Origin: a virus
Lineage: Duplodnaviria > Caudoviricetes
Direction: 5' to 3' (one strand)
DNA: 29,420 nucleotides
IMG/VR virus record: IMGVR_UViG_3300037755_000739
Location: 1-29,420 of that record
The position numbers and the translations under genes are program-made. A model generated the notes under the pieces. It had not been told where the DNA came from, searched no databases, and saw only the letters and a list, made by a program, of their open reading frames with translations. Positions 1-29,420 of the stretch are shown here, one piece after another (position 1 is the stretch's first letter; every line of letters starts with the position of its first letter).

Positions 1-1
1 T

Positions 2-187
2 TATCTGATTGAACGGGAACACCAGCGTCCCCGCGTGCGCCTGGCCCAGCAGCGAGCTGATCACGTAATCGCCGCCGCTGTTCGGCTGTAGCGTGACACC
101 ATCGACGATCGTCGGGTCCTGGAAATGGGCCACGGTCTGGCTGGTCAGCCCGCGTATCTGCTGGCAGTACGGCGTGAAGTTTGCCAT
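2..187 (-). CDS. Hypothetical protein, N-terminal part only (runs off left edge)
   Basis: ATG at 187, about 10 nt after the upstream stop; open frame MANFTPYCQQIRGLTSQTVAHFQDPTIVDGVTLQPNSGGDYVISSLLGQAHAGTLVFPFNQI to the edge. Confidence 0.6.
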   Translation of the reverse strand, partial: MANFTPYCQQIRGLTSQTVAHFQDPTIVDGVTLQPNSGGDYVISSLLGQAHAGTLVFPFNQI

Positions 188-196
188 CTCGCTCGA

Positions 197-457
197 TTAA
201 ACCCCGGCGCCGCAGACCCACATCTTCGCCAGGTGCCGACAGGCGGCGTCGTACATCTGACGCTCGCCGTCGGTCAGGAAATCCCAGGGCGGTGACGAGA
301 GCTGGTTGGCGAATCTATTGCTTACGGCCACGACCACCTGGGAGGCCAGGGAAGAGCGCAGACACCGCTCCTGAATCGAATCGCCACAGTCCGATCGATC
401 GTGGCCGATGTCATTTGGCCTGGGTGGGTCCTGGTTGGGCCTGGGTGCGTCCTGCAT
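197..457 (-). CDS. Hypothetical protein (86 aa)
   Basis: Fills the gap in the operon; protein-like C-terminus (PWDFLTDGERQMYDAACRHL); start uncertain. Confidence 0.55.
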   Translation of the reverse strand: MQDAPRPNQDPPRPNDIGHDRSDCGDSIQERCLRSSLASQVVVAVSNRFANQLSSPPWDFLTDGERQMYDAACRHLAKMWVCGAGV

Positions 458-794
458 CGTTTCGGTCCTCTGTGAACAGCCTCCCGACTACGGCGCTAAG
501 TATCTTCCGGACTTCTTCGAGCCGCGGCCCGATCCGTTGGATCTCTCTATCGTACCACCCCGGCCTGCGGAATTCACGTATGTCGCGGCATGGCGGCTCG
601 CGGTCCACCAGCTCGGCGATCGCCGGCGCCGCGTCGTTCATCAAGTGGCGCCCGAACAGGGCCCAGGCGTCCAGGAGTTTCAGGAAGCGGGCGCCGTCGC
701 CAGGGGCCCGGGACAGATCGCTCAGCGCATCGTCCATCTCGGCCAGCAGCCCCACATATTCGCTGTGCCGGAGTGCGGCCTGCGTTTCGTTCAT
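411..794 (-). CDS. Hypothetical helical protein (127 aa)
   Basis: ATG at 794 just after the holin-like gene; the track's start at 869 would overlap that gene. Confidence 0.6.
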   Translation of the reverse strand: MNETQAALRHSEYVGLLAEMDDALSDLSRAPGDGARFLKLLDAWALFGRHLMNDAAPAIAELVDREPPCRDIREFRRPGWYDREIQRIGPRLEEVRKILSAVVGRLFTEDRNDAGRTQAQPGPTQAK

Positions 795-805
795 CAGTTG
801 ATGAG

Positions 806-1012
806 TCAGTTGATGAGACCGAAGATCCGCTCCAGCACCACGGTCACAAACGAGCCGACCCCCATGCACAGCATCGCCCCCAGCCTCCAGCGCTGCTCCA
901 GGCGGTCGACGCGCGTTGTGACGCCGACCTGGCCGTTGCCGTCCAGGATCCTGATCACCCGATCCACCTTGTTGTTCAGGTGATCGAACTGGAGCTGTAC
1001 GTCCCTCTCCAT
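806..1012 (-). CDS. Small membrane protein, holin-like (coiled coil plus C-terminal TM)
   Basis: 68 aa; N-terminal coiled coil, GNGxxG-rich linker, RVDRLEQ, then one hydrophobic segment (LGAMLCMGVGSFVTVVL); XhlA/holin-like architecture. Confidence 0.5.
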   Translation of the reverse strand: MERDVQLQFDHLNNKVDRVIRILDGNGQVGVTTRVDRLEQRWRLGAMLCMGVGSFVTVVLERIFGLIN

Positions 1013-1021
1013 TTCGGGCGC

Positions 1022-1492
1022 CTATGCTGTCAGTTTCCCGTTCTCCTCGACGTTCAGCCGCGTGCTGATCTCCATCAGGAACTCGTGATGCAGCCGGACG
1101 ATGGTCTTGATCAGCACGACCATCAGGACGACGACGAAAAACAGGACGATGACCTGCAGGACGATCACGATCAGCAGCGGCGCCCCGAACAGGCCGACCG
1201 CCTGCGTGGTCTTCGCGAAATTCAGCAGCCCGCCCTCGGCCCTGGTGTCGGATTTCTGGTCGGCCCCGGCGTCGATCTTGGCCAGGGCCGCTTCGAAGCG
1301 GGCCTCGACCTCCGTCTCGATCTTGGCGTCCACGTCGGGGCTGGCCTGCCGCACAGCGCCGCCGCGGTCGGCCGCCGTCGTGCAGCCGGCCAGCAACAAC
1401 ACAATAACGATCAGCACCGGCCTCGCCGCGTCAACGGCCCGGCGCGAAAGGGCGGCGCGGCCATCGCGGCCGCGCCGCCGCTGCACGGTCAC
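1022..1492 (-). CDS. Lipoprotein with C-terminal TM helix; candidate unimolecular spanin
   Basis: Arg-rich n-region, h-region VLIVIVLLL, lipobox LAG-C37, about 60-aa polar region, long TM segment (about aa 100-133); GTG start overlaps the upstream TGA. Confidence 0.6.
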   Translation of the reverse strand: MTVQRRRGRDGRAALSRRAVDAARPVLIVIVLLLAGCTTAADRGGAVRQASPDVDAKIETEVEARFEAALAKIDAGADQKSDTRAEGGLLNFAKTTQAVGLFGAPLLIVIVLQVIVLFFVVVLMVVLIKTIVRLHHEFLMEISTRLNVEENGKLTA

Positions 1493-1848
1493 GAAACCTT
1501 GCCGGTCTCGGGCGGCGTGGTCTGCGCTCCCTTCATGATCTGCTGGAGCTGAGCGACGGTGGCCCCAAGCGTCGACAACGTGCTTGCGATGTCGTTGCCC
1601 GTCGAGCCCTTGACCCAGGCCAGGGCCTCCATCGGATCGATTTCAAGCAGACTCTTGGCGAGCTGGCCCGACACCACCCGGTCGAGCGTCTGGTGATTGT
1701 TCACCGAGCTCACCAGCGAGTTGTTCATCGCCTGCTGGAACGCGACCGCGTTTTGCAGCGCCAGATTCGCCAAACTCGCCGGCTGTCCGGCGATGCACTT
1801 CGTGTTGTCGTTGGCGACACTGTCAACGAGACCCTGATCAGCAGCCAT
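1489..1848 (-). CDS. RebB-like (R-body/killing trait family) protein, 119 aa
   Basis: DSVANDNTKCIAGQPA, LALQNAVAFQQAMN and LLEIDP..A...GND match the Reb pattern as I recall it (DSVTQxNTKxxGxxPA ... QNxVxxQQ); A/Q/N/S/T-rich; purine-rich RBS GAGGAAAGGG. Confidence 0.65.
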   Translation of the reverse strand: MAADQGLVDSVANDNTKCIAGQPASLANLALQNAVAFQQAMNNSLVSSVNNHQTLDRVVSGQLAKSLLEIDPMEALAWVKGSTGNDIASTLSTLGATVAQLQQIMKGAQTTPPETGKVS

Positions 1849-1863
1849 AACACTACCCTTTCC

Positions 1864-2079
1864 TCAAGGCTGGGCCTCTGCCGCGCGCGGCAGAGGCATT
1901 TCCCGGATCTTCTGGAGAATGGCCGACAATCTCGCCTCGAGCTGTCCGAACTCGCCGCTCTCCTGAAACTGCGGATATTTCGCGCCTGCGTCGCGCAGGA
2001 TGGTCAGGCACACGTCGGTGTGGTGCCGGATGTTGCTGACGTAGGAATGCAGACCGGCAATGAGGTCTTCGTCTGACAT
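1864..2079 (-). CDS. Hypothetical protein (71 aa)
   Basis: GGGGG RBS, fits between the giant gene and the Reb-like gene, amphipathic helical pattern. Confidence 0.7.
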   Translation of the reverse strand: MSDEDLIAGLHSYVSNIRHHTDVCLTILRDAGAKYPQFQESGEFGQLEARLSAILQKIREMPLPRAAEAQP

Positions 2080-2093
2080 GGGGCCCCCCAGGG

Positions 2094-5000
2094 CTATCCC
2101 GCCAGCGCGTAATCGCGGAGCTCGGCCCGCTGCTGCCGCGACTGGCGGCGGCCTTCGGCGCTTCGCTCGCGGAACACAGGCAATGGTAATGCGTCCCGCT
2201 GCTGCCGTAAAGTCCGATATGTCTCGGACAGCCGCTGCACATCAGGGTCTGTGCGCCAGTCCCGCCCGCCCCGTTCGGCCTCGCGGCGAGCCCGCGAGAA
2301 GTCGCGCATCACCGCCCCCAGGCGGTCGTTGATCTGCCGCTGCTGCTCGTAGGATTGGCGGGCGACGTCCACCGGGAACAGCCGCAGCCCCAGGAACTGT
2401 CCGGCGCTGGCGCTGGCCTCGGGCACCGAGGTCGGCACCCCACGCCATCCGACCTGTTCCAGGAGGTTCAGCGGCCGCACCATCCGCGCCAACCGCTTGG
2501 CGTGCGGACTCATGGCAACCCCCAGCCATTCTTTCTGCTGTCCCTCGTACTCGACGATCGGCTTGTCCCAATAGAAGTCGCGGTTCAGCGCGCCCTCGAT
2601 GACCCCCTTCAGGAACGGATTGAGCCCCTGGACCGCCGCCTCGGCCGTCGCCCCCGGCCCCTTGACCCCGGCCAGCGGCGTGGTGCCCAACTCCTTCACC
2701 GGGAAGAGCCGGGTGAGGTTCAGAAAGTCGGGCCGTTCGCCGGTCGACAATTGCGTGCCCAGCTCCTCGGCGACGTGACGCGGGCGCAGCGATGGCGGCA
2801 GGGTATCCTCGCCGGCGAAGGCGGACTCGATGTTGCCGCGGATACGCGGAATCAGGGCGGTGATCTCCGGCCGGGCCATCGCCATCTTGAACTGCAGGAT
2901 GGCGTTGCCCTTCATCCACCCCCAAAACGGGAAGATCCGCCGAAAGGTTTTTTTGTCGAAGTCGGTCATGTCGGCCGACTGGTTCAGGGCCAGACGCTTC
3001 TTGCTGATGGCCATCGCCAGATCGTCGCCGCGCCGCAGCCGTTCCAGCATGAACGACAGGGCCATCCAGTCCTCGACCGCCACGTTGATCGCTCGAAATC
3101 CCTTGAAATATGCGCTCTCGCCCAGATTGAACCGCCAGCCGGGGATGACACCGCGGACCTTGCCGGGGTCGCGGTGGATCCCCAGCATCGCGTGGGCCAC
3201 GTTCTCACCGATCGGCCGCCGCGGGTCCCAGGTCGATCGAGCGGCGTCCGAAAAACCCCATTCGGTCCGGAAGCCCCGCTGGACGCCCTGCTCCATTTCA
3301 ATGCCGTACAGCCCGCGGCCCAGCTCGCCGTGCTCGATCGACAGCAGCTCCCACAGTTCCTCGAGGTTCAGGTCCCGCACGTCGGCGGGCAGCCCCTTGA
3401 CGTAGTTTCCGACTTTGCGGTCGAGATTGCGCCCCAGGTGGTAGTCCTCCATCAGCTTCCGCGTGGCCGCCCAGGTGTCGTACTTGAAGGCATCGAATTG
3501 GTTGGCCTGGAAGACGCCCGACAACAGGTTCGTCGTCGTGTACGGGAATACGCCCAGCACCATGGTCCGCCACATGGACGTCGCAAAGTCCAGCGCCTTG
3601 AGCAGGGCGTGCGGCCGATCCATCTGATTGGTAAAGCGCCGGAACTCGCGGGCCACGTCCTCGCTGAACGCGTAGCCCTTGGCAATGTTGCCGAAGCGGG
3701 AATCGCTGATCCGCGCGAATCCATCCGGCAGCGAGCCGAAGTCCTTGACCTTCACCGCCCAGCCCTCGCGCAGGCCCTGTTGAACCGCCTCGCGCAGGAA
3801 GTCCGCGCCGCCGACGGCCATGTGCTGGGCGTAGCGGCGATCGACCCAGAGCCGCACCGGGTCGGTCATGAAAGCGACCCCGGTCTGCTCGTACAGTCCG
3901 TTGATCTCGGCGATGGTGCTCTCGCGCAAAAACAGCCGCCGCAGCATCGATCGATGCGGGTCCGCCATGTCGCGGAATCGCGGGTCATCGAGGATCTCGG
4001 CGATGGCCTGGGCCATCCCCTCGCCGGGCTCTGGGATCGGGATCGCGTCCTCTCCGCGCCGGGACCTGGCCGCATTCTCGCGGTCGATGGCCTCCAGCAT
4101 GCGCTGGTACGCGGTGCGTCGATACGCCTCGTTGGACATCGACCGTTTCTCGACGCCTTCCAGCTCTCGCCACGCATTCTCCCAGGCCATCGATCGCCGG
4201 CGGATCGACTTGCCCAGGATCGTCCGACCATCGCCGATGTAGTGCGGCACGTATCCGATGCCGCGCTGGGTCGTTGCGGTGATGTCGGCCGTTTTCAGAC
4301 CGGCGGCGCGTTCGGCGGCCAGCGTTTGCTGCTCCAGGGCCACCATGCGGCGCACCATGTCGGCGATCGGCGCGGCGAAAAGGTCCTCTGGGTTCAGCCG
4401 CTTCGGCAGCCGGCCTCCAGCCCCGGCAATAACAGCCGCCGGCGGGCCCACTCCTCCAGCGCCGCCGGCGGCCTCCGCTCGGCCTTCCGTGGCCTCTCGA
4501 ACCCTCATCGCATCGATAAACGCCTGGTCATCCTCGAAGCCCCGGCCCAGGCGCTTCAGGACCCGCTGTTTGAGTTTCAGGCGGTCCGCCTTGTCGGCCG
4601 GGAAGGGTTGCCCGTAACGCCGGGCCCGCTCCCACTCGGCCTTCAACCGTACCGCCTCGTCGCGCAGCCGAGCAATGACCTCCGGCGTCCCGCCGGCCTC
4701 AATCGTCGCCCGCATCGCCGTCAGAATATCGGACCCGAATTCCGTCAGCACCTCGTGGCCCGCCGAGTCGCGGGCGATCATGTCCGCAAGCTTGTACATC
4801 AGGCCGCCGACCGGCCGACCCTCATCGACGCCTTCCAGGCGATCCAGGATCCGTTCCCACTTGCCGCCGCGGATACCATGCCCCAGCCGCAGCAGCGCCT
4901 TGTCAATCTCCGCCGCCACCTGCCCCTGGCGCCGCCCGCCGATCTTGCCGTACCCAACCAGCCGGCCGCGCTCCGCGGCATCCTTGCCCTTCAGCCAGGC

Positions 5001-8000
5001 GACCACCTGTGTCCGCGACAGCTCGTCGCCAGGCAGTTCACCGGCCGCCATCGCGTCCTGCAGCGCCTGCACGAATCGATCGTTGCCACGCGGCACGTCA
5101 TCCAGCGGCGTTAAGGTGCGGCGGATCAGGTCCCCCAGCTCGGCCGGCGGATCGGCGCTGCGGGCCTGGTCCATCAGGGCGACGATATCGTCGACGTCGG
5201 ACCCACGGTTCAGCCGCTCGACGATCTCGCCGGCCTCCTGCTCGGTCAAGTCCTCCAGGTTGTGCCGCATGGCATTGGCCAGCCGCTCGCGGGTCTCGAA
5301 GACCCGCCGCTCATGGTCGGCGACGCTCTCGCTGGCGCCTTTGAGCGGTTGGATGCGGCGGGTCAGGGCCGCCCGATCGCTCCACTCCGAATCCCATCGA
5401 ATCACCGGCGATCGACGGGGATTGACCACCGCCCCGACCACCGCCGCCGGGCCGCGGATCCCGGCGTTGGCCAGGGCCACCGCCGCATCGCGCAGCGTCG
5501 CCCCGCTGTCCATGGCGTCATCGACCAGAATCACCAGGGCATCGTCCGGTATGTCGGGCCATTTCCATCCAGCCGTGAATTCACGGCGGTGGGCGGCCTT
5601 GCGCAGGATGCCCGCCGGCACGCGCTCCATCTTGATGTGCGAGGCCAGCACCGGCCGGACCTCGGCCCGACGTCGACCGACGACCAGCGCCAGCCGCTCG
5701 GCCATGGCCGCCGCGGTGTGGTTCTCCTTGGTGGCGCTGGGCACCGGCACCAGGATGATCGGTCGATCGCCGGCCAGGTCTCGCAGTTTCTCACCGGCAG
5801 CCGGGCCGATCGCTTTGGACGCCCACAGCTTCGCCTGTTGCGCGTGTCCGTTTTTTCCTGCCTGGTAGTGCTGCTTGAAGTCCGGACGCTGTGCGGTAAT
5901 GCCCTGCAGCTCGAGGTCGAGCGCCTTCTCCGGGATGTCGCGCGGCCGCGCCGTCGGGTCGAAGATCTGCTCGATGAGCCGCAGAATGCGATCGTCCTTT
6001 TCGGGTCCGCCGAATCGCAACCGACTCCACAGTTGGCGCAGCCAGTCCATGGCCCGTTCGAACATTTTTGTCATCCGCGGATCGCCGGCCTTGCGGGTGA
6101 TGGCGTAGTGCGCAAAATATTGTGCGAATCCCTCGCGCTGCGGGCTGGCCTCGTGACGGGCGAGCTGCTCCGACGAGAGCTTCAGGGCATCGGCCTGTTG
6201 CGGCGTCAACGCCCCGCCGGCGACGTACTCGGCCAGGTCGCGATCGCCCAGGTGCCGCTCGAAGATCCGGACCCGGTCCTCGATCTTCATCCCCGCCCAC
6301 CAGTCGCTGAACGTCTTGCGCTCCGCATCGTTGAATACGTAGTCGTAGGCGAAGTGCCCAATCTCGTGCAGCGGCTCGGTGGCGTGGGCCAAGCCGCGGC
6401 CCAGGATGATCTCCGCCTTGTTGCCCAGCATCCGGTACGAACCGGCGAATTGCTTCTGGGCCGCCTGCACGTCGATGCGGGCCAGGTGATCCTCGTGCAG
6501 ATCCTCGATGGCCATGTCGAAGAGTTGGGCCTCCGGCTCGGGGATCCCCGCATCGCGCACCGCCTTGGCCACCCGCGCGTGTTCCTGCGATCGGTAACTG
6601 GCCTCGGCGGCCCTGGCCGCTGCCGTCGCGGAGGCCTCCGCCGGCGCCCGCATCGTCCCGGAGTCAATCAGGATCGGCAGACCGGGTCGCACATCCACAT
6701 CCCGTCCGTCGGCCAGCGGCCGCAGCAGGGCGCCGTATTGCTCGTCCACCGACTCGACGATGTGCACCCGCCCCGCGATCTCCATTTCAGCCCCGACCAC
6801 CAGCTCCTCGAAATCGATCTCCTGCGGCGCGGCACCCTTCGTCATCAAGTGACCGACTCGCTCTCCGTCCAGCGCCGCCTCGTAAAGGGCGACGTCGTAC
6901 GCCCCCTGCATTCCGACCATCTCCGGGTTCTTGCGGGCGAACTCCAAGACCGCCTCGATCTTCGCCGGGCTGGCCAGCCCGGCGTGTTCGCGCATCGCCG
7001 CCGCCATGAGCTCGTAGGGGTCGCGTCGGCCGGCGACGTGGGTTAGCTTGGCGACGATGTCCTCGGCGGGAACTCCCTTCTCGCCCTTCTTCATCACCCC
7101 CAACAACCCCTTGGCCTTGAAGCTGCGGATCTCCTGCTCGCTGAACTCGCGGGTGAAAACATCGAGCTCGGCCCGGCTGCGGAACTTGTACCCCGGCAGC
7201 AGCAGTGACCCCAAATTCGTGACCGAATCGAAACCGCCCTCGAGGGCGGTGGCGTCGATCGTCAGAACGTCGGCCAGCTCGTCGTGCATTTTCAGGATGC
7301 GTGACGACGCGGCTTTCAGGCCGGTCGCTTTGTTGATCATCTTCGGCGGCCTCGGCATCAGCTCCGGCACGTCGCGCAGGGCCTGGCGGCGCAGGCGCTC
7401 GCCGCGCAGCCGCATCCGCTCTGCCGCCCGCAGCGCCTCATCGGCCTGCCGCGCCGTCTCGGCCAAGCGGCGCTGGCTCATCGGGTCGAATTGGCCAGTC
7501 ACCGGCAGCTGCCGCAGCTCGGAGAGGCGCACGGCCTGCTCGGCCGTCCCCCGCCGCGCAAGCGACGCTCGTAAGCTCGCCTCGACGAATCCGGGGTCGT
7601 AGCGACCGGTCATTTCCGGCCGAATCCGGACCACAAGAAAGTTGCGCGGCAGCGCGTCGCCCGACCGATACCGCTGCACCCAGCCCCCGATCCGGCTGAT
7701 GATGACGTCCCCGTCTTTCAGCGGCCGCCGCGGCTCGGCCCCCGCTCCTCGCGCCGCCGACTCGTCGGTCCACGTCTCGAAGAAATCCCGCAGTCGGCCT
7801 ATGGCTGGTGTCGAAGAGGCCTGCGCCACCGTCCCCTCGGGGCCCTTCCGCGGCAGCAGCTCGGCGGCCTGCCCCTCGTAAAGCGGTTGATCGAAAAGAC
7901 CCGGCACCGGGTCCGGCGGGAGTTGCGAGCGGACCGCGATCAGCTCCGGGCTGTCGGCCTCGAACCGCGCCGACCAGGCGCTCTTGATCTGCTTGGCATC

Positions 8001-10694
8001 GAACGCCACCCAGACCTCGCCATCCTGCTTGCCGACGTGGAAGATGCCGTCGTAGCCGCGGGCCTTGAGGATCTCGTTGGCCCGCCGCTTGCTGCCGGCG
8101 GCCCGCACCAGCTGCTCATAGACCCGGTGGCCGCGCATCGACGATTTCGACCACTTCACCTGCTTACCGAAGTCCCTGTAGACCGCGTCGATGTCGGTGG
8201 ACACCTCTCCCGCCGCGCCCATGACGCGCTTCAAATCGGCGAAGATCTCATCGAATTCCTTGCGGGCGATGTGCCCTGGCAGGCGAAAGGGCTTCTTGAT
8301 CGAGGCAAACACCGGGTAGACGGCGCCGGGCAGTTCTTGCCCGTCCTTGATCGTTGCTGAGTCGCCGGCGACGCCCGGATCGGCGGCCAGGTAGAATGCG
8401 GGCTCACCGGCGTCATTGAACAGGCCGGGCTTGGCCATCTTCGGATCGAATGACTGGATGTCGCCGGCCGGCGTCCCGTGGAACAGCACCTTCGGCTCGC
8501 CCTGCCGGGCGACATAGACCTCGTTCGTTGCCGCCCGCTTGATCCTTTTGACCGCCTCGCGCTCCAGGGCCTCGAACCCGCCGGCATTGGCCTGGTGCCA
8601 TTGCTTCCAGCCGGCGGTCGCCGGGTCATCATCGACGATGCGGCCGAACTCCTCGCGCGCCGGTCGCGCCGGGTGGTGGGCCATGTGATGGATGCGATCC
8701 CTGACCGCCTGGATCATGAACGGCTGCCACTCATCCCCCGGTATCATCCGCTCCGCGGCCCGCGTCGCCTTCGCCTTGTCCATCTGCCCACCCGACTCGA
8801 ACATCGAAGCGATCGCCTCGCGGTCCTCCGGGTCCACCTGCGAAAAGTCCCAGACCGTCGTTCGCAAGCCGCGCGGATCGACTTCACCCTTGCGGCCGCC
8901 GACCACCTGCGAGCCGCTGAACCATTCTCGGAAGTCCGACCGCACCGACGGCGCCCGCGGCAGCAGCTCAGCCACCGGCCTGGCCGTCGTCCGCGGACCG
9001 GCGTCATCGCCCAGCCGCTCGAAGACCTTCCGCATCACCGCGTCGGTGGATTCCATGACGGTGTCGACCGCATGGCCCGCATCGTCGAGATAGGTCATCA
9101 GTTGGGCCCGCAGCGACTCTACCGCGTCCCGGACCTCGAACGGATCTCCGCCCTCGATCGCCTTGTTGATGACGCCCAGGTTCTCGATGGCGGCCACCGA
9201 TACCGCCCCCGCCGTGTCCGGCGTCAGGCCGCTTTGCTTCGCCCCGTCGGCGACCGCCTGCTGTAGATCGCGCAGGACGCCCGCCTGATCGCGCCGCACC
9301 CGCCCCTTCGCCTGCTCCAAGTGTTTCAGGGCCAGGGCCATCAGCGGCGTCTTCGGACCGATTCCGATCTTCGCCGCCTGCTCGCGGATGCTCGCCCCCG
9401 CCCTGCTTAATCCCCCCATCACCTGCTGGGCCGACTGGCTGGCCTTGATGGCCGCGTCGGCCTTGTCGATGGCCGCGCCGATGATCGGCATGGTCCTGAA
9501 TTCGCGAAATGCCCTGGCGTTCGGCAGTGCTTTGAACGGCGTCCCCAGCCAATCGCTGGCCATGCCCGCCAGGTCCAGGGGCACGTCGGCCACCCGGGCC
9601 AACAACTCGATCGGCTTGGCGACCGCAGTGGCCAGGGGCCGGCCGAACCTCGGGATCTTTTCCAGGGTCTTGCCCAGCACTTGGCCGCCGATCTGCCCCG
9701 CCGTGGTTGCCGCCTTGCCGGCGATCAGGGCAGGCCCCAGGACAAGGTGCCCTAGGGGCAGCGTCTTCATCGCGTGGGTTTCGAGGCCCAGACCCCAGCG
9801 TCCCCCATAGCTCGGCAGCCCCTCGGCCGCCAGGTCGACGGCTCGACCGCGGGCGAAGTCTACGAACCCCCGTGCGGTCTCCGGCAATTCCTGCACGGTC
9901 CGCTGGGCCAGCTCGGCTGGCTGCTCGATGGCCCGCGTCCGCAGCAGCAGATCGTCGAGGGCCTCCGGCCTCACGTGCCGGCCGGCCACGGTCAGCCCCT
10001 TGCCGAACTGCCTGGCGCGGGCGATCTCCGGGGCGAGCTGCGCCGCCGACTTGGCGCCGGTCTTGAAGGTCGCCCGGCCGACGCCGGCCAGCCCGGTTGC
10101 CCAGGCCAGCGGGTCGGTCACCACGTCCAGCAGCAGTCCAGAAAGGAAGTGCCCCACCTTGCCGATGGTCGATTCCGGCTCCCAGCCCATCGCCCGGATC
10201 ACGTCCGAGCCGTAGATCTTGCGCAGTCCGGCAAACTCCTCCTTCGACGAAGGTTGCACACCGAAAAGCTTGTGAAAGACCAGGTTCGCCGCCAGATTGC
10301 GCGGCAGGTCGAGCGTTTCCAGGGCCGTCTGCCACCAGGTGCGAGGGTCGGCGCTGATGTCCTCCGGCGGCGAGTTGCGTATGTACTCGGCCAGCTCGTT
10401 CTCAATGGCCTCCGGCCCGGCATCCACCAGCGACCGAAACCGTGGATGCTCACCGCGGCGCTCGGCGCCGGCCACCGGTGAAGGTTGCGTTTCGTAACCT
10501 CTTGCTGCGACAGAGCCTGCCGGCGGCTGAAAATACGAATTGGAATAATCCGCCGGCGGTTGGGTGACGCTCGGGAACTCGTCCAGGGTGGGCAGGCTTG
10601 GCAGCTCGAACGACAGCGGCGCGGGCCGCCGCCGACGCGGCTCCAGATAGAATCCGCCGCCGGTCAGCGCAGGCAGGCCACCCATCATCGTCAT
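2094..10694 (-). CDS. Giant polyvalent internal virion (ejection) protein, 2866 aa: ART-PolyVal-like, HsdS-like, HExxH peptidase, PRTase and LPD38-like domains
   Basis: Motifs FREWFSGSQVV..GEPKVLFHGT..FYLA..VYPVFASIKKP..GYDG..VAFDAKQIKSA; LKDGDVIISRIGG..GTAEQAVRLSELRQL..QRRLAE; LHEIGH..REGFAQ; ILVPVP..VILVDDAMDSGATL; RRIFPFWGW..LNPFLKGVIE..NRDFYWDKPI; positioned last among the ejection genes. Confidence 0.88.
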   Translation of the reverse strand: MTMMGGLPALTGGGFYLEPRRRRPAPLSFELPSLPTLDEFPSVTQPPADYSNSYFQPPAGSVAARGYETQPSPVAGAERRGEHPRFRSLVDAGPEAIENELAEYIRNSPPEDISADPRTWWQTALETLDLPRNLAANLVFHKLFGVQPSSKEEFAGLRKIYGSDVIRAMGWEPESTIGKVGHFLSGLLLDVVTDPLAWATGLAGVGRATFKTGAKSAAQLAPEIARARQFGKGLTVAGRHVRPEALDDLLLRTRAIEQPAELAQRTVQELPETARGFVDFARGRAVDLAAEGLPSYGGRWGLGLETHAMKTLPLGHLVLGPALIAGKAATTAGQIGGQVLGKTLEKIPRFGRPLATAVAKPIELLARVADVPLDLAGMASDWLGTPFKALPNARAFREFRTMPIIGAAIDKADAAIKASQSAQQVMGGLSRAGASIREQAAKIGIGPKTPLMALALKHLEQAKGRVRRDQAGVLRDLQQAVADGAKQSGLTPDTAGAVSVAAIENLGVINKAIEGGDPFEVRDAVESLRAQLMTYLDDAGHAVDTVMESTDAVMRKVFERLGDDAGPRTTARPVAELLPRAPSVRSDFREWFSGSQVVGGRKGEVDPRGLRTTVWDFSQVDPEDREAIASMFESGGQMDKAKATRAAERMIPGDEWQPFMIQAVRDRIHHMAHHPARPAREEFGRIVDDDPATAGWKQWHQANAGGFEALEREAVKRIKRAATNEVYVARQGEPKVLFHGTPAGDIQSFDPKMAKPGLFNDAGEPAFYLAADPGVAGDSATIKDGQELPGAVYPVFASIKKPFRLPGHIARKEFDEIFADLKRVMGAAGEVSTDIDAVYRDFGKQVKWSKSSMRGHRVYEQLVRAAGSKRRANEILKARGYDGIFHVGKQDGEVWVAFDAKQIKSAWSARFEADSPELIAVRSQLPPDPVPGLFDQPLYEGQAAELLPRKGPEGTVAQASSTPAIGRLRDFFETWTDESAARGAGAEPRRPLKDGDVIISRIGGWVQRYRSGDALPRNFLVVRIRPEMTGRYDPGFVEASLRASLARRGTAEQAVRLSELRQLPVTGQFDPMSQRRLAETARQADEALRAAERMRLRGERLRRQALRDVPELMPRPPKMINKATGLKAASSRILKMHDELADVLTIDATALEGGFDSVTNLGSLLLPGYKFRSRAELDVFTREFSEQEIRSFKAKGLLGVMKKGEKGVPAEDIVAKLTHVAGRRDPYELMAAAMREHAGLASPAKIEAVLEFARKNPEMVGMQGAYDVALYEAALDGERVGHLMTKGAAPQEIDFEELVVGAEMEIAGRVHIVESVDEQYGALLRPLADGRDVDVRPGLPILIDSGTMRAPAEASATAAARAAEASYRSQEHARVAKAVRDAGIPEPEAQLFDMAIEDLHEDHLARIDVQAAQKQFAGSYRMLGNKAEIILGRGLAHATEPLHEIGHFAYDYVFNDAERKTFSDWWAGMKIEDRVRIFERHLGDRDLAEYVAGGALTPQQADALKLSSEQLARHEASPQREGFAQYFAHYAITRKAGDPRMTKMFERAMDWLRQLWSRLRFGGPEKDDRILRLIEQIFDPTARPRDIPEKALDLELQGITAQRPDFKQHYQAGKNGHAQQAKLWASKAIGPAAGEKLRDLAGDRPIILVPVPSATKENHTAAAMAERLALVVGRRRAEVRPVLASHIKMERVPAGILRKAAHRREFTAGWKWPDIPDDALVILVDDAMDSGATLRDAAVALANAGIRGPAAVVGAVVNPRRSPVIRWDSEWSDRAALTRRIQPLKGASESVADHERRVFETRERLANAMRHNLEDLTEQEAGEIVERLNRGSDVDDIVALMDQARSADPPAELGDLIRRTLTPLDDVPRGNDRFVQALQDAMAAGELPGDELSRTQVVAWLKGKDAAERGRLVGYGKIGGRRQGQVAAEIDKALLRLGHGIRGGKWERILDRLEGVDEGRPVGGLMYKLADMIARDSAGHEVLTEFGSDILTAMRATIEAGGTPEVIARLRDEAVRLKAEWERARRYGQPFPADKADRLKLKQRVLKRLGRGFEDDQAFIDAMRVREATEGRAEAAGGAGGVGPPAAVIAGAGGRLPKRLNPEDLFAAPIADMVRRMVALEQQTLAAERAAGLKTADITATTQRGIGYVPHYIGDGRTILGKSIRRRSMAWENAWRELEGVEKRSMSNEAYRRTAYQRMLEAIDRENAARSRRGEDAIPIPEPGEGMAQAIAEILDDPRFRDMADPHRSMLRRLFLRESTIAEINGLYEQTGVAFMTDPVRLWVDRRYAQHMAVGGADFLREAVQQGLREGWAVKVKDFGSLPDGFARISDSRFGNIAKGYAFSEDVAREFRRFTNQMDRPHALLKALDFATSMWRTMVLGVFPYTTTNLLSGVFQANQFDAFKYDTWAATRKLMEDYHLGRNLDRKVGNYVKGLPADVRDLNLEELWELLSIEHGELGRGLYGIEMEQGVQRGFRTEWGFSDAARSTWDPRRPIGENVAHAMLGIHRDPGKVRGVIPGWRFNLGESAYFKGFRAINVAVEDWMALSFMLERLRRGDDLAMAISKKRLALNQSADMTDFDKKTFRRIFPFWGWMKGNAILQFKMAMARPEITALIPRIRGNIESAFAGEDTLPPSLRPRHVAEELGTQLSTGERPDFLNLTRLFPVKELGTTPLAGVKGPGATAEAAVQGLNPFLKGVIEGALNRDFYWDKPIVEYEGQQKEWLGVAMSPHAKRLARMVRPLNLLEQVGWRGVPTSVPEASASAGQFLGLRLFPVDVARQSYEQQRQINDRLGAVMRDFSRARREAERGGRDWRTDPDVQRLSETYRTLRQQRDALPLPVFRERSAEGRRQSRQQRAELRDYALAG

Positions 10695-10730
10695 GGTCCG
10701 AGAATCCTACCGCTTCGGCGGCGGGTTGTC

Positions 10731-10763
10731 CTTCAGTGGGTACTGAATCACTTGGCTCACCAT
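10731..10763. repeat. TSD CTTCAGTG (10731-10738) plus TIR GGTACTGAATCACTTGGCTCACCAT (10739-10763)
   Basis: Reverse complement matches 12027-12051 with 3 mismatches. Confidence 0.95.
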
Positions 10764-10796
10764 GAAGTTGAAATCTGAAATGTCGAATCGAACCAC

Positions 10797-10925
10797 TCAT
10801 TTTTTCTTCCGCCGCTTTCGCGCGTGCCTTTCGACAGCGATCTTCTTATCGACTTCGGTCTTGGGGACCGATGCGACCTTGCGGGCCAGTGCGTCGAACG
10901 CGCCGAATCCTTTGGGCTTTTTCAC
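10797..10925 (-). CDS. Small basic protein (42 aa) downstream of the IS transposase
   Basis: GAAAGGA RBS, GTG start, MKKPKGFGAFDALARKVASVPKTEVDKKIAVERHARKRRKKK*; absent from the ORF track because of its size. Confidence 0.7.
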   Translation of the reverse strand: MKKPKGFGAFDALARKVASVPKTEVDKKIAVERHARKRRKKK

Positions 10926-10946
10926 GCGAGTCCTTTCAAGTGAGTG

Positions 10947-11447
10947 TCATAAATCCGGCATCGTCGATGCCCGCCAACAAATGATCCGCTCGCGACGGCG
11001 CGTGTGCATGTTGGCCGCGCGTCCGCCTACGTAGGTGGTGTCAGCTTCGGCCGGGCCGTCGAACTTATCGCCCGCCTCAATCTCCATTGCCTTTCGGATT
11101 CGATGCAGCATGAACCACGCGGATCGCTGTTCGACGCCGAGCGTTCGTGCCAGTTCGTGGCTGCTCACGCCGTTTTTGCAATTGGCAATAGCCCACACGG
11201 CGACGAACCACTTATCGAGGCTGAGTGGGCTATGCTCGAAAATCGTGCCGACCTTGTGCGAGAACTGTTTGCGGCAGTCTTTACACCGCAACAGGCGACG
11301 GGTCGCAATCTCGCCGATCCGCTCGCCATTGCAGGCCGGGCAGACGGGCGAGCCGCCCGCCCAGCGGATGTCCCGCATGTAGTCCTCGCAGACCGTGATA
11401 TCAGCGAAGTAGCGAGCGGCTTCGAGCAGCGTTTTCGGGGTATCCAT
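10947..11447 (-). pseudogene. IS1595-family transposase, truncated by internal deletion
   Basis: Zn ribbon CPAC..CKDCRKQFSHKVGTIFE, HTH (GVSSHELARTLGVEQRSAWFMLHRIR) and first catalytic motif EADTTYVGG are present; rest of the DDE domain is absent. Confidence 0.9.
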
Positions 11448-11462
11448 AATTCGCTTACCAGG

Positions 11463-11513
11463 ACCACCCCGCCGGGGGCTTGGAGCATCCACGATGGCAC
11501 CCGGCGAGGCGGT
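11463..11513 (-). promoter_or_regulatory. RNA stem-loop in the transposase leader
   Basis: Minus-strand ACCGCCUCGCCGGG pairs with CCCGGCGGGGUGGU (14 bp, both DNA mismatches are G-U pairs); ends 15 nt before the ATG. Confidence 0.6.
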
Positions 11514-11519
11514 GAAAAA

Positions 11520-11915
11520 TCATTCGTCACTGTCATCATTTTCGGATTCAATCCATCCAGCACACGCCGCCTCGGTTTCGACCGCGCCTGTCCCCCGGTT
11601 GTGTCGGCTCCCATTTTTTCCAGCGATGTAGTCGATGGCCTCTTGGGGAGTCTCAAGAATAGTCAGGCAGTTCAGGTCGTGTTGGAGATCGGAAACGGCG
11701 TCATCAAAACTCGGCTTCGGCCACGGCTTTTCCGGTGTGTCTTCGCCGTAAGTCTCGGTCATGTAGTGCTCGAAATTTGCGAAGACTTGCCGATCGTATT
11801 CGCCGTTGATCCACGAGCCAACGACCGCCTCCCTGGAGGAAAAATAATCGGCCCAAGCCGGTCGCTGGTGGGGCCTAAAAACCAAGATCAAACCAGTTTT
11901 TGTTGCATTCTCCAT
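11520..11915 (-). CDS. IS passenger gene, acidic hypothetical protein (131 aa)
   Basis: AAGGTGA RBS before ATG 11915 (alternative GTG 11924); lies inside the TIRs, downstream of a sigma70-like promoter. Confidence 0.8.
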   Translation of the reverse strand: MENATKTGLILVFRPHQRPAWADYFSSREAVVGSWINGEYDRQVFANFEHYMTETYGEDTPEKPWPKPSFDDAVSDLQHDLNCLTILETPQEAIDYIAGKNGSRHNRGTGAVETEAACAGWIESENDDSDE

Positions 11916-11965
11916 TTTTTTCACCTTTGGTCCTGCGACTGTTATCCGTCGCTCGATCTATGTAT

Positions 11966-11994
11966 ATACTACACCATGTTCGGCCGAAAAGCAA
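11966..11994 (-). promoter_or_regulatory. Sigma70-like promoter inside the IS end
   Basis: TTGCTT-17 bp-TAGTAT on the minus strand in an AT-rich patch. Confidence 0.6.
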
Positions 11995-12026
11995 GCGAAA
12001 AATCGTCGATTTTAACCCTATGTGCG

Positions 12027-12059
12027 ATGGTGAGTTAGGTGATTCAGTACCCTTCAGTG
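12027..12059. repeat. TIR ATGGTGAGTTAGGTGATTCAGTACC (12027-12051) plus TSD CTTCAGTG (12052-12059)
   Basis: Inverted match to 10739-10763; identical 8-mer outside both TIRs. Confidence 0.95.
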
Positions 12060-12259
12060 ACTGCCTGATGATCTCCAGCTCGCGCTGCGTCGCGGGCCTC
12101 GCTGGCTCGGGCCACCGCCATACGCCGCTTCCGCCGCAGGTGAGGCACTGCGGATTGGTCGGTCCAGGCCAGCACCGTGGGCACGGGCCGTCATGCGATG
12201 GCGGCTTGCTCATTGTTACGCGCGCGCGTAGGGCACAACACATATGCCACTGGCGACCG

Positions 12260-12288
12260 TTGAATCACTCGCCGCCGGCCGTTCTAAT
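12260..12288 (+). promoter_or_regulatory. Possible sigma70-like promoter for the plus-strand membrane gene
   Basis: TTGAAT-17 bp-TCTAAT followed by AGGA RBS and ATG 12306; the -10 lacks the conserved second-position A. Confidence 0.35.
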
Positions 12289-12305
12289 AGCTGTAGGATC
12301 ACGCC

Positions 12306-12566
12306 ATGATTCCCACCATGAACTACGGCAGCCGCGCGCCGCGGCCCAGCGACACGCCCCTTCGGCGGTTCCTGCGACTCATCTGGTTTCTCGGCAGCGC
12401 CGTCTGCTTCATAGGCGTGAGCTGGCTCTCGATCGAAATCGCCGTCCACGGCCCACGCGGTGGCGCACGAGACGAAATTAACGCGCTAATCATTGCCCTT
12501 TGTGGCGGCGGACTTTTGGCCCTCTGGGCCATCATCCGCTGGATCGCGCACGGCAATCGCCCCTAG
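12306..12566 (+). CDS. Two-TM membrane protein (moron-like)
   Basis: Two hydrophobic segments (LIWFLGSAVCFIGVSWLSI; ALIIALCGGGLLALWAII); fills an otherwise empty gap; convergent stop shares CTAG with the neighbouring gene. Confidence 0.7.
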   Translation: MIPTMNYGSRAPRPSDTPLRRFLRLIWFLGSAVCFIGVSWLSIEIAVHGPRGGARDEINALIIALCGGGLLALWAIIRWIAHGNRP

Positions 12567-13561
12567 TCGCTCTTCCGATATGCCTTGACCACGTCCTCCG
12601 GCGTCAGTCGGTGCTGGCGGAACCGTGGATGGGCCTCCATCAGCGCCTTCGCCCGCTGCAGCGCCTCATCGGCTTGCTTGCTATAGGTGCCCAATTGGAA
12701 AACCCCGGATGGCTCCTGCCATGGCTCTTCATTGCCCCCCAAAGCTTGTGACACATAGCCAGGGCGGCTTTCATCCAGCATCCGCGCCGCCTCTTCCAGC
12801 AGCGGTTGCCGCTGCCTGTCGCGCCAGGCCAGGTAGCCGGGGATCTTCTCCAGATCGGCCTGGGTCCTGGCCGACCGGACCAGCTCCGCATCCTCCGGGC
12901 TCGCCAGCCCATCGGCGAACATACGATCGATCAGGTCCTCTCTCGTCTGACGGGAGACCTCCGGCGGCTCGACGCCCAGAATCTGCTCCGCCCAAAACGG
13001 GTCCTGCGACAACAGCACCGACTCGGCCGCCTCGCGCCGCTTGGCATCCGCTTCCTGCTCCGGCGTGCGGATGTTCTCCATCTGTCGGCGGGCCAATTCC
13101 TGCTGGATGCGCGCGGCCTCGGCCTGAGCCGCCTGTCGCTCCAGCTCCGCCTCGCGCGTCGGCCCCGCCCGCTCGTGTTCGCGCTCCGCGGCTTCTCTGG
13201 CGAACCGCTGCTGCGAACCCTGCAGAGCCATGGCCCGGTCGTAGTCCGCCCGCTGGATGTCAGCGCGCGACTGCTGTTCGCGCTCCGCGGCTTCTCTGGC
13301 GAACCGCTGCTGCGAACCCTGCAGAGCCATGGCCCGGTCGTAGTCCGCCCGCTGGATGTCAGCGCGCGACTGCTCCGTCGCCCGACCCTGCCGCCGCTGG
13401 GCGATCATGTTCATCACCCGGGCCATCAATGGATCCTCGGCCCCGGGCCCGCCGCGATTGGCCAGCAGCGCCGCGGCCGCCTGCCCGCCTTCCGGGCCCT
13501 GCCGACGTCGACGCGCCAGTTGCGCCGCGAAGACCAGATTGGCATGTTCGTTGGGGTCCAC
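12563..13561 (-). CDS. Putative ejection/internal virion protein (coiled-coil, A/E/Q/R-rich)
   Basis: GTG start overlapping the upstream TAG; composition and position; internal 33-aa duplication. Confidence 0.75.
   Translation of the reverse strand: MDPNEHANLVFAAQLARRRRQGPEGGQAAAALLANRGGPGAEDPLMARVMNMIAQRRQGRATEQSRADIQRADYDRAMALQGSQQRFAREAAEREQQSRADIQRADYDRAMALQGSQQRFAREAAEREHERAGPTREAELERQAAQAEAARIQQELARRQMENIRTPEQEADAKRREAAESVLLSQDPFWAEQILGVEPPEVSRQTREDLIDRMFADGLASPEDAELVRSARTQADLEKIPGYLAWRDRQRQPLLEEAARMLDESRPGYVSQALGGNEEPWQEPSGVFQLGTYSKQADEALQRAKALMEAHPRFRQHRLTPEDVVKAYRKSD
13176..13373. repeat. Perfect 99-bp tandem duplication (2 copies, in frame)
   Basis: 13176-13274 is identical to 13275-13373; encodes QSRADIQRADYDRAMALQGSQQRFAREAAERE twice. 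Confidence 0.95.
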
Positions 13562-14409
13562 TATCGATTAGCCCGCTTGAATTCCTCGGCCTCGGCCAGC
13601 AGCCGCTCGGCGCTGGCCCGCAGCTTCTGTGCCTTGCGGGCGTCGGGTTCCTGTTCCGCGCGGTTCATCCGCTGTTTCGCCAGACGCTCGCGATTGCGGT
13701 TGATCGCCGCCTCGCGTGTCGCCGGCGCCCCGGCCTGCCGCCGGATGTGCCGGGCCTCAGGCCGTCCCATCGTCGCGGCCATGATCGCGAAATCCCGCTC
13801 GCTTAGGCGCCCCGATCCGCTGGAGATCTTCCGCGCGTAGTCCAGCAGCTCGGCGTCGCTCATCGACTCCGGGCTCTTCGATTCGGCCTCGTAGTTTTTC
13901 AGGGCCTCGTCGAGCTCGCCGCCCCGCTGTGCCGCGTCGTTGTAGTCGCTCGTCGGATCCTCCACCCGCCCGGAAAGTTGGCTCTCGCTGCCCAGCAGCT
14001 TCGACAGCGGAGACGCCTTCGGCTGCTCAGGCGTCGCGTTGGCGCCGCCGGGGCTCATCCCCAAATTGGCCAGGGCTTGGCGAAACAGATCCGCCTTGTT
14101 GACCCCGCCGGCGACGGTGCTGGACCGTAGCAGATTCATCACGCCGTTCATCGGCTTGTCTCCATTGATGGTATCCATCCCGGATACGAAGCGATTGGGG
14201 TGGTCTGGCTCCTTGAATTGACTGGCGAAGTGCCCCTGGTCGTCCACCCCGAGTTTACCAGCCCGCCACGCTTCCCGGTATTTGTAGTGGTGCCGAGGAT
14301 CATCCGGGTCCCGGTTGAGTGGCTGGCCCATGGCCCGGCGCTGCTCGACAATGCGCGCGAAATCGTCGCGAAATTTCCTTTCTTCGGTTTCAGACCATCC
14401 CGCCGGCAC
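13561..14409 (-). CDS. Putative internal virion protein with compact N-terminal domain
   Basis: Abuts the upstream stop; N-terminal about 85 aa rich in D/H/Y/W, C-terminal helical region. Confidence 0.75.
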   Translation of the reverse strand: MPAGWSETEERKFRDDFARIVEQRRAMGQPLNRDPDDPRHHYKYREAWRAGKLGVDDQGHFASQFKEPDHPNRFVSGMDTINGDKPMNGVMNLLRSSTVAGGVNKADLFRQALANLGMSPGGANATPEQPKASPLSKLLGSESQLSGRVEDPTSDYNDAAQRGGELDEALKNYEAESKSPESMSDAELLDYARKISSGSGRLSERDFAIMAATMGRPEARHIRRQAGAPATREAAINRNRERLAKQRMNRAEQEPDARKAQKLRASAERLLAEAEEFKRANR

Positions 14410-15453
14410 TCAATAAATCCTCTCGCCACTGTCGGCGGCAAACCCCGGCAGTCCCTGCAACGTCGCCATCAGCCGCCAGAGGTCGTTGGAGTGGATGTTG
14501 TTCAGTGACGTGGCGTAGTCCACCTCGTCGCCGCGCTGGCCGGCCTCGATGCCGAGGGCCTGGGCTAGAGCGCTCAAGACCGCCCGCTCGTAGTCCACGT
14601 CCTGACCCCGCTGCCCGAGCCGGAAATCCGCATCCTGCCCGCGCTGCTGGACGTCCTGCCCGCGCGCGCCAAGCGAATAGTCCATGTCGTCGCGGCGCAT
14701 GGTGACGTCTTGTCCGCGTCCGGTCACCAGCGCATTCAGTTGCTCCGCCAGCCAGTCGATGTCCTGCCCGCGCGTCGTCGTCGACGCGCCCAGTTCGCCG
14801 AGATATTTCTGCAGCCCCTGGCGGCCGCCCTCGGTGAGAAGGCCGATGTCCTGCCCGCGGCGCTGCAGGGTCTGCGCCAGTTGGGCCAGGCGATATTGGG
14901 CGTTCTGATCCTTGGCCCCCAGCTCGGACGCCGTCCGCGCCGCGGCCCCTGCGGCCCCGGCGTTGGCCCGGATGTCGGTGGCTCGCTCGGCCAGCCCCCC
15001 GATGGCCCCGGTGCCCGCCAGCCGCTGCTCCAGATCCCACAGCGCGTCGTCGGCGTTCCCCGTAATCTCGTTGATCGACCGGTTGGCCATCTGGTTGGTG
15101 TCGGCGGCCGACCACAACGGCTCTGGCTCGGCGTATTCCGGCAGCCCCGCCGCGAAATTGGTAAACGGATTCTGGGGCGTCCGGCCCCCGGCCCCCCCGG
15201 ACCTCATGGCGGTCCGCGGCAGCGCCGGCGGCGGTCGCTGCGACAGGTACGGATTACTGCTCACCGGCGTCGTGTAGCTCACGGGCGGCGCGTTCGGCTG
15301 AACCGTCGGCGCCTGCGGCGGCGCCGGCGGCTTCGAGCCCAGGACCGTCGCTCGATCGACCGGCGCTCCCCGCTTTGGCTTGACGGGTGCGGTCCCCTGG
15401 GCGGGGCCCGGGCGCCATCGATTCTGAAACCCGTACTGCAGCGCAACCGCCAT
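14410..15453 (-). CDS. Putative DNA ejection/pilot protein with RGQD repeats
   Basis: Pro-rich N-terminus; six exact RGQD motifs plus two degenerate ones; GAGGT RBS. Confidence 0.75.
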   Translation of the reverse strand: MAVALQYGFQNRWRPGPAQGTAPVKPKRGAPVDRATVLGSKPPAPPQAPTVQPNAPPVSYTTPVSSNPYLSQRPPPALPRTAMRSGGAGGRTPQNPFTNFAAGLPEYAEPEPLWSAADTNQMANRSINEITGNADDALWDLEQRLAGTGAIGGLAERATDIRANAGAAGAAARTASELGAKDQNAQYRLAQLAQTLQRRGQDIGLLTEGGRQGLQKYLGELGASTTTRGQDIDWLAEQLNALVTGRGQDVTMRRDDMDYSLGARGQDVQQRGQDADFRLGQRGQDVDYERAVLSALAQALGIEAGQRGDEVDYATSLNNIHSNDLWRLMATLQGLPGFAADSGERIY

Positions 15454-15457
15454 GTCA

Positions 15458-16150
15458 CTACCTCGAATACGGTCCGCGCCGCAGCATCTGGCGATACGAC
15501 TCGAACAGCGGGTCGGTCGGGTCCTGCGGCGCTGTAAAACCCGGCGGCAACTCGAATTGACTGGTGTCCAGTTGGCCGATCCGCTCTGGCGCCGCCGCCG
15601 CCCCCGCGATCCGCGCCGGTTGCGAGACCCTGGCCGGCCGATTGTTCAGCCGACCCATCAATGGCCCCAGCGACACCCGCGGCGGCAGCGCCGCGCCGCC
15701 GCCGCCGGGCGCCATCACTGAACCGCCGCCGCCTCCGAAGTCGAATTGCCCACCGCCCGGAGTCGCTTCACCACCGCCGCCGGTCAGCAGATCGCTGACC
15801 GCATTGACCCCGAAACTGCGCAGATCGCGCCGCGCACCGCGCTCCGGGAAGGCCCCGGGGTTGGCGTCGCCGTAGCCGATCGAGATCAGGTAGTCGGAGA
15901 AGGGGTTGTCCGGCGGCAGGTTCGTGTTACGCCCGAATATGGCCTGCACCTGGGCATCGAGATCGTTGTACCCAGGGCTACCCGGATGCAGGACCCCGGC
16001 GGCCGCGACGTTGCCCAGTGAGCCGCGGCTCTGCATGACGCTGGCCGGCAGACCGCCGGGGCCGGACCGCGGCAATGGGCTCTGCCCGAATCGATTGCCG
16101 CCCTGCGTCGGATTCCAGCCCGGTTGGTGGGAGTAGCCGAAAAATGCCAT
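15458..16150 (-). CDS. Gly/Pro-rich putative internal virion protein
   Basis: AAGGGG RBS; low-complexity protein; first gene after the tail module. Confidence 0.7.
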   Translation of the reverse strand: MAFFGYSHQPGWNPTQGGNRFGQSPLPRSGPGGLPASVMQSRGSLGNVAAAGVLHPGSPGYNDLDAQVQAIFGRNTNLPPDNPFSDYLISIGYGDANPGAFPERGARRDLRSFGVNAVSDLLTGGGGEATPGGGQFDFGGGGGSVMAPGGGGAALPPRVSLGPLMGRLNNRPARVSQPARIAGAAAAPERIGQLDTSQFELPPGFTAPQDPTDPLFESYRQMLRRGPYSR

Positions 16151-16175
16151 CGCCGACGCCCCTTATGGCTCGCGA

Positions 16176-16700
16176 TCAGGTGAAAACCGGCGACGACTTC
16201 GTCACGCCGTCGACGCGGATCTTCAACTGATTCGTCGTAGCATTGTACCACATGCCGTCATTGGCAGGACTTGCCGGGTCCGACGACAGTGAACGAACAT
16301 GGGTTTCGAATTCCTTGCCCCGTGGGAAAAACACGACCGGCGATCCATCGACCGCGCGGATGGTCATCGTAGCGAAGCCATCAACGGCTCCAATATCATC
16401 GAACCGCGCCTGCCCCGGCACGAAGAGGCTGCCGCCCAGCTGGAAAATCACCAGCGAACTGCCCCCGCCCGTCTCGATCTGCAGCAAAACCAACGTCGTG
16501 TCGCGAATTTGCACCTTGAGTTTGAGGACAGCGTCTTCCTCGATGGCCCACATCGCCCCATTGCCCGGCTCGGTCGGGTCCTGTTCCAGCACCGGAACGC
16601 TGGCGAATGGTCGATCGACCTCCGCCTGGTGCAGTTGCCTCTCGGTCGACCTGCGATCGACTGCTTTGCCGCTTCTCGGGATGCCGCCGCCCTGGCCCAC
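16176..16700 (-). CDS. Small tail-associated protein
   Basis: Follows the nozzle directly; two DPxxPxxxxMW...LK motifs typical of fibre/anchor modules. Confidence 0.65.
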   Translation of the reverse strand: MGQGGGIPRSGKAVDRRSTERQLHQAEVDRPFASVPVLEQDPTEPGNGAMWAIEEDAVLKLKVQIRDTTLVLLQIETGGGSSLVIFQLGGSLFVPGQARFDDIGAVDGFATMTIRAVDGSPVVFFPRGKEFETHVRSLSSDPASPANDGMWYNATTNQLKIRVDGVTKSSPVFT

Positions 16701-19412
16701 TTAGCGCCGCCTTCCGTCAGTCGCCTTGATCGCCAGTCCCCAGGCCGTCAGCCGCCATTCGTCGTCGGCTCGAATCGATCCCGCCCGGAAGCCGATCCAC
16801 CGCCCGCGCGCCGACAGCGGCAGTCGATGCTGGCTGATGCCGCACCGCGCCGTGAACTGCCGCCGGATCAGCCGCTGAAGGTAGCCTGGATTGCCGGGCA
16901 ACTCCGACATTTCGGCGAGCCGCAGTTCGCAGTTCAGGCGGACCTCGCGGCCCGCCCCCCGCATCAGGAAATACCGCGGGCTGATCGTCCTGCCATTGGC
17001 CCCGAAGTGCGACGGGTAAAATTCGACGAACGCGTCCATGCCCTCGATCGCGAAATCCACCGCTGCCCCCGACGTCGGCGGCACCGGCGCCAACCAAAAC
17101 GCTACCACTGCCGTCGTGTCCCCCCCCGACTTCATCACCGCGGTGAAGACGTCGCCGGCCGCGTCGCGCATCGAAATCCGCTGCCCCGCCATGGCCGGCT
17201 GGGCGGCAAACGTGAATCCGTCGGTACGCGTCAGGGTCCACAGTCCGCCCGACTCGTCGATCGTGCCCGCCCCGTTGCGGACTTCGGCTGATTGCGGCGT
17301 TGCCGCGTGAACCTGGTTTTCGTGCGAGTCGGACGTCGGTGTGGCCCAGACGCAACCGTTCGCATCCCCCAGGATCACCCGCTGCACATTCTGCTCGCTC
17401 GCCGACTGGTCGATGGAATTGATGAAACACGCGGCGGTGGCGTGGATGACGTCGCGGCGCCACGATGGCGGGCCCTCGCCCTCCAGCGATCGGTAGTCCA
17501 GCACCAGCCGGGTGTCGATGGTGGTCGAGCCCTTGCGCTTGACGAACAGCCATAACTCATCGTTCGGCCAGTAATCGACCGCGAAGAATCGTGACGCCTG
17601 GCCCCAGGCGCTGTCGCCGACGCCGCCGCTGGAGAGAGTTGCCTGGTAAAAGTCGCCGGTTCCCTGCACCTCCTCCCAGTCGTAACTGGCGGCAGGCGAG
17701 ACCTCATTGGCCTGCACGTCGATGAAATATTGCTCGTCCTCGACGAGTTCCTCGAACAGCGGAAAAACCTTGACCGTCACCTGTTGGCCCGGCGCGATGG
17801 GCAGGCCGCCGGCCGGGAACGGCTGATCATCGACCACAAAACGATTTGGGTCGCTGCTGGAGTCCAGGACCAGGTCCACGCCGGCGTCGTCGGGGTCCGG
17901 CGTGGGCTTGGTCTCGTCGTGCACGTTAAATGCGACACGGAAGTGGAACAGCTCGGTCAGGACATCGTTGTTGGTGAAGGTGAACACCACCTCGGTGAGG
18001 ATCTGCGGCACGGTGTCGCCGGGCACACTGGTGATCTGGCCCGGCTGGAATTCCAGCTCCTTGATGATCGGCTCGATCGGCAGCGAGACGAAGCGTGGGA
18101 ACTCGCCGTTGAAGGCCACGACGCCCGTGGTCGAGAGCCAATACGCGACCCCCTCGATCTCCACGATGGTGGCCTGACTCACCGGGGCCCAAGCCCCCTC
18201 GTTGACCAGCGGGACCGCGCGATAGACGGTCTCGGGGCGGTTGTCGGCCAGCTCGTAGATGGCTCCGTTGGATTTGCAGACGAATACCCTGTTGTAGAGC
18301 CGAAACATGGCCACTATCTGGCCACCGTCGTTGGCTCCCACCTGCACCACGTTGAACACCGGATCGACGTTGAACGGGGCATTGGGCTCGGAGTAATAGA
18401 CGATGTTCAGGTCGATCGGATAGTCGGTCTTGGCCGCGTACAGCAGACGGTCCAGGTGGGCGATGCAGAAACGAGTTGACGGCACCCGTCCATGGCGCCG
18501 CGGCAGGACGATGTGGCTCAAGCGATCGTCCGGCGTGAAATCAAAGATCGTCGTCGTGCTGCCCTGTCCGGGATTCGCGACCTCCTGCAACTTGCGAAAC
18601 ACGTCACCGCCGTCGGTCGTTCGCCAGATCACAATCTGATCGAAGACCAGCTTGTCGTCGGCTCCGTTCAGCACCAGCTGGATCTTCTTGCCGGTGCCGT
18701 CGGGCCCGCTGTCGACCGCGTCGCTGAATTTGCTGGTCGCTGCGGTCTTCGAGCTCATGTAGCTGATGCGGTAGCGGTAGCCGGTGTTGGCGTACATCGG
18801 TGGGGCGCTGCCGACCGCGACCCAGGACACGTCGGCCGACTCCAGCAGCGGCTTGGCGTCGTCGTTGGTATTGCCCGTCGAGACCACGGTGTCGATGAAC
18901 GTGGCCGCGTCCTTGTCCACTACGATGTTGCGATTCTGGTAGCGGCTCCCGGTGGCGATGAACAGTTGGCCGTCCAGTGGGACCGCGTCCGGGATCCGCG
19001 TGCCATCGATCTTGAAGTCCTCGGTGGCCCGCAGGTCCGAGAGCCCGGTGTCGAACCCCGGCGCGATGTGGGTCAGGTCGGCCGAATAGACCTTGGCGAC
19101 CGCGTCGCCATCCCCATCCACGCCGTTGCGGACGACGGCGTAAGCGCGGCGGAACTTCTCGTCCTCGACGATGCGCAGGACTTCCGCCGAGCCGTCGAAG
19201 TTGTTGTTACCCAGCGGATTGGATGGGTGCCCGCCGTTGGGGTCACTGTCGAAGTCGGCGAGGGTGCGGCTTCCGGCCCGCGGCCCGACCGATCCGTAGG
19301 GCCGGCTCCAGTCGACGTTGGCGGCGTCGGCCAGCGTGCCCGGCGGCGCCTGCTCGGGGTCCAGGCGGCGATGGATCCCGCGCACGAACTCGATCCACGC
19401 CTCTTCGATCAT
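16701..19412 (-). CDS. Tail nozzle / DNA stabilization protein (P22 gp10 / T7 gp12-like)
   Basis: 903 aa, beta-rich, directly after the adaptor (TGATG overlap); propeller-like segments (VYYSEPNAP..GGQIVAM..VAYWLSTTGVVAFNG..VSLPIE), C-terminal RGRWIGFR. Confidence 0.75.
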   Translation of the reverse strand: MIEEAWIEFVRGIHRRLDPEQAPPGTLADAANVDWSRPYGSVGPRAGSRTLADFDSDPNGGHPSNPLGNNNFDGSAEVLRIVEDEKFRRAYAVVRNGVDGDGDAVAKVYSADLTHIAPGFDTGLSDLRATEDFKIDGTRIPDAVPLDGQLFIATGSRYQNRNIVVDKDAATFIDTVVSTGNTNDDAKPLLESADVSWVAVGSAPPMYANTGYRYRISYMSSKTAATSKFSDAVDSGPDGTGKKIQLVLNGADDKLVFDQIVIWRTTDGGDVFRKLQEVANPGQGSTTTIFDFTPDDRLSHIVLPRRHGRVPSTRFCIAHLDRLLYAAKTDYPIDLNIVYYSEPNAPFNVDPVFNVVQVGANDGGQIVAMFRLYNRVFVCKSNGAIYELADNRPETVYRAVPLVNEGAWAPVSQATIVEIEGVAYWLSTTGVVAFNGEFPRFVSLPIEPIIKELEFQPGQITSVPGDTVPQILTEVVFTFTNNDVLTELFHFRVAFNVHDETKPTPDPDDAGVDLVLDSSSDPNRFVVDDQPFPAGGLPIAPGQQVTVKVFPLFEELVEDEQYFIDVQANEVSPAASYDWEEVQGTGDFYQATLSSGGVGDSAWGQASRFFAVDYWPNDELWLFVKRKGSTTIDTRLVLDYRSLEGEGPPSWRRDVIHATAACFINSIDQSASEQNVQRVILGDANGCVWATPTSDSHENQVHAATPQSAEVRNGAGTIDESGGLWTLTRTDGFTFAAQPAMAGQRISMRDAAGDVFTAVMKSGGDTTAVVAFWLAPVPPTSGAAVDFAIEGMDAFVEFYPSHFGANGRTISPRYFLMRGAGREVRLNCELRLAEMSELPGNPGYLQRLIRRQFTARCGISQHRLPLSARGRWIGFRAGSIRADDEWRLTAWGLAIKATDGRRR

Positions 19413-20146
19413 CAGCTGCCACCCGTGACGTTGATCAGTGTCAGCCGCTGGGCCGCCGGCCAGTCCTCTGCGATCCGTCGCTGATCGTCCAGACTGCGCA
19501 GTTTGAGTCTGCCGGCATCGCGCTGCGGATCACCGTACTGCGCCCAATCCCGGGCCAGCATCGATAGGAACTTGCCCTTCTGCGATCCGGTCGCCGCCGC
19601 GTCGCGCTGCTCCTCCGCTTCGCCGAGGCAGCCGATGATCAGGGTCTCGTGCATCTGGCCCGGGAGCTTCGGCCGCTCGTCGAGGTTCACCAACTCCAAC
19701 AGCCGTCGCTCGTAGGGAATGACCAGGGTGAGTTGCTCCTGCGGCGTCGGCCACAGCTCCATCTTCCACAGGTCTTCGTTCGGCTCGTAGTTGTGCTGGT
19801 AGTAGGTCGGCCGGGTCCCCTGGCTGCCGTAGGCCCGCAGTGCCGTCATTTGGTCCGGGGCCACCAGCTCCGGGTAATACCATATCCCGTCGCTGTAGCG
19901 CGGCTTGTTGCCGATCTGCCACGCCACAAAGTCGTCGGGTAGATAGACGTAGTCCTGGCCGGCGACGGTCTGTACGTTGGCTTGGGTCATCAGCCATCGC
20001 CACATGCCGTATTTGGCGACTGTCTGATACGCCGTGTTGATGTAGCCCAGGAACTCCGACAGGGTCGGGGCATCGGAAATCACGTCGCTGTATTCCAGCG
20101 ACAGGAAGCGGCTCATCCGCTCCAGAATGGTCTGAACCGTGGCCAT
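19412..20146 (-). CDS. Head-tail adaptor (P22 gp4 / T7 gp11-like)
   Basis: YINTAYQ..WRWL..TVAGQDYVYLPDDF..GTRPTYY..LWPTP..P.LPGQMHETL pattern; GGAAGG RBS; synteny. Confidence 0.8.
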   Translation of the reverse strand: MATVQTILERMSRFLSLEYSDVISDAPTLSEFLGYINTAYQTVAKYGMWRWLMTQANVQTVAGQDYVYLPDDFVAWQIGNKPRYSDGIWYYPELVAPDQMTALRAYGSQGTRPTYYQHNYEPNEDLWKMELWPTPQEQLTLVIPYERRLLELVNLDERPKLPGQMHETLIIGCLGEAEEQRDAAATGSQKGKFLSMLARDWAQYGDPQRDAGRLKLRSLDDQRRIAEDWPAAQRLTLINVTGGS

Positions 20147-20234
20147 CGCGCCGCCTTCCGCGCCGGCCCGACGGCGCGGCCGCGGCTTAGGGGAAAATCA
20201 GCCGCTGCCGCCGCGCGTCGGTACGCATCGAGGA

Positions 20235-21161
20235 CTAGAACCAGCAGACCTCGACCTGCACCTGGAGGCCGGTGCCGTCCCAAGTGGCGGTGTCGTCGAG
20301 GATCGCCGTGACCTTGCTGCCGGGAACCAGCAGGTCCGCGGCCGGGTTGATGGTGCCGTAGCTGCCGGCCGTCCCGACGTCGGCCGCCGCGGTGTTGACC
20401 AGCGTATGGATCGCCGCCGCCGGCGCCCCGGCGCTGTCAATGATCGGCAGCACCGAGAAGATCGACGTGGCCCCGATCTTGACGTCCAGCTGCATCTTGC
20501 CGGTGCTCGGCGTGTTGGCCACGCCCAGGCCGGCCCGGACGATGTTGCCGTGGCCGTTGGCCACCAACAGCGTCGTCGTGTGGTTGGTGAGAGCGACGCC
20601 GTCTCCGGGCGTCCAGATAAACGTCTCGGTCTTCGGCTGGGACCCCGGCGGGAACAGAAACACGTTCACCAGGGCCTCGGTCGAGGCCGCGATGGTCTGG
20701 GCCTTGGTGACGTAGGCCACCGGGCAGGCCCCGCCACGGGTGACGATGCCCACCGATCCGCCGGCCGCCACCGCCTGGTACTGCGGCACCAGGTAGGACT
20801 CCCCCAGCTTGACCTGGAGGAAGTCGCCGACCGCCAATGAGATCGACTGCCCGGCGTTCTCGTTCTTGACCTTCACCTGGCACGGCCCGCCGTAGAAGTA
20901 GCGCCGGAAATCGCCAGCTGCAAACGCGGTCTCAACCGCGCCGGCCCGGAACGGGCCGTTGGCCTCGGACGGCTGGGCCAGAAAATGATGCACCGCCATC
21001 TCGTCGGTGATGAGGATCCCGCGCGATGTGGTGGCGCCGGCGATCTCCGCCACGTCCTTGTGCAGGATGGCGCCGATGGCCTGGGCCGCGTTGTCAGCCG
21101 AGCCGGACTCGAAGATCCGGCTCGGGCTGCCGATGGCCGCCGCGTGATGCGAAGATGGCAT
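20235..21161 (-). CDS. Capsid decoration/structural protein, two-domain
   Basis: G/A/T/V-rich and beta-like; second gene after the capsid gene; start placed at the ATG downstream of GGGGG. Confidence 0.6.
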   Translation of the reverse strand: MPSSHHAAAIGSPSRIFESGSADNAAQAIGAILHKDVAEIAGATTSRGILITDEMAVHHFLAQPSEANGPFRAGAVETAFAAGDFRRYFYGGPCQVKVKNENAGQSISLAVGDFLQVKLGESYLVPQYQAVAAGGSVGIVTRGGACPVAYVTKAQTIAASTEALVNVFLFPPGSQPKTETFIWTPGDGVALTNHTTTLLVANGHGNIVRAGLGVANTPSTGKMQLDVKIGATSIFSVLPIIDSAGAPAAAIHTLVNTAAADVGTAGSYGTINPAADLLVPGSKVTAILDDTATWDGTGLQVQVEVCWF

Positions 21162-21201
21162 GATCATGCCCCCAGTGGAAATAGACCGCCCGGCGCAGAC
21201 G

Positions 21202-21219
21202 ATGGGTCGATCGACCCAT
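21202..21219. repeat. Perfect 18-bp palindrome ATGGGTCGATCGACCCAT
   Basis: Self-complementary, intergenic; a second hairpin CCCGCC-ACAA-GGCGGG lies at 21233-21248. Confidence 0.8.
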
Positions 21220-21286
21220 ATGCTCAATCCATCCCGCCACAAGGCGGGCCAGCATCGCCACGTCGGGACCGTCTCGTTGTCTGCCG

Positions 21287-21784
21287 CTACCGGCCGCTGT
21301 CGTTGGGCCGGATGAACACCCGCTTGCCAGTGTGAAACTGCCCGTTGCCGCTGGTGATCGCCGCGTCCAGGTAGATCGCCAGCGGGCTCATGCCCAGAAA
21401 CGAGCCCAGCACCAGGCCGCCGGCGCTGCCGGCCTCGTCGTCCGTGTGCAGCTCATCGCCGGGGTTGATGTCGCCGCTGATGCGATAAATCCGGGCCGCG
21501 TTGTGGTAGCCGTAGGTCTGGGCCAGGAACACCCCGTCGACCGGGATCAATGGCTGCCCCTCGGCTACCAGGCCTATCATCCTGCCGGACGTCGTCTCTT
21601 CGACCAGCTTGGCCGGTATCGGACCCCCATCGTGGTCGGCGGCGACGCCGGACATCTGCACCGCCGCCCCCACCGGCAGGGCCGCCGAGTGCTTGTTGCG
21701 ACACCAGACGAACTTTTTGCCCGGTCCCTCGGCGCCGCTGCTGGGCACGACGCCCGGTAGCGGTGGCCATCCTTGATTGAGCAT
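21287..21784 (-). CDS. Capsid cement/decoration protein (DUF2190-like)
   Basis: Strong AAGGAG RBS; IGLVAEG..IPVDGVFLAQTYG..DINPGDEL pattern; immediately after the capsid gene. Confidence 0.65.
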   Translation of the reverse strand: MLNQGWPPLPGVVPSSGAEGPGKKFVWCRNKHSAALPVGAAVQMSGVAADHDGGPIPAKLVEETTSGRMIGLVAEGQPLIPVDGVFLAQTYGYHNAARIYRISGDINPGDELHTDDEAGSAGGLVLGSFLGMSPLAIYLDAAITSGNGQFHTGKRVFIRPNDSGR

Positions 21785-21830
21785 ATGTGAAACACTCCTT
21801 CACATCACTACTTCAGAGCGCTGATCCGCG

Positions 21831-21858
21831 CCCCCGGGCCCGCTGCCGGGCCAGGGGG
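21831..21858 (-). promoter_or_regulatory. GC-rich hairpin downstream of the capsid gene
   Basis: GGCCCG/CGGGCC core with a 4-nt loop and outer C/G runs; no U-tract, so not called a terminator. Confidence 0.45.
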
Positions 21859-21874
21859 TCGGCGTCACTCACGA

Positions 21875-23071
21875 TCAGGCGGCGATCGCGCCGCCAAACC
21901 CCCAGAGCACGCATTGCCGCTGCCGGCTGTTGCAGGCCGTCGTCATCAGGTGCCTGATCAACTGCACAGCGACCTGCTGCTTGAAGTCAAACTCCACGGG
22001 CTTGCGCTGCGGAAACGCCTTTTCGTGGCCGATGACCATCAGGTTTCGGCAGTTGTTCATGAACACCTCGCCGGTGTTCGGGTAATCGCCGGCGGCGAAC
22101 GTGCCGCGGCCGCTCGGCGTGGCGACGCTGCGCACGTAGGGCGGCAGGCCGCCGGCGCCGACGCCCAGGTCCTCGACGAAGTCGATAGACACGCCGCGGA
22201 ACGTCGGATCGGGCTTATCCAGTTCCTTGGAGGCGAGGTTGTCGCGCCCGTGAGCCAGGGCGTCCTGAGTTTGCTCCAGCACGTCGTAGGCGATCTCGTC
22301 GGCGTAGATCTTCTGCTCCATCAGGGCCAGTTTCTTGTCGTCCAGGGCCATCTTCGCCTGATTCGGGGACATGAACCTGATGTAGCGGTTGGCCTTCTTC
22401 ATGAACCGCCGCAGCAGGTTCCCGTTGGCCAGCGTCTCGGCCGAATTGTGGCTGAAATCCGGCGTCAGGTTATGCCCGTGCGGCCCGACGTAGCGATTGA
22501 GCCAGCGCGGATCGGTGTCGACGTTGATCCCGGCGACGCTGGGGCTCCCGTCGACGTGGTAGCCGTCGCGGGTGATCCAGTATTTCTGGCCCGGGAACGG
22601 GGCCCGTGGCTGGCCCAACTTGTCGGCGTTGCCGACGGCGTTCCACCAGAATTCCTCGAAGTCGTTGGCCGCCTCGGTCATGCCGGCCTCCTGCCGGACC
22701 TCGGCCAGTCCGAAGATCTTGGTCATCCTGTCGGCGCCGTTCAGCAGGGCCTCGATGTCCTCGATGTTCCATAACCATTCGTAGACCGACCAGTCCACCT
22801 CCCCCGCGACGGTGTGCTGCGTCTCACGCACTTCGCGGACGTCGTAGGGGGCCACGAAGCCCTTCACCACGCCCTTTCGCAACAGGGTGTGGATGACGAC
22901 CTTCTGACCGCCCTGTACGAGTTTGCGCTTGTGGCGCATGAGGTCGGCGAAGTGGTAGGTCTGGCGGATGATCTCGTTGGTCATCCCCAGGCCGTCCTTG
23001 CCGAACTTCTGCGCGAAATACAGCGCCAGTGTGCCCTCGATGAAGTCCAGATTGGCCTGAAGAATGCTCAT
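21875..23071 (-). CDS. Major capsid protein (HK97 fold)
   Basis: 398 aa; follows the scaffold; GGQKVVI, E..LNG, VAGIN...DPRW.N, TFRGVSI and C-terminal CNSRQRQ are typical of this podovirus capsid class; GAGG RBS. Confidence 0.85.
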   Translation of the reverse strand: MSILQANLDFIEGTLALYFAQKFGKDGLGMTNEIIRQTYHFADLMRHKRKLVQGGQKVVIHTLLRKGVVKGFVAPYDVREVRETQHTVAGEVDWSVYEWLWNIEDIEALLNGADRMTKIFGLAEVRQEAGMTEAANDFEEFWWNAVGNADKLGQPRAPFPGQKYWITRDGYHVDGSPSVAGINVDTDPRWLNRYVGPHGHNLTPDFSHNSAETLANGNLLRRFMKKANRYIRFMSPNQAKMALDDKKLALMEQKIYADEIAYDVLEQTQDALAHGRDNLASKELDKPDPTFRGVSIDFVEDLGVGAGGLPPYVRSVATPSGRGTFAAGDYPNTGEVFMNNCRNLMVIGHEKAFPQRKPVEFDFKQQVAVQLIRHLMTTACNSRQRQCVLWGFGGAIAA

Positions 23072-23091
23072 GTTCGCTGCCCTCGAAAGAT

Positions 23092-23172
23092 CGGTCCGCT
23101 TGCGCGGACCGCGCCTATCGGTCGAAAATCACGTCACCATGTCGATCGCGCGGCGTAGCGTGATCCTCACGC
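23092..23172 (-). promoter_or_regulatory. Structured leader between scaffold and capsid genes
   Basis: Minus strand CGGUCCGC-GCAA-GCGGACCG (8-bp stem, GNRA loop, 23092-23111) and GCGUGA-GGA-UCACGC (23158-23172). Confidence 0.6.
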
Positions 23173-23177
23173 GAACG

Positions 23178-24269
23178 TCAGGCGGCGGCGATCCGGCGCT
23201 CGGCGAACTCGGTGAGTGATTCACCTGGTCGCAGGGTGTCGGTCTCGGCGCCGTGTCCGGCGTCGCGGGCAGAGCTGGCGCGCGCGCCCCTGCGGGCGGC
23301 ATCGAGGGCGGTCTTGGCCCCATTGCGTTGGGCTGTGGGGTAATTCAGCGCCTGCCCTGCCAGAACCAGCGCTGATTTGAGTCCCTGCGGCCCGGATTTC
23401 GGATCCCACAGCCGGTCGGCCATCTTGTGCCACTGCATGTATTTGGCGCGGTCCTTGGCCAGTTCCGGAAAGTGCAGATCGATCTCGGCGTGGATCGCGG
23501 AGATGTGGGAGTTAAAGGCCTCCAGCTCCTGGCGATCCGCAAAGCGCGTCACTTCGTCGTGGCCGGCGCGTAGCTCGTTCAGTTGCTCGGCGATCGCCTG
23601 ATTCTGCTGGGCCAGATTCAGGGCGAAGTCGCGCAGCGATTTTTCGGTCGGCGTCTCGAACTCCTCATCCTTCATGCCCGCCAGCTTGGCGACCAGGTCA
23701 TCGCCTCCCGCAGCCGGCCTCCTGCCGTTAGTCGGCGTCGCCCCTGCGGCGGACAGCTGCTCAGCGCGGACATGCTCCAGGGCGGCAATAAATGCCGGGT
23801 TCTGGGCAATGGCTGCCATCCGCTGGCGCTCACCGCTGATGTGCTCGACCCACTGGTTGAACTGGGCGAAGGCCTGCCGGCCCTGGTCACCAGCCGACTC
23901 GAGGATCGTCTGGATGGTCGTGTAGGGGTCGGCGCCGGAGGTCGGCGCCGGATCCTGCGGCGCGGTCTGCGCCGCAGGATCAGCCGGCGCACCAGCGGGC
24001 ACGGTTCCTGTGGGTGTCCTGGCCGGGTCTGCGGCGCCGGTGATCTGCTTGGCCAGATCACGGGCCGCGTCGTGCATCGAATAATCGGGCCTGGGCTCGC
24101 CGGCAGGTGGCGTGCCGCTGTCTTCGCGCGGCGGCGCCTGGCCATCCGATGACGCGTGCTGATTGTCAGGCGGATCCTGCGTCCCGCCGGCGGTCTGGCC
24201 GCTATCGCCCGTCGGCGACGGCGATCCGAACGTGTTGCCCTCTTTAATGATGCTGTCAACTTCAGCCAT
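23178..24269 (-). CDS. Capsid scaffolding protein
   Basis: Disordered P/A/D/T-rich N-terminus, coiled-coil middle, short C-terminal helix (SLTEFAERRIAAA); directly upstream of the capsid gene. Confidence 0.75.
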   Translation of the reverse strand: MAEVDSIIKEGNTFGSPSPTGDSGQTAGGTQDPPDNQHASSDGQAPPREDSGTPPAGEPRPDYSMHDAARDLAKQITGAADPARTPTGTVPAGAPADPAAQTAPQDPAPTSGADPYTTIQTILESAGDQGRQAFAQFNQWVEHISGERQRMAAIAQNPAFIAALEHVRAEQLSAAGATPTNGRRPAAGGDDLVAKLAGMKDEEFETPTEKSLRDFALNLAQQNQAIAEQLNELRAGHDEVTRFADRQELEAFNSHISAIHAEIDLHFPELAKDRAKYMQWHKMADRLWDPKSGPQGLKSALVLAGQALNYPTAQRNGAKTALDAARRGARASSARDAGHGAETDTLRPGESLTEFAERRIAAA

Positions 24270-24316
24270 CACCAAGCCCCCCAAGGCCGATGATTATCGG
24301 ATGATCACGGCGTGGA

Positions 24317-24670
24317 TTATGCCCCCGCCGCGGCCTCTTGTCCACGTTTCGAGCGGCGCCGCGTCGCCGCCTCGGACTGCTGGGCATAGCGCTCCGCCAC
24401 CTGGCCGCGGGTCTCGTTCAGCAGGACCGCCTCCCCGCCCATCAAAGCGAAGACGGCCAGGCAGTCCTGCCGGTAACACTCGAAAAGCGGCATCCCGGAT
24501 ACTTTCTCCTCGTGTAGCCGCACGCCGCCATTGCACGCCGGGCATCGCGGCAACGGGAATTCATTCTTGATGTGCCGGGCCGCCGCCGGTGTGACGATGG
24601 TTCGGACCGCCTGGGCCATGTGTTTCGGGTCTGTGACGTGGTCGTATCTGCCCATTATTTTCTCCAGCAC
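24317..24670 (-). CDS. Zn-ribbon protein
   Basis: CPAC...CYRQDC; start is GTG 24670 or ATG 24655. Confidence 0.7.
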   Translation of the reverse strand: MLEKIMGRYDHVTDPKHMAQAVRTIVTPAAARHIKNEFPLPRCPACNGGVRLHEEKVSGMPLFECYRQDCLAVFALMGGEAVLLNETRGQVAERYAQQSEAATRRRSKRGQEAAAGA

Positions 24671-24678
24671 GCGTCCAG

Positions 24679-25068
24679 TTATGCCACGACCTTGCGCTTG
24701 CGGCGTTGACCCACTCCCTTGAAATCCCTCCGGTCAATCAACCCAAGCTCTTTCATCATCTGCGATCGATGCTGCGGGCTCTTAACGATCAGGGCGTTGT
24801 CTCGCGTGTAGTCCTGACCTGCAATCCGCTCGCTGTCGTGCAGGACCCCCATGGATTCGCTGGCAAACGGATAACATCGCCGCTCGCTGATGCCCGACCT
24901 TCGGCGATGCGTCCTGACGAAGTCGGCCCGCTCGGCTTCGGCGTCGATCACGGTCTTCCTGCCGCCGCATTTCGGGCAGGGCGCCGCGTCGGGCTCGCGC
25001 CCCGAGGCGAACAGGTCATCCCAACGATGACCGCAGGCGCACACCATGTTGTGATGCCGTATTGCCAT
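24679..25068 (-). CDS. FmdB-like Zn-ribbon protein
   Basis: CACGHRWDDL...CPKCGG; GGGGGG RBS; directly downstream of the portal. Confidence 0.75.
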   Translation of the reverse strand: MAIRHHNMVCACGHRWDDLFASGREPDAAPCPKCGGRKTVIDAEAERADFVRTHRRRSGISERRCYPFASESMGVLHDSERIAGQDYTRDNALIVKSPQHRSQMMKELGLIDRRDFKGVGQRRKRKVVA

Positions 25069-25102
25069 GCGCCGCCCCCCAGGAAAACGCGGCGCTGAAA
25101 TA

Positions 25103-27124
25103 TTATCTGCCTGGCCATCCCGCGGTCAAGCGACCGGCTTCGCGGCGCAGCTGGCCGACCTCTTGCCGCGGCGTCTGGGCGGCGCCGCCGCCCTGATTCG
25201 GCGCGGGCATGGGCGGGCCGCCTGGCGGCGCCGCGGCTGGGCCCTGCTGGGGCAACCCGCCCGGCTGGACGGCGGCGGCGAGGTACTGATGGTGCTCCAT
25301 GACGTGCATGGCGATCACCTCGCTGCCGGTCTGCTGGGCGGTCATCTCGTGGAATTGCAGGTGCGTCTGGTGATCGTCGGCCGGATCGACCGGCAGCGGC
25401 TCGCCGCCGCGGAGCATTTCGGCATCCTCCTGCTGGGCCTTGGCCGCGGCCTCGGGATCTTCGCCACCGCCGGCGGCGAGCTGGATGTCAACCAAGTACT
25501 TCTCGGGATTGAGCTCCCCGATTTCGCGCAGGTGCCGCTCCAGCAACGGTTTGAGCTTGAACTGCGAATTCTCGGCCTGCAGCTTCATGGCGATGTTGGG
25601 GTTGGTCGAAATCTGGATCAGATCCTGCGTCCGCTTCTGCTTGATCGCCGGGTCCACGCGCTCGACGCTGGAGGGCACGATCGAAAACAGAAAATCCGCG
25701 ACCTCGCCGACGGTACCCGGCCCCAGGGCGATCAGTCGCGTCTCCAGCGGGAGTTGCATGCCCTCGAACGCCCCGCTGTGCGCGAGATACAGGCCGGCGA
25801 ACTTGGAAATCGCGTCCTGGGCGAAGTCCAGCACACAGCCACGCATGTCGTCTAACTGCACGCCGCTCATGTTGTAGGAGGCCTGGATTTCGGTGGCCGT
25901 TGTGCTGCCCGACCCCGGCACCCCGCGATGAAACTCGGCGACGCCGGCCATTTCGTCGGTCAGGGCCTTCATGGCCTCCGCGCCCTTCAGCATGTCTGGG
26001 TGCATCCCGCCGAAGCGGGCCTGCTCGACGCCCTTCTTGAGGCCGGGAATCCCGATGACGTCCTGATCCTCTGCCTCCGCGAGTTTCTTGATCTGGTCGG
26101 CCTTGATCTCGTCACTGTCGTATAGCACCACGTTCTTCGCGCTCTTCGCCGCCTTGATCGCCGCCTCCATCAGCACGTCGACGCTGACCCGGCCGTCGAA
26201 CTGGGGCGACAGCGGTGGATTCGGCCAGAAGTACTCCTGCACCTCCTCGAAGACCAGCATCGAGAACGGAAACCCCTCAACCCCGTCCGGCCAGGGCAAT
26301 GTCGCCAGCACGACGTCGACCTTTCCCGTGGGATCGATGCAGTAGACCGCGCGGCAGTCGCGGTCATAGGCCTCGTGGTAACAGAACAACTCCAGTTTCG
26401 GATCGCCCTGGTGATCGCCCTCCCCCAGGCCCCCGCCCTCGCGTAGCGGTCGCTTGATGGTCCGAGCGTTGGGCTCCAGCAGGTGGGCGACCTCCCTGAA
26501 GCGCGGGTCGGCCTTCATCACCTCGATCGGCCGGTAGATTTCATGGCTGACCCAGCGGGCCTCTTGTAGATTGGTCGCCCACGGGTCGTTGTAGAATCGG
26601 CACGGATGCACCTGGCAGCTCCACGGGAGATCGGGATCGAGGTATTCCTTGTGGCCCGCCAGCTCGAGGTCGACGTCGTACATCGCGGTCTGACTCGGGT
26701 CTTTGTGGGAAGGGGTCTCGATGACGGCCCCCGTCCGAAAGTTCAGCCCGTGCTTGAGAATCCCGCACGAAGAAAGCCCCACCCGCGTCGCCCGCCGCAA
26801 CTCGTCCTGCCACCGCACCTGCGGCAGAATGGCGTTGATCTGGTCGCCGAGCTGCTCGGCCGCCATTTCGAATTCCGCGCCGTCGCGCTTGGCGCTGACC
26901 TCGATCTTCAGGTCCCGCCCGCGGGGCACCAGGTGCGGCATGAGGACGCGGATGTAGTTGTTGTGCAGGTTGGCCGGCTGGCCGTGTTCGTCGGCGAGGA
27001 ATTTGTCCGCGAAGTTGCGGCCGGCGATCTCGCGCCACAGTTTGCGCCAGATGATCTCGTGTGGGCGGCGCTCGTCCTTGGCAATCTGAATCCGGTCGCG
27101 CCAGGCCTTGACGTCGTTCTGCAT
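25103..27124 (-). CDS. Portal protein (P22-like long type, 673 aa)
   Basis: Start MQNDVKAWRDRI with GGGG RBS just after the TerL stop; GILKHG, VHPCRFYNDP.A, AGVAEFHRG..STTATEIQ motifs. Confidence 0.88.
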   Translation of the reverse strand: MQNDVKAWRDRIQIAKDERRPHEIIWRKLWREIAGRNFADKFLADEHGQPANLHNNYIRVLMPHLVPRGRDLKIEVSAKRDGAEFEMAAEQLGDQINAILPQVRWQDELRRATRVGLSSCGILKHGLNFRTGAVIETPSHKDPSQTAMYDVDLELAGHKEYLDPDLPWSCQVHPCRFYNDPWATNLQEARWVSHEIYRPIEVMKADPRFREVAHLLEPNARTIKRPLREGGGLGEGDHQGDPKLELFCYHEAYDRDCRAVYCIDPTGKVDVVLATLPWPDGVEGFPFSMLVFEEVQEYFWPNPPLSPQFDGRVSVDVLMEAAIKAAKSAKNVVLYDSDEIKADQIKKLAEAEDQDVIGIPGLKKGVEQARFGGMHPDMLKGAEAMKALTDEMAGVAEFHRGVPGSGSTTATEIQASYNMSGVQLDDMRGCVLDFAQDAISKFAGLYLAHSGAFEGMQLPLETRLIALGPGTVGEVADFLFSIVPSSVERVDPAIKQKRTQDLIQISTNPNIAMKLQAENSQFKLKPLLERHLREIGELNPEKYLVDIQLAAGGGEDPEAAAKAQQEDAEMLRGGEPLPVDPADDHQTHLQFHEMTAQQTGSEVIAMHVMEHHQYLAAAVQPGGLPQQGPAAAPPGGPPMPAPNQGGGAAQTPRQEVGQLRREAGRLTAGWPGR

Positions 27125-27147
27125 TTGACGACCCCCAGGGCCATGCG

Positions 27148-28707
27148 TTAGCGCCAGACGATCTTCTCGCGGCGCTTTTCCGACCGCGCCAGATCGGCCA
27201 GGTCCGCCGCCGCCGAGCCGCGCGGCGCCGACGCCTGCGCCAATGGTACATGAATCGGACGCCGGCTCAACAGGTAACGGAGGCCGCTGATCAGGTGATT
27301 GTGGGCGTCGCGTCGTTTTTCGCGATCGCCCAGGTACTCCCCGGTCTTGGGGTCGGCGTCCTGGCGCCGATAATTCTGGCACTCGAAAATGCCCCACTGG
27401 CAGCGCTCCGCCAGCAGAAGCAGCCCCTCGTTCAGCAGGGCGTTGATCCGCGAGTCGCCGCTTTCCACGCTGCCCTTGCTGGCGTCGCCGGCGATGGTGC
27501 GGATCCCGGCCTGCATCAATTCGTCGCGGCAGGCCAGCCGCGGCCGGCCCCACATCCGCGCCTGGTCGGCCGCCGGGTCGATGACCGCCGCGATGCACGG
27601 CTCGTGGTAGCGGTAACGCGCCCGCTTGGCCTTGACCAGATCGGCGATCTCGCCCGGCAATTTGCCGCGCAGATAGATCTCGTCGTACCAGTGCAGCTTG
27701 CGCGGCGGCTCGACTGCGATGAAGCCCCAGGCGAAGGGGTTGGCGTAGCCCGGATCGGCGAACTCGTACCTGGTCCATTCGTCGGGCGGATCGAAGTCCG
27801 CCTCGATGTTGAATCGCGAATCGAAGCGGTCCAGAATCAGCCCCTCGGCCAGCACGTCCTCCCCCAGCACCCGCATCCGGGCCTCGCGGGTCTGGATGCC
27901 GCCGTACATGGTGATCGCCCTGGCCAACTCATCCTCGGTCAGCAGCTCGTTGTCGGCCATGGTGGTGTCGGCGACGCTGATGATGAATCCCGGCGGGGCG
28001 GGCTCGATGCTGTTGGGATTCAGCAGGTGCTGCCGGGCGATCCTATTGAGCCAGGCCAGCTCACCCACCGCGGTGACCAGCAGCTTGCCGCCGGCATCGA
28101 CCAGGCGGGCAACGATGCGATCCTTGACCCACTCCTCGACCGCCTCGTCGATCCAGCACTTGTGCCAGGCGAAGGCCTCAAACGCCTGGCCGCGCTGCAG
28201 GTCCGACAGGAAGTCCACCGTCGAGCCGTTCTTGAGGATCAACTTGGCGTTGTCGGAGCCGAATCCCGTCTTCGGGTTCCACGGCTGACAGGCCAGCATG
28301 TGCCGCGGGATGAACTCCGAGAGGATCCGCTGCTGCACGTCGCGCGATTTGTCCTTGCTGACCGTCACACAGCCGATCGCCGCCGGAGCCCCCAGCTGCA
28401 CCGTCCGCAGATCCCAGGGAAGATCCGTCCAGGTCTCGATCGGCCAGCCCAGCAGGTCGGCGGCGCAGGCGGCCCCGGCGGCGACGGTCTTGCCGGCACG
28501 GTTCGGACCGACCCAGGTTGCGACCTTCATGCATTCGCGAACCGCGGTGATGAACTCGCGCTGCCTGGTCCACAATGCGAAGGGGATCACGCCGCGGCGC
28601 GGATGGCGAATCAGCCGCAATGGATTGGCGCGCCGCTGCCGCTCGAGAAGCGCGTCAAGGCTGCGAAGCGTCTCGTCGAGTTCTTGCAGCGTCAAGTCGG
28701 GCGGCAA
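27148..28707 (-). CDS. terL: Terminase large subunit
   Basis: Q motif (WTRQREF), Walker A GPNRAGKT, Walker B CWIDE, nuclease FADPG..IDPA..NHLISGLRY; start uncertain (TTG 28707 chosen; track gives 28773). Confidence 0.92.
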   Translation of the reverse strand: MPPDLTLQELDETLRSLDALLERQRRANPLRLIRHPRRGVIPFALWTRQREFITAVRECMKVATWVGPNRAGKTVAAGAACAADLLGWPIETWTDLPWDLRTVQLGAPAAIGCVTVSKDKSRDVQQRILSEFIPRHMLACQPWNPKTGFGSDNAKLILKNGSTVDFLSDLQRGQAFEAFAWHKCWIDEAVEEWVKDRIVARLVDAGGKLLVTAVGELAWLNRIARQHLLNPNSIEPAPPGFIISVADTTMADNELLTEDELARAITMYGGIQTREARMRVLGEDVLAEGLILDRFDSRFNIEADFDPPDEWTRYEFADPGYANPFAWGFIAVEPPRKLHWYDEIYLRGKLPGEIADLVKAKRARYRYHEPCIAAVIDPAADQARMWGRPRLACRDELMQAGIRTIAGDASKGSVESGDSRINALLNEGLLLLAERCQWGIFECQNYRRQDADPKTGEYLGDREKRRDAHNHLISGLRYLLSRRPIHVPLAQASAPRGSAAADLADLARSEKRREKIVWR

Positions 28708-29116
28708 TATGGTCCCGGACCGCGAGGATGGTGTCGATCGGCAGCGGGGGCGTGCGGTCTTCCTCTTTTTCACGCGGCGGCCTCCCCCAGCCCATCCATT
28801 GACCGAGCAGCGCCAGCGTGTTTCCCGAAATGCGCACGTCCTTGCTGGTCAGGCCGGCCTTGATTCTCCGAGCCACCATCGCGAAGTCAATTTTCGCGGC
28901 GCCCAGGGCCTCGACGAGGCCGTCGTGATCGTCGAGCTTACGCACGATCCGCCCCGCCATGGCCGTGGCGCTGCGGGTGCTGGTGGGGTGATAGCCGGCG
29001 CGGCGCAGCGCGTTGCGCTGCGTCATGCCCTTGGACCGGTTGCTGGCGTATTTGAGTCGCTTGGCCGCGGCGGCCGCGGAGCGTGTGGCCACCTTCTTAT
29101 TTGTCTTGCGAGCCAT
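28655..29116 (-). CDS. terS: Terminase small subunit (putative)
   Basis: TQRNALRRAGYH..A HTH-like motif; basic N-terminus; overlaps the TerL start. Confidence 0.7.
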   Translation of the reverse strand: MARKTNKKVATRSAAAAAKRLKYASNRSKGMTQRNALRRAGYHPTSTRSATAMAGRIVRKLDDHDGLVEALGAAKIDFAMVARRIKAGLTSKDVRISGNTLALLGQWMGWGRPPREKEEDRTPPLPIDTILAVRDHIAARLDAARTRRDASQP

Positions 29117-29419
29117 CTAGGTCACCACCATGGCCAGGCCGCACACGCTCAGCAGCAGTCGGCGGAACGGGCGGCGATGGGCCAGGCCGCCGGTATAGGT
29201 CACCCGCAGCTTCGGCGTGTGGGCCATCGTGAATCTCGCGTTGTCGGTGACTTCGTAGTCCATGCCCAGCCCGAATTCCGTCAGCTCCAGGTCGTAGGCC
29301 TCCATCAGCCCGGCGGCGGCGTCGGGGCCCAGATCATCGACGTGGGCCTCGTCGTCGGCGGTGGGAAAATCGAACGTCGCGAACTGCAGCCCCGGCTGGT
29401 TGCAGTTGTCCCACTGTAC
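29117..29419 (-). CDS. Hypothetical protein, C-terminal part only (enters from right edge)
   Basis: Frame open from the edge (VQWDNCNQPGLQFATFDFP...PKLRVTYTGG...); TAG abuts the TerS ATG. Confidence 0.7.
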   Translation of the reverse strand, partial: VQWDNCNQPGLQFATFDFPTADDEAHVDDLGPDAAAGLMEAYDLELTEFGLGMDYEVTDNARFTMAHTPKLRVTYTGGLAHRRPFRRLLLSVCGLAMVVT

Positions 29420-29420
29420 G

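Follow-up and report, generated by a model that had tools for sequence, protein, structure and literature searches.

We identified a phage-associated family of Reb-like genes that sits mainly in phage late regions and is biased toward lysis-type neighbours. One member lies in a 29,420-base virus record (the whole of which is hereafter called the window) whose minus strand carries late genes of the podovirus type; a 119-aa gene there is, by its sequence, a distant relative of RebB, an R-body protein. The three-gene cassette proposed around this gene in the first-pass annotation, in which it was grouped with a u-spanin-like lipoprotein gene and a holin-like gene, was rejected as a conserved system.

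R-bodies have been observed alongside phage-like particles for 50 years, and we found no description of a phage Reb family in the literature covered (titles and the starts of abstracts, with subscription journals mostly outside the coverage). According to excerpts of the published work, R-bodies extend when triggered by acid and damage phagosomes (PMC13733733, PMC13689365, PMC11909080); extension of the Pseudomonas aeruginosa PA14 R-body occurs below pH 5.6, and needle-like structures were seen protruding from live Dictyostelium fed with R-body producers (PMC13733733). The excerpts also describe studied R-body loci as holding several reb genes together with accessory genes (PMC3583457, PMC8322103), give no Reb homologs in phage genomes in the survey of Raymann 2013 (PMC3583457) and, in the case of a 2026 paper, call direct evidence for a link between R-bodies and phages lacking (PMC13689365).

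The window showed 99.9% identity to a second IMG/VR record (G001), whose ends it bridges, and the two together close into a circle of ~37.1-37.4 kb, with 7,652 bases of the circle outside the window. An independent contig from another run covers positions 721-1675 with zero differences. Metagenomes from soil and sediment were the source of the records holding this sequence, and no RNA dataset was among the holders listed. The features referred to below are as follows:

806..1012, minus strand: gene for a 68-aa protein with a C-terminal TM helix
1022..1492, minus strand: gene for a predicted lipoprotein, 156 aa from a GTG start
1451..1479, minus strand: 12-bp GC stem-loop 3′ of the Reb-like stop, within the N-terminal codons of the lipoprotein gene
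1489..1848, minus strand: Reb-like gene, 119 aa, single copy
1856..1865, minus strand: purine-rich ribosome-binding site of the Reb-like gene, GAGGAAAGGG, from the sequence
1864..2079, minus strand: 71-aa orphan upstream of the Reb-like gene
1874..1897, minus strand: 24-nt palindrome (10-bp hairpin) upstream of the Reb-like ribosome-binding site, at the 3′ end of the 71-aa gene
2094..10694, minus strand: gene for a likely ejection (internal virion) protein of 2866 aa with an ART-PolyVal domain
Minus strand: late genes recognised by Pfam and PHROGs (terminase, SU10-type adaptor, internal virion protein and the 2866-aa protein)
L007:2501-10152, the gap in G001 beyond the window: integrase and repressor-like HTH proteins

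All four ORFs of the cassette region are on the minus strand downstream of the giant gene, which places the cassette last in the virion operon, at its distal end. The position and size of the 2866-aa product, a polyvalent protein, make it likely to be an ejection protein; its ART-PolyVal domain spans residues 731-908, with a weak PRTase match at 1700-1747. The three cassette genes and their junctions are real: the GTGA overlap of the Reb-like stop and the lipoprotein start (1489-1492) and the 9-nt spacing from the lipoprotein TAG to the ATG of the 68-aa gene were both confirmed as first described. Pfam, PHROGs and NCBIfam gave zero direct matches for any cassette gene, and a gene of 294 aa that lies beyond the cassette on its downstream side is an orphan. 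The sequence CATCAACTGA occurs twice in tandem at 780-815, reaching across the stop of the 68-aa gene and the beginning of a putative ORF of 127 aa (411-794). No primase, helicase or polymerase was recognised in the closed ~37-kb circle.

The Reb likeness that the first-pass annotation had read from the 119-aa protein was borne out, although by profile only. The protein itself matched none of the Pfam families at E≤1, PF11747 included, and did not reach the curated cut-off, while 11 of 22 aligned homologs matched PF11747 at E≤1 (best 2.7e-7). An HMM of the family matched nine of 11 canonical Rebs at E<0.001 with 10.9-39.6 bits, E being calculated within this 11-sequence set, and the ESM feature score of the 119-aa protein to RebB clusters was 0.93. 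Compared with RebA/RebB (PF11747; rebABCD of Caedibacter taeniospiralis and rebP1P2 of P. aeruginosa PA14), the family shares the N-terminal core by profile as well as a similar length, a helical prediction and an Ala/Gln/Asn/Thr-rich make-up, which is also the composition of the 119-aa protein. It differs in being phage-borne and mostly single-copy, in having an added helix and a TTPP tail, and in its separate branch, and regulators of reb clusters were not seen with it. In the tree, 48 family rows split from nine canonical rows with a support of 98/100; the tree was midpoint-rooted and its canonical rows come from two genomes only.

The C-terminal tail of the family reads K-x-x-Q-[TS]-T-P-P, commonly K-x-x-Q-T-T-P-P, with K106 and P113 as invariant, family-specific residues. 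An ending of the form K-x3-4-T-x-P was detected in 126 of 135 members; none of the 11 canonical Rebs has the stricter K-x-A-Q-[ST]-x-P. The AF2 model of the 119-aa protein was helical at low confidence (pLDDT 60.6; helices 5-69, 72-82 and 87-108), and the length together with this predicted fold would suit a RebB-type protein (~100 aa, alpha-helical). The clustering of reb paralogs with accessory or regulatory genes, another feature of the RebB type, was not found here, where a single copy stands without either of the partner families described below; the closed circle holds no second Reb-like copy. Searching the PDB by sequence gave zero matches, and the fold search of BFVD, for which the weak model was the query, gave no match at E≤0.001.

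A profile search recovered 500 clusters at 50% identity (254 of them at E≤1e-10), the weakest of which may include canonical Rebs. Members were found in 32 viral (IMG/VR) loci and in 134 metagenome matches, 80 of which were taken in, some of them short loci of uncertain viral origin. Scanning 185,579 GTDB genomes with the pattern yielded eight loci only, five among terminase, portal or tail genes (by eye) and three on contigs of 2.5-3.2 kb. No family member was detected in 400 other Planctomycetota genomes, in the 50,697 phages of INPHARED (two queries) or in the 72,556 plasmids of PLSDB (one query). The Reb-like gene was called in 104 of 120 loci, which fell into 41 clusters at 80% identity, the present phage included; the gene caller, which also errs on short high-GC loci, overlooked it in the other 16, and these were excluded from the cluster counts. 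The carriers are podo-type phages, sipho-type phages and prophages, and the gene was found at varied sites, namely after the tail tube, after the terminase, before the head protease and among holins. Its upstream neighbour had the same orientation in 36 of 39 cases. The family is single-copy in 35 of the 41 clusters, and the family profile found the phage copy as the sole one in five carrier genomes. Tandem copies occur in the remaining six clusters, with arrays of 2-3 Reb-like genes (L046, L126, L136, L078, L045 and L073) that resemble bacterial reb clusters.

Linkage of the three genes was not conserved. In the neighbourhood search, a gene with a lipobox and a TM helix flanked the Reb-like gene in only two of 41 clusters, those of the present phage and of its closest relative (L059; 71%), where the order is TM gene, Reb-like gene and lipoprotein gene. 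The lipoprotein of that relative has the same architecture as the 156-aa protein, without sequence similarity to it. In one group of prophages, the Reb-like gene is optional, because 36 of the 37 gpW-portal junctions seen among the viral loci of the 68-aa family had no insert and just one carried a 494-bp Reb insert. GC-rich stem-loops were noted on either side of the Reb insert in L054 (7896-8382) and related loci from Planctomycete prophages.

What did persist across unrelated phages is the enrichment of the family beside small membrane (holin-like) genes, as the grouping first proposed would lead one to expect. Small TM genes occupied 22 of 141 positions within two genes of the Reb-like gene, against 11 of 301 positions at least four genes away (p 2e-5), and 22/124 against 11/226 when same-strand genes only were counted. 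Per cluster, a small TM gene was near in 15 of 29 fully flanked clusters and at 19 of 112 null centres, with the clusters in these counts being partly interdependent. The bias persisted with same-strand counts and with a looser threshold; the stricter threshold overlooked the lipoprotein of L059. The position may explain part of it: lysis genes and inserts both tend to be placed towards the end of an operon, and 13 of 30 informative loci are no more than four genes away from that end.

The absence of an endolysin from 197-2079, as first reported, was confirmed by Pfam, PHROGs, lysin queries and a motif scan, and the scan of the rest of the genome that the first-pass annotation had called for recognised none in the whole ~37-kb circle. 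Pfam gave no lysin among 28 window ORFs and 31 gap or extra ORFs, nor did PHROGs among 28 window and 22 gap ORFs; the best hit of six lysin queries against all six frames had an E of 0.028 and lay in a non-gene frame, and catalytic motifs, searched as approximate patterns, matched twice, both in non-gene frames. The present phage may encode a novel hydrolase, since most of its genes match no library. Elsewhere in the family, PHROGs recognised holins in L035, endolysins in L118 and both in L094; in L099, Pfam recognised an amidase 2 kb upstream, and it gave weak M15 matches in L072 and L081; all of the endolysin-linked clusters (L094/L118, L072/L081 and L099) fall within one 12-row clade. Among seven complete or near-complete carriers, scanned through 213 called proteins of 90-420 aa, Pfam detected a lysin for G002 only, namely an amidase located 3.7 kb off on the opposite strand. 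The idea that the Reb-like polymer takes the place of an endolysin found no support, the gene being optional and an endolysin lying within ~2 kb of it in three clusters.

The predicted lipoprotein has an Arg-rich n-region, a hydrophobic stretch at 26-36 and then a lipobox, LAG-C37 (located by a simple script), followed by a linker of ~60 aa and a long hydrophobic helix at ~98-131, with a Kyte-Doolittle mean of up to 3.47 across 19 residues (109-127). An alternative start at 1417 is possible, but it would come with neither a basic n-region nor an SD at suitable spacing. Both topological features of a u-spanin, the N-terminal lipobox and the C-terminal TM helix, are thus predicted, and the u-spanin-like label given to the gene at first stands as far as this architecture goes; it drew nothing from homology, as no homologs were found outside the present phage and Pfam, PHROGs and NCBIfam gave no match. 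Nor was sequence similarity to known spanin families found, which says little, since six of 13 u-spanin families are singletons in the part of the spanin survey used here (PMC6139136). From the same source (Kongari 2018, PMC6139136), the u-spanin gp11 of phage T1 likewise has a lipobox and a C-terminal TM helix and is encoded by a small gene at the end of a late operon. The 156-aa lipoprotein shows no sequence similarity to gp11 and has no adjacent endolysin, and its linker looks helical by eye, whereas the domains of the gp11 family are predicted to be beta-rich (PMC6139136).

The 68-aa protein has a short predicted coiled N-terminus and a single C-terminal TM helix (49-67; KD 1.72), so that by its sequence it could pass for a holin, as a small protein of a late operon with at least one TM helix. 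We take the XhlA-type holin-like proteins, which are small single-TM phage proteins, to be comparable to it. The short coiled N-terminus and the one C-terminal TM helix are common to it, to the XhlA-type proteins and to the GTA protein Rcc01685. Of the initial holin-like label the C-terminal TM helix remains, without a match in Pfam, PHROGs or NCBIfam: unlike XhlA-type holins, the protein matched no holin family in Pfam or PHROGs, neither it nor the relatives scanned had an adjacent endolysin or a holin-family match, and its relatives lie between head-completion and tail-terminator genes. With NCBIfam, a relative of the 68-aa protein weakly matched the Rcc01685 family at 15.8 bits, far below the cut-off of 50; the function of Rcc01685 is given as unknown in the excerpt used (PMC7296036). 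The 68-aa family is common in Planctomycete-type lambda-like (pro)phages. A Reb-like gene was present within the fetched flanks in one of its 79 other viral loci, and six lysin queries found lysins in 0/79 within the same flanks; these loci are redundant, with 19 distinct ones among the 69 in which the gene was called. In the lambda-like phages of this type (L168-L246), the placement between head-completion and tail-terminator genes was noted by eye.

An SD of at least 5 bases preceded 33 of 50 family genes and 147 of 393 other genes, with SD scoring by the gene caller identical for all genes, and a stable 3′ hairpin followed 20 of 28 family genes against 21 of 93 gap-matched controls. The Reb-like gene of the present phage has both a strong SD and a 3′ hairpin, a combination typical of abundant late products, and these signals point to high expression and a high-copy product. 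The stem-loop at 1451..1479 is likely mRNA-stabilising or attenuating. The palindrome at 1874..1897 was not significant (z -1.6), and an upstream hairpin as a family trait was dropped (5/40 vs 20/109). No sigma-70-type promoter was detected in 1-2600, which is a weak test for the likely host.

Two partner families were found beside Reb-like genes and are candidate assembly factors. The first, P1, with a coiled coil and a W..L.N motif, occurs in eight of 41 clusters; the second, P2, occurs in six of 41 and is weakly supported, as the five seeds that have no near-copy gave leave-one-out E values between 4e-4 and 0.27. Both are absent from the present genome, and the 71-aa gene, tried as a P1 partner, was rejected (E=95, rank 454/882 against the P1 HMM). 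In the loci searched, P1 and P2 (L022:2899-3237, L067:6344-7150 and L027:6728-6958) were seen only beside Reb-like genes, with no library match.

The host is likely a member of the Phycisphaerae, because prophages sharing several scaffold, capsid, adaptor, nozzle and giant-protein genes with the window were found in two of 401 genomes of this class, the only one searched, and because the nearest genomic homologs of the 68-aa protein are in prophages of Phycisphaerae and Rhodopirellula. The two syntenic prophages had no Reb match, but both end before the operon end. Close relatives of the giant protein and of the capsid protein were absent from the viral contigs searched. The IS transposase in the window was dropped as a host marker, its matches of 30-47% identity being spread over 29 of 251 genomes without a control phylum.

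What the analysis shows is the Reb homology, the reach of the family, the insertion of the gene as an optional element, its signals for expression and its enrichment beside small membrane genes. The reading that we tentatively put first, with less than even confidence, is that this accessory, probably highly expressed late gene encodes a protein likely to form an R-body-like ribbon, by which progeny would be freed from grazers. The product of the single-copy gene would accumulate late in the infected cell and polymerise into such a ribbon; once the host cell is eaten and acidified, the ribbon would extend and tear the vacuole of the grazer, and the finished virions would escape. The lipoprotein and the 68-aa protein would likely be the phage's own membrane-lysis proteins, u-spanin-like and holin-like respectively, probably acting either on a thin host wall or in concert with a hydrolase that escaped recognition; the Reb-like gene would share their late transcript without being an obligate partner. 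This rescue of virions from grazed cells is the best fit because the gene is late and optional and known R-bodies are acid-extended and phagosome-damaging, with the PA14 R-bodies and the needles from Dictyostelium as precedent (PMC13733733, in excerpt). The canonical Reb homology, the phage association, the varied insertion sites, the upstream co-orientation and the strong SD and 3′ hairpins also agree with it. On the other hand, one subunit may not suffice for a ribbon, given that 35 of 41 clusters are single-copy and the known loci multi-reb; P1 and P2 are absent from the present genome and no toxin cargo was recognised; and the tail missing from all 11 canonical Rebs suggests that assembly may differ. 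The membrane-gene enrichment favours a link to lysis more than this reading needs. The grazer-arming idea, one of two put forward in the first-pass annotation, is no worse a fit to the data than mechanical lysis, which was the other and is the main rival here. Were the Reb-like gene a mechanical lysis aid, which we consider rather unlikely, the ribbon would extend once the holin-like protein had depolarised the cell and, acting with the u-spanin-like lipoprotein, would rupture the wall or the outer membrane, either in addition to an endolysin or in place of one. The nearby small TM genes, the circle without an endolysin, the single lysin-positive carrier among seven and the order in the closest relative all speak for this role, as does G715, where TM-P2-Reb-2TM closes the late operon and a lysin was not found. 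However, endolysins lie within ~2 kb in L094/L118, L072/L081 (weak matches) and L099, the gene is optional and distant from any lysin in the gpW-portal group, the six queries found no lysin in the flanks of any of the 79 loci with the 68-aa family either, and 78 of these have no Reb-like gene, 13 of 30 loci are near the operon end anyway, and no trigger is known by which holin action would extend a ribbon.

A role without any ribbon is unlikely in our view: the diverged Reb fold would form an inclusion or a short oligomer, or act as a minor or bundling component of virions, with recognition via the conserved TTPP tail. It would account for the single copy, the invariant residues of the family-specific tail, the frequent insertion among head and tail genes and the branch separate from canonical Rebs, but a core virion part would hardly occupy unrelated sites in podo- and sipho-type phages or be missing from close relatives, searches of viral and solved structures by fold and by sequence gave no match, and the tandem duplication in six of 41 clusters mirrors bacterial reb arrays. 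Least probable, and quite improbable by our estimate, is lysogenic-conversion cargo, expressed from the prophage and seeding or modifying R-bodies that protect the lysogen population independently of the lytic cycle. The integrase and repressor-like HTH proteins in the circle, the prophages among the carriers and the status of the gene as an optional insert that brings a 3′ hairpin of its own are consistent with such cargo; the co-orientation with the upstream gene, the lack of a sigma-70-type promoter (again a weak test for this host) and the five carrier genomes in which the profile found just the phage copy argue against it.

Returning to the ribbon that frees progeny from grazers, a wider claim, that many uncultured phages burst their host or its grazer via a one-subunit, spring-loaded R-body that is produced along with the lysis genes and able to replace an endolysin, seems doubtful to us. 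If the one-subunit reading is true, the family would constitute the reservoir of R-body genes long suspected in phages, and if a single gene suffices for an extensible ribbon, no simpler R-body would be known and protein-actuator work could make use of it. A role in lysis or in escape from grazers, if true, would amount to a mechanical mode of exit that has yet to be described in phages. In any case, a broad Reb-related family in phage late regions makes the phage link testable via single small genes.

A few other features of the window were noted. The late operon contains a remnant of an IS1595-type transposase (10797-11447, minus strand), in which G001 has 371 additional bases at window position 10980, the window copy being the shorter one. 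Opposed to the late operon, an ORF at 12306-12566 (plus strand) encodes an 86-aa protein with two TM helices, which is possibly an exclusion moron or a second holin candidate. A 332-aa protein (12563-13561, minus strand) has a near-exact tandem repeat of ~32 residues.
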